A stretch of 63,647 nucleotides of DNA, counting the filler, from Klebsormidium nitens (Eukaryota > Plantae > Klebsormidiophyceae), in assembly GCA_000708835.1 (NCBI GenBank). It is 10 parts of 10 records of this genome, joined end to end, with 100 filler letters (N's around TTAATTAATTAA, not from the genome) between each part and the next. Parts side by side here need not be neighbours in the genome. Positions count along the whole stretch, not along the records: positions 1 to 11,960 come from DF238109.1; 9 more parts are not named here. One strand, written 5' to 3'. A program made the position numbers and the translations under genes. The notes below the pieces were generated by a model. It made no database searches, was not told where the DNA came from, and worked only from the letters and a program-made list of their open reading frames with translations. This document shows, one piece after another, positions 1 through 63,647 of the stretch (positions are counted from its first letter, which is position 1; the number at the start of each line of letters is the position of its first letter).

Positions 1-2880
1 CACAAAAAAAAAAAAAACCAAAGATCCTTCACACATATACCCCAGAATCGACTCGACAGCAAAAAGGCGCTCGATTTGAACCTGCCGGCCCCTCAGGTAC
101 TTCCTGCTGGCCCTATCATGGCTACCTCTGACGTGTAATTTGCTGCTGTGCTGCTCTAATCTTACCAGCTACCTCAGTTCAGGATGCGAGGCTAATGTTC
201 TCAAATGGCAGGAAGTGCAGCCCGACCTTAAGAGATGTGAGCTCTCTGCCGTGATTGGAAAGGAGGAGACCTCTGGCTTGCCAAGTCCCCCCACCAATCA
301 GTGTCCCTGCAGATCAAACCAAAGCTCACAATCTAAAGGAAGGTGTCCCTCTGCAAAGACCTCAAACTGCTTGAGAACCAAGGCACACTTAATCTGCATC
401 AGACTGGTAAAGCTTCACATTGGTAAGAAGAGTTTTACGCAAGCACAACAAAGACAGCTACAAGAGAGAGTCAAGAGGGCCTGGAAACCCCCTTGGCCAC
501 CTCCATTACTGGTCCAATCTCCCTCTCTGACCTATGCTTTACCCAACTGTAGATCAAATCACACAATCCTGAGGTCTCCAAGGAAGCTCACCCAAGCGGC
601 CACCGAAGCTCCTGAAGGCAATCCAGGCACCCCGAGATTCCTAAGGTTAGTCTTTATGTTTTGTTAGAAGTAATGAAAGGCTGCACTCTAGAGAATCCAG
701 ATTTCACTCAATTAGGTGCTTGGATTAACCAGGACCCCCAATGTCAGATTCATGGACTAGCCACAATGCAGGAAGGAGACAGGAAAGACAACCCCACTGG
801 TCTGCACAAATGTAATGATTCTGAATTTAGGATCAGTCCAGGGAATCTGTCCAAGATGATGAGTCCCAAAAACATGCTGCCAGACCCGAGGCTGAAGCTG
901 CTTTATGATACAGCACAACAAATAAGGAAGGTCAGACTTTTCTGTAGGCGAGAGTGCTCACAACTTGGACATCAGGGCAGACCTAAGACCAAGAAGAGTG
1001 GTGCTACTAGAAGTCAAAACCCAGGAAACCCTGCAGTGCAACACACGTCCCCAAAAGTCCTGAAGAATGCTGCAATGACAACAAGTCAAGTAATACTGAC
1101 CGCATTTGCTTTCCCGGAATGTCAGACCAAGTATGCAGACATACCTGGCCGGCTTAATCTAATCATGCAAATGCCAGCAACTCTCTCACCAATACTGCTT
1201 TCGCGGGAGTGTTTCTCGACCACCCAGAAACAACCCAACAGCTGGAAGATAAAAAGTGCGGCACACTCTCTGCTCTGGAAATGCCAACACCCAGGATGGA
1301 TTAACCAGATTACAACAGAAACGCTGATGGCTGTGAAACTTTCCCCGTCCTTGCTGTTTGCCCAACCTCTGCTTGACAGGCAGGAAGGTCAAGCAATTTT
1401 TGCCCCAAGCCTCTACAGCCTGAATGTCTCTCTTCTTGCAGAATGCAGACATGACCGCCATGCCTCTCTAGTGCAGGAAAGAATTGCAAGAAAGGACCGG
1501 AAGGACCCCACCGCTACCACTGCCTTGGCTGAGAACCCCTCTTTCTCAAAGGTGCGTGCCCAAAACCAGGTTCTCCAAATAAAGATGTTCCACCTCTACA
1601 TCCAGAAGGATTCCACTGCCGTCCATGGATGTAAAAGTGAATATGCAAAGTCTGGACTTGAACGTTATCTGGTGGTATGGGCTTGGACTGAAATTAGAGA
1701 ACAGCCGACAGAGAGACTCCCCCTCGATGCTGTGCCTGCTCCCCCTCCTCAGGTTAGATCAGCAGATATGACAATTTTTGTGAATACGGACAGTATCATA
1801 ATGGACTGCTCTATTAGCCCAATTGAGCAATTGAGCAATGTCAACGCTAGAGGCCCCCACCAGGCTTACCCCCGGGACAGCAAAAGACCCAACTGTTCCT
1901 TTAGTAATATGTCAGGTGTCGGGCAACACAAATTGCACGATCCACTGGAACACCTGCAGATAAAATGTAAGTACAGATTGGCCCGGCCAAAAGGCAATCA
2001 AAACTTCAGCTGGTTCCTCACACACAGGGAAGGAGGGAATGGTGCTCGCCATAACACAGAGCTCACAAAGAAAGTCACAGTTATCCGGTGTCTGGGTTCT
2101 GGCACTGGCAGCCCCCTAAGCCACAGTCTCATCATGTGCCTCATCTCGGCCCTTACTCACAGGGAAGCCGTCACCACGGATGAAAAGCCTCCTCAACTTG
2201 AAACGCCGTCAAGACGCTGCCCCCTCCAAGAAAGCTCTCTCTTTCGACGAGACAGCAAACATGTCAGGGTAAGCCGTGACTTCCGGGGCCTCATTGCTGC
2301 AGTTAAACAGACACCCCCTTCCTCTTTGCGCGATGCTCAAATTTTGACGCTCAACCTAGTTCCCATCAGAAAAATTAGGACAACGGACAACAGTGATGGG
2401 CCCGTCACCTTGAGGTTTTCAGAACGGACCACTCTCTGTCTGTCAACTAAAGACGAACCAGATGCTAGGGTGGCCAAATGCGACAACAGGGGCCTTGCTA
2501 CTAGAGTGAAGCAGTTTCTGAGTACCTCTTACTGCGATACTCTTAGCCTGAAGCTAAACGTAGTCCCTCCTAGCGTAATTTGGTCAACGGCCAACAAGTC
2601 TAACGGGTCTGCCACCTTAAGGATAACAGCATGGACCAAGTTCTTTTCGTTAACGAATGGCCAAGCAGAATCTCGGGCGGCCGGATGCGACTACAGGGTT
2701 TCCGAAATGTCTCCTAAAGGTCCGCCTTCCCTCTCTGCGTTTACTGGTTCAAAGACCGACCACCCTGGCGGTACTTTGCCACTCAGGCTCCCTCCTCCTT
2801 GTTGCAGGGTCACAAACCTTATTACTGGGGGCTTAGCTGGCCTTTCCCCGTTCAAGGGGAAAAAGGAGCTCCCCTCTGCC

Positions 2881-5800
2881 ATGGAGACCGACCAGAAGGG
2901 CCCCACACTTGCGGAACTCTTCCAGGACGCCAAGGACGAGTCCGAGCTGCCCTCGGGAGGCCCCCCCTACAAGAATCCGGATCCCCTCCCCTGCGCAGTC
3001 GACGAGCTCATAGAGGCATCCGACCGCCTGCGCGAGATGGCAAAGAAGCTGGCCCCCACGATCGCCATCGAGGCCATGATGGACGCACTCGGCTCCGCCT
3101 ACGGGGGCTGTGTACTGGACGCCAGCCTGAAGAGCACAATCCGGGTAAGAGTCAGCTTAAAACCGCTTGCTCGAAGCCACAGTAAATTCCTACCTGATAA
3201 GCAAACCTGTAAATTTGAAAGAGTGGTTTCCGGTAGAAACCCTTCCGGTTGTGAGGCAAACCGGCGTAAGCCCTTCCCAGATAAGGAAACTGGAAAGTCC
3301 CTTTTAATTGGGTTTACTGGAAGGGAGCCGCCTTATTGTGAGGCAGAAAAAGTAAGATCCGTAAGGAACGTAACTGACAATTCTGATTGGAAACGAGAAC
3401 AGTCTGCAAAACTGGAAGATCTTATAGAAAAGGTAACAAAGACCAGACACCTAAATGCTAGCGCCTCCTCTCTCCTCTGTACATGTAAAGGGGGGGAGCT
3501 ACCATTAGACAAGTCTAAGAAAATTGGAAACACACACAAGGGCAATGGTAATGCGCGCAGCTGCAATGACTCGGGTCACTTGAGAAGTCTCCAAGGGTCC
3601 GGCGAGGGATGCCCTCAGCTAGTTCCCATTTCCGCCCGACCTTCAACCAGACAGCCACAACGGAAACTGAGAAACCAATATAACTTGCATGGTCTCCTTC
3701 TTGTCTCTCTGCAGATTGGACACATCTACAGCGTCGCGGACATCCCGGGCACAAAGGAGAAGGTGATGGTGGTGGACATCTTCGCCTGCAACCCCAAGCT
3801 CGCGGGCAAGAAGGCCGCAAAAGTCATGAGCAACATTGGCGTCATCAGGGTGGCCGTTGAGGACGCGCTTGCCGAGATCGACCCCGAGGACCAACCCCTA
3901 TGCGCGGCCCTACTGGCATCAAACATCGACCAGACCATCAACAAGGACAGCCCGGTGAAGGCGTGGGAGACGCGGTTCCATGCGGAGGCCCCGACCCAAG
4001 CCCTAGCGGCCCCCCCGCCCCTCAGCAGCAGCCGGACCCCCTCCCCAGACTTCATCATCGACCTGGTGGGGCTAGAGGAGACGATGATCCTGAGCTACAC
4101 CTACATGCAGGACGTCACAGCGGAGGATTTCCAGCGCATGACCACTCCGCCGCTGGAGGAGGTCAAGGGGTTCGTGAGCGCTGAGGACCTACCAGCCTCA
4201 GAGGGCCAGTCCGTGGGCAACATTCGCCTCGTCTGGGAGGACTACACGGTGAGATTGCTGTTCAACAATAGTCTTTGGACAGTCCAGAATTTTAGAGAAA
4301 GGCGCTCCACAGGAGAAGCCCGTACTTATGCCGCTACCAACATCTGCTACATGATTGCAAACCGTCGTCTTGCGTCTGTCCTACGAGTTGTTAGGTTTGT
4401 AAATCTTGAAAGACAAAGAGTGATTTGCAGAGGAAAGGTTGCAGACGGACAGAGTTTGATAGAAAGAAGTCTCCCAAAACACCAACAGGAGACACCAGCG
4501 ACAATCCGCCTCGTTGTACTAACCTCCGTTCTGCTAACCTCCAAGAGCGACATTAGCAGAACGCGCCTTTGGGAAAGCCGGACACAATCCATCCAGCAGA
4601 ATCGACAACTAACAGAGGAAAATCAATTCACTGTTTCCTCCCCACAGGCCCAAATTACAGGCGCCGCCGTCATCAAGAAGGAGTACAGCGTCCGCCCAGC
4701 TCAGCACAAGTTCGAGGAGGACGTGTTTTTGGTACAAGACAACCATGACGATCAACGGAGGGACCCTCACCGAGGCGAACGTCACCGCCCTGCAGCAGCT
4801 GATCCGCGAGCGCACCAAGGACCGCGGGGCGCAGCTGATCCTGCTCACCGACCGGAGGGGCCCTCCCAAGCTGCAGCTCACAATCTCGGAAGCAGACACG
4901 TACTTCAAGATCGATCAGGAGAAGATCAGCGCGGTAAGAATCGCCATGGCAATTAGCACTAGAAACCTGCAAAGGGATGCCCACCTACCTAGCAAAGAAC
5001 CAATACAGACCTTAAATACCCTCAGTCGAATCCCTTGTCTTTGCCTCTATGCTAGCTCACCCGATCAATTAGTTGGCCTGAAGAAACAGAGACAAGTCAA
5101 GTACACCTTAACGAAACAAGCCCGGAACCGCCTTTCGAATGAAGCCAGCAGCACCGACGCACACTCATCTCTCTCCTACAGAGAAAGACGTGCTGACGGC
5201 CAGTCCATGATCGTTTATACTCAAACTCCTACATCAAGGAAAAACAGCACCTTCATGATCACAACACCCCCCTCTTCACAGGTACTCGACGACGGCAAGA
5301 CCTGGGTCCTCAAACCGCCGCGCGCAGAGCTGGGCCCCATCTTCAACGACCCCATGGCGCTCATCATCGAGAGCAAAGTCTTCCCGGGCCACATCAAATC
5401 GGCGGATGTCCTCCGGGCCCTGCTACAGGCAGGCGCACCCCCCGAGACCACGGTCGACTACGTTTCTGTGGGCCGCGGCCGGCGTTTCTTCTTGGTGCAG
5501 ATTTTCAAGCCTCAGCTCTCGGCCAAGTTCTGGGTTGGCGGCCTGGAGATGGGCTACGGCAAGGTTGTACCGGTGGAGCTGGCCTACCTGTGGAAAAGCG
5601 ACGTGCTCCGAAGCCTGATCCCAAACCTCTCACAGGAGAAGGCCTACGATGCAGTGGTGAAGCAGAACCCCCGCCTGCTCAGCAGCATCATGGCTGCGAA
5701 GGACGCGCTCAGGGCAGCCGCCAAGGGTGCCCAAGGCGCGGTAAGTCCCCCTTCACTGCTCCTCATGCAAGAGAAAAACGGTCCCCCCCCAGCACCAAGT

Positions 5801-6456
5801 CGCCCGCCCTCAAGACAACCGGGCGTGCACTCGTTTTGCAATGATGGTCATGACGCAACACTCAGGGTGATCTCCCAGGCAGGATACTGCTTCAAAATAG
5901 TTTGCTCTTCTTATCCCCAAGAAGCCTCAGCCAGCAGGTCAAGTGCTGCTGGATATGTGATTGTCGCTCATGCTACTGCAAGATTCCCGGGAAATAATCA
6001 CAGCTCACACGGGTATCGATCTGTCCAATGCGCAGGAGGGGCCAGCCGAGAAGAAGCCGAGGCACATGAAGGCGTACCAATCCCTCACATTCAAGTAGAG
6101 ACGGTGAGACAGGTAGGCACACTAATGTCGGAGACAGGAAGTAGAGAACCAAGGTTGCTATTGCTAGGGAGCAGAGAGCCAAGGTTGTTGTCGCTAGGGA
6201 GCGTCCTCCAGTCAAATATGGATGCCTTGCAACCAACTGCATTGCCAGGGTCGTTCTCGGCCCGCCCAAGAGACACATTACTCCTCCCTCCTCTAGCTAG
6301 CAGCCCCAGAGAGCTCGAGACAAACCACCAAACACCCACATCAGCTTCACCGCAGAGGAATGCTTTTACCCACATCCGTCCACTAACAGCATGGCAGATT
6401 CCCGCCAGAAGCAGAAGCACTATTACTGACCCCCCCTTTCTCTGCTCCAGGCTTAA
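2881..6456 (+). CDS. Predicted spliced ORF1 protein of the LINE (~515 aa). Exons 2881-3144, 3715-4248, 4648-4933 (one extra T), 5282-5740, 6451-6456
   Basis: ATG in GCCATGG context. Donors CGG|GTAAGA 3145, ACG|GTGAGA 4249, GCG|GTAAGA 4934, GCG|GTAAGT 5741. Acceptors TCTCTCTGCAG 3714, TTTCCTCCCCACAG 4647, CCTCTTCACAG 5281, CTGAC..TTTCTCTGCTCCAG 6450. Exons are GC-rich with C/G-ending codons while introns are A/C-rich. The last acceptor is uncertain (alternative at 5921). Confidence 0.72.
6137..6202 (+). repeat. In-frame ~30-nt tandem duplication (GSREPRLLLL/GSREPRLLSL/GS)
   Basis: ggaagtagagaaccaaggttgctattgcta followed by gggagcagagagccaaggttgttgtcgcta. Confidence 0.8.
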
Positions 6457-7423
6457 CCGGGACGGACCGCAACTGGGTCGAACCCCAACGGCAGGAACCA
6501 GAAAGGCAGCGTTGTGGAAACAGAAGCTAGATTCAAAGCAGAAAATAGTGTCAGAGAACTCCGCTGCAACTCAAATGATTTGGGATGCCCTGTGCATGAG
6601 TGTGCACATCATCTTGCTATTTTCACCCATCACCGGTTGCCTACATCTCAAACTAACGAACAAAAAACATATGCTATCACTAAAACAAATTGTTGCACTG
6701 CACATCGGCATGTCTAAATGGAAAGTACGACGACCCCTTAGAGCCTCATACAACAAATATATAGCAATGACCTGCAATCGTAATCGAATCCGGCATCTCA
6801 TGCTCCTTGCCATGCTCTGCGCCGTGTATATGCTGCATGTCGACCCTCATAAGGCGTGTCATCCGAGCCTCTTCACGTCATTACTAGCCAATAGAAGAGG
6901 ACTAAAACGAGATCGCCGCAAAGTGAAACTGAACAGCCAGGAACGACTCATAATAAAAGGCATTGAGCAGTCATTGCAGACATCAATAGATCATGCAACG
7001 GCGACATACATGCACCTGAAAAACTACTTCCTCCTCACAGACCACGACGAGTGGACGACATACATGTGGGCTTGCAGATTAGGCCCGATGAGCATACTTC
7101 TCCTATACCAACGAATAACCCACATGAGCATCGGCATACGCATCCTACTATCCCTAAACTTGGTACTAATACTGGATCCAATACAACGAGTCGCAAATGA
7201 CTACACATGCACCGTGCTCGATAGACTGTACACTAAAGTCCCCCTTATCAGAACAACCATATTAGGCTTGGACACTATAATTACACTAAGCGTCTTCAAA
7301 TCCATCTTGACGCTTAAACGAACTACCGACCGACTGTTCGGCTGTCAAAGCCCCTGCGACACACAGACCCAAAGCGCGGGACACCTCACCAACCAAATAC
7401 TATCGTGCGCATCCGACTTCGTA

Positions 7424-7495
7424 AACTTCATATCAGCATACCTTCTCGCCATTCTGCTGCTCAAAGGTGGAGACATTCACCCAAATCCCGGACCA
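7424..7495 (+). other. 2A-like (StopGo) ribosome-skipping peptide ...AYLLAILLLKGGDIHPNPG|P
   Basis: GDIHPNPGP is encoded at 7469-7495, after a hydrophobic helix and ~28 codons before the APE domain. It matches the D(V/I)xxNPGP form found upstream of APE in several LINE clades. Confidence 0.75.
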
Positions 7496-7579
7496 GTGCT
7501 AACGCCACAAGAAAATCACACAGCGTCAAAACCCGTCGGCGCACATGAAACCAACAATATAGAAAGAAACGACAACTTG

Positions 7580-8410
7580 CGGATCTTAAACTGCAACTGC
7601 CGGGGCATAGACAACAAGATCCAGTACTTACCAGAGTTTCTAAAACAACACAACATACACGTTGCCATCATAACTGAAACCCAACGGTCAGTCGGAAAAC
7701 ACAAAAATCAAACGACGCAACGACTACAAGGCTACACATTTCACTTCAGCTCTTATGTAGATCCAACCTTCAGTGCACATCTCCTTCCTCGTCACGCCAG
7801 GGAATGGGGCGTCTGCATTGCCATAAAGGACGGCCTCCCTTTCGAACCCCTCCAACTTCATATTCCAGAGTTCCAATCCCGAGTGCTGCAGGGCACCCTC
7901 CGCATTCCAACAAGCGGGGATAAATTATTGTCTATAGAGATACTAGGAGTATATGCGCCTGCAAAAGAACAAGACAAGGAAGTTTTCTGGAAAACGCTGA
8001 CTGACCACGTACGAGGCACTGCAAAACGAGCTGAAAAGTCTGCAGATCACCACATGATACTCGGCGGAGACTGGAATAGCTACCTACACCCTACAACCGA
8101 TATCTTTCGGCGGGAAGCTGACACCAACTCCCCCACCCCCACTAACACGGACACAGATCCCACGAAAGGCCGCCACCTGCGCAAATTAGTAAACGACCTT
8201 CGCTCAAGCGGCACCTTCATCTTCGATCCAATAGCTAAAGAGGGGCTACAAGCAGACGAAGACTATACCTTTCTTTCCAGCAACCACCGTTTTCAATCCA
8301 TCCTTGACAAGATTTTCACAACGTTCCCCACTGAACATTGCGAAAAAACACAGATCCTAGACTGGCACTCATACACTAGAATTGGACTATCAGACCATCG
8401 AGCAGTAATC
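7580..8410 (+). CDS. Apurinic/apyrimidinic endonuclease (APE/EEP) domain of the LINE polyprotein
   Basis: Motifs NCNCRG, TETQ, VYAP, GDWN, LDKIF, SDH in canonical order. Confidence 0.92.
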
Positions 8411-9399
8411 AATGAAATCAGCTTGAGTTCACTGTGCGAAGGTTGGATTGAGTACCCAACTGAGCCGTTCAAACTCCCACCTAGAATAGACTTATCAAAT
8501 CTTTCCGAAAAGACAATTGAAAATCTACAAGAAGCAGTTGAAGAATGGAAAAAGAACCTACCGGAACAAATTGCTGACATTCTCCTTCCCAATCCCAAGC
8601 AGCCTGCCCAAGATAATACTGCATCTGTGGACAAAGAAACCATGTTAGCCTTGCACAAACACCTGATCAACCTCTTTGTTGACATTCCAGCCAGACTCAC
8701 TCAGCAAACCCATAAAAAATCTCGAAAGAAATACAAATCAAAAGAAGCAGGCTTTGCGCAACACGTACTGACCTGGCTCAAGAGATATAAAGTGACTCTA
8801 AGCGCACTAAACGACTGCAAGACTTTGAACATAAAGAGTCTAGGAAAGAACCAAAGACAGAGAACTCGACAGACATACGAGGACTTTCAAGACGAACCCC
8901 GCCTGCAGTCGGCTCTCCCCGAGATCACCGAACTCTTGCCTCAAGATCTCGAAAAATGGACCACACAGGAATGGCTACGGCACTGGAATACGGTTGGAGA
9001 CCTGCACCGGAAGTGGAAAAGACAATTTGACCAAGACCTTCACGAATCAAATAAAAAAGCAAGAAAGAAGCGCACCGACGAAGTCTTCAGTGCTCCAGTA
9101 AACTCAAAAACGAGAAGAGCCTATCACCTGGCACACAAAAACGTCTTTACTTCCCTTCCAAGTGTCATGAAACACCCCTCACAATCAGATACACTAATTA
9201 CTGGCCATGCTGTAAATGAATATTGGGGAAGCTCAGCAACTGCAACTAGACCAAACACGATGCCACACGTACCAACAGAGAAAGGCACACCGCCTTGGCT
9301 CGCCCCCCAGCTATGGTCAGAAACTAGAGAGAAAATCTCGGTCATGGAAGAATCTCTACTGGCCCCGTTGTCCATTGAAGAAGTGCGCTCCTTCCTCCA

Positions 9400-10400
9400 G
9401 CATACTGGCCGTTCAGCCCCTGGCGATGACCGAATTCAATATGACGTACTAAAATACATGTGTGTTGGAAAGACGCTAAAGGAGAGCCAACTAGACGACG
9501 TCCTTCTGCGCTTTTCAAATACCCTACTAAATCAAAGACAAATGCCTGATACCATGAAAACAGCAATGCTCACCTTCATTTTCAAAGCAGGCGACCCCCT
9601 GCAATACGGCAACTATAGAGGCATAAGTCTTCTCAGCTGCTCGTTCAAGATACTCACTGGCACACTGAATGGAAGACTTCAACACATCCTCCATGAGAAG
9701 GCGGGCCCGGACACAAATCAAGGCGCAAATCGCAAAGGAGTACACGCAGCGCACAAAGCAGCAGTAGTTTTTGATATAATTGCAGACGCTCAACAGCACC
9801 AGAAACCCCTTCACATGATCTTCACAGATATCAAAGGAGCTTTCCCAAGCGTTCCATACCAAGCTTTTGACGACGCTCTGTCCACCAGAGGCCTAAACCA
9901 TGGGTTTTTGGACCTCGTAAAGGACACCCAAAATAACTTCACCTGCGTGGCAAAAGGCCCAACAGGCTTGTCGACCCCGAAAGCAAAAGAAAACGGCGTC
10001 CATGAGGGAGACTGTCTTAGCCCAACCCTATTCTGCCTCGTACTCAACATGTTCTTTCACTGGTGCCGTGCAGAGGGCCTCGGTTACGAGATGACAAGCC
10101 ACCCATTGTCACCAGCAAGACTCTCGATTAAGATTCCGGTTAACGGTTACGCAGATGACATGGCTCTCATTGGCAATTCACGGGAGGAAGCTGTCAAACT
10201 ACTAGAAATGCTACAGCGCTTTTTGCTCTACTACGGGATGGAACTCAACGCAGGAAAATGCGCATACCAGTACTTAGTCCAAGAACCAAAAGACGAACCT
10301 GAATCTATATCATGCACATGGGGCACAATTCCTACCTACCATGGCAAGAAATCCTACAAATACTTGGGCTACCACATTAACACTCACCTGAATTTAGACC
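9400..10400 (+). CDS. Non-LTR reverse transcriptase domain
   Basis: SAPGDDRI, NYRGISLL, NQG, DIKGAFPSV, EGDCLSP, GYADD, KCAY, YKYLG. Confidence 0.95.
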
Positions 10401-11389
10401 ATCAGCATGAAGCTATGCTGATCAAACTCAATGACGCGTGCATCGAGTACTACAACCGGCAAACAAACGCCATGTCTCTGCAAGAGGCAATCAATTATGT
10501 GAACTCTGACATCGTTTCCAAACTGAGATATCGCATGTACCTGATCGATTTCCCCAACAGCTACCTGGAAAAGTTTGAAGTGGCCATAGTCCGGACGGTG
10601 AAGAACCTGGCGAGACTTGCAAAATCAACTCCTAACGACCTGCTGATCGATCAAGGACTGTGCAACGTGTTCAACTTGCAAGCCGCAGTCCGAGCCGAGT
10701 TCACACAAAACGCCCTTCTCGCAGTGGATATGCCCTGCCAAACAACAACGCGCATCACATACACAAACCTCCGACACGGCGGCGAGCTAAGAGGCACCGA
10801 ACCCTTCTCCAAAGAGGGATGCCAAATGCCATGGTCGGATAAGAAAGCCCCTCCCATCTTCCAAGGAGTTCGAAAACACCTAAACAAAGTAAAAATGTCC
10901 TTTATAGTTGGCTTCGATACACAAATCAACACTCACAGTCGCCATGTTCAAGACACGCTCATACCGCTCGCACACCGATACAAAACAACGCTGTGGTTGC
11001 ACTGGGGAGTCACAGACATTACACTCTCTAGGCTACTCCAAAGCCTTAAGCGAGCCAACATCTTCTCCCTAGACGAAATCTCCCCTCTCTTTGAATCCCC
11101 ACTCTCAGAACTGAAAAATGGTACTGCAAGAGAGACATGGGAATTACAGAAGGGCCGAGAAGTTCACTCCCCAGAAACAATCATCCGGAACAGCTGCCCT
11201 CCGAAACTTCTCGACGTACTGCACAAAGACCTGAAAGCACTAGGCATGGCTCGAACACATGCTCGCCTGCTAAGAATCTTGGTCAGACTGCTAATCGAAC
11301 ACCTACTTGAACCCTTTGCACCATCTGCCCCAAGTGCACACAATGAGAGCAATTCCCATTGGGGGCTCTTTCAGAAGCACTCTCTACCA

Positions 11390-11850
11390 GTCACTGTTGC
11401 CTACCCCGACGGCAGTGTGTCAAAAGACAAATCTAGAGCAGGCTTTGGCCTATACCTTCCGGAACTGGAGGACCACAATACAGCCGTCCTCAAATCTAGA
11501 ATCCCAGGCAACCAAACAATTGAACGAGCAGAAGCCTTTGGGGTACTGGCAGCACTTCTCCTAGCAAGGCAAGACAAAAACCTATCGATACACTGCGACA
11601 GGGAACCTCTGGTGAAGAGCATCAACAAATTCAAGAACAGAAGTCCCCTCCCGCATGAAATCAGGAAACTCAAGGACTCCTCACTTATCCTTAGAATCAC
11701 TCAAGAAATCCGCTCCAGATCAGGGGCAACGACAATTACCCATGTAAAGGCACACCAACAAAAAAAGCAAAGAAAAGCGGCCACAGACACAGAACGACAC
11801 CAATCCTGCAACCAAGTTGCAGATCAGGCGGCAAAAGCGAGCCTGCAAAA
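11390..11850 (+). CDS. RNase H (RNase H1-like) domain
   Basis: AYPDGS, PGNQTIERAE, IHCD, THVKAH, NQVADQAAK: the D-E-D-H-D catalytic set. Confidence 0.9.
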
Positions 11851-11960
11851 TCAAACCCCCTTCATCCCAGACGAAACAACACACCTCCCTGCCGTAACAA
11901 TACTCACGGCCAACAGTTGGTTATCTGAAGGACCGAAACACATTTTCGAAAACAGTCCCC

Positions 11961-12060
11961 NNNNNNNNNNNNNNNNNNNNNNNNNNNNNNNNNNNNNNNN
12001 NNNNTTAATTAATTAANNNNNNNNNNNNNNNNNNNNNNNNNNNNNNNNNNNNNNNNNNNN
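11961..12060. other. Artificial contig spacer (N44-TTAATTAATTAA-N44). Also at 20705-20804, 27027-27126, 32092-32191, 34637-34736, 46255-46354, 54978-55077, 58756-58855, 60923-61022
   Basis: Nine identical 100-nt blocks containing a six-frame stop linker. Confidence 0.99.
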
Positions 12061-12108
12061 GCAGTGCGTCGTTAAGATGTAACCACCGCCGCTTCGCTAA
12101 CCCGCAGG

Positions 12109-12528
12109 TCAACGAAATCCTGTCGAGAACGAGGTTAGGCTTAACCAGTCGTAATCGTTACAGATACATTCCAGATAGCGCATTGAAATTCGTTCGGAAA
12201 ATTGGATCTTCGATTGCAATGTTAAAACTACCTCAAGCACTAGATTGTTGCAGGCCCACCTCTTGAGGAAAGCCTCAAGCGTAACTGCGTAATAGCTATA
12301 GCTGCCAAACTCGGGGTCCTGTCTTGCCAGAAAGATCAGCCTCTCCGCGTCGAAGAAGTTGTCAGCGAATTGATAGAGGTCGTCCAGTGTCTTAAAGTGT
12401 TGCATAACAAGGCGCTCGTTCAGTAGATCGAACCCTGGCATGTCATGGATCGGCTGGTCTCGGTTTTTGCGCATCGCCTCGCGGATGCTTGGACGGACGC
12501 ATGACTTTTGCGGCCGATGCTGCTGCAT
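12109..12528 (-). CDS. Hypothetical protein (139 aa)
   Basis: ATG-initiated ORF with protein-like composition; no family recognised. Confidence 0.4.
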   Translation of the reverse strand: MQQHRPQKSCVRPSIREAMRKNRDQPIHDMPGFDLLNERLVMQHFKTLDDLYQFADNFFDAERLIFLARQDPEFGSYSYYAVTLEAFLKRWACNNLVLEVVLTLQSKIQFSERISMRYLECICNDYDWLSLTSFSTGFR

Positions 12529-12754
12529 GTTGCCTTCTTTCTATGGTTATCTATGATCTATAATCACATCGCCTTCTGTTGATACAAGCAAGATGCGATT
12601 CGTAAGCAGCGTTCGATTAGAGGCACACAAAAGTGAGCTGCATCATGGCGTGTTCTTGAAGGCCCCTCCATTGCTGTTCTGATCTTGCCCACCGGGGACA
12701 ATCCTCCGCTTTTAAGAGAGGGATGCAAAAGAAAAGAACAGAACAAAAACGAAT

Positions 12755-13230
12755 TCTTCGCTGACGGGTTCGAAGCTACGACATCAAAAGGGCACCATCT
12801 GTTGTAGCTTGGCGTACTATTCTGACGCCACTATGGCCATTGCGCCATTTCCTTCTACGTGCGGTTTAAGATGAATGCTCTTTTCTTTCTGCAATAGACT
12901 TGGCAAGGTTCATTCGCGCGCGACCGCAAAAAAGATAGGTCCTTGATGATATGAAGCGTTGCTCGAGCCAGGTTTCGAACTCAGGTGTTGCAGGTTTTGA
13001 ACTCGAGCAAAACGCCACGGACGACGCTCGCGGTCGACTGACCACTTTGGCCAACGACCTGCGTCAACAATGAACCGTGGCTTCGCAGCTTTTCGCCGAT
13101 CTAAATGTTATATACTTTACAAAGGCCTGACCCTCAAAAATTCAATGTCCACAACCGGATTCGAACCCGGGCCATACAAAAGGCACCATCGAGTGTCCTT
13201 CGTGCTGGCCACACCGGCCAGCGCCGATGC
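12755..13230 (-). repeat. Two tRNA-related, SINE-like Pol III units (~12755-12850 and ~13145-13230)
   Basis: Minus strand: A-box TGGCCATAGTGG with B-box-like GCTTCGAACCC; and TGGCCGGTGTGG with GGTTCGAATCC. Both share GATGGTGCC(C)TTTTG between the boxes. No complete cloverleaf seen. Confidence 0.5.
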
Positions 13231-13898
13231 ACTCAGAGTCTTTCGTGCCTTTCTTCTGATGCTTAAATCAAAATTTATATAGGCTGTTTGCGAGACGTTC
13301 TGTGCGCGGCGGCCGGGCCGGGTAAGTTGCCGCGCGCCGCGCGACGGCGGCACTGCAGCGCGCGACCGCCGCGAGCACTCGCGGCACTGCGCATGAGCTC
13401 AGGCTAGCGCCGGCCTGTGCATGCGAGACCGCGTGTGCGCGCGCGGGACATTGTGCACTTGGGCTTAAACCTCCAGGGTTTGGTGGACCAATAGAAATCC
13501 AGGGATTCAAATCCGAAAGCCAATCCTAATCAAACCTATGAACGCTGCGTTGAGCTTCAAGAGCAACTGTCTGGAAGCTCTTTGCAGACTCTGATCCAAG
13601 TTAGATACTTTAGGTGAGACAGTGATACATATAAGGACAATTTTCAGGACGTGGTTTCAGCTCAGGACTTGTTCGAAGTTGAAACAACAGTGACGTGCGC
13701 TTTTATTTCGTGGCCTGCGTTCCGTTCCAAGAGCAAAATGCTCTGCTAGAACTCATTGTCTTTATTCACGTTGATCAGCCAGTGCTCCAATTGCTGTCTT
13801 CTTTGAGCGTGTGAGAGATCTACGCTGTCTTGATGTGCTGATCTGATTCAAAAGGGCCTTCGCTTTTCTTATTTTCTCGTTTCAAAACACGCGCACCA

Positions 13899-15611
13899 GT
13901 GGCTGTACATCCTATCCGAAGCGGAGCTGAGAAGATGCCTCAGAAAAGGTCAAGCTTCGGCGAACAAGGGTGCAATCCGAATCAGTGTCGAGCTGTCTGC
14001 TTGATTGTCGATGAGGACAACGCGAAGTCGTCATTCCCTCCTGCGGTGTTGGACTTGCTTCACAGAATGGGGAAGAGAATCGGCGTAAGCTCGTGGATGC
14101 TGATGGTGCCAATGACGTCGTGTGCTTCCTATTTCTTGGGACCGAAAGCCGTTGTGGAGATCGAGGGATTAGACTGGAAGAGCAATCTTATTCACTGGGG
14201 GTTTTGTGTCGGTCCCAGTGGCTTTGGAAAATCCCAAGCCTACCAGAAGATCAGCAAGAATATCGACTTGGTCGAGCGGATCATCAATGATGAGATTATG
14301 GAGCACGTGTTAAAGCACCTGGACCGGGAAATCTACAGAGAAGGTTCGGCTGAGCTGGGGAACAAAACAACCGCTCAGACCTAACTACTCTGCTTCTACT
14401 CTGCTTTGTTCTTGTTTCATCGTTCTGCAGCTGATTTGCTCTGTTTCTCTGTGCAGCTCATGTACCGCCTCTACTGGCTGACTCACAGCTTGGAAGAGGA
14501 CAAGAACGTGACAATCTTTAAGCTGGCAGGCAGTGCGCGTGACGTGTTTGGCCAGGGCTTTGACAACATCCAGAAAGTGCTTCGAGAGCTCTACAACAAG
14601 GACTTACTCCACAAAGCAGGTGAGTGCGACCTTTCGAACCAAAGAATTCTATCAAGCGTCTGAAAATAGTTGCTAACAGATGACGACTTGCTAATACCGA
14701 TGGCTAGTGCATCTCTGGAAACTCGAAAGGGTGAACTCGACAGACAAAGCGCGCTTTTGCAAGCACAGAAAAGCGAAGGTGTCAAGCACGCGCTTTCGAT
14801 GCAGGGATCATCTCGAAGGCCAAGGGGGAAGTGCTTCAGATATCCGCCATCTTCAGAGCCATGAGCCTGGTACTCGATCCTTCTTACCAGTCTCTAGTTG
14901 AGCAGCCCGAGTCCTTCTTGATCACCGAGGAGGACGTCCGGCAGGCATGGAGCTTCGTGAACCTGACAACGAGGCAGCGCATCGAGTTCGAGAATGATCA
15001 AGAGGTAATAAAAGTTTGTTCAAAGGTCCTCGGGTGGAAGCAGCTCGGACATCGGGACGAAGAAGATGAAGAGGAGGACAATGATGACGCTGACCACCCC
15101 ACCGACGAAATGGTAAGCACGCATCGGGCTTATCACCTATTTCTCGTCTGAGGGTTTCTGATTTACCACTTGCAGGTAACGCAGGAGCTTGCTTTTGCGC
15201 AGCTAGATTTGCTGTGCACTTTGAAAGCTGATACGCGACTTCCTAGCAGAAAGACTTATTGTGGTGCGCTTTTCGCAGAACGACTTGGACCGGAGGGCCA
15301 GGAGGATGTTCAAGATGTTCCCGGATGAGACCATCAGCCGGATCGAGGTCTCCAGAAAGAGGACGCAGGGCAATAACAACGAAATCAAAGAGGTTTTCGA
15401 CTACATCTCCTCAAATGACGACGATTCGACGCACTACTTCGGCTCTGTCCAAGAGATGGTCAAGCCGCAAGTCAGCAAGCAGAAGCAGGAAGTTTTCATC
15501 AAGATGATTCCAAAGTCCGAGGACGAGAACATCCAGCTCATCAACAACCTAAACCGCATCGGAATGACCCTAGACGCCTTTCTGCCGCCACGCGCGCGCA
15601 AGAATACGTAA
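13899..15611 (+). CDS. Multi-exon DUF3987/YfjI-like P-loop protein with a C-terminal helical domain; start and exon structure approximate
   Basis: SFPPAVLDLL...HWGFCVGPSGFGKSQAY resembles the DUF3987 N-terminus plus Walker A. Further coding blocks with GT-AG borders run to the stop at 15611. Confidence 0.55.
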
Positions 15612-15739
15612 GTGGCGAAAGCTTAGGATGACTCGAAGCAGAATTCCGCTTCAATCTGAACTCGATGCCACTGATCTACAGTTCTCTGCAGAATAAATTC
15701 CATCGAGAAGACGGATCCGGCTTGTTCCGAGAAGACTTA

Positions 15740-18700
15740 AACTTTGCTTTTTGGCTGCTGTCCAGGAAGAAAAGCGCCGGCAGCAACTCCGACACATCCG
15801 AGCCAGGCAACACTTCGTCGCGCGGTTCTGACGGCCAGGAGATGGACATGGATTAGTCCAAGAGACGCATGCAGATTCGTTACCTGATGGGGCAGTGTGG
15901 AAGTTGTAGTTGTAGCGTCTTGGAGTTGGTGCGTAGTGGCAGCGTGGGCAGCGTCGAGAGCCCGCAGCTGTCTTTCTTGCTCAGCGTTCCTCTTCAGATG
16001 ATCGAGCTTCGTAATCACTAGGATCATGAAGCGGAACCTGTGCTGGGACATGTACCTGCAGTAAAATATACATAGCTTTGTAGACGCTGCCTGGATGCAA
16101 AACGAATGCGACTGTGCAAGAACGATTGAGAAGTAGGATCTCGAAGCTTGTTTTACTGCTGCAGACCATACTTAACAAAAGGTCTCTCGCTTAACTTGCA
16201 TAACAAACATGGTCAGGTTGCTTCGGAGCACTGACGGATGAAGAGTGCTCTTACCTGAGCGAGGTTCTGAACTGGCCCCACCATTTGAACCGCTGTTCGC
16301 ACACCGACATGTTTGCAGACTCAAGCTCCGGATGCTTGTACGGGTTCGTGTGCTCTGCGCACCACCGCCCCACGTGGTTCTTCTTGAAATGAAACTTGTC
16401 CACTGCATGGGTTATACAGAAACTAATGTTAGCGATGCCCAATGAATGCAGACAGTGCAAATATGTCTTCTCTGCACATCCCTCGCTTTAAGCGAATCCA
16501 TGCCAGCTGAACTGCTGATTACAAAAACTCGGTGTAGTAGGCGTGGCACAGCCACGCCTAGCAAACTAACCCTCTTTTCGCATCTAACCAGGCAACCTTC
16601 AACCAATTTTTGCAACGCCGACCTATGCAGCCTTATAAAACACGTCGAAATGAACCCGTGACACCTTTAAATTCGAAATTACATAGAGCTACGAACTCAG
16701 CGCTCCAGCTTAAAAATCGCTGCCCTACTCAGCATAACACATCGCCACCCTAGTCAGCCTAACCTCAAAACAGCTCGACTTCTGCTGACGTCAGCGCTGA
16801 GCGCGGTGACAGCAGAACCACCCGGAACCGAATGTCGAGACTGCCCAACACCTCAGCTCTCGAACGCACCCTTGCATACAAACTTTCATAAAGTTCAGCT
16901 CATAAAAAGTCTGCTCGAGTAAACTCTATTTCACCGGGCAAAACTCGCGTTTGCCTGGTAAAACAGCTTACATCCTAAGTACGCTGACGTCACCTTTGGC
17001 CGTAAGCGTTGCGCTCACGATAAGAACCTTACAGAGGACATCAAGACGCGTCTATAGAATCTTTTCGATCTGAAATTGACCCACTCTACGTAATTTGACG
17101 GCTTGGGATACTCGGCATACCGCTGTCAGGCTCGCGTATGCACGCCGGGCGGTGTGAATGGGGCCCAATCGTATAACCGGGGCTCTGCCCCGGCTACTGG
17201 ATGGACCCATTCACACGCGAAAGTTTGGCATGAACAGATTGGACAAGCTCCTTACCGACTTTCTTAGTGTCTTCGTGGAACTCGCGCGTCTTGTCGCTCA
17301 TCGCAGTCCGCTCGCCGCTTGCAGCAAATCGTGCCCAGTGGCACATGTCGTCCATGCCTATGAACTCGGGCAGGCGCACGTGCGCAAACAGGAGCATCAT
17401 GTAGTGGTGCACCTGAAGTTAGGAGGAAAGACGAAAGGTATCACATGTTGGACGGGAAAGTCGAGCAGATCACCGGATCAGACGCTGACTGCGAAGCTCA
17501 GCCCGTTCGGACGTTCAAGGCCTGACAACGAGGCACAGCGGCTATGGATGTCACGCCAGAAGGACGCGAAGAGTGGGCAGAAAAAAGGGGCTGGAAAGCT
17601 TCTTGGGATGCTCCTTGTTGAATCAGCCGTGTAAAAGTCTGAACATGGAGCTCGGTAGTGAAGTGATCTCGATGTGAGCACGAAGGAGCTCGATTGGGGA
17701 GCAGCAAAGGACCGACGTTTTGGTAGGAACGGCTAACCCGGCCCGTTACTCACCATGGTGGTTGACTCTGACAGAATCAACTCCAGAGGGGGAAACATGT
17801 AGCCGCACGCCCAGAAGGCGACCAGCGTGCCGGCTGTCACGCCGCGTCCGTCCGAGCTCGTGCGCGGGGTGCATGCTGTGAGCTTGGTCTTACGGCGCGG
17901 CTTCTCGGCATCCGGTTCTGGTGCGGGATCCGGTAGCTGGTCCTCCCGGTCGCGCGTGTAGAAGTCCCCTGCGGCGTAGTGTTCGTATAGCATCAGAGCC
18001 GCAAGATGCAGCGCCCCCTTAGAGCAAACAATCGGCTCAAACCAAGAGCAGAAGCGTCGCATCGCGAACGAAGACATGCTGCCACGAAAGGGGGAGTTCA
18101 ACCTCACGGCCTCTGAGGCTGACCTTGCTGCTGCACATGCATGTTTCTCTAAGACCTTGTATCACAGTGGATGGAGAACGGTGCTTTACCTTGGGGCTGC
18201 GAGCGCAGATACTCGTCCAGGAGGCCCCTGCCGAATACAGTCACGTTCTCCTCGGGCTCCCACGTGTTCTCGGCGGCCGGGCAGCCCTTCCACTTGACCA
18301 AGTAGATTGGTACCTGAAGAGAGTGGGGTAGAAGAGTTGGGTAGATAGTGGGTTAAAAGCGTAAAGCGGCTGGCAAATAAGAGCAGTATGTAGGCGGCTT
18401 TGCTAGACTTCAGAGTTTGTGCGTCAAGAGAAACGCAACAAACCGGATCCCTGGGTGGCTGATTCACCAGGCAGAAACGAGGTTTGAGAGTTCTGGAATG
18501 TTCATTGGGCTTTTCAATCAGGGAACACCTTTGAGGTTTTGAAGGTTGATAGACGGGCATTCCAAACACTCTCTCTAGCCGCGAGTTGAGAACTTGAGAT
18601 GCTGAAAGCTCTTGAGACGTTAACGTCGAATGCACGTAAATCTGCTGTCTGTCATCGCAGCCAGCAAAGCCCGTCTGAGCCTGTGCTCTTTCGGCAGTGT

Positions 18701-20699
18701 TGATTTTACGAAGGTAGCTCATGCTGATTCAGAAGCGCAGAAAGGCAGACTGAATGTTGTTCAATAATGGAAGAAGTCAATGGTCGTCTGGAAACCGATA
18801 ACATCTCTGAAACCTTGCGTGCACGATCAAACAGGCGTCAGACCAAGCACCGCATGCGCGACGAGGAATCTTAAATGAAAGGGAGATATGTCGAGGCTTA
18901 CCCCGTTCTTCAGCATGCTCATCTCTATTCTCTCCGCCTCATACAACGAGTCATCTTCCTGCAGCAGCTGCCTCTTCCTCCGCGTCCGCAAAGACACCGG
19001 CCCGGCGTCCATATCCCACTTGTCAGCGGACGCAGCTGCCTCGGGCCCTGAACCTCCCCTGCCTACAGAACCGCTTTGCTCTTCTCCCCCTTCCCCCTCG
19101 TCTTCCTCGTCCTCTTCCTCAGCATACTCATCGTCGCTGTCCAGGTCCCGGAGATCTATCTCTTCCACATCGCCCGCCCCAGCCTCGGCAACCGGACCCT
19201 CCCCTCCTCCCCGAGTTCCTTCCGGATGCTCTGGCTCACTTTCCGCATCGCCCTGCGCAACCGCACTTGCAGCTGGTGCGCCTGCGTGATGCAGGCGGCA
19301 ATACTTTTTGTTCTTCAAGGGGGTTCTTGGGCAACCCTTCACAACCCTGCCGATTGCAGTCTGAAAGAGCTCTTCATCCTTTTTTGCACAACAGGCGCGA
19401 AAGACTTTGGCATTGCCGTCAAAGTGGCAGTACCTTCCACAAAGCCCGTTCTCACACTTCTTGCTGTGCTCAAGGGCTTCGTCCCGCAGATGGCACCAAA
19501 ACGGATCATTGAGCTTGTTGAGGATGTTGTCAATTGGCTCACGCAAATCAATGTCATCCAGCAAGCTTGGACAATGGTCCTGACAGAACCGGACCGCCCA
19601 GAATTGAAAGTATGCCAACTCAAAACGCTCCCTGTTTAAACTCCCTCTTAGAGTCCGCCTTCGCCGCAGCCGCTGGAGAGCTGCTTCGGGCTCTTCTGAG
19701 AAGCGGTCCAGATCGAAGGATGCGTTGTGGGCGCGAACAGCAGAGACAAAGCTTGCATGCATGTAGTACCTGCAGAGATGAAAAGGGGAGGCATGAGACC
19801 AACAGACTGACCACAAGACTGACGTGTGTCTGCATGCATATAAAACACATACAGTCAGAAGCCTCGATTGATCCACTCAAGCAGATTGGCAGGATCGCGC
19901 AGCATGGTTTTATCAGGGTGTCTTGCTGTTAGTAAGGAGACGCAATTGCATTTGCTGCAGGTTGAGCAATGCTCAGAGAAACCCATCCAGGATGTGTGTT
20001 CGGCAGATCTCTAAGCACTTGCTTTCTTCAAGCAGATTTGACAGGAGAAGAAGCATTTGCACAGAGACGGAGCACTCACAGATTTTGGTCGTGTCGCCGA
20101 AGCAGTTGCTTGCTGATCACCGTCTCTCCTGACAACTCTAACCAGGTGTCATTGTCATGGGCCGCAGGGTATGGCCGCCGTACCTGGGAACCTGGTGGGC
20201 AGTAGTAGCTGATTGAGAACACCGCATTGCATCCAGGACAGAACTTCTCTTGGACGAGCCCTTTGCCAGGCGGGCCGTCATGCGGAAAGAAGAAAGGCCT
20301 CCTAGGCTTTGCCTCGTCCACCCACCTCAGCTGCTCACAGCACAGGAAGCATTTCGTTGACCGTGGGAATGCAACAAAGAGCAGGGACTCTCTCTGTGCA
20401 ATCTCTTCGACAGAAGGGCGCTTTGCGCCCGCAAGAAGCGACAGATCCCCTGAAGCGCACTTCAATTTGTCAATCACATTCTTTACCATAACTCTGTCGA
20501 TCTTGCTGTGCGGCGGCAGGGTGCTGTTCACAATGGAGGCAATAAACTCTGTCCGAAGTGGGAACGGCTGCGGGAATAGCTTGAGGCAATCCAGTAGCAT
20601 GACAAAGCTCATAAGGCAGAGGGGCGCTGCAACGGCATCGAACCTGCCCACAGGATCTGAGGAGCCCGCATCTGCTGTCTTCTGTTTCTTGGAGGACAT
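15740..20699 (-). mobile_element. KDZ (Kyakuja-Dileera-Zisupton) transposase gene, multi-exon: CxC5/CxC6-like clusters, chromodomain, catalytic core
   Basis: Exons encode CFLC..FCPGC, DGNAKVFRACC..GCPRTP..YCRLH, AGTLVAFWACG..LELILSES, GMDDMCHWARF, VDKFHFKKNH..WC..NPY..NMSVCEQRFKW and MSQHRFRF. This is the motif order of KDZ transposases. Confidence 0.82.
18190..18945 (-). other. Chromodomain split by a phase-0 intron (18314-18901) inside the KDZ transposase
   Basis: Splicing AACGGG|gtaagc to ttcag|GTACCA gives YEAERIEMSMLKNG-VPIYLVKWKGCPAAENTWEPEENV. Confidence 0.85.
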
Positions 20700-20804
20700 T
20701 TTGANNNNNNNNNNNNNNNNNNNNNNNNNNNNNNNNNNNNNNNNNNNNTTAATTAATTAANNNNNNNNNNNNNNNNNNNNNNNNNNNNNNNNNNNNNNNN
20801 NNNN

Positions 20805-22313
20805 GGTTTGTGGAATGTCCTGGGGGTTCCATTCCGAAATGTCGATGGATGATAGATACCGATGAAAGACGTACGGAGTTTCCGCCACGTCGTTCAACTC
20901 TTTAAACAGAGCTGCGAAATAAGCTTTGTTCCGAATCATCTTGTCTGAACTTTCCATCGCAAAGTATCGTCTATCGTCGGTCTCCTTCTTTATGGGCCAA
21001 TACTCGTTGGTCGTGAATACGATGTTCTGGAAGTCGTCCACCTGAATCGCGTCCACGCCCTTTCTGTTCAAAACGCCCTGGGATTGTGTGATCATGCTCT
21101 TCAGCCTATTGTTCAACTTGTATGCCCCACCCCAACTGTTCACTTCATCGAAGACGGTTAGCAACTTGTTAGCGGCCACTGCGTTGAATGACCCAATGAC
21201 ATTCTCGAGATCCTGACAGTAGAGGTAGAGCTCGACGCCGACGATCATGATTCCGAAAAAGTCGAAGAGCGCGCTCTTGCCACTGCCTTGCTTTGATCTC
21301 ATTACCAGGGCCACCCCGGTCTTCTTGTGTGGCTTCTGAATGACATGCGCAAGCCAGCAGATCATATATTTGTAAGCCAGTTCACACCCATTTGCGAGGA
21401 TGTACCTGATGTGCCATAGGAGCTTCGGAATTTTTGCTTCGCATTCTCGCATTCCTTCCTCGGTGAGCTTCGATTTCAAGGGTTCAAATATGAGGCCGTT
21501 GAAGAGGTTGAAATGCTTGGGGTTACCTTCATTCAGACTGGGGTAGAATACCACTGTATCATACTGCCGCCTTGCAGATGACGATCGCCAGTAGGCTCCA
21601 GCGTTTTTGACCTTCCCCGGCACCTTGGAGAGGCCCAGCGTCTCGCAGCGCTCTGTGAATTCGTGTCCACTTCGGAGTATTTTCTTGAATGGCTTCAGGC
21701 TGTTATCCAAATCGCGTTTGAAGAGTGTCTCGGTGTAGGTGATCCGGGAGGAGCCGGTCACGACCCCGAAATAGTGATTCATGACTTTAACGACTATGTC
21801 AAGCAAAGTTGCCACCTCCTGCTTGGCCGCGGCTTCGGAGTCTTTTTCGTTTGATGTACAGATGTACTTCTGACAGTCTTGCAGAACTCTCGAATTATCT
21901 GCATCGATTTGCAGAGGTAAGCACTCGGGCCAAAAATAGACTCCGAGCATCCGCTTGGCCTTCTTGATGCATTCGCTGCCCAGGCATCTGTAGAGGAGTA
22001 TCGCCCCATTGCTCAGGACGCTGAAGTTATTGCTCTTGTGATTGCAACCATTGATACATGTTCTGACACCCACCGTTCTGAACTTCATCACATGCCACCC
22101 GGTTTTGGTCATAGGTCTCATGCCGTTGAAGCGACTCCTGTCCCCCGGAAGCTTCTTCTGCAGCAAGCCCAATACCACCTGGACCGCTTCAGGAACGCCG
22201 TGGACGATGGTCGCCTCCAGAGGGATTGAAGGAGGATTCGACGCGGTCTGTTGTGCGACTGCAGGAGTGGGCTCGAGGGCAGCATTCAAAAGTTTTGTGA
22301 GCCACTCTGGCAT
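20805..22313 (-). CDS. D5-like primase-helicase C-terminal part (Zn-finger plus SF3 helicase), viral type; truncated by gaps
   Basis: CINGCNH..YRCLGSEC; KKTGVALVMRSKQGSGKS (Walker A); VFDEV (Walker B); IVFTTN (motif C); DRRYF. Intronless. Confidence 0.88.
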
Positions 22314-22329
22314 CGCATTCCGTGGGGCT

Positions 22330-23151
22330 NNNNNNNNNNNNNNNNNNNNNNNNNNNNNNNNNNNNNNNNNNNNNNNNNNNNNNNNNNNNNNNNNNNNNNN
22401 NNNNNNNNNNNNNNNNNNNNNNNNNNNNNNNNNNNNNNNNNNNNNNNNNNNNNNNNNNNNNNNNNNNNNNNNNNNNNNNNNNNNNNNNNNNNNNNNNNNN
22501 NNNNNNNNNNNNNNNNNNNNNNNNNNNNNNNNNNNNNNNNNNNNNNNNNNNNNNNNNNNNNNNNNNNNNNNNNNNNNNNNNNNNNNNNNNNNNNNNNNNN
22601 NNNNNNNNNNNNNNNNNNNNNNNNNNNNNNNNNNNNNNNNNNNNNNNNNNNNNNNNNNNNNNNNNNNNNNNNNNNNNNNNNNNNNNNNNNNNNNNNNNNN
22701 NNNNNNNNNNNNNNNNNNNNNNNNNNNNNNNNNNNNNNNNNNNNNNNNNNNNNNNNNNNNNNNNNNNNNNNNNNNNNNNNNNNNNNNNNNNNNNNNNNNN
22801 NNNNNNNNNNNNNNNNNNNNNNNNNNNNNNNNNNNNNNNNNNNNNNNNNNNNNNNNNNNNNNNNNNNNNNNNNNNNNNNNNNNNNNNNNNNNNNNNNNNN
22901 NNNNNNNNNNNNNNNNNNNNNNNNNNNNNNNNNNNNNNNNNNNNNNNNNNNNNNNNNNNNNNNNNNNNNNNNNNNNNNNNNNNNNNNNNNNNNNNNNNNN
23001 NNNNNNNNNNNNNNNNNNNNNNNNNNNNNNNNNNNNNNNNNNNNNNNNNNNNNNNNNNNNNNNNNNNNNNNNNNNNNNNNNNNNNNNNNNNNNNNNNNNN
23101 NNNNNNNNNNNNNNNNNNNNNNNNNNNNNNNNNNNNNNNNNNNNNNNNNNN
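22330..23151. other. Sized assembly gap without linker (within one scaffold)
   Basis: About 822 N with no TTAATTAATTAA. Confidence 0.9.
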
Positions 23152-23451
23152 AGGGATGCCGTAGAGGCCTTGTTGTGAGAGCTCTTTGATTGCCGCTGAT
23201 ATTCGCATTCTCTGGTAGATAGGGCTGACGTTCTGATCCTCTACATGTCGTCTGCCAGCGATGACCGCCTCGATTGACTGAGCTCCATGGGGCCTGGCGT
23301 CTCGAACCCCGAGACCGGCGTTGGTGGGTAGCGAGCAAAGTTGAGATGCCATGTGATCTTCCTTACCAGGTAACGAACATTTTATTTTTGAGAAAAACGC
23401 GCTCGTTCGGAGATTGTACTTTTTTTTTCTGAATGTATTCTACGAGGCTTA

Positions 23452-23769
23452 ATGACTCTTCAAGTATCCGGTATCAACTCGTACAGCGACGATTTGCGCT
23501 CGTGCTTGTGTTCTGTTTGTAAATCAATGCGAGAATATGGAGAAAGGCACCCAGATCGCCACATAAAAACCGTCAGAGACTACTATAGTCGCAATCGAGA
23601 GGATATACTCCTAACAAAAGCATTCAATCGCCATCAATCCGGTATGAAATCTCGGCCAGAAACATTGGAAAAGCTTATCAATGCTGGATATCCGGTACGT
23701 AAAGGACACACTGATCCTCAAATGCAAATCGAAGATTCGGTCGCCCAGTACCTGGCAATTGAAGCATGA
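23452..23769 (+). CDS. Hypothetical viral-type protein (105 aa)
   Basis: ATG ORF, intronless, converging on the recombinase gene; contains CSVC. Confidence 0.45.
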   Translation: MTLQVSGINSYSDDLRSCLCSVCKSMREYGERHPDRHIKTVRDYYSRNREDILLTKAFNRHQSGMKSRPETLEKLINAGYPVRKGHTDPQMQIEDSVAQYLAIEA

Positions 23770-23784
23770 CAGCGGCTTTGATTA

Positions 23785-24827
23785 CTACCAAGCTATTGGA
23801 GTCCCATCGGGCTTGTACTTTTTCTCGTAGTGGGTCTGCTGAATCGCCACCGAATGCAAGCAAGATGACGCCTTTTCTGTCCGATCTTTCAAAGATGGTG
23901 CATCCTTGTACTCGTTTGAGATCAATATCTTGCGCATCAGGCTCGAACCGACGTTTGCATCCGGCCAAATGGCCGCCATGAATTTCGAGTAATAGTTCCG
24001 TCCCATGGGGGTGTCCGGCTTCCTCATGCAGCTTAGCAGGTACCTCCTGGGGAAAACTGTTAGACTCTCAACCACCACGTTGTTCATTCGTGTGGGAATG
24101 TATACGCCTTCTCAGCATGTGTCCGGTCTGTCTTGAAGTATCGGAGGTGGAATGTGAACTGTCCTTTAGCTGTTTCCATGATGTGGTTGCCTTGCATCAG
24201 CTTCCGTATCGCTGATGAGCGGTGGTCTCTCATGAAAATGATTGGGGCATCTGAGTAGTCATTCCGCAGCGTTGGTAGGTAAGCGTAGAGGCAAAGAATC
24301 AAATGCCTGATGAGATCGATGCGATCCTCTATCGTAATGTCTGCAGGCTGTTTAGGCAATATGACCCGATTAACACGACGCTGTAGCTCCTCGCGCTTCT
24401 TTGTGATCTCCTCGAGAGTCTTCCAGAAGTTTGCCCCCTCATGCTCTGTCATTTGCTGCAGGGGCGGCCTTAAGGCTTCCCTTGCCTTTTTGATTTCTTC
24501 ATGTCTGTCGAAATACACCTTCCACAGAGCCATGTCTCGCAGATGGTCCTTCGCAATAATCATTAGAGTGAACATGTAACCATGCTGGGCTGGCAGCTTA
24601 TGGAAATACTCACTCTTTAGAAACTCGATAAGTTCGGTGCAATCCCTCTTGACCCACCGGAGATCCTTGAGCTCCTCAGACCCTTGGAAGAAGTGCGCGT
24701 GTAACCGCAGGGTCTGTGCAACGTATTGGCGCAGGGTGTTCTCTTTTCTGTGGTTATTGTCGAATGCGGCCTTGACAATCTCATCCGGCGTTGCCTCGAC
24801 CATGACATGCTTGACACTGGCCATCAA
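23785..24827 (-). pseudogene. Tyrosine recombinase of large-DNA-virus/PLV type, split by a frameshift at ~24085
   Basis: Catalytic residues in order across two abutting ORFs: LPTLRNDY (R), RYFKT (K), GSSLMRKILIS (R), CLHS..QQTHY (H, Y). Confidence 0.8.
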
Positions 24828-25395
24828 TCAACTATCTACATAGCTACGAAAATTCTGAGCGTGACTCTGCCCCGCCTCGGTTACATACGTGACTACGGCT
24901 TGCCAGAAATTTTTCACAGGCCAGTCGAGATTGTACTCATGAATGCAATAACCAAATAATCATTTTGATGCACAATGGGAACTTATGGCAAATCAGCCCT
25001 AAAAAGGGGCCTCAGCTATTCGCGAATAGCTGATTGGGACCACATAGGTGACTGAACCTTGTCAGAATTTTGGACTGCGGGTCGGAACAGTCGTTCAACT
25101 ATGTGTTCATAATCCAGGTGGCTCAACAAACTGGTTATTTCATTGAAAAGCCGCCAGAATCTTTGAATGTTGACCCATCCGAGCCATTGTGCGAGTCTTC
25201 GGTTATATACTCTGTTCCACACTTGAGTTTTGAGTCAGACACCGAATCATACTCGGAATACTAGCTGTACTTTGCCATCCAAAGCGATTCACTCTACCAG
25301 GTCGAAAATTCCACATAGTTCTTGGGCAAGTAGGATAATGCAAAGATAGAGTAAAAAAGAAAAGCTTTACGAGAGCTGGGAGCACCAAGCTATAA

Positions 25396-25920
25396 CTACT
25401 TTATCACGACCAATCCAAACAATCCGAGCTTCTGTCTTTGGGCCAGGTCATCGATGTTGCGCTGACTACCAATAATGAGCACCGAGAAACTTCCATCCAC
25501 CGAGACCTCGACCGGAACCTTCAGGACGTCCTTTGTGATGATGCAGCGTCTGAAGCCCATGACGTTGATTCCGCCCACCCAAGCTTGCGCGTCTTCGTTG
25601 AGGTCCCAAAAGTAAGCAGGCAACTCGATCTGGCCCCTGCAACTGTGGGTGGTTACCTTGAATCGGTGCAGGTTGTCACCCCTTGTCGGGGCTTCAACGA
25701 AGCAGTGTTCTAAACGAGGAATCACAAACGACCCTTCTTCAATGAGATCCTCTTCCAAGTCGTCCTCCATGTTTGAGTCTTCCAGGCGCGTCTCTAGATC
25801 CTTCTCTGACTGTGACTGCAGAACAAAACGTAAGGCATAGGTGCTAGGTTTACAAGCTCGGCGTTGTGTGATATCATCCATTATGGTATATCTATGACAG
25901 TTTCCGAGAAAAAAAGACAT
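25396..25920 (-). CDS. Hypothetical viral-type protein (174 aa)
   Basis: Intronless ORF in a compact co-directional run. Confidence 0.55.
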   Translation of the reverse strand: MSFFLGNCHRYTIMDDITQRRACKPSTYALRFVLQSQSEKDLETRLEDSNMEDDLEEDLIEEGSFVIPRLEHCFVEAPTRGDNLHRFKVTTHSCRGQIELPAYFWDLNEDAQAWVGGINVMGFRRCIITKDVLKVPVEVSVDGSFSVLIIGSQRNIDDLAQRQKLGLFGLVVIK

Positions 25921-26001
25921 TTTAAATCCACGCGATCATGTCAGACGACTCGAGAGGTTGCGTTCTTGTCTGTACGGCTTTGAGTGCATGACATCCCAGC
26001 A

Positions 26002-26448
26002 TTACCAGTAACACTTTGAAGGGTTGCTCAAGGCATCCAGCATCGGAATTTGCGCACAACGGTCTCCATTAAATATGTATCGCGGGCCCCCATCAGCTGT
26101 CGCATGCTCGAGAATCTCACTTTGCTTGTCAACCCTGGCATGCGGGCGCATAGATTTCTTGAGAACATCGCCCCATGTCACGCTCAAGTGGTGAGGATCG
26201 TGGCATCTGTGCGCTCTCACTCCAGCTTTTTCGAGCCCAATGCGCACGACTTTTACAAGATCATGCATACTGTATGGTGGGAGATACCGTTTTAACCCCG
26301 CAATCTCACCCAACCTAAGAATCATGTGAGTACTTTGCTCTTCTTCGTATGCTCGTTTGATCCTTCCTATAGCCTTATCAAGACATTCTGTGTAGAACTC
26401 TTCAAGCTGGTTGGATCTCTTGGCGTGTGTTTTGATTACACTCTGCAT
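26002..26448 (-). CDS. Conserved NCLDV-like hypothetical protein (DUF5759-like, recalled from memory)
   Basis: Pattern Y..CL.K...RI....P.YS.HD.V..V...L..AG......LSVTW resembles a family I recall from Phycodnaviridae/Mimiviridae; needs an HMM check. Confidence 0.5.
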   Translation of the reverse strand: MQSVIKTHAKRSNQLEEFYTECLDKAIGRIKRAYEEEQSTHMILRLGEIAGLKRYLPPYSMHDLVKVVRIGLEKAGVRAHRCHDPHHLSVTWGDVLKKSMRPHARVDKQSEILEHATADGGPRYIFNGDRCAQIPMLDALSNPSKCYW

Positions 26449-26505
26449 GGCGTGAGCTCTAATCTACTTATCGAGGAGATCAAAAACTGGCGTCAAACGA
26501 GCGCC

Positions 26506-26883
26506 TCACTCGACATTGCGCGAGTATGCTAACGAGCTCTTGAACTTGATATCGATCTCCCTCTCGAACCACCGCTCGCGCGCCGCATCCACGGCTGCCC
26601 TGGCCGCTTTTGCAGCCGCATCGTGAGCATCAAATAGATCTAGATACGTCTGGTACTCCCAGATCAAATCAGACTCCACTGTGAGCCACCACCTCCATTC
26701 GAACCCGCCGAGCTTCTGCGCCACGGTGCCCGGTCCAAAGCGGTGCTCGTTGATGGGTGCAAACAGCGTCGTGGAGTAAAAGGAGACGACCTTCTGAGCA
26801 CGCCCCGAGGAGTCGAGCCCCCTAATGTAACGGCACGACTGCGCACCGACTCCCGGCTGCGCGCTGAACTCGCGGCCGCGCAT
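26506..26883 (-). CDS. Hypothetical viral-type protein (125 aa)
   Basis: ATG ORF, head-to-tail with the next gene. Confidence 0.5.
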   Translation of the reverse strand: MRGREFSAQPGVGAQSCRYIRGLDSSGRAQKVVSFYSTTLFAPINEHRFGPGTVAQKLGGFEWRWWLTVESDLIWEYQTYLDLFDAHDAAAKAARAAVDAARERWFEREIDIKFKSSLAYSRNVE

Positions 26884-27603
26884 CGTCCGTTATTATACGC
26901 TATCGACTTATTGAATCACTACACGCCACGTGTCCAGGTTACTGCTTCACCGAGTGACCGTTCGATAAAGACCCACGTGCACCGCGCGCCTGGGAACCGT
27001 CCGATAAGCTTTTTAGACTAAGCTTCNNNNNNNNNNNNNNNNNNNNNNNNNNNNNNNNNNNNNNNNNNNNTTAATTAATTAANNNNNNNNNNNNNNNNNN
27101 NNNNNNNNNNNNNNNNNNNNNNNNNNGTACGTTGCCTCTATGACCGACACTTGGCATCCGAAACCCAGGGCTTTTCGAGCATGGTTAAAAACACGGATGT
27201 TAGCACGATTTCATAGTATAAACTTTTGACAACTCTCTAGATCACCCAGGTACCCAGGTATTTTCTATATATGAGAAGATTCGGAAGGATCTATCTTTTC
27301 TCAGAGATCGACCGATCGACAGTCCTGGGTACCTGGGCGACGCGGTTGTGAGCGCCTCGGACGTTGCCTCTTCGAAAGACACGTGGCAGATACCAAACCT
27401 TTTTGAGCGATGATGTGAATGAATGCTACGCACGCAAGACTCGTGGCAGCCGAGATGGCAGGCTTTTCAAGTTTTCAAGGTTGAAAGTAGCTCGCACCTC
27501 TGACGATGAAACGTTTCGCCAATTGCATAATTGGAGAACTTATCGAGCCAACAATTCGTTACATTTGCTCACTAAGTCTTTGACTTAATCACAAAGTCTT
27601 TGT

Positions 27604-28905
27604 TCAGCCCTCAAATTTGCAGCCACTGTCAGTTATCAGATGCTCTAAGGCCTTAACAAATCTAATACCGTGCTCTTTCTCCACGTTGTGTGCTAGCTCG
27701 TGGGCCACTATCACAAACCACTTCCAGCTGGAGAATGAGTAGGCCATGTTGAAGTAGAGATTTCCAGCCTGATTGAAAGCTGTCACTTCTCCAGCCACCG
27801 ACCAGAAGATGTTGACCTTTGCCGTCGGCACGCCAAACAGCCCCGTCAGCTGGATGATGACGTCCGCGAACTCCTCCAGCCCGAGGCTGCGCAGGTCGGC
27901 GAGGGACTCGTGGGCCTGGGTGTCGGAATAAACCCCGACACCTCCGTGGAGCTCACCGATGCGAGTCAGTGCGGGAATTTCGCAGCAGAACGTGCCGTCG
28001 AAGTTTGGCTCGGTGTGAATCCCTCCGGTGCAAGGCTCGCGTTGCAGCCACTTCGAAGGGTCCAAACACTGGCTCACTATTCTCTGCTGTGCACGTGCTT
28101 CTTCAGCACTAAGCCTCGCCCTCTTCTCCGCTGCACCCAGTTGCTCGCCCCCCCGCGACTTCCTCTTCTGACCTACCACCTCGTGTGGATCGCCCTCCTC
28201 CTGCGGTGCCCCCGCAGACTCTGAGTCTACCTCCCCCAATTTCCATTCTGCCTCGTCCTGCAGCCAGTCTGGTTCCTTCTCTGTATCCGGCTCCGGTAGC
28301 TTCTCCCCCTCCTTCTCCGTCTCTGCGTCGGGCTCCAGCTCCTCCGAAGCCTTCCCAACGGGGGTCTCTATGTTGCGGGTAAGGCTCATGATGAGATTGT
28401 CCACGTTCGCGTTCATCTTCTTCATCACTTCTTTGATGAAGGCAGCGGGGCCGCAGCCTTTCTCGCAGGTGCCGTCTGCATCCACTGGGGAACCATCCCG
28501 ATGCACACCAGCCGCATGCTGGGATGTCCATAGGAAGACTCCCATGTCCACGACGTAAAGTGGATCTCCCTCGCCTTTCTCGATCCGCTCCACCCCGCTT
28601 CCGATATTCCGCGGGTAGGCCTTGAAGAGGACGCGATCCGGCTCAATCGCCAGAGCTTGCTGAGCGACCCGTCGCAGTGCTTCCGCATACTCCCCCCCAG
28701 CCTCGGGGTGGTCGGGAAACCCCAACAAGAGCTTTTCGAACACCGACCTATGGTCTTCGACACTTGGACGCTCCCCCTTCTCGAAGAAGTCGTACAGGTC
28801 CCCGACAGCCACCAGATGCTTCCCCGCCACTGCTGCTTGCTCCGCTTGCAGCCCGCTATCCTGAGACGTCCGCTTTCGTGGACCTGATCGAAGACCGGAT
28901 GGCTC
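27604..28905 (-). CDS. Protein with a C-terminal HExxH zincin-like motif and an acidic linker
   Basis: AFNQAGNLYFNMAY..WFVIVAHELAHN..H..F; intronless. Confidence 0.7.
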   Translation of the reverse strand, partial: EPSGLRSGPRKRTSQDSGLQAEQAAVAGKHLVAVGDLYDFFEKGERPSVEDHRSVFEKLLLGFPDHPEAGGEYAEALRRVAQQALAIEPDRVLFKAYPRNIGSGVERIEKGEGDPLYVVDMGVFLWTSQHAAGVHRDGSPVDADGTCEKGCGPAAFIKEVMKKMNANVDNLIMSLTRNIETPVGKASEELEPDAETEKEGEKLPEPDTEKEPDWLQDEAEWKLGEVDSESAGAPQEEGDPHEVVGQKRKSRGGEQLGAAEKRARLSAEEARAQQRIVSQCLDPSKWLQREPCTGGIHTEPNFDGTFCCEIPALTRIGELHGGVGVYSDTQAHESLADLRSLGLEEFADVIIQLTGLFGVPTAKVNIFWSVAGEVTAFNQAGNLYFNMAYSFSSWKWFVIVAHELAHNVEKEHGIRFVKALEHLITDSGCKFEG

Positions 28906-28931
28906 ATGCCTTCGACCCAAAGCGTGGCACC

Positions 28932-29327
28932 ATGGAAAGCCTCATCCTAGCCGGAGCCGATGATCTCCTAGTAGACGCCCTATATGAGACAGCTCGCCTC
29001 ATGTTCGACGACTCTTTCGATGTCGTGATAGCGAGGGATACGTCGGAAGAGTTGAGGAGGGTAGTACTGATCCCTAAACTGGCCATCAAGTTCGATCTCT
29101 ACGGCTTTTATTTTCACAGGGAAGGTGGCTGCTCGCATGTACGGGATTACTGGGCGCCAAACAAGTACAGAACCTTCGAAGAAGAACATCTCGTCTTCAC
29201 AGACTCTGACATGAATGACATCACCACGGACGATGAAGAGTCCGACGAGGACGATGAACTCTACGAGGGTCAATCCGAACTATGGTCTAGCCCTGTAGCA
29301 GCGGCCCCTCTCGATCTCGACTATTGA
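28932..29327 (+). CDS. Hypothetical protein with acidic C-terminus (131 aa)
   Basis: ATG at 28932 within ORF 28677-29327; divergent from the HExxH gene. Confidence 0.55.
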   Translation: MESLILAGADDLLVDALYETARLMFDDSFDVVIARDTSEELRRVVLIPKLAIKFDLYGFYFHREGGCSHVRDYWAPNKYRTFEEEHLVFTDSDMNDITTDDEESDEDDELYEGQSELWSSPVAAAPLDLDY

Positions 29328-29476
29328 GGGCAGCGAGGCTGATAAAAACAGCGATGTAAGAGTCAGCATTGTAAAGCCACGGTGTGCACGAAACATTAGT
29401 GTGGTGTTTGCGACTGTGCTTCAAGTCGAAAACGTTCATTTGTCGATTCATTTTTCGCATTTGGATACATGAGGAA

Positions 29477-30160
29477 ATGCATTTCATCACGTTCGGTACT
29501 CAAGGAACTTATAATCAATATGCCTACCAATTAGCCCGAAGTGCACTCAAAGCTGGCTTCGACACGGCGATCGTCTATGACGAGTCGAATTTCGACGCGG
29601 CATTCAAGGCCTCCCATCATGAAGTACTGTCGCTGTCCCGTGGCTTCGGGGCATGGTGCTGGAAGAGCTATTGCATACTCAAGCGGCTAGAGGAATTAGC
29701 TGATGGAGAAATCCTGACATATTGCGATTCGCTTTACATTTTCAAGCGGGACATCAGGCCGACCGCACGAGATTGGTTGAAGGACCGGGACCTAGTCTTG
29801 TTCGAAAACAAACCATCCGAGCCGAGCTTCTTGGAAAAGAATTGGGCTAAATATGATGCATTCCATATCCTGGGTGCGGATCCCACGGTGCATGGGGGAA
29901 CATCACAGTGCTGGGCGGGTTTTTTGATGGTGCGTAAGACCGCCGAGACGGTACGCTTCGTAAGAGAGTGGTACAATAGATGTGCTGACGTAAGACTGAT
30001 GAATGACGAACCGAGCATCTTCGGGAAAGAGTTGCCTGGATTTGTCGAAGGGCGTGAAGATCAGGCTTGCGTAAGCATTTTGAGCAAAGTCATGAAAATC
30101 GGGTATCCTTTCTTAAGATTACCCGCGGATCTGCTCTACAACATCAGGATAGGCAGGTGA
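29477..30160 (+). CDS. Glycosyltransferase-like protein of giant-virus type
   Basis: MHFITFG..RGFGAWCWKSYCI..L..GEILTYCDS..QCWAGF..REDQACVS resembles the RG.GYW.WKP / Y.D / R.DQS GT-A-like family common in NCLDV. Confidence 0.72.
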   Translation: MHFITFGTQGTYNQYAYQLARSALKAGFDTAIVYDESNFDAAFKASHHEVLSLSRGFGAWCWKSYCILKRLEELADGEILTYCDSLYIFKRDIRPTARDWLKDRDLVLFENKPSEPSFLEKNWAKYDAFHILGADPTVHGGTSQCWAGFLMVRKTAETVRFVREWYNRCADVRLMNDEPSIFGKELPGFVEGREDQACVSILSKVMKIGYPFLRLPADLLYNIRIGR

Positions 30161-31564
30161 AGGCCCCGTCGCAAATGCCCACTTATAGCCAGCTGCCCGT
30201 ATGCTCGTGTCACGTAACGCTTTGCGTAAACTACTCCCAGTTTTCAGGCCGTTGTTGCGTGCAGCTTCTTCCACGGATGTATATGTACCACTTATTTGAC
30301 CCGTTTCGGCGTCTATCCTGTGTACCCGTCGCGTCCTGTCTTTATTCTGAGCCTGTTCAGCTGTCGTCGCGAATCGCAAGTTCTCTACGCGGTTGTCCGC
30401 CGGCTGCCTATTGATGTGATCGACACTCGTGTGCTGGTCACTCGGAGGACATCCGAGGAATGTGTACGCCACCAGCCCGTGCACCGGTACATTTTTACTA
30501 CTTGCGAATACATTCATGTAGGAATTGTTACGCACTCCATACGAGCGCCTGCCAGTCGCACTCTGCACGCGGCCCAACGTACTGACAAAAATGCTCCTAA
30601 AAGTAGTCCCCTTGTATACGGCTGGCTTCCAGATCTCTCCGTCCAAGGTAGCCTGTTCTCTGAGGTAGTTTGGATCTATCTGAAAGTGAAAGCCACTCTG
30701 CACCCCTCCACCGCTTTTCATGAATCTCCGAAGTTTGCTCACCCCCAATTTAGTGGCGCTGGCAGCTTCCACAATGCTCGGGTAGACTGAAGTGTACCCC
30801 GTGGAGACGGTTTCTATCATCACGGGGATAGACGTGTGTGTCGTCCAACCTTTTATAGCATCCGGGTTGTCTGTTGCTGTCTTTGCCACGTGGTCAGTCA
30901 TGCTTAGCTCTTGGAGGTTTTGCCAAGAATCGTCCGGTTCGGTGCCTTCGGGGTGCGGTACGATGTGGTCGCATACCATACCAGCCCCTATCGGACGTCC
31001 CAGCTTGACTTCCAAGTTGAACCTATGCCGTTGATAATAGTGTGTATGACCCACTCCAACCACCCAATACCGATTGTGACGACAGCCTTTGAGGACCTGT
31101 CCTGTCACGGCCGAGAAGACTTGCCCATCGGGTCGGCCGTAAAAATTCGTCATCGTTGGATGCGGCTTCCAGCCTTCAGACAAATCGGGATGAAAGCGTG
31201 CCTGTCTCGGGGGACGTTTTAGAAGCCTTTTTACACGTCTCTCTTCTTTTGAAAGCTCACGTAAATTAGCCCAAGAATCATCAGGCTCCTCGTCACGAGC
31301 ATCTCTATTTTCAACGATCCTGTCGCAGACCATCCCAGGTGCCAGCAGTCGCTCGAGCTTGCATTCTAGCACGAATACCTGCCTCTGGTAAGGAATTCGT
31401 TTCTCCCCATCCTGGATCATCAGTAGCCAGTCAATTGTTTGTTGAGGGGTACCTTTCACAATTGCCCCGAAATCGCCGAATAGATCTTTCCATCCTCGCG
31501 CGAATAGATCTGTTTGAATCTGGGATGAGGCTTCCACCCCTCTGCCTCTGGGGGTGCCTTCCAT
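30119..31564 (-). CDS. Free-standing HNH homing endonuclease with up to three HNH-like repeats and a C-terminal NUMOD1/IENR1-like domain
   Basis: VHGLVAYTFL..VDHINRQPADNRVENLRFAT; MVCDHIV..DDSWQNLQEL; a degenerate copy VCDRIV..DDSWANLREL; TYTSVEEAAR. Confidence 0.9.
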   Translation of the reverse strand: MEGTPRGRGVEASSQIQTDLFARGWKDLFGDFGAIVKGTPQQTIDWLLMIQDGEKRIPYQRQVFVLECKLERLLAPGMVCDRIVENRDARDEEPDDSWANLRELSKEERRVKRLLKRPPRQARFHPDLSEGWKPHPTMTNFYGRPDGQVFSAVTGQVLKGCRHNRYWVVGVGHTHYYQRHRFNLEVKLGRPIGAGMVCDHIVPHPEGTEPDDSWQNLQELSMTDHVAKTATDNPDAIKGWTTHTSIPVMIETVSTGYTSVYPSIVEAASATKLGVSKLRRFMKSGGGVQSGFHFQIDPNYLREQATLDGEIWKPAVYKGTTFRSIFVSTLGRVQSATGRRSYGVRNNSYMNVFASSKNVPVHGLVAYTFLGCPPSDQHTSVDHINRQPADNRVENLRFATTAEQAQNKDRTRRVHRIDAETGQISGTYTSVEEAARNNGLKTGSSLRKALRDTSIRAAGYKWAFATGPSPAYPDVVEQIRG

Positions 31565-31664
31565 TCCCTTACTTCGAACTTGCGCTTACCCAGCATGATG
31601 TACAGACTCGTAAGATGCTTATTCTGAAAAACACGCGTGCCCTATATGGCGATAGGAACTGCTC

Positions 31665-31751
31665 AGCATTTTGAGCAAGGTTGAGAACGTTGGGCAACCA
31701 TTTCTGAGATTCCCTGCGGATCTGCTCTACAACATCAGGATAGGCAGATGA
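31665..31751 (+). repeat. Diverged 87-bp duplicate of the glycosyltransferase 3' end (copy of 30074-30160)
   Basis: Encodes SILSKVENVGQPFLRFPADLLYNIRIGR* versus SILSKVMKIGYPFLRLPADLLYNIRIGR*; about 80% nt identity by eye. Confidence 0.92.
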
Positions 31752-31783
31752 CTCCATGGCGTGGACACTTGTGAAATTACCCC

Positions 31784-32091
31784 TCATGATCCCAACACAT
31801 CCTCGAACACTTCATAGTTTCTCGTATCTTGAGATCCATATGAATGGTACCGCGTGACCAAATCGGGCGCCTTCATGACTGCAAAGACGATCTCCTTAAA
31901 AGCACCTGGGTTGTCTGCGATGACCCTCTTGAATGCTTGCGCGACGTCCCTGGCAGGATTGCGCCACGCTCCGCAACCCAGCGCTCCGAGTACTAAACTG
32001 TCGTGGTCTTCAGAAATACCGACCTGGACAATCAGCCGGAGATCATCACACGACATTACCTGCTGCCTGTTGTCGTACATGGTCAGTTTCA
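31784..32091 (-). CDS. DUF2263/TIGR02452 macro-domain (bacterial-type PARG-like) protein, 5' truncated
   Basis: SLVLGALGCGAWRNPARDVAQAF..FKEIVFAV. Confidence 0.85.
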
Positions 32092-32825
32092 NNNNNNNNN
32101 NNNNNNNNNNNNNNNNNNNNNNNNNNNNNNNNNNNTTAATTAATTAANNNNNNNNNNNNNNNNNNNNNNNNNNNNNNNNNNNNNNNNNNNNTCGTCTCTC
32201 TAGCCCGTATCTCTCTCACCCCGAGTCGATTCTGTTCAGTGCCGCTTCAATAAGAGTGACTTGAACTCTGGACAAAAATGTTGATCTGACTGGCTTTGGG
32301 AACGTCTCGTGGGACCAGGGGGTGTGGCAGCGTAGACGGACAAAGGCAGAGCTGTATACATGTGCTCGGTTTGACAATGACAGGTGTTGAGGAGATTTTA
32401 TCTCTTCATCCCTCAATCAGCCAGGTTGACTGGATCTTGCCATGGACATCTTTGACTCTTTCCCTTTTGTTGCTTTCATCCCGGTTGAACAATAAGTCAG
32501 CAATCTGGGCCTAGTAGCTGACCCCAAACATGATTGACATCAAGTCCAGTTTGTTGACAAGCTCCTAATCTTCTGCAAGTTAGGTACGCGCCTGATTTGG
32601 AACAACGTCAATTACCAGGTGGCAGGTATACAAAGGTAGCATCTAGGCCAAGCACTTCTAATCATGGTGGCGCTCTGCAATCATCCACCTCAATCCCGTC
32701 TGTTTCCTACTCTGGGTTGTAACCTGCAAGTTTGGCACGACCTGAAACTCGTCCCTAGCGAATGCTCTCAAACTCTTCACGAGCAGCTCGTTGAATTCAT
32801 GAGCTCCCGTTTACTCTTCTCTGCA

Positions 32826-34218
32826 GCTGTGACACGTGCAACCTGGCCACTGGCGACCCCCCTGGCGTCTCCCCATCCCCAACCACAGTCGCCCCCACCC
32901 CGACCACTGCCACCTCTCCTACTGCCACTCCTACCGCAACTACCACCAATTCTCCCACGTCCACCCCTACTCCCACCCCCACTGCAACTCCGACCCCTGC
33001 CCCTGGAGCGAATGGATGCGTTGTGGGGGGGGTGTGCAGCGGCACTTGCTCTGCGCCCCTGAACCCTTGCTACAACTTGGGTAAAGTCACTTAGACCGAT
33101 GTCGGCCTGCAATAGCTTTAGGTTTTGCCTTGCCAGGCGCAACTTTTCTCCAAGTAACTTGGTTTCAATGTAGAGTTCTGTTGTGGGGTAGCAAGTAGTG
33201 TCTCTTGACCTGCCCGGGCACCTAGACCCTTGCTTCACTTGTGAATAAAATGGCCTTTTTTGACTGCGATTGGATTCAGCAACGCGTCTCTGAGACACGT
33301 GACAGTAAGGGAACTGCGCAGTTCAGGGGTGCCAGTATTGCAGCAGTGTTGGGGGTTTCACTTCCGGGGAGCCGCTAAAATGAGAATTAGTTGCTAGAAG
33401 CGTAGGACTTTTTGTTCTGTGTCTCTCAAGGCTCTCACTTCTGACATGCAATTGAAGCCAGCCTTTTTGCCAGGCCAACACTCCTTCCGTGCAATGATTG
33501 CCAAGATGAGGCTTCAGCAAAGCAAGTCAAATCTTTTGCTGCAAGGTATTGGAGCAGAGGTTCATGGCATCAAACAAGAGGACCTGGAAACCAGTTCGAA
33601 CTAGAGAAGGGACGTTTCTGACAAATCTAGCTCGTCTGCAGCTGTGTACCCAGCTGACGTGCTGCGTGAGCTCCTGCGACAAGTGCACTCTTGGGGCTGC
33701 TCCAGGAAACGACGTCACTTTCACAGTGCTGCACAACAATGACGTCCACGGGCGTGTCCAGGCTGCGGTGAGTGCAAAATGTTCGTGACAATTAGAGCAT
33801 GTCGGTGTCTGTTCTGACCGCAAATCTTCCTTGTCCTTTGCATCACTGCTGTTTGGTTGCCAGGCAACCATGGCGTCTCAAAAGATGATTTCCAGTCCAA
33901 GGCGCTAGCCAGCAGCGCATTCTATTCGGCGAAATGTATGGCCCAAAGGTTTGCATTACGCAAGCGATATGTACCATCTAGAAGCATCAATTCAGACGAG
34001 GAAAGAGCATTGCTCTGTGAAGCGGGCTTCTATCACCCCTCGTGGTCTTTGATGACAATTTCTGCTCAGCACAAAGTCACTGGTCCTTGCCTCGTTTCAG
34101 CTCCTTCTGCAAATAGCATTTCTTTGGCCTCACAGCTGGGACTCTAACACGTGATCTTCTTCGCAACTGCAGGACAGGGGTTTCATCGAGTGCAGTGCTG
34201 CACGCCAGACATGCACAG
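32826..34218 (+). CDS. Partial extracellular 5'-nucleotidase/apyrase-like gene with Cys-rich segments and a Pro/Thr-rich linker (exons ~32826-33080, 33642-33767, 34173-34218)
   Basis: TFTVLHNNDVHGRV is the first metallophosphoesterase motif; next exon DRGFIECSAARQTC; PTPTPTATPTP linker; GT-AG borders. Confidence 0.62.
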
Positions 34219-35191
34219 GTAATTAAGTCCATCTATAGTGCTTCGAGTCCTGCTAACTCTTCGAAGCTTTCCAGCTCGTAGTGCTCTTATTCCGATGCTT
34301 AAGACAATCGTGCCTTTCACGAATGCTTTTACAAGTGAATAGGTTGTCTCCATTCATGATGATTGGAAGTCTTTGGAAGAAAAGATGGGTTGAAGCTGCG
34401 AAAAGAGACACTCGAAATTGACCTGCCTTCCACCTGCCTTAGCTGGACGCCGTTCATGACCTGGCGTACACACAAGCCCTTCCAGAAATTTAAAAAGCTG
34501 CTTTTACTATCTTGACCCTTCAGACTCGGCCAAAGCTCCCGGTTCTGCGGTCCAGCACTTCTGATGCCCTGCCTCACTAAATACCGAAGCGTCGAGTGAA
34601 AGAGTCTCTCCAGCGACTTTTGTTGTGACGGTTGGANNNNNNNNNNNNNNNNNNNNNNNNNNNNNNNNNNNNNNNNNNNNTTAATTAATTAANNNNNNNN
34701 NNNNNNNNNNNNNNNNNNNNNNNNNNNNNNNNNNNNCGTATATCTACTATCAATTCTCGTTATAGCTGAGAACTAGTAGGTACTGTAAAGTTGTGTGTGA
34801 TTTTCCGAAGTTCGGAACGGCTTTAGTCCTGGGCTTGCTTGCTTCCCTACTCTAGTTGTGGGCGTCGTTCTGTGACCGCGAGCCCGGCGCCCTGAGGCCC
34901 AGGGCCTTCCTTCCTTCCCTAGCTTCACGAATCAAAGCCTTAGGCTTTAGTCTCCAGAGCCTGAGGAGGGACGAAGGGAAGATGGTGGCGGCCATCCCGC
35001 TGGCTCAAGCTTGTCAAGGGGTTCGGATTGTGAAGGCAGAGGTTTAGAACCAAGCAAACGCATCGGAATTGGAAGGTCGGCCTTTCCGGTGACACCGGAC
35101 AAAGCGGAAACAAGTCCATCTTGCGGAGGATTCTTGCGCACTTATTCTGGGGACAACTCTTGATATTCTAACTGCATGCGACTCTTTAAGC

Positions 35192-38100
35192 ATGGCAGAG
35201 TTGCAAAGGGCTTACCCGACCACTGCAGCGGACTACAAGCTTCATGAAGAGATTGGGCAGGGAGTCAGTGCGGTAGTGTACCGGGCGACATGCTTGCCGT
35301 ACATGGAAGTTGTGGCCGTGAAGGTGCTGGACCTGGAGAAATGTAATAACAGCTTGGTAAGGTTGATTCTGTGATATTTGATTTATCAGTTTACCTCTCC
35401 ATTCTAACTGAGAAGCTTGCTACCTCTCTCTTTGCTTACCAACCTGGGCCCAGGATCAGGATTCCCACTTGAATGTGGAACACAGACATGCAACGATTAG
35501 TTTTACTTTGGGCACTGAACATCATTGTATGCACCTATTGTGCTTGGACGGTGGCGGGATAAGTGAGAATGGCTGACAATGTCAGCATCTTCATCTCAAA
35601 GCTGATGTTGGCTGGAGGGCACATATTTAGCAACGTTGCTCATCTGAATTCTGAGTTGCAGCATTGGCAAGCAGATGTGGTGCGAAAGATCAAACTATAT
35701 TTTTCTACATTGGTTAACGATTAAGAAGATCCTCTGCATTTGGATATTGCACTGTCTGCTGTTAGTGGGAGACGAAGTTTTGGTGCCTTTACCTCATACC
35801 GAAGAATCTCAAAAGATCTGGACGGAGTGGAAGAGATTGCATGCAGTGATCACCACTGAAGAAGATCAAGTACAGGGCCGAAAAATCCGCATATCTTGCA
35901 ATGCCATATCATTCTCGCAGCAGATAATGTTTGCACTTGTCATGCTGAAGCGCCAGCAGATTCGTTCAACGGGTTCTCTTTAAGCTGAACTCTTTATCGT
36001 TCAGACTCCCTGCATTGTCAAGACACACAATTCCAATTGCAAGTCAGGAGATTTGGGTCTGCACCTTTTGGGAGCAGATTTTCGGGGCCATTTCTCCAAG
36101 GTTATGCCGACTTGTTAGGTGCATGTGTTTCCACCCCTAAAATGCCGTTATGTTCAATCGTATTAGCTGACAGAGTGTTGTTTGCAACAGGATGAGATCA
36201 GGAAGGAGGCTCAGACTATGAGCCTGATCAACCACCCCAATGTGGTCAAAGCATACTGTTCGTTTGTGGTGGATGTGAATCTGTGGGTGGTGATGCCTTT
36301 CCTGGCCGGAGGATCCTGTCTTCACATCATGAAGGTAAGAAAAAGCAGTATGTCATTCTAGTTATCTACTTGAAAAAGCAGTATGTCATTCTTGTTATCA
36401 AACTAACACAACGAATTGACCCGCTTCAGTGTTAGTAAGTCTACGCATTTCACCTGATCTAGAAGGGTGCGACGGCGATATCTTCATTTTACAACTGGGA
36501 TCAGAGAATGTACGCTACGGATCTGAGTGTTTGCTCTCGCTGAAGCACAGAGCAACATGTATGTCAAGTTGCTGGGAAATCCTTGGCCTCTGCCAATTTC
36601 GATTCATATTTTTGCCTATAAATGGCATGCTTACATGCTGTGCAAACAACTCGTGTCAATGGATTGCTGGTGAAAGCGCTCTGCTTGTGCAGTCTGCTTA
36701 CCCAGAGGGCTTCGACGAGCCAGTCATTGCCACGGTCTTGAAGGAGACTCTGAAAGCCCTGGATTACCTGCATCGCCATGGACATATCCATCGTGACGTC
36801 AAGGTAAGAAGAGCCCAGAATTTCAGTCTGATGCTGTCTCAGAGTTGGCTTTTCATAAACTCGACCCTTGCTTATAGCTGGCTCGGAATGTGTGTCGAGG
36901 GGTAGCATTCTCAAAGAAAGAGTACTGCTGCTTTGTGCTGCTCACAGCAATGCGCAATCCTCATTCGCGCTGACTGCTCAACTCAAGGTGGACGTTTGTT
37001 CGCTCTCAGGTCTGCAGTTCTTGAGGGATTGCCCGGAAAGTTGCGAATGCTGATAATCTGCTCTTATTTGCAGGCTGGCAACATCCTGATCGACACCAAC
37101 GGGACAGTGAAGCTTGCAGACTACGGGGTGTCTGCCTTCATGTTTGACAGCGGGGACCGTCAGCGCAGCCGGCAGACGTTTGTCGGGACGCCCTGCTGGA
37201 TGGCACCCGAAGTCATGGAGCAGGTAAAGAGCCTGAGCCAAGCCCTTCGGTGTGAAAGCTGCAGGCCGTATGCTGATGCAGATTCTGGGGGCCAAGAAGC
37301 AGCTCTTTGGTAGGAAGCGAAAAGTTGAAGCAGCTTGTTCACGTTGTCCTTTCCATGTTGATTTGCGGTGGCAGGTGTTTTTGTAAGGCGTCAAGACCTG
37401 ACACCCAAGTCTCGCTTGCCGTCCATTGTTGGCACCTCTTGCATAAAGCACCATAGGAAGTTGTGAAGATGCTGAGAATTGTGCCTGCCTGTCGTAATAG
37501 AAGCTGTCCACCGTTCTGCAGGTTCATGGTTATGACTTTCGAGCGGACATCTGGTCTTTTGGGATCACAGCACTCGAACTAGCACACGGGCATGCCCCGT
37601 TCTCTAAGTATCCGCCGATGAAAGTGCTGCTCATGACGCTCCAGAATGCCCCCCCTGGTCTGGACTACCCCCAAGACAAGAGGTTTTCCAAGGTCAGTCA
37701 AGTCGGAGTCTCATGTCGAGCCTTGTTTGGGGAACCTTTGACACAATTTTCTTGCGAAAGCAGTCTTCCACACATGCATTAGCGTACGATGTTTTGCCGG
37801 ACAAATTCAGGCAAGCACCATTTGCTCCATCGTTTTGCCAGACTAGGTCTTCCAGAATCGGCGATGCGAACATGCAGGACCCTGTGCGCAGTTGTGAGCT
37901 GATATGCGTCTATAAAAGTGCTACCTGTACTGTGTCTTAGGCAGCAGGAGCTCTCAGGATTACTCTCGCTTTTGTGTACGGACTCTAGATCTTGACTTTC
38001 GCTTGTTGGAATCGCTGTTGCTTTGTTGATTCATCACACAGCCCGCGTGCCCTGCAGTCTTTCAAGGAGCTGATTGGTCTCTGCCTGGTGAAAGAGCCCG

Positions 38101-41100
38101 GCAAGAGGCCCACTGCCGAGAAGCTCCTGAAGCATTCCTTCTTCAAGCATGCCAAGACCGCTGACTACATCCAGCGCCACATCCTGGATGCTCTCCCCCC
38201 CCTCGGGGAGCGGGTCAAGAACCTCAAGGTTAGTATCTTTACCAACTTCATGTTGCGCACAGTATGCGCGCTTTCATGTGACCCGCCCTGCCTTTCTAGA
38301 CTTCTTGCGAATCCCAAAGCTTCTTTGCGGATCCAGAAGGCTAGTTTTCAGACGAACCAGACAAAGGGGTCTTACTCCATAGTACATGGGGCAGCAGATT
38401 TGGGATGTCCAGAATCGATGGAGAGGCGTAAAAGTAGGAGGCTTTTTGGTTTCTTTGGAGTTCGTAAGCTGCTGAAGCATAGCAGTTGCATCTTTATAAG
38501 CAGGCCCTCACGAGACAGGGTCTCCCGTTGTGCTCGTAAACATCTTGCTTTCATCGGATAAGTTTTCTTGAAGGCCATATTCTTGCTCGTTATGTTGTCT
38601 GCCAAAAGGCAAAGGTGCAGTACTTCGCTTTTGGGTCCCACCTCTTGATCTCGCACTTTCTGCTTGGTTGTTGGATGCTTTCTCCTAGTCATGCTGGTCT
38701 TGACAAGTCTGGGGCAAGTGATGAAGACACACGCAAGTTACACGAAGGCTGGTGCGTCCAGTCTGTGTGTGTACCTTATGGTGAATTCTGCCTGATGCTC
38801 CATTCTCGTCTGCATTTGCACTTCATTCTGAGAACGTTTCAAGTTTGGAGGTTTAAATTGTGTACTGAAGACGAGCTGCCGCTGTCGCAGATGTTCACGT
38901 CTGGAAGAAGTTCACCTGTATCCTCGCAGAACTGAAAGTGATGGTCACCGATTGCAAGTCTTTCAGACAAGCACAGGCATCAAAGTGGTTGTGATTGGGC
39001 GGAAGAGGATTGATCTATCCCGAATAAGCGAGTTGTGGGAAAATGAAAATCCTGCTGATTATCGCTTTCCTGCCATAGCTGCAAAGCTTGATGTCGGGAA
39101 GGGTCCAAAACCAATTTCCTGCATTCAGGGTCATTGTCTAACCAGCTTATGATCCGTCCAGCTTGGGTGGCCAGCGCGTGCCTCCACGTTCCTTCAAACC
39201 GGGTCTAATGCCCAACTGCTTTTTGATCTTCAGGCCAAAGATGCCGCTCGCCGCGCGCAAGCCAAGATGCCCATGATCGAGCAGGAGGAGCGCTCCAACA
39301 ACGAGTACAAGCGGGGCGTCAGCGGGTGGAACTTCGATCTGGACGACCTCAAGGCGCAGGCCGCTCTCGTGAGTATCATCAATGACCTTCCTGGTGTGTC
39401 GGGCATGAGGGTCTTAATGGTATCCCTGCAGATGGAGGCTTCTTTTACCTTGGGCGAGGAGTAGGGTGCAGGCGGTTTTCATAAGTACCAAACCGACCAT
39501 CCATAGTGCGTTGGACCTTGGGGGTTGTGGGCGCTATGTAGGTGGGGCTTCCGTCACCTTGGGTCGTAGATTGCGGTGCCAGAGAGAGATGTCACAAAGC
39601 TGCGGGTTGTCAATCTGGTTCGGTGGACAGTCCAGCTTCTTGGTCCCTACCACAAGAGCTCAGACAGCTGCCTCGATCCGAATGAGTCCGTGAGACCTTT
39701 TTTGAGGATGGCACTGGCGAGCAGATTCTGTGGTGATAGCAGAGACACTGGGTGTCGATGCTGCGGATTGTCATCATGTGGTAACCACAAATCAATTGGG
39801 TAAAAAGCTTGCTAACAAACTCTCTTGCTGGGGCCCTTACCTCCTATGCGTCTATCCACGAGAATGAACTTGGAAACTGATGCTAGTGGTGCACTTAAGG
39901 AAAGCACTGCTTGCTTTATGGTCGACTTTCTTCGTATACCCCTTACTTTGGCAAAGGAAACATTTTGTTGAGCATCTCTATTCTTTGTCAGATGGAGGAC
40001 GACGAGCCTCCTGCCAGAGACGACCGCAGCCGACGGACCTCTGCCGCAAGCGTTGACGAGTATGAAAGGTGCGGAACCATCTTGCAAAGCGAGCCGCCCC
40101 AATCCAACTGAAGTTCTGAACTGTTGATCTGCGCATTTGAAAGTTGGAAACTTACCAGCTATACCACAGGCTTGGAGTTGGAAGGGAAGCATCTTAAAAC
40201 CTCAAAACTGATGTGCAGACTGGGAAGTCTTATAACATGTATCAACCAGTGTCTCCGTTGCCTGCGACATACGCTACAGGACGTCAGTAAAGTCAAATGC
40301 CTTGGATAGCCCTCAGGAAGACATCCCCCTTCCACACCTGCAGGGAGTCGCCTCCCGTTTCTGCTGTCCCCACTCCGTCGGCTGAGCGAGAGGGCGCTCG
40401 CTTCACGGACGTGCCCCTTCCCAGTGCGCTCTCGGGCAAGTCGGGCCCCTCGGGCCCCTCGCTTAGGGGCAGCGCGAGCGACAAGGAAATGAAGCCGCTG
40501 TCGTCCACCTCCCAAAGGGAGAAGCCCAAGAACTTGTAAGTCACAATACAATTTGTGATCGTTGCCTCTCTTGAGGATCGTGAGGTGTAATTGCCGGCAG
40601 CGATGTAAACTGCTCCAGGGTGAATATCAGTCCAGCTTTCCAAGGGAGAAGCTCAAGAAGTTGTGAGTATCGTTGACGATTGAGCAACCTGTTTCGCTGC
40701 CGTGCTCTTCAGTAGCATGATGTAGATACCTGTCTCTATGTATATGTGCTCCAGGGTGGTTGATTTGGTATTCAAGGCTGTGGTTAACCTTGTCAAAGTG
40801 CTATCGAAGTACGATTCGCAACGAGGGCAGTGCTGCGGCCGTTAAAATTTTCGGTGGCATCAAGTATTAGCGGGTTGCTTAGACATTTCCCTGCGTAGAA
40901 AGTAGTCTTCTTACGGACGCCATTGCTTGTGGTTGCAGCTCAGGACCATTGCCCATGGGCAGGAAGGAGCCGAAGCACGTGTGAGTTGCCACGTATCTTA
41001 CATGCCATTGCATCTCGTTCAACCTCTCCGCTTTTAGAGATACGCCTTTTCTCGGTTCGTTTGCAAAAGGATGAGAACCTTGGATGCGCTCTAACACATT

Positions 41101-44100
41101 CTGTCGTTAACGTGGATTCTAACCTTTTTGAATCTGGTTTCAGCCGAGTTGCAGAAAGTTTTATATTCAACTCGCAAAGACCGTCAACTACAAGCAAAGC
41201 TTTCGAAAGGGCTTCCACCACCACCTTGGAAATGGGCATTTAACTGCTCTCTGATCCCGTAGCACGCTCAGACGAGCCACCGTTTTTCTTTCAGGGGCCG
41301 CTTTGACGTCTTCGAAGACGACAACGACACCAGTCCCGACTACCGGGCTCGGGACCGCGACCGGCTAGCAGCCACGATTGGCCCCACGGACCGGCTCGGC
41401 GGTTCCAGCAAGGACCGTTCCGGCGACAGGGGCTCAGCGGTTGTCGGGCCGAGTCTCTCGATGTCGCGGGATCGTGACAGGTACGGAGTCCTTCGTCATT
41501 GTTTTGTTGTGCCCACTGTCGGTTAGTGAAAGATTATACTGTTGTGGTGTCGCTGATTGAGGGTGTGCTCATTTGCTTCTCTCTCACGGGTTTACAACTC
41601 TTCATTCGAATGAGAAGCGTTTCAGGAAACGGCACAGAATGAGCTCCTATCTGCACTCTTGACTGAGAGGCTTTTCTATTTTATCCAGATTGTGTTTGTC
41701 TTTGATTCGATGCACAAGCTCGATGGTACATAGAGGATCTGCGATCCTGTTCTATCGCTGTTGCTCCTTATCGTTGCCTAATCAGCCTAATCTATATTTT
41801 CAGGAGCGGTAACGACAGCCGTCGAGACACAGAGTATCGTGCTAGCGAGGTGAGACAGAATTTCAAAACGTTGAAACTGTTAAATACATCCTTGGGTCCA
41901 GGGCGCCAGTTTACATGTACTCTAGAAGCGGGTCCATTATGCAATCTATTCGGGATCATTCTGTCGAATGTCAGCAGTTCAATAAGTTCGAAGGTTCTAT
42001 GATGGGGATTGGGAAGAACGTAGCTGTACATTAACAAGTTCAATAAGTTCGAAGGTTCTATGATGGGGATTGGGAAGAACGTAACTGTCGGATTGTAAAG
42101 GTAGCATAAGCCTATAGCTGCTCTCAGCCTTGAAAGTACGTCCTCTTGAAGATGTCAATTCTTCGAATCTGCTCGTATCTTTGCTGGTTTGCCTCGTAAA
42201 CATCCACCTGACCCAGACGTATTCCTGTTGTTGTGCAGGGTGAAAGGAGGCAAGGTGGCAATGGGGGAACTAGTTCCCGTAGCACATCGAAGGATGGAGA
42301 CGGCAAGCCAGCCCCTGTCGTGCAGAAGAAGGGGAGGTTCAGTGTGTCTGAGGTACGTAGTAGACAAAAAGGAATATAGCCGGTTCTGTGCTGCCTTTTT
42401 GGAATCCGTTTTTCAAGTTCCAGGACAGGCCGGGCGCTCGAGTGGGGCGCCCCTCGCCTAGGGAATCAAGTGTTTGGAAGCTCTTACTCTGGGATGTCCG
42501 AGATGCCGTGTTGTTGAAGTACAAAGCTTTTCCAACTGCGTCAATTCGAGACCTGTCTTATCATCTTCACTCGAAGCGCTCAACTTCAGGGCTTGACGGC
42601 CCTGTCTCCCGGTTATTGTTCGGATCAATTGACCTGATCACTCACTATGAGAGGAAGCTTCCCAACAGACGCTTTCGCTTCATCTGATTTGGAAGTTTCG
42701 TGGGTTTCAGAAGGTTTCAGAAGGTTGCAGAAGCGCACTCAAGGTTCAGACCTGAGATAAGTGAAGGTTTTTACGTCACACTTTACACGCTCAGATCAAC
42801 GTTCTCACATCCTGCGAACGTTTGGCACACCATTCCCGCTCACCCGCCCATTGAAGCCATGTCCATCCCCATTTAGGAAGTGGAAGAGCCGCACATGCAC
42901 AAATCCGCTAGTGTCCCGGACTGGCCTGCCGATCGCGAAAAGGAAAAGCCCGCAGTGCGCTTCGCCCAGACAGTAGCAGGCCCACAGGTATTTGCCCTTG
43001 TATCCCACGACTCACTTTTCAGCACGATTTCGCCAACACGATCTGCCGACATGGGCTTTCTTCACGGGCACTTTTTTACTTCTCGTTTGGTGGTCCGCCC
43101 GAAACGTGCTGCTGCGCATCATCGCCTGTGGTTCGGGCGAGCGGCAGCCGTCTCCTGCTGTTGGTTCCGTTTGTAGAACGGCAGCAACTGAGCGGCCGGC
43201 TTTCTTAGTACCTCTATAGGCTGACCCAAAATAGTTGTCGCCTGTCGTGGTTCACCTTTATTCGTCCCACTCAAGTTGGGTTGGGAGAAGGGGCAACTTG
43301 CCTTGCAGTATACCGCGTGTGCATATTAGGGTATTGATGTAGAGTAAGATCGGATCTGATCATCTCATGTAACAGGTTTTCCTCGGTGAGTATTCAACGT
43401 CTTCTCCTTCGCTTCCGCAGAGCCGCCAGGAGTTGAACGTCCTGGGCGTGAGCACCGGCGGGGAGACGGTCCCCGTGTCTGCGGTGCTGCCCCATCTGCA
43501 GAGCCTGATGCACCACGCAGCAGTCCAGCAGGTACGAGCAAAAGCTTCGACTCTTGGTAAACCATAATCCTTTTTGGATTTTTTTTCATGGATTGATTGC
43601 ATGAATCTCATATCAGCCAGTGACTCTGCTTGTCGTCAAGTGGCCCTTCAACGGGCTTTCCAATTGGATCAGGGTGGTTTCTTCCCCATTTTTGTTGGGC
43701 GCGGTCGAGCTTGTGGATTTGAGCTGGGATTTTGGCTGTCAAACTGACATAGAGTGAGCCCGACTGTGAAGTTTCGATCTTATCTCTGTTCTATCGCATA
43801 GCCGTGTGCTCATTTTCCTTTTAACATCAGAACTCAACCTCAAACTAGGACGTAACTTTGAAAGAATACTTTTGTAAGTTGGGCCTCTCGACTTTTCCAA
43901 GGCGGAACTTGATCCTGTTTCCTCAGACCAGCCTGAGCTCCGCCGGCGCCGTAATCACTCTCCTTTTAGGCAAGAGACACTGAACGCGTCAGGACTTAGA
44001 CGTCACGACGTAAGTTGTGCAGAGCCTTACCTCAGCGGTTTGAGGAGTGAGGATGCAGGCCCCTAGGCTGAGTACGAAATTCTCAACTACAACCCGAAAG

Positions 44101-45265
44101 TCGTACACAAACTCATCAACTCGCTCCTAAAAGACTCCTTATAAACCCCACAGGACGTTGTTCTGGCCCTGATGAACAGCCTGAGCCCGGCCGACCTGCG
44201 CCAGAGTTACACCTCCCGGCGGGACCTCAGCCGGACCGTGAGCGCGGTGTCGGGCGAGTTCTCGCCGCTGGACCTGCCTACCGAGCGCGAGCGCGAGCTG
44301 CAGCAGCAGGTCATCGAGTTGCAGACCAAGTGAGCCGCGCCTAGTTGCCGCCCACGCCAGGCTTTAATCCCCTTCTCACGCCTCTTCTTGCATTTTCTTT
44401 CCTTCCTTGAGAGAAAAAGAGAGAGAAACAGCGGGTAATGGGGTGTAAACGTTCTATGTAGAACGCCAGGGCTGCTCACTGAGTGCCAGCACAAGTTGCA
44501 AAAGCATGTCACCCGGTTGAGACAAATCGCGCTTCGCTTCTTCTGCTGCGTTCGTCTTCGTCTTTCCATTGTTCTGTTTTCCTTCCCTTATTCTGTTCCG
44601 GCTCGTTGCATGTCTTTTTCTCTTCTTGGTCATCACCCGGCAGATGCAACTGCAGGTCATTGAAAATGATAGCCAAGGGCAATCCCTGCTCGGGTAGTGC
44701 GCTCTTTACTGTCTTTGCGCTGTCTTACTCTCTCGCTTCTTGCATCAGTGGCCTTAGCACAGACGGTATGCGAAGCCCGGCTTTTGAAGCTGGCAACAGT
44801 CATGACAGTTATGATCAGTTATTATGATGATGCCCCTCTCGTGATCTCCTTCGGCAGCATTGAACCTTTACTATTGCGCCATGGGGTACTGTAATCTTTG
44901 CTTGTGATTTTGCTGCCGTTCATACTCTGGGCCTTCTTCTTCTTGCTCCGTTGTCCCTTTTCTTCGTGCTATGCTATCTCCTTACAAGAATGTTGCTTCC
45001 TCGATTGTTAGATCCAATTGCAGCCGGGCGCACATTTTCATAGGCATCCGTGGCTAAATCACGGCGGTTGTTTACAGAAAGGCTTTTTGCCTCTTCTGAG
45101 TTTTGGCATGTTTGTCGCACTTGCAGGGTCGCCTCTCTACTTGATGACATCCAGACACTAAAGGGACGAAACGCAGGCCTCGAGCGCCAGCTGAACCAGA
45201 TCCACAACGAAGAAGAAGAGCGAAGGATAAAGGCAGAAGAAGAAGCCGACGCTGACCATCAATAG
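35192..45265 (+). CDS. Plant STE20-like MAP4K kinase (OSR1/SPAK-related; BLUS1/TOT3 group), multi-exon
   Basis: Exons 35192-35356, 36191-36334, 36693-36803, 37074-37223, 37522-37692, 38058-38228, 39234-39368 and more give [64 protein letters not shown], and a coiled-coil tail ending at TAG 45265. Confidence 0.93.
41976..42084 (+). repeat. Intronic tandem duplication of ~48 nt
   Basis: agttcaataagttcgaaggttctatgatggggattgggaagaacgta occurs twice, about 61 nt apart. Confidence 0.9.
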
Positions 45266-46462
45266 TGTTTGTGACGGTCCCGCATGATTTGAAACTAGGG
45301 GCTCACGGACACCTGCGATTCGAAGAAGGTTGTTGCGGTTGTTGTGTGTATGTAAGGAATGGACAGGTACTTACCTGATGTTGCTCGTTTCGGTGGCTGT
45401 TTATGTTCTAACACTGTAAAATACGAAACGTTTAGACTTTATTGATAAATCTTACCGTGTGCCGGGAAGCCTGGCCTAAAAACAGGTTTCACCGACCTGC
45501 TTGCAGCAGGTCTTTGCTAATGTCATTTTGGTATCCATGCTTGGCCCAGGTGTGCCAACGCATCCGACCTGCCTCTAGTACCTTAACCGCAGTTTTCAAA
45601 TGGACGAAGTTCTTGAGGGTAATCCTGGATTGTGTCGCGACACTGTGCATGACATATTGGCATCACGTGCGTGTTATTGCAGGTTTTGTTGTCACATGTG
45701 ACAGACACTCAATGCATGGTGCAACAGTGCATGAAATTGTGTACCAAAATATACTACATACTTGGGTACCGTAAAGTACAGCTTAAAGCAGTTTGTACTG
45801 TCGACTTCTCCCTTGGCCAACATCACAGAAACGTACGCTGGCGTTACTATGTGCGTGCCGTAAGAACCATGATATATAACAAAATGTCTAACGCATCAAG
45901 TTAAAATTAAGTAAAGTGTGGATTTGCATGTATATATGATTCCGGCTTTGCCCTTAGTAAATTCAGTGAGACATTCAGTGACCACAGAAAGCAGGTGTGT
46001 CATGCATGTCCTAATTATATATATATAACTTCTCCGTACTTAAGCCAACAATATGAATATACAAAGCAGTGCGTTGGCCAAGCCAACTCAATGTCAGAAA
46101 GTGAGTGCCACAGCACCTCAAATGTCAATGATACGACCGGAAGCAGCGACCGTGAAGAGATCCCCACGGCCTACGAAACCTGACAACGCCAATGGCCTGG
46201 CACCTAATGTGCTCTGAACTGCTCGCGCGGCTCTATGATGGATAGCTCTGGCCTNNNNNNNNNNNNNNNNNNNNNNNNNNNNNNNNNNNNNNNNNNNNTT
46301 AATTAATTAANNNNNNNNNNNNNNNNNNNNNNNNNNNNNNNNNNNNNNNNNNNNCCTTTGCAAGAGCTTTCCAACCGTATCTCTAACTCAAAAAGTTATG
46401 GAGAATTGCTCCTCCTATCGCAGTTGCTGCACCTCAGACTGGTTGCTGTGCTGTCAAACTCG

Positions 46463-46502
46463 CGCCTCTGCGCCTCTGCGCCTCTGCGCCTCTGCGCCTC
46501 TG
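46463..46502 (+). repeat. 8-bp microsatellite (CGCCTCTG)x5
   Basis: Directly visible. Confidence 0.95.
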
Positions 46503-47680
46503 CAAAGTCACACTCTATATTTAAGCGCGCAGATGGGCTCAGCTGCAGTCGACCGTCAGATGCAACCAAACTGAGCTTTATCGACGGTGGTGAATGTCAT
46601 CGTCGCCAAAAGCTTGCATGCATTGGTTCCGGGCGACATGATGGGATCAGCTAGTTACCTCACAGACTTGGGCAGCGAGCCGGCCGGCAGGCGGGCCACT
46701 CAGGTAACTTGCTCAGCTTGCCTCAGCTCGGCTGCGGGCTCACGTTGGTTTGATCGTTCTATGGTTCAGCATTTTAAGTCAACGTCAAATTCAAGATCAA
46801 GGTATTGCAAAATCTGCATGGTAGAACTTGCACATGGTAGATCTAAAAACATCTGAAGATCAAAGCTTGCCAGCTATATATAGGGCTCTCATATTGTTGC
46901 GATCAAGGAGCACTTCCAATGGGCGGTGGCAGTGCAGTGCAAGTGCAGTGCAATTGTGAGAAGAGTCACTTCACATCATCCCCTGTGCAGTTGCACTCTA
47001 CCAACACGTCTATACTTTCCTCTAGCTCAAATTAACGATTGTGCTGGTTCGTGAAGCATTTACCACAACTACAACGCGGGCTACACCGGGGGTATCAATT
47101 TTTTGTCCCCTGGTGCATGCGTGGCTAACTTCGGTTTTAGGCGCATATCGGGCGCATATACTATTGTTCCAGACGGAAATGTTGAATTGAACTTTTCAAA
47201 GCCAGTCAATACAGCGCTACGGGTAGACCATGCAAAAATTACCAGATACCAATACCAAACAAGTGATGAACGTAGCCAAATTCGCAACTTGTTCCTCCGA
47301 AGTGCACCGCAGGCTGACGCTCCACTTCTCTTGAGGCCCGTCTTGAGGCCTTTGTGTCAACCCTTAGCGGAGTGATGACAACCACGCTCAATGGCCTATC
47401 GGCATAACGATCAGCGTTAGCAGGCGTCTTGGCACCATTGTCAGGTTAAAAATCCACGTGGCGAGGGGATGTATCAGAAATTAGCAAGCGGTAAAGTGTG
47501 TTCGTTGTGAACATTTCTTAACGCCTTTGCAACTCGAAAAATGTCAATCACTTTACGTTACATGTACAGAAGCTCGTTGAATGTTTCAACCGGAAGGAAG
47601 GGTGCAGCGCAATCTACCAAACAAGCGGTCACTGATTCAGGGGCCGTCGCGTCGCTAAAGCTGACCGGCTCGGCAACTCG

Positions 47681-50474
47681 TCAGATCACCCTAGCTTGTT
47701 TCAGACCGTCTATGAGCTCATCGACCGACGAGACAATCCGCCCCCCTTGCCGCTTGGGTGGTTCTTCAACTTTCAAAGTTTCTAATCGAGGTGTGACGTC
47801 AACGCCTAGTTCTTCAGGGCTACGCTTTTCGATCGGCTTCTTTTTGGCTTTCATGATGTTTGGAAGGGTTGCATACCGTGGCTCGTTGAGGCGAAGATCC
47901 GTCCTGTGAATAGCCAGAGCATCAACCAGATCATCGTTGCCTTACATAGGATGGCCATTTTCCGCAGATTAGTCACTTCATATGCATGATCGAAGATTTG
48001 TAATCACAAACTTCAAAGTCTGAAACGGCTTGGAAGATCTTCCCAGATAACGGCGTGGAAAATATCCCCAGATAGATACGACGACCGAAGAGACTCAAGA
48101 AAACCGTCTGCAACCGCTATGACTGTTTGTGGAAGCAATAGCATGCAAGTCTGCACTCGTGAAGAACTGAAGCCGTCGACTCAATTGATGATAGTTAAAG
48201 GAAGATGTGAGACTCTGTCAGGTCTCCAGGACCTCTTTTTCAGATATCTTCAAGAAGAAGCTTAACACTCCGTCACAAAACACAGATTCGCTGTCCTCTC
48301 ACTTACCCTTACCTGCCGTACTGCAGGAAAGTCAGTGTGGTTTGGAACGCATGCAAGGCCACACGTAATAGGTGTCACTTACGTCACAACTGCCGGCAGC
48401 TTCAAACGCAACTTCTCGAGTCCCCCGTCTACCTCCCTAGTTAATGAGAGCGCTTTCGACGCTCCATCTATTTCGACCTGCAAGGCGCCAGCAAACACAT
48501 TCCACCTGGCATTTCAACTTCTCGTTTCCTCGTTGTGAGACGGACTCAGACTCCAACTCATCAGTGAAAGGAGCCGCCCAGTAGCCGACATGCACTTGTT
48601 TAGAACCCAGGGACGAGAAACGGCCTCCGACGAACATGAGAAACATACGAAACGATGAGCAAATCCCACCAAACCCACTAATGCATCGAAGCTCAGAGGC
48701 AATCATCACCTCAAAGTTGCCGTCAGCAACACTGGAGCAGAATGATTCGATCGGTAGATCTTGCTTTCACAACTTGTCGTCAAAGTGGACGAGGAACCAA
48801 CGTCTGAGTCACCGGTACACGGCAGAGAAGCCTCCCACCTTGGACGCAAATGTTCCTTGGGGCCACCGGAGGAGCGCCGCGACCATCTGCCCCGTCTGGT
48901 TGCAGTCGTCATCAATAGCCTGGAGCGAGGACGGCGGACTCAGTTCTTGAAAACGAAGTGAAACCCATGCGAGATACAGACGGTTGAGCCACTTGCTCGA
49001 ATAAGAGCAACCTATGGAGGCAGGGCTGGTCCTGACCGTTACAAAACGTTTTGTCTCGGGTCAGAGACTAATCAAACGATCTTGCAAGCCTTAGAAGATC
49101 CAAAGAAGGTGATTTGATGATCTACAGGATGCCCTTATGTTCCCCAAAACTTCACACTTACAGGAACCTTGGGAAATGCAAAAAGGAGAGAGCGTACGCC
49201 ACCTGTTTCCCTAGCAGCAATAAGTCCGGGTTCTCTTTCTCAACGAGTTTTGCAAGCAGCTTGGCAACTGCAAGCGGCTGCAAGTCGGCTTCCGTGTTGA
49301 CGTGCACTGCACGGTCCGCTCCCATCGCTAGCGCAGTTCTCAGCGTGTCCTGAAAAGCACAGAGAAAAGATGTTGTCCACCAGTTGACATCGATTCCCAG
49401 GAACTCCATTGGACAGGCAAGTGTAGAACCTGGGATGCTGAATTACAGTTCGGTTATCACGGAGAACGTGACGATGAGGGAAGAACTGCAAGGAGCACTA
49501 GAGTAGAGTGGAGCAGAAACAAAGCGACACTGGAACTACAAAGCCTATTTGTCTTTGATCTAGCTGAAACACTTTTGGCCAAGCTTCTCCTTAGCTTCTA
49601 GAGGAGAAAGGTGGGACGGTTAAGTGGGACGGTTTCGGACGCACACCAGATATCATAGGGCCATACTCCTAGCTCCTTGCAAGATGTTTGTAGCCAACTC
49701 TTGTCAACAAAGCCACTGCATAGCCGCTTGTGTTTAAAAGCAGCAATGAAAATAGGTCTTGGACCATCTACAAACCTGTGTTGAGCCCCACTCATTACAT
49801 GCAGACTATACGGTCGCCATGAGGGTTCAAAGGCTGGCCTCTTCATGGGGCATTTGAGCTCACTTAGAAGGACGAGGGAGCTTGCAAGTTCCAGTAGGTG
49901 CAAAACTGATTGTGCAATTCAAAGTGGTCCAACAAGAAGCGTGGGGGGGAGCTCAACAATGATTTAAGAAAGATAAGGACCTCACCTGGCACTGTGCGGG
50001 GCCCATGCTGACTGCCACAATCTCTGTCGCCACTTTCTTCTCCTTCAGTCTCACCGCCTCTTCAACCGCTATCTCGCAAAAGGGGTTCATAGACATCTTC
50101 ACGTTTGCTTTCTCCACCCCCGTCTGCAGCAGATGGCATAGCTTTCATCAGCAAGAGTCCAGATGAAAGTTTATTCGCCATCACCTTTTTTCCTGATTCA
50201 GTGATGCAAGTGTATGTAGTCTCGCATACATATTCTGAACATCAGATATAATCAAAACAAGTAAGCACTTTGTCCTTCATGAAAGATAGGCTTATTGTAA
50301 AAAGCAGCTCAGAAGGTGGTGCAAGGACCAGCAAGACAATCAGCCTTCAAATGTTGGGCATCTAAGCTAGACCGTCATGATGATTTAAAAAGTACTTGAG
50401 CTCACCTTATCTGCCTTCACACGAATCTTTGCTGCATAGTCAATCACTCTCTTTACAGCTACCAGAATCTTCAT
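47681..50474 (-). CDS. ETFB: Electron transfer flavoprotein beta subunit (mitochondrial), multi-exon
   Basis: Exons encode [105 protein letters not shown]. Confidence 0.95.
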
Positions 50475-50943
50475 GGTGACCTTGTTGGGGCTCACAACTC
50501 TTCCGCCTCAACAATCTCTAGCAGCTTGTCCCTGGATTCCAAGAAAAGCCGCTACTATAAACTTTTGCAGCAGGTGGCTTCACTGTGATGCAGGCTACAA
50601 GAAAGGAGAGAGAGATGCTACTCAGCCAACTCAGGGAATAGAATTTCAAGCACCAACCTCTATGTCAATGTATGCATAAGGATTGCTTTTTGCGCCAGCT
50701 GCGCCTGTGGCCCTGCTGAGCTCAGAGTCATCACGACTGTTGTATGGCCTTGGCAGCTTTTAGGGTTCGAATGTGCCTTTGGGGCTTGAAACCCTAAATA
50801 TTGGTGAGCGCCAGGTCATATGTCCACTTTGCATGTGCAGAATCCTTCAGCCTCAGGTTTCACAGCCTGGGCGCAGCTGCGAAAGGTACTTCGGAAGTTA
50901 GGAAAATGCCAAAAGAGGCGCTTGAGAAAGGGCAGAGGCGCCC
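50475..50943. promoter_or_regulatory. Probable bidirectional promoter between ETFB and STMP1; telo-box AAACCCTA at ~50789
   Basis: Divergent ATGs about 470 bp apart; gaaaccctaaa is present. Confidence 0.45.
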
Positions 50944-51123
50944 ATGGCTTTATTTAGGATGATGTTTTCCTTTACGCTTGGCACCGGCGTTGGCATCTAC
51001 TTGGCTCAAAATTACGATCTTCCAAGCGTTCAGAGTGCCGTTGACACAGCCGTCATCTTTGGTAGGCGGATGGATGAAATGTACAGAAAACACAGCAACA
51101 AGCCAAAGGACTCAGATTCTTAA
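50944..51123 (+). CDS. STMP1: Short transmembrane mitochondrial protein 1 (DUF4535) homolog, 59 aa; below the ORF-track cutoff
   Basis: MALFRMMFSFTLGTGVGIYLAQNYDLPSV matches the FxxG..G.YLAQNY.xP signature. Confidence 0.85.
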   Translation: MALFRMMFSFTLGTGVGIYLAQNYDLPSVQSAVDTAVIFGRRMDEMYRKHSNKPKDSDS

Positions 51124-53293
51124 GTAAACCTCCTATAGTTGGGTGCACCTTGAACAATTGAAGCACTTCAGAAGCCTCCTTTTGGAAAATGATGGCGATG
51201 GGGTTGTGCGAGATCGTTGTTGATGAGGGCAGCTGAGCGCGCCACTCCATCAGCAGCACCCTGATTGGTGGTGAGAGTCCTTCTGTTTTTTTCACATGCG
51301 GTCAAAATTCTGTTCGGGACAAGCATGCTAGTACTCTGATCAAGAGCTCTTCCAGTGCTGGTTTGACGTTCCTCTCCATCGTGAGGTGATAAACTGCTTG
51401 ACAGGGGGGCAGCGTTTCTCCGTAAGGTTCCAAATCAAACCTCTTGCAAATACATCAAAGTGCAATACTAAGTCTTTTTCTATTGTGCTTCGATTTCCTA
51501 TTGTTGCAGGCTGTTGACAACCTCACAAGAGACGTACTTCAAAAAGTCAAAGTGAACGCTCTTCAATTGCTGGCTGAGTCCCCAAGAACATGGTTTATAA
51601 GAAGAAACATGTGGATCTGTCAAGAGCGTTTCTGGTCCGCGCTTCTGAGAGCTGAGTACTTTTCAGTTGTCTTGGTGTGACCAGGATACTGAGAAAGTCG
51701 GACACTCAGAGAAGCTACTAATAGTCAGTCCCTGGAGAGGGACACATACCATTCTCAAGGTAGCAAAATCTGGTGTCAGCTTCACACAGCTTCAGCGGTC
51801 AGCCCTAGTGTGTTTTTTGGTGATCATAGAAGAACAGAGCTGGCACTTTTATATGTTACGAGAGGTTGTGAAACAGGTCCAAGTTGAAGTCTCATTATGG
51901 ATGTGTTGACCGAAAGCATGGTGCAAAGTTGATGGTTGTAAGAATAGGATTGAGGATCTCGTCAGAACCCAATGCATGCCTGCTTCGCACATTGAAAAAC
52001 CACATAGCCAAACTCTCCGTATCTCTGTTCGTACTGCTTGAATTCAGTGCAACCACGTTTCCGATTCCCCTCGGCCTGTAGCGGTGCCCAATCAAGCGCC
52101 ACATCCTTAGCAGTGGCGCTTAACTCAGTGATACCTCTAATTGAGGCATGGCTTTTTTTGGCACTGGAGTCTTCTCTCCTGGTCGTAGAAGAAACCTCAA
52201 AGATGGGGTCATCGCGCATGAATCTGGAGGTATGCAAACATTAAAAATCTGCTGTCCTCCTTGAAAATGATGAGCATTGGTCTGAAGTCTTCCGTTCTTG
52301 TTACGTATTAATAACAATGTTGTCTGCCTTGGTCGCGCCTGACCTTCTTGTACATTAGTCGGCCAGAAGTTTCGGATCTGTTGGACGAACAGGGATGCGA
52401 CAAAGATGTTAACTTACCTTTACATGCGCTTGAGTTTGAAAGAGCATATGGACGAAGCTTCGTGACATGTACATGATTGTTAATTTTATGCAGACCGAGT
52501 CAATCCACTGAGGTCAAGGAGTTGTTCAATGTGATGCGACTCACGCTTGGTCAAATTTGTACAATCACATCATGCATATGCGCACTTGCGCTTGGTATGC
52601 CTCATGCTGGCATGTCGGTACTTGCATGCAAGATTCTAGGATTCATACAATAGCATGATTGTTACGGTGCGACTATACCATTCCCATGTCGAGTTACCTG
52701 AATAGCTGCTGGCACCTTAGTACCTGGTACCGTGCTAATGCTTCTCAGTGCGCCCACGATGAGGTGTATGTTGCTAGCTGGAGCCTGGAGGCATATTAAA
52801 AATATCTATACAGCTAGGCAAGCATAAAATCTCAAGCTACGGTTTCTATGACACAACAAGATGCAGTCCTCACGTATGACCATTGCGCGTGTGCGCATCA
52901 TTAGTCCCATTTGCAATCTGCAATGCCGAAGGTAGGACCCATGGCACTCAATGATTCGGCCTGTATTGAACATCGAAGGCTTGTGCATGGCCATCCTGAC
53001 TCATTGCACGGCCGTCATGATGCCAGTGGCAAACGAATCCTTAGAGTAGCCGTTGCATGGATGAAGTACGAGCCAGAATACTCCTCGAGTTCTCATCATA
53101 CAAATCACGGAAGGTATGGACGGTGACAATTCAAGAATCATTCAATAAGGAGTTACTCCATGCTCATTCTTAACCCGTCTGCTCCTTTCTGTGGCATCTC
53201 TATCCAACTCAGTATGTACAAAATTATTGGGGTCCAATGATTGGGAAATCAGCTTGATAACAGGAAACTCTGGCGCTTTACTGCAGCGCTGCG

Positions 53294-53746
53294 TTAATCA
53301 ATTTCGATATCGATCTCAACTGGCCCTTCTTCATCTTCGATAACTATGGAGTCTACGCTCCCATCAGGCTTCACCCCTGCAGCGTCTGCCGTCTTTTCTA
53401 GCCAGTCCTTCAAGGGCTCCTCTTTCAGGTCTAATCTAAGGAGACCCGAGAACAGACCACCGAAAAAGGCAACGGGTTCCTTGAGCGCCTCGTTGATAAT
53501 GGGGTCATCTTGAGGGTTCAAAAGTGCCTTCACTTGAACACTTCGGCGAGAGGCCCCGGAGCTGGACGAATACCCGGAAGCACGTGCGGTGCGTTTTTGA
53601 GACCACAGGGGACGGAGGCCAGAATATGAGGAGACCGGAGACACCTGTTGAAAACCAACATATGCACTGGATAAGAAGGTTGAAGGAAGAAGGAACTGGG
53701 CAGATTGCAATGGGTGTCGCAGGGTATCAGTCAGAACTGCCAACAA
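53294..53746 (-). CDS. UPF0426 (At1g28150-like) chloroplast protein; true start uncertain
   Basis: DPIINEALKEPVAFFGGLFSGLLRLDLKEEPLKDW..VEIDIE after a Ser/Arg-rich transit-like segment. Confidence 0.85.
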   Translation of the reverse strand: MLAVLTDTLRHPLQSAQFLLPSTFLSSAYVGFQQVSPVSSYSGLRPLWSQKRTARASGYSSSSGASRRSVQVKALLNPQDDPIINEALKEPVAFFGGLFSGLLRLDLKEEPLKDWLEKTADAAGVKPDGSVDSIVIEDEEGPVEIDIEID

Positions 53747-56077
53747 CGCCTGCTCCGGACTCCAATCCAGTAGGGAAGTAGATAAGGATGGGCTTGCAAT
53801 TATGAGTGCGGTGAGCGTTGCGCTGAGCGTCGCTTATAGATACTCTCCTGAAAGGAGCTAGGCGGACAATCAGAAGTCCGTGTTTTCCTTGATGTTATAT
53901 GAGGAGAGACTAACGTCAAGCATCATCACACTCCAAAGATAAGATATATGTTTTCACAGCGCCTGATAGGTCCAAAAGTCAGTATGACAACACAACCACA
54001 CCCAGCGAACAGCCTCAAAGGAAGCAAAAGCCGGTTTGTCTAAGCCACTTCTCAAAACTTGCCCCACCGCTATGGGGACAGAAGGATGGCCGCAAAGTCC
54101 TAGAGCTTGTCTCTTGGAACAGAAGCACCGACCATGAAATTCTGGACAATTTTCTTTCTAACAAAGGGGTGGGGCTGGGAAAGTTGTCCTCCCGTTACAG
54201 ACAGAGTTCAAGAAATCACGAATCTGCCCAAAGCTTTTGAAGAAACAAAGGGTACCACCAAGTATCAGAATCTTAACTAACTACCAGCCATTCCAAAGCG
54301 AGGAGAGCGGCACTTTGATTGCTTTCAGCAACATGGAAGGACCGGACATTAACAGCTCTGAAAGGCTTGTGAGCGCCAATCGAGTTGCTCCCTTCCACAA
54401 GGGAAGAGAATTGAGAGCACTCTAATCAATTGAGCCCTCCGGAACCAGCATCTGTGTGTTGAGAAACAGATTCAAAGCTGAATGGAAGCACACCACCAAG
54501 CCGGCCACCTTAAGCACCAGCGGAACAACCTTCTGAAACTAGAGCAACTGCGAAAGTTTTTTGCTTCGCGGTTCACGGTTCAAATCCAGGCATTTCATCA
54601 ACCTAACAGCAACCAGAAATTGCTCGTAGTGTCACCAAAGCCGTGGAGCAAGCCCAGTGAGATTGAAAAGAAACCTCTGCATACCTGAGACAGCTTTTGT
54701 CTGCTTCCAGCTCCCACATCTTTATGGGCCACCCCCAAAGTCCCACCCACGGAGAGCCCCGTTGGCATCCTGCATGTGATCGACGCCATGCTGCTGGACA
54801 GGGAACTGGCGTTTCAAACAATTAAACTTCCACAGGTTTCTAACTTGGCGCCTCGCTTTTTAACGGCAATGCTGTGCCTCAGTGGATCCCAGAAACCTAG
54901 GACTATTACAGGCGCCTCAGCAGACGACACAAGAATGCCAATCTGCTGGATCAAGATTGAATTCAAGAACTTTCGTTNNNNNNNNNNNNNNNNNNNNNNN
55001 NNNNNNNNNNNNNNNNNNNNNTTAATTAATTAANNNNNNNNNNNNNNNNNNNNNNNNNNNNNNNNNNNNNNNNNNNNGCTTCGCTCGTGGGCTTTGCCCA
55101 CGCTGGTACAAGCTCGGAATGCTCAAAGAGTGGGCGGCTGGCGCGCAGTTCATGCGCTTTGCCCACGTTGCTACGGATTCTGTGGATTATTTGATGACTT
55201 ACCAGCCCTGTTCCCATCCATGGCCGCTTTGGCACCCGCTCGCAGGCCCGGCAATTGCGCTGTGTGCACGGGGCGCTCTCCGTCACCAGGTCGACCAAAG
55301 CCTGCACGTTCTTTGGGAGTCCCGCCCGCATCGCTAGAAACTCGTCTGGAGTGAGCGGGGCATTGCTGCAGCCCTTCGGTGCTTTCCTAAAGTTGCACCA
55401 CCGCATGGCGGCCGCGCGCACCGACGGCGTGAGCTCCGATAGGCCGTTGCGGTATTTCCACTCGCAGTCGATTAGCTCCCTCGGAGCATCGGTCGGCCAC
55501 AACCCTCCCACGCTCAACGGGGTAAAGCCGCCACCCACCGTGGGAGCCCCCGGGCCTGGCTCCGTGATGCTGTGGAGCCCACTCTCCCTGACATCCCGCA
55601 TGGCGCTCGCGTTGGGAAAGAAAGTTCCGTCGAACGTGATCACCTTGTCCGGACCAAAGGCGTAAGTCTCCAGCTGGTCCGCATCACCCTCCGTCCGCTC
55701 CCGTGAGAGAGGCGTGCCCCTTTCCCGAGCAGCCGCCTCGGCTGCTAGCACCTCCGAAGTGTACAGGTGCGAGCAATCCGGCCGCTTGCACGCATGCTGA
55801 ATGGGCCTGGCCGCCAGGTCGTTGAAGGCCCTCATGGCGGAGTCAAAGACCCTATCGTCCAGGCGGGGCGCTCCGGGCCCGTCCAAGCTGGCCGCAGCCA
55901 TATCGTTTGCGTCGAAGCCCAGGGTGTGGGAGGCACCCAGAGCGGCCGCAAAGTGGTTGCGCAGCAGCAGGCCGTGGGAGATGAGATTGGTGCCGGAGAA
56001 GTTAAAGATCCCATCCTCCTGAATGAGCGGCGCGTACGAGCGTTAGCAAAGTTTTTGCATCGAAGTGCATACAGAAT

Positions 56078-56645
56078 GAGCGAGGCCTGTGAGCAAAACG
56101 ACCAATTTGCTCAAGTGCTAGCCATCGTCAGCTCAAAGCAACTGCTCAACACAAAAGACACTGCCTCCGCTATCGCGACCTGCACCGATGCGCGAGACCG
56201 TGTCCAGCCTCTGCTGGTAGACTCGCCAATCTCGTTGACCCCCGGGCCATTGGAGATGCTATGCCATGCCCCGTTACAACTATGCTCCGTCTGCTCCAGG
56301 ATAGAGACGCGACTGCGTTGTCCACTAGAGCCTTATGTGGGTAGAGTTGTATGCGAACGCTGCTGGGAACACGATCATTGGAAAGAACTCGGATTTCTCT
56401 CATGGAGGGAGGCACGCGATATTTATAAAGTGACCAATGAAGGTTTGGAGACGCTGCAATGGGCCCAGTCGCCTCATCGCTTGGATCAACGCTACTTCAG
56501 AGAGCTTGACGTCAGGTCGCTGGCAATCCAAGAGGCGGGCGGCATGGCAGCATTCCAAATCAAACGAGACAAGGTCCGGTCAAATGCACTCGCTCGGAGG
56601 TGCGCAAATTTGATGAAGCACTACGAGGATCGGCCCTTGGAATGA
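56078..56645 (+). CDS. Intron-nested gene with an XPA-C-like zinc-finger/helical domain
   Basis: CSVC..VCERC..LSWREARDIYKV..L..Y..LDVRSLA..GG resembles the XPA DNA-binding-like module. Confidence 0.55.
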
Positions 56646-56787
56646 ATATCGAAAGACAAGTCTATCTCGCGGGCCTGCGCATCAGAGACTGCATCAATCT
56701 ACAGGTGCCGAATGGAAGCCGTCTGCTCGACGAAGTGATACATGCTGCTGTCAACGCTCAGGACCAAGACGACGGAAAGCTTTCGGA

Positions 56788-57226
56788 TCATCTGGACTGG
56801 ATAGCTCCACTCCCGTCCATGAAGCGGTACACAGACTTAAAAAAGTTTGGCTCGAGTGCTTGAGTTTCCTCTATATACTCCCGCGTTGCCTCGTTCCGAG
56901 CAATCAAGTCATCTATCCCTGCATCCCCCATTTCAACACGTTCACGATAAACATGTTCCTGTAATGCGACGAAGGCCAGAAGCCTCTTCTCAAATTTAAG
57001 CCTTCGAGCAGCCTTTGCCCTTTTCGTCTTTGCATTTACCTTGGCTACGGACTCCTCGGCCGGACGTGCATAGTCACCGGCTTTAACGCAGTTCTGACCG
57101 CTTTTAACCATCAATGTGCCCATGGCTTCTAATCTCTCCTCATTTCTAAGAATTCGAAGAGCTCTCGCCAATGACGCCCTTGCAATCTTTGGCTCTTCGA
57201 TGGACTCCGTCATCGATGTACGTTCA
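56788..57226 (-). CDS. Intron-nested hypothetical helical protein (MTESIEEPK..., ~145 aa)
   Basis: In-frame continuation of the unspliced upstream exon with its own ATG; helical, charged composition. Confidence 0.45.
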
Positions 57227-58439
57227 CCGACGAAAATCATTGACTGGCTTGAACGCACCCTCACCTGCCCATCGTACGCCAGGCTGCAGCATGCAGCCAC
57301 TCTGCCCGGCTGGATTGCACACACCCTCCGATGCACGGTCACGGAGTAGCGTGCCCCCGCCATGGTCAGCATGCCCTCTCGACTCTCAAGCACCCACCGC
57401 CTCACGCACGGCGCTGCACTTTCCAGCGGCCTCGGACCGCAAAAGTGCTTGGCAGCATCGCGCTGTGCCACGCCGCTGTCCCCCCATCGCTCGCAGGAGT
57501 CGACCACCGCCCGCCCCCCGCGGCTCATCACCGTGTCAATGGCCTTGTGTGAGTGCCCCATGTCCAACGCCGCCGCCGGTGGACAGAGCCACTCCTCGCG
57601 AGCGTGTGCGCAAGGGCCCGCAAAATCCAAAGAACGGCAGGTCGGGTCATTGCACACCGTCAACCGCTCCCCTGACTCCCGGAGCGCCTCCAACACCTCG
57701 ACCCTCTCTCTGCGCTGGGAGGCTCCTCGAGCCGGCGAGGGCACAGCACCTCGCCTCACAGAGGCGCTCCCAGCTTCGACTACCAGCTGCAGATGCGAGC
57801 AGAGGCTCTGCTCATGGTTAACCACCTTGCACCGGTCGCAGTGAGGCCGCCCGCCCAGTCCCAAGCTGCACACCGCGTTGCCGTCCGGCTCTGTCCCAAC
57901 GACTGCAAAGACTCTGAGCCGAGGCCCCCGCCATGCCTGGGCATTGAGCCCCTCCAACCTTGGCCCGAGCATGCCGTTCCGATCGATCGGAATGATGCCC
58001 GCGGCATCTCCGAGGGTGACCTCAAGCGCGAATGGCACATGTGGTCGGATGAACGGCTGAAAGTAGCCCCCCACATCTCCGGACATGGGCCCGGCCCACC
58101 ACCCGGCAGCCGCTCGCTCGAGGAAGCTGAGGTCATGCTCCCTGCACGCTCTGCCGTCTCCGCACAGGCAAACGAACCTGCCCCCGTGGTCGATTGCTGC
58201 GAGTCTCGGTAGACTTGCTGGCACTCCCCCAGGCTTCAGATCCACCTCCACCAGGCGCCCATCAGGTCTCAAGCGGGGCAATAGGAAGACTCCCGGGGCC
58301 ACGATCGTCGGCCGGATGATGGACTGTGACATAGCTCGCAGTTGCTGGTGGAATCCATCCTGTCACGTTCGGAAAACGGAATAGGTAAGAAATTTATCAT
58401 TGAAGTGACATCATTGCTTTGCTCATGGGCTTCGCCCTT

Positions 58440-58755
58440 TCTGGTACAGCTATGAACCGCATCTTGTACCAGGATGGTACATGACTTGTGGCCAGCCGGA
58501 ACTTACATCATCGCTTCGCTCGTGGGCTTTGCCCACGCTGGTACACTTCAACCATTCTGAGGTTGTACCAGGATGGTGTATGAATTCTCTAAAGAAAGAA
58601 TTTACATCATCCTGGTACAGCTGTAAACCCCGGTGCGAGCCGGACAATTGAATCATTTTGAGCTTGTACCAGGATGGTGTGTGGATTGAGGCTAGCCTAA
58701 CTTACATCATCCTGGTACACTTCAACCATTCTGAGGTTGTACCAGGATGGTGCAT
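58440..58755. repeat. Subterminal repeat cluster: TGTACCAGGATG motif in both orientations, with a ~50-nt direct repeat
   Basis: At least six copies of tgtaccaggatg/catcctggtaca; ctggtacacttcaaccattctgaggttgtaccaggatggtg occurs twice. Confidence 0.85.
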
Positions 58756-58959
58756 NNNNNNNNNNNNNNNNNNNNNNNNNNNNNNNNNNNNNNNNNNNNT
58801 TAATTAATTAANNNNNNNNNNNNNNNNNNNNNNNNNNNNNNNNNNNNNNNNNNNNTCAACATGTTCAGATCAGGACGAACGCATATTAAGACCGCGCAGA
58901 TTTACGGCAGATTAACTCGGCGCAGATTTACGGTTATACTGGCGCCAAAGTAATTCGAG

Positions 58960-59700
58960 TGTTAGTGCGTCAACTTTATAACAAGGTGCGCTTGAGGCGG
59001 CAGAAATTCCTGGCCCACCTTGCTTGTATCTCTGCGGTTGCGGCATGTACATCTCCTCTGCCAGCTCCTCCTCGAGGAAGGCCGTCTTGACGTCCAGATA
59101 ATACCTCTTCAAGTCGCGCTCCGCAACCACCGCCAATAGCGCAAGCAACGTCGTGTGCTTGCTCACCGGGGCGTAGACCTCCTCGAAACCTATTCCTTGC
59201 TTCTGCAGGTAGCCCTTCGCCAACAGCCGGGACTTGTACCGCTCCACATTCACGTTAGAGTCCCTTTGATCATGTAAACCAACTTCATGGGAACCGGCTT
59301 GACCCCTTTCAATTTTTCGGCAATCTCCCACGTCCCGTTCTCCAACAAGGAACGCATCTCCTCGTTCATCGACTTCCGCTAGAGATGGCACTCTTTTCCC
59401 TCTACGGCTTCTTGATAACTTTGCGATTCAAGGTGCTCACATGTCCTTCGAAGTGCTCTCCCGCTTCCGTATCCGACGCCAAGTTGGCGTGCTACCACTC
59501 CCCCCGTGTGCGTTTGTCTCGCGCGGGGTACCTCTGAGCAGCCGGTGTTGGCATCCCTGTGTCCTCCGCAATCTCGTTCGGCTCTGCTCTGCTCTCACGC
59601 ACCGTTTCCAGAACTTGCGTGGGCCCGATCATACGGTGGACAGGGACCGCCGGTCTAATTCCGGTTCCGCGCGACGCATCGAGCGACGCAGGTTTCACCG
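58960..59700 (-). pseudogene. Ty1/copia retrotransposon remnant (integrase-RT linker and N-terminal RT), frameshifted
   Basis: ERYKSRLLAKGYLQKQGIGFEEVYAPV, LDVKTAFL..EEMYMPQP. Confidence 0.92.
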
Positions 59701-59899
59701 CGGAACTTAAAAGATCAACGACGGCAAAAAGTTGATCCTACACAGAATCGAACCTTTTCGCATTGGTAACCGTTGAAATCACGCTGAGTTCAGCAGACTT
59801 GTGCAACGTCAGCCAGGACATTGTTTGACGGTGTAACCCAATTTTTAACCTAATTGGTTACTGACAACAATGAGAGTTAGACATAACAAACTTATGATG

Positions 59900-60480
59900 T
59901 CTGCAAAAAGAGTTGACGAACCCAGCGTGAGAGTGTTCTACTCAAACGCTTAGTTCGTCGACCCGACACTTATCTCGTTAAATAAACTTATAGATTAACG
60001 TTAGCAAAGGGGGCTGCGTGGGGTGCGGGTGTTTGGTACGTTGAGCATATTGCTCATGCCACCCCCTTAGTCCACATTCGCCCTGCCCAAAACGTTCCGA
60101 AATAAACTTATATTCGGTAATTGAACGTTAGTTTAAAGGGGACACTAATTGCCGACCTCAGCAAAAGTGTGTGTGCCATTGGGGAGGAGAAAGATGGTTC
60201 AAGTTGTTTGACCCAACTTCCTACTCACCAATGGCTGATAAGTCTTGTGCAAACAAAACTATCAACCCAATTACTGACCTCAGCAAAAGTTTGACGCCAT
60301 CGGTCAGGAGAAAGATGGCTTTAGACCGTCATTCTACTGACCGATGACGGGCAGGTTTTGTTCTCAAACAATCTTATAATCGGGAATCAACATAGTCCCC
60401 TTACGACAGCAAAAGTACAGGGCGTAGTTCATCCTGAACTTCGTCCTACGTCGAGGCTAATCAAGTTTAAACTTATAACT
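59900..60480 (-). ncRNA. Array of five putative Pol III small hairpin RNA genes (~59905-59964, 60006-60083, 60163-60236, 60285-60352, 60411-60452)
   Basis: Each hairpin is followed by CTTT(TT)GC and preceded 25-29 nt upstream by TATAAG (degenerate GATAG in one unit). Confidence 0.6.
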
Positions 60481-60562
60481 TGGAATCGACGTTACTTAGC
60501 TGATTACTGGCTGTATTAACACAGCCATGCACCCTTTGACGAACGCACATGCGTACGGAACA

Positions 60563-60819
60563 AAAGATTGGGTGCCCCGGGATTCGAACCCGGTAATCTG
60601 AGCTTGGATCCGAGTGTCATCTTACACCCCGGTGGTCCCCCTTTTGGCACGAAGCCCGCCGCAATACTCTGCGCCCTACTAGGCCAGCCCGTACAGCTGA
60701 AGCCTTTCAGATCGGCTTACGAGCGTCAGCGCGCGAGTGGGGTACTGACCGGTGATGCAAGCGGGAAGCCTGGCAACCCGCTAGGTCATCCGTACTGACC
60801 AATACCCTGGTCGATACCC
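60563..60819 (-). ncRNA. Putative ~250-nt structured RNA ending in a tRNA-like domain (60569-60629)
   Basis: Perfect T-arm CCGGG-TTCGAAT-CCCGG, 3' acceptor strand GGCACCC-A, then ATCTTTT; TTTAAATA 27 nt upstream of GGGTATC; internal long stems. Confidence 0.5.
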
Positions 60820-61022
60820 TGATCCTCTTTAAATCTGGTATTTAAAGTCCGACAACTTCATCCAGAAAGTTTGTGGGTCCACTTGGATCGCCACCGTTGA
60901 TTCTTTGACGGTTCCGTCCTGGNNNNNNNNNNNNNNNNNNNNNNNNNNNNNNNNNNNNNNNNNNNNTTAATTAATTAANNNNNNNNNNNNNNNNNNNNNN
61001 NNNNNNNNNNNNNNNNNNNNNN

Positions 61023-63647
61023 GTTTCATCTAAGTTTGCGAGGCAAACTGGAATCTCTGTTGACCCAACTCCTCGTCAAATTCGGTTAGGCTCTAACGAG
61101 GTTGTAACCACTGATGGCGAGGCAAACGTGTATCTGAAGTTGGGCACTTTCCAGTCTGCTGTTCGCTGCTCTGTTATGCCGTTGCTCCACGAGGTTGATG
61201 TGATTCTGGGTCAGAAATTTATGACTGGCCATAAGTGCATTCTGGATTTTGAGCGTTCTGTGGTACTGGTTAAGAAGGGTCGACGGCGGGTTACCGTAGC
61301 TAGAGCTCCTCTGCACAGGGAGGTCAGACCTGAGGTTAGTGATACGCCACTAACTGTGCTCAGTGCTACGCAGATGAAGCGCGCGTACAGGAAGGGCCTG
61401 AGCGTGTTCCTCGCTGTCATCAAACCCATCGAAGAACCTGAAGTACTGGCTGCTGCTGTTTCTGGTCAACCTGGTCAACCGCCCCCTCGGAGAACGTTCG
61501 ACAGTTTCGACATCTGTACCCCTTCCGGTAAGGAATCTTGGGTTGCTGGAATGGTCTCGGAGTATTCTGATGTGTTCAAGGATCCTCTGCCGATAGGGCT
61601 TCCGCCTAATCGAAAGGAAGGTCATTCCATTCCTACGGAACCTGGACATCCTCCTCCATTTAGACCAATGTATCGATTGTCTCCTCTGGAATATGAGGAA
61701 CTCAAAAAGCAAGTCACGGCATTTCTGTAAGCGGGAATTTTGGAACCGTCTAAATCTCCGTATGGCTCTCATGTTCTCTTCGTACCAAAGCCTAACGGCA
61801 GAGGGTTACGACTCTGTGTAGATTACAGGGCTCTGAACGCTATCACGGTTAAGAATCGGTACCCAATTCCGCGCATCGATGACTTGCTAGATGCTGTTTC
61901 TGGGTCAAACTTCTTTACAAGCCTTGATCTGACTTCTGGATACCATCAGGTATTAATTTCTGAAGAAGATCGTCCTAAGACTGCTTTCCGCACTCCAATG
62001 GGACATTTTCAATTCAAGGTTCTGATTGAGGGTTTGACTAACGCGCCAGCTACGTTTCACTCTGTATGAATTCGGTTCTGCATCCTTTTCTGAGGCGTTT
62101 TGTCGTTGCCTATCTAGACGACATTCTGATTTATTCTAAGACCGCTGAAGAACACAAACTTCATGTTCGACAGGTCCTAGATATTCTGAGACAAAACCGC
62201 TTTTACGTCTGCCAGTCAAAGTCAAACTTTGCCTCTGAAGAGACTAAGTTCTTAGGACACATCTTGAATTCCAAGGGAATCCGTCCTGATCCTAAGAAAG
62301 TCGCTGCTGTTGTTGACTGGCCGGAACTGCTAAACGTTCATGACGTACGCCCATTTCTGGGTTTGGTTAACTACTTCCGGAAGTTTATTAAGGACTTCGC
62401 TTCGCTGGCTGAACCACTGACCAATCTGACTCGGGCTAAAAACCCGTGGGCTTGGACTGACCGCTGTCGACAGTCTTTTCTTGCACTGAAAAACTGTCTG
62501 ACAAAAGCGCCACTCCTCCGAACGCCCAATGAGAAACTTCCGTATGAGGTAGTCACTGACGCGTCTGCTGTTGGTCTGGGTGCGGTGCTGCTGCAAGAAG
62601 GTCAACATGTTGCCTTCGAATCCAAAAAACTTAACGACGCAAAGAAGAATTACCACACAACTGAAAGCGAAATCCTTGCTGTGGTTCACGCTCTGAAGAC
62701 GTGGCGACGTTATTTGGAGGGTGCTACGTTCACGGTAGTCGCTGACCATGTCTCCAATACATTCTTTCAGACTCAGCCGACTCTGTCGAGACGTCAAGCA
62801 AGGTGGTCTGAGTTCCTTCAGCGCTTCGGTACGATTAACTGGGTATTCAGGGCCGCGAAGAACAACGTCGCGGATCCTCTCAGCAGGTATCCACTCGACA
62901 CTCTGGTCGTTCAGTCTTCCACTGAACCCGGGACAAATCTCGGAAGGAAGGCAGATACGCTCTGTGATCCCTTTTCAGGGACTCCTGCTATGCTCACGGT
63001 AGCTGTGACAAGAAGGGGAACTACGCCTAGCGGGGAACAGTCTGGCCGGGCTGCCCCTGCGACGAGCAACACCTTGGACAATTCTGATTTGACATCTCCG
63101 AACTCTTAGGGAATGCAATCCTTCGGGAAAGCCAGTCGCTGCGAGAATCTGTACTGCGAGATGTAAACAGTGCAGAGAATCGTCTACTGAGTGTCAACTC
63201 TCGAGGTTTTGTTAAATGAGAGGGTCTTGTATAGTGGTTCCGGATAATTAACCCCGACCTTCGGTCTCTGATTCCGCAGGAGTGTCACGACACCCCTTAC
63301 TCCGGGCACTATGGGACAGGCAAAACCTTGCGGGCAGTGGGTAAACTGTTCCGGTGGCCATCTTTGTCGGCGGATGTTGCCTCGTTTGTTCTGAGTTGTA
63401 CCACGTGTCAGCGCAATAAGCATCGTCGTCACCGACCTTATGGGCTGATGCACCGCTAGAGTTACCTGACGGGCCCTTTGATTCGATCAGTTATGATTTT
63501 ATCACTAAGCTGCCGTTAACTCCTCGGGGTAATGACACCATCTGTGTTTTTGTTGACAGGTTCTCGAAGATGGCGATCTTCGTGCCCTGTACAGAAACCA
63601 TTACAGCAAAGGGCTTTGCCAAGCTGTACGTGGATCACGTCCAGGCT
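61023..63647 (+). pseudogene. Degenerate Ty3/gypsy pol (protease end, RT, RNase H, integrase HHCC and start of core)
   Basis: DVILGQKF, LCVDYRALN, LDLTSGYHQ, YLDDILIY, TDASAVGLGAVL, CHDTPYSGHYG..CTTCQ, ISYDFITKLP..VDRFSK; interrupted by stops (e.g. TAA 61728) and frameshifts. Confidence 0.95.

Follow-up and report, generated by a model that had tools for sequence, protein, structure and literature searches.

The window, that is, the whole stretch of 63,647 nucleotides of Klebsormidium nitens DNA analyzed here, comprises at positions 1-11960 an entire K. nitens scaffold (DF238109.1) with a single LINE, whose ORF1 exons are followed by a conserved pre-2A region, a 2A-like peptide, and the AP endonuclease (APE), reverse transcriptase (RT), and RNase H domains, in this order (Table 1). 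APE (PF03372) and the LINE-type RT (PF00078) share one open frame, which places the element among the APE-type LINEs. Frame 1 is open from 616 to 4953 and terminates at 4954, within intron 3, and frame 2 is open from 4613 up to 11960, where the scaffold ends before any stop, the window copy ending inside ORF2 with its 3′ end missing. The stop-free run to which the initial annotation of this DNA had pointed is real, but its extent is much larger than was claimed. JGI and Logan data show that related algae have the LINE family as well, and the relatives compared here include L002, L003, L007, L008, and L010. In relatives, RNase H is followed by OTU, a protease, and by a poly(A) tail, and Pfam finds zf-RVT and RNase_H there and RVT_3 in the window copy. 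An Rfam search of the entire window was negative up to an E of 1, so it contains no HDV-like ribozyme or other known RNA by this measure. A search of the window for direct and inverted repeats gave nothing accounting for the introns, and Pfam scans of the ORF1 exons, introns, upstream region, and pre-2A region gave nothing significant.

Table 1. Features of the LINE on scaffold DF238109.1, with positions counted along the window and lengths given as multiples of three (3n) or otherwise
Feature	Position	Strand	Remarks
Conserved 5′ block (promoter, leader or first exon)	61..540	+	70% nt identity to L010 8160-8627
Hypervariable region, frame 1 open	616..2162	+	flat GC1/GC2/GC3; unalignable to L010
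Exon C (upstream coding exon)	2163..2268	+	frame 2; 75-82% identity to L010
Intron C	2269..2807	+	539 nt (3n+2), open in frame 1
ORF1 exon 1	2808..3144	+	GC3 0.80; homologous to L002 2809-3135; acceptor kept in L010
Intron 1	3145..3714	+	570 nt, phase 0, 3n, no frame-1 stop
ORF1 exon 2	3715..4248	+	GC3 0.85; 31% aa identity to L002
Intron 2	4249..4647	+	399 nt, phase 0, 3n, no frame-1 stop
ORF1 exon 3, first RRM-like fold (predicted)	4648..4933	+	286 nt; high GC3 moves from frame 1 to frame 2
Intron 3	4934..5281	+	348 nt, phase 0, 3n, no frame-2 stop
ORF1 exon 4, second RRM-like fold and helices (predicted)	5282..5740	+	GC3 0.82
Intron 4 (switch intron)	5741..6035	+	295 nt (3n+1), open in frame 2
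Exon 5	6036..6098	+	20-codon conserved tail (EGPAEKKPRHMKAYQSLTFK) and stop
Pre-2A coding region, conserved, unassigned	6488..7420	+	40% aa identity to L002 over 315 aa, E 1e-61
2A-like (StopGo) peptide	7433..7495	+	...LLLKGGDIHPNPGP; motif immediately upstream of APE
AP endonuclease domain	7589..8305	+	Pfam PF03372, E 2e-06
Reverse transcriptase domain	9605..10378	+	Pfam PF00078, E 1e-25
RNase H-like domain (RVT_3)	11408..11665	+	Pfam PF13456, E 1.7e-05

Upstream region, ORF1 exons, and the encoded protein

The conserved 5′ block, whose flanks are unalignable to L010, has short matches to L002 330-380 and L003 777-842 and contains a conserved 6-codon uORF (118-135). The hypervariable region downstream, whose first in-frame ATG lies at 673 and is preceded by several upstream ATGs, would be intron-like in spliced mRNA; the segment 616-2808 holds no stop in 731 frame-1 codons versus 40 and 42 in the other two frames. 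Exon C, whose changes relative to L010 fall at third positions of frame 2 and whose CAG acceptor and GTAAG donor are conserved, is included in the NCBI gene model P0032 and has a homologue at L002 2026-2100, and the ATG at 2180 within it is probably the start codon of ORF1p; ATG 2881 is internal to exon 1. With at least one additional upstream exon and intron, exon C and intron C, the length of ORF1p comes to about 584-588 aa, and not the ~515 aa first proposed. In the window lineage, ATG 2180 and the long open frame are in different frames: because intron C is 3n+2 and its GTAAG donor puts a TAA in the exon C frame, the polyprotein must start elsewhere, for example, at ATG 673. The counterpart of intron C is 347 nt (3n+2) in L010 and 690 nt (3n), in frame, in L002. 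Exon B of the gene model (1381-1629) was held to be spurious because it is not conserved with L010.

Four GC-rich blocks (2881-3144, 3715-4248, 4648-4933, and 5282-5740; GC 0.61-0.65 versus 0.47-0.54 in the spacers) are bounded by GT-AG sites exactly where the initial annotation had placed them. The donors of introns 1-4 are GTAAGA, GTGAGA, GTAAGA, and GTAAGT, and each acceptor consists of a pyrimidine tract and CAG; the NCBI model uses a second AG, at 4659-4660, as the acceptor of intron 2. The exons have a GC3 of 0.80-0.85, and the introns have a flat composition across codon positions, with no coding signal. The lengths, phase, and lack of stops in the local coding frame that had been noted for introns 1-3 were reproduced and are far beyond chance, and these introns, which are also flanked by coding sequence and have canonical splice sites, can be regarded as exitron-like.

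A single frame across the exons, as had been supposed, does not hold for the window copy, where exons 1 and 2 are in frame 1 and exon 4 is in frame 2. High GC3 changes from frame 1 to frame 2 at ~4700, and the switch is caused by one extra T, overlooked previously, in the T5 run of exon 3 (4726-4730), which is found in the window copy only; the family reads ...FEE(D/Q)VFW.K... in one frame across this site, and L010 is without the extra T. A copy-specific insertion that broke the single frame of the window copy would be the simpler explanation because five relatives are in-frame and no slow-codon context is evident, and a programmed +1 frameshift at the T5 run was set aside on these grounds (5/5 relatives in-frame).

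The AF2 model of ORF1 exons 3-4 (pLDDT 62) contains two beta-alpha-beta-beta-alpha-beta units, and its top Foldseek matches are all tandem-RRM proteins, with probabilities of 0.9-0.98 but a TM of about 0.25. ESM Atlas gave weak RRM-like structure matches only, no sequence-level match to ORF1p was found in Pfam or PDB (by a PDB profile search with exons 3-4), and the single-sequence AF2 model of the spliced ORF1p (pLDDT 34) was unusable. ORF1 is predicted from these models to encode a tandem-RRM RNA-binding protein. All homologues of ORF1p among 1.84 billion representative proteins match the ORF1 exons of this LINE, and those that were fetched lie in copies of the LINE family.

Intron 4 and the tail exon

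In run X6, whose RNA origin is only a guess, a contig of depth 2.1 with 21 nt on the short side has 5740 directly followed by 6036, the omitted stretch beginning with GT and ending with AG, and the DNA run lacks this joint. The donor at 5740/5741 had been placed correctly, but the acceptor is at 6035/6036, giving an intron of 295 nt, and not at 6450 or 5921, from which junctions to 6451 or 5922 had been anticipated. No possible-RNA contig lies on any intron, the intron 4 junction in one contig being the sole junction seen; another contig of run X6, possibly RNA, lies at 4024-4181 in exon 2. The NCBI K. nitens model KFL_011600010 has the same junctions for introns 1, 3, and 4, and the junctions of introns C and 1-3 are based on the gene model and conservation.

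The expectation that splicing of intron 4 breaks the frame was borne out, as it leads to a short conserved tail and a stop, while retention leaves the frame open to APE-RT-RNase H. It is only on spliced RNA that exon 5 is read in frame 3; in frame 2 these bases are open as well, and the dN/dS of the exon over 19 codons is 0.22 in frame 3 versus 2.0 in frame 2. Its tail motif occurs in the +1 frame, after a pyrimidine tract and CAG, in the window copy (W), L002, L003, and L007, and the lengths of intron 4 in these four loci (295, 229, 229, and 250 nt) are all 3n+1. The frame is open from exon 4 via intron 4, exon 5, and a nonconserved spacer into the pre-2A region and the 2A-like peptide in W, L002, and L007. 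The pre-2A region, which is in frame only on RNA keeping intron 4, is without a Pfam or ESM Atlas match and was not found in L007.

Conservation of the introns and mobility of the family

L002, L003, L007, L008, and L010 have homologous exons and splice sites as well as phase 0 introns of 3n length, the amino acid identity of exon 4 to the first four being 41-60%. As had been predicted for relatives, four other lineages have introns 1-3 in unchanged position and phase (0), with lengths that vary but are always 3n: intron 1 has counterparts of 423 nt in L002 and 411 nt in L003, that of intron 2 is 375 nt in both, and those of intron 3 are 312, 243, and 351 nt in L002, L007, and L008, respectively, all in phase 0. 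Between W and L010, the indels are 3, 87, and 3 nt in intron 1 and 3, 15, and 15 nt in intron 2. Lineages that are 75-78% identical in their exons have introns that cannot be aligned, and tblastn of intron-coded and upstream-coded peptides against the relatives gave no match. In-frame stops, however, were found at only 2 of 3244 non-exon codons, versus ~161 expected, and since stops make up 4.95% of off-frame codons in these segments, the in-frame deficit has a P of about 4e-68; in the alignment of W with L010, 9/10 intron or spacer indels are 3n. Stops and non-3n indels have thus been selected against, and selection is visible only against stops and frame-breaking indels, with the intron sequence fully turned over at fixed positions. 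The relaxation of amino acid constraint foreseen for the introns was confirmed, given that their dN/dS between W and L010 has no frame specificity, but the low exon dN/dS foreseen at the same time could not be cleanly separated from that of the introns in this pair, a comparison made noisy by the decay of L010 and by exon codon bias, which lowers dS. L005, a distant relative with 52% RT identity, has 2A and, upstream, long open frames in which ORF1 exons could not be recognised, and the arrangement could not be traced to an earlier origin from it.

A giant protein with no functional introns, in which GC-rich conserved domains alternate with AT-richer, fast-evolving, disordered linkers, could account for the openness of every segment in one frame and for the lack of intron-less copies among those seen. 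Coincidence or noise splicing would then have to explain the GT..AG motifs, the one spliced contig, which is the RNA support and has a low depth, and the gene model, possibly an ab initio prediction throughout. Such a protein is, however, very improbable because donors and acceptors are kept at every boundary in five lineages around unalignable intervening sequence, exon 5 has a conserved tail and stop whose frame is accessible only when a 3n+1 intron is spliced, the linkers have neither a codon-position signal nor frame-specific constraint, and the spliced contig agrees exactly with the predicted donor.

Real introns in a LINE should be lost because LINEs copy their own RNA. L002 and L003 are 96% identical over 12.2 kb and end in A12 and A18, respectively, followed by unrelated sequence, and each of these poly(A)-tailed insertions at different loci keeps all introns. 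No intron loss was found among the examined loci covering these introns, in agreement with the initial annotation, which had called for a search for intron-less copies. The absence of LTRs, the 3′ poly(A), and the unrelated flanks of the copies, as seen in L002 and L003, are those of a LINE. That ORF1 is instead a host or domesticated gene adjoining or fused to a LINE fragment might be suggested by its host-like exon GC3, which contrasts with the ~0.5 of ORF2, and by the DNA run, in which the window element has an ordinary contig depth and no variants. This origin is extremely improbable, however, because the exon-intron-2A-APE-RT arrangement is found on at least six contigs with different flanks, including decayed copies and the two poly(A)-tailed insertions, because the ORF1 exons and RT are joined by a continuous frame, and because no homologue was found outside the arrangement among the 1.84 billion representative proteins; host gene capture was rejected for the last reason.

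Possible expression strategy and comparison with known systems

These findings make it likely that the element is a LINE with conserved exitron-like ORF1 introns that survive retrotransposition, splicing giving ORF1p and retention giving the polyprotein. On spliced RNA, removal of the last, 3n+1 intron would shift the frame into the short conserved tail exon and its stop, and the product would be ORF1p alone, about 585 aa. Unspliced RNA, which would also be the transposition template, has no stop, so ribosomes might read through exons and introns and then through the pre-2A region and the 2A-like peptide, which would free the upstream product while translation goes on into APE-RT-RNase H (and OTU in relatives). 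With two such RNA fates, the splicing efficiency would set the ratio of ORF1p to ORF2p. The evidence leans toward host splicing as the control of ORF1p and ORF2p in this LINE, with a polyprotein of >3,700 codons that is resolved by 2A and perhaps by the OTU protease. We infer the translation through introns and the 2A activity, together with the start codon on unspliced RNA and the manner of its escape from splicing, from the anatomy described above. The interpretation given in the initial annotation is supported by these comparisons, although it needs amending as to the acceptor of intron 4, the 2A-like peptide before APE, the exon 3 frameshift, and the out-of-frame ATG 2180.

The introns might also be real and retained while ribosomes initiate internally or reinitiate to make ORF2, for example, at an ATG within the pre-2A region or past it, with no reading from ORF1 into ORF2. 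Another reason would then have kept the introns stop-free and 3n, such as shielding of the unspliced genomic RNA from nonsense-mediated decay, in which case some ORF1-intron fusion would be translated. The disagreement of the frame-1 and ORF1p starts in the window lineage, the many ATGs before 673, the NPGQ at the 2A site of L002 and L003, and the window frame, which is broken in exon 3 and yet intact in frame 2 for 7.3 kb with an ATG at 4745, are consistent with this mechanism. We consider it unlikely, nevertheless, because it would not need the continuous frame from exon 4 to 2A seen in W, L002, and L007, because a conserved 2A-like peptide before APE makes sense only with translation from upstream, and because avoidance of nonsense-mediated decay would itself need translation through the introns. 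The 2A-like motif of the window, GDIHPNPGP, has His where the canonical 2A D(V/I)ExNPGP has Glu; the motif is kept in L001 (two copies), L005, and L007, and L001 also has the canonical GDIERNPGP. HPNPGP was found by a literature text search in one mycovirus paper only.

The proposed read-through of introns resembles several known systems in part. Exitrons are exonic introns of plants and animals that are 3n, stop-free, and flanked by coding sequence, and they occur in host genes, usually arising from ancestral coding exons. Introns 1-3 share these features and canonical splice sites, and their spliced and retained forms are both in frame, but here the retained form would be needed for the downstream RT, and the intron sequence is without amino acid constraint. 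Plant-type L1 LINEs reportedly have RNase H and an RRM-containing ORF1p, and to our knowledge, their ORF1 and ORF2 are separate and intron-less. The K. nitens LINE resembles them, by domain order alone, in APE, RT, zf-RVT, RNase H (RVT_3), poly(A), and the predicted RRM-fold ORF1p, but differs in its intron-bearing ORF1. A restriction-like endonuclease, which accompanies APE in Dualen/RandI, was not found by Pfam downstream of RNase H in L001, L002, and L003, where there is OTU only; the assignment outside Dualen/RandI is judged on these three loci, the 3′ end of the window copy being missing.

The Arabidopsis element EVD produces a spliced gag-only subgenomic RNA. Drosophila copia and barley BARE likewise make a gag-only subgenomic RNA by splicing (PMC3735527). 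The likeness to such Ty1/copia-type elements is that spliced mRNA gives an abundant structural or RNA-binding protein, while unspliced RNA gives the RT polyprotein and the template, the splicing efficiency setting the ratio. Those are, however, LTR elements with a single intron that removes most of pol, whereas the K. nitens LINE carries at least five introns within ORF1, each in frame and stop-free except the last, and its switch would be a 3n+1 intron shifting into a conserved tail exon. Penelope-like elements also keep spliceosomal introns through retrotransposition, which a review called “highly unusual among retroelements” (PMC8557442), but they have a telomerase-like RT with GIY-YIG, and their introns are mostly in the 5′ UTR, with no in-frame read-through role described; Pfam found no GIY-YIG in the present element but APE and a LINE-type RVT_1 instead.

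A 2A (StopGo) peptide at the N terminus of ORF2p has been described in APE-type LINEs, i.e., L1Tc/Ingi, CR1, L2, Crack, and Rex1 (PMC3708506), and 2A-like peptides with deubiquitinase domains in ORF2p of algal LINEs (bioRxiv 10.64898/2026.06.17.732966). The K. nitens LINE shares with them the NPGP motif directly before APE, the effectively single long ORF, and, in relatives, the OTU deubiquitinase-type domain; it differs in the DIHPNPGP form of its putative 2A motif and in the ~6.8 kb of ORF1 exons, in-frame introns, and conserved unassigned region that precede 2A. Introns are not mentioned in the searched text of either source. We could not find a description of in-frame or retained introns as an expression strategy of LINEs in the literature searched, which lay mostly outside subscription journals, and the initial annotation likewise knew of no such arrangement described in a LINE.

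If the proposal is true, no LINE would have been shown before this one to translate its retained introns, and the element would also be a natural case of selection purely for “no stop, keep frame.” Confirmation of intron translation would establish a new route by which one transcript yields ORF1p abundantly and ORF2p sparingly, comparable with the copia, BARE, and retroviral strategies; it would account for the position of the 2A peptide before APE and provide a clean natural system for studying RNA escape from both splicing and nuclear retention, as well as purely “syntactic” selection. As for annotation, gene predictors render such LINEs as ordinary-looking multi-exon host genes, as exemplified by KFL_011600010.

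Domains, frames and exons of the window copy

The element lies on a complete 11,960-base scaffold of Klebsormidium nitens (DF238109.1; the window copy). On the plus strand two frames stay open over very long distances, frame 1 across 616-4953 and frame 2 from 4613 up to the scaffold end; frame 3 has 195 stops. Frame 2 encodes AP endonuclease (APE), reverse transcriptase (RT) and RNase H-like domains (Table) and, directly upstream of the endonuclease, a 2A-like motif, ...LLLKGGDIHPNPGP, and by this content the element is an APE-type LINE. A search with the frame-1 translation retrieved the NCBI protein KFL_011600010 ("hypothetical protein, partial", 704 aa), and its gene model was mapped onto the scaffold.

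The initial annotation had described four GC-rich blocks bounded by strong GT-AG sites, and both features were found as described: the four ORF1 blocks have a GC content of 0.61-0.65 versus 0.47-0.54 in the spacers, and the donors (GTAAGA, GTGAGA, GTAAGA and GTAAGT) and acceptors (pyrimidine tracts followed by CAG) lie exactly at the block edges. The exons show high GC3 (0.80-0.85) and low GC2, the spacers and upstream region are flat (0.43-0.52) at all three codon positions, and APE and RT combine low GC2 with a GC3 of about 0.5. Introns 1-3, of 570, 399 and 348 nt, are indeed all multiples of three (3n) without a stop in the local coding frame. The NCBI model agrees on the junctions of introns 1 and 3, but its intron 2 ends at a second AG (4659-4660), 13 nt downstream. 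The model exon at 1381-1629 lacks conservation and is probably spurious.

Features of the window copy and tail peptides of its relatives
Feature	Sequence	Position	Strand	Basis or content
Model exon	window copy	554-646	+	mapped NCBI model KFL_011600010
Model exon	window copy	1381-1629	+	mapped model
Model exon	window copy	2165-2269	+	mapped model; exon C here 2163-2268
Model exon	window copy	2809-3144	+	mapped model; exon 1 here 2808-3144
Model exon	window copy	3715-4248	+	mapped model; exon 2
Model exon	window copy	4661-4933	+	mapped model; exon 3 here 4648-4933
Model exon	window copy	5282-5740	+	mapped model; exon 4
Model exon	window copy	6036-6095, then stop	+	mapped model; exon 5 here 6036-6098
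AP endonuclease	window copy	7589-8305	+	Pfam, frame 2
Reverse transcriptase	window copy	9605-10378	+	Pfam, frame 2
RNase H-like domain	window copy	11408-11665	+	Pfam, frame 2
Tail	window copy	6036		EGPAEKKPRHMKAYQSLTFK, stop
Tail	L002	5774		EEPEEKKPKHLNFN, stop
Tail	L003	7433		EEPEEKKPKRLNFN, stop
Tail	L007	1743		EEPEEKKPKRLTFNN, stop

The frame that had been taken to continue through the exons is broken: exons 1 and 2 read in frame 1, exon 4 reads in frame 2, and the change falls inside exon 3, where near 4700 the high GC3 likewise leaves frame 1 for frame 2. All relatives encode ...RPAQH(K/R)FEE(D/Q)VFW.K... in a single frame, and a run of five T at 4726-4730 is one base shorter in L010, a decayed copy. 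The extra T is, by this comparison, a copy-specific 1-nt insertion in exon 3, which splits an otherwise single open frame of ~11.3 kb into frames 1 and 2. The second AG chosen in the NCBI model offsets this T and so restores the frame.

The scaffold begins with CAC(A)14CC (1-20), ~40 nt ahead of the homology with other copies (from ~61); this A-run may have been left by a neighbouring LINE copy as its poly(A) tail, or it may mark a target site rich in A. Short tandem repeats occur within open non-exon sequence, a 30-nt unit twice at 6136-6195 and a unit of ~150 nt in intron C of the relative L002 (2178-2507).

Introns 1-3 in relatives and in new insertions

Searches with ORF2 and the spliced ORF1p yielded a small family: L001 from Logan (RT 67% identical to that of the window copy), L002 and L003 from one JGI sample (78%), L007 on a second K. 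nitens scaffold, DF238174.1 (62.5%), an internally deleted copy from JGI (L008/L009) and a decayed one, also from JGI (L010/L011; 72-83% nucleotide identity). Exons 1-4 are recognisable in the relatives at 31-60% amino-acid identity, and every boundary has a GTAAG or GTGAG donor, a CAG acceptor and phase 0, except that the intron 1 donor is of the GC type (CAG|GCAAGT) in L002 (3145), L003 (4836) and L010 (~10928), where the window copy has GT (CGG|GTAAGA). Intron lengths vary by lineage (intron 1, 423 nt in L002 and 411 in L003; intron 2, 375 in both; intron 3, 312 in L002, 290 in L003, 243 in L007 and 351 in L008) and are always 3n, the sole exception being intron 3 of L003 with its 22-nt deletion. 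In L002 all exons, the region preceding the 2A motif and APE share one frame, and 1450-8307 is open but for 1 stop. The non-exon segments of the five lineages together hold 3244 codons and 2 in-frame stops, where ~161 would be expected from the off-frame rate in the same segments (4.95%; P ~4e-68), a count that includes L002 and L003, which are not mutually independent.

The sequence of the introns is not conserved. Where exons are 75-78% identical in nucleotides (L002/L007 and window copy/L008), introns align no or barely better than shuffled sequence, and tblastn of intron-coded peptides against the relatives gave no match. Between the window copy and L010, exons are 81-83% and introns 61-73% identical, and 9 of the 10 indels in introns and spacers (3, 87, 3, 3, 15, 15, 1, 27, 51 and 30 nt) are multiples of three. 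In the introns, the open frame shows no reduction in dN/dS relative to the other frames. The 3n lengths, the near absence of stops and the unconserved sequence together mean that selection acts on the introns to "contain no stop and keep the frame", not on the encoded amino acids. By their sequence, introns 1-3 fit the definition of exitrons. The observation is real, highly non-random and conserved across lineages, and the introns show the relaxed amino-acid conservation that the initial annotation had foreseen.

Sharing 96% identity over 12.2 kb, L002 and L003 terminate in A12 and A18 tails, past which their sequences are unrelated; they are separate LINE insertions, and both keep introns C and 1-4. 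Loss of an intron, which if precise would have spoken against the proposal, was seen in none of the examined loci that cover these introns. In the decayed copies L003 and L010, stops and non-3n indels fall alike in exons, ORF2 and introns, as expected of decay after insertion. Ty3/gypsy-type sequences with RT_RNaseH, integrase and capsid domains flank the copy in L010 (1344-3759 and 16169-16939), placing it in a repeat-rich region.

Intron 4, the tail exon and the probable start of ORF1p

Intron 4 had been proposed to end at 6450 or, alternatively, at 5921, but a contig joint, the NCBI model and a conserved tail peptide all place its end at 6035. Contigs of four sequencing runs, one of them DNA and one guessed to be RNA, were compared with 700-6650. 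The DNA run showed neither differences nor joints; the presumed RNA run gave one contig within exon 2 (4024-4181) and one in which 5740 runs directly into 6036, the 295 nt between them having GT..AG ends (depth 2.1, short side 21 nt). The evidence from this contig is thin, yet its joint falls exactly on the predicted donor at 5740 and matches the gene model, with the acceptor at 6036 instead of 6451 or 5922. Past the joint, frame 3 reads EGPAEKKPRHMKAYQSLTFK and a stop at 6096.

The tail is conserved in four loci (Table), each time behind a pyrimidine tract with CAG and shifted by +1 from the frame of exon 4; intron 4 measures 295 nt in the window copy, 229 in L002 and L003 and 250 in L007, always 3n+1. 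The tail-exon bases are also open in the unspliced frame, and over 19 tail codons dN/dS is 0.22 in the spliced versus 2.0 in the unspliced frame. Because the peptide and its stop become readable only once a 3n+1 intron has been removed, their conservation argues strongly, on evolutionary grounds, for a functional splice here.

The acceptor of exon 1 (2807|2808) is conserved, and upstream of it two further blocks are conserved with L010, 61-540 and 2163-2268. The former, portions of which recur in L002 and L003, is probably a promoter, leader or first exon; it holds a conserved six-codon uORF at 118-135 (ATG GCT ACC TCT GAC GTG TAA), kept with its surroundings in L010 (~8215-8235) and L002 (330-380). 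The stretch from this block to exon C (window copy 541-2162, L002 557-1868, L003 879-3559) turns over rapidly: it cannot be aligned even for the pair L002/L003, otherwise 96% identical, and spans 1.3 kb in L002 and 2.7 kb in L003; in the window copy it is nonetheless stop-free in frame 1. The 2163-2268 block, with its CAG acceptor, ATG at 2180, conserved GT(A/G)AG donor and substitutions mostly at third positions of frame 2, is probably the exon in which ORF1p starts, making the protein ~585 aa instead of the ~515 aa first estimated. The L002 homologue of this exon is followed by a 690-nt (3n) intron and shares its frame with all that lies downstream, so that a single ATG can serve both RNA forms there. 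In the window copy (539 nt) and L010 (347 nt), intron C is 3n+2 and brings in a stop at its donor, in frame with the exon, which rules out 2180 as the start of the long frame in this lineage. Frame 1 nonetheless has 0 stops in 731 codons over 616-2808, versus 40 and 42 in the other frames, in a region from 616 that is unalignable even to L010; its first in-frame ATG is at 673.

Spliced ORF1p has only ten matches, on ORF1 exon segments, among 1.84 billion representative proteins. Each match fetched lies in a copy of the LINE family, so that nothing points to an origin as a host gene, although GC3 is host-like. An AlphaFold model of exons 3 and 4 (11-row alignment; pLDDT 62) contains two beta-alpha-beta-beta-alpha-beta units followed by helices, and its top Foldseek matches in the PDB are all tandem-RRM proteins, e.g. 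NONO/PSPC1/SFPQ, HuR and hnRNP A1 (probability 0.9-0.98), with a TM of ~0.25 owing to differing domain orientations. These fold matches make an RNA-binding ORF1p likely, though not proven.

Downstream region and a proposed splice-dependent mechanism

Beyond a non-conserved open spacer (6099-6487), the region at 6488-7420 has 40% protein identity to L002 (E 1e-61), and matched no known domain; this conserved coding region is also 40% identical to L003 and is rather hydrophobic. L007, with only ~0.8 kb between exon 4 and 2A, gave no match to it. The 2A-like peptide that follows is conserved in L001, L005 and L007; L001 has two in tandem, GDIERNPGP (canonical) at 1778 and GDIHPNPGP at 1907. L002 (7108) and L003 (8762) have NPGQ in place of NPGP, a change predicted to disable skipping. 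After RNase H, L003 (13565-15376), L001 (6551-8326) and L002 (12782-13912) carry an OTU-type cysteine protease/deubiquitinase domain, which might process the polyprotein; the scaffold of the window copy stops short of this position.

The most likely explanation as a whole is a splice-dependent choice between ORF1p and polyprotein, and with its coordinates corrected the initial interpretation is supported. Fully spliced RNA would yield ORF1p only, because without intron 4 the reading shifts into the tail exon, which ends it with a stop. Unspliced RNA, having escaped splicing, would serve as the template of reverse transcription as well and, since no stop intervenes, could be translated through exons and introns to the pre-2A region. 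There the 2A-like peptide would free the upstream product, and the ribosome would go on into APE-RT-RNase H, and in the relatives OTU, so that the fraction of unspliced RNA would fix the ratio of ORF1p to ORF2p. Of this scheme, the layout of the element, its pattern of conservation, a single splice junction and the keeping of introns in new insertions are observed, and translation across the introns, the activity of the 2A-like peptide, the site of initiation and the escape from splicing are inferred. The main rival accepts the introns as real and has ORF2 made by internal initiation, but it leaves unexplained both the open frame across intron 4, exon 5 and the spacer and the conserved 2A peptide before APE.

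Individual components of the proposed mechanism have known counterparts. 2A-like peptides precede APE in several LINE clades (PMC3708506) and, as recently reported, occur in algal LINE ORF2p that carries deubiquitinase domains (bioRxiv 10.64898/2026.06.17.732966). Splicing makes a gag-only mRNA in copia-type LTR elements such as BARE (PMC3735527), and Penelope-like elements retain introns, which was called highly unusual among retroelements (PMC8557442). The initial annotation knew of no such arrangement in a LINE, and no description of conserved in-frame stop-free introns in a LINE, or of a splice-dependent ORF1p/polyprotein switch in one, was found in the literature searched, the coverage of which is incomplete, so that this is absence of evidence only.

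The internally deleted member, L008/L009, occurs in two JGI samples. It is without exon 5, the pre-2A region, 2A and APE; at L008 1255-1290 (the same in L009) the exon 4 donor and a 36-nt GT..AG remnant are joined in frame to mid-ORF2 (~9155 of the window copy), and frame 1 of L008 is open over 85-2067.
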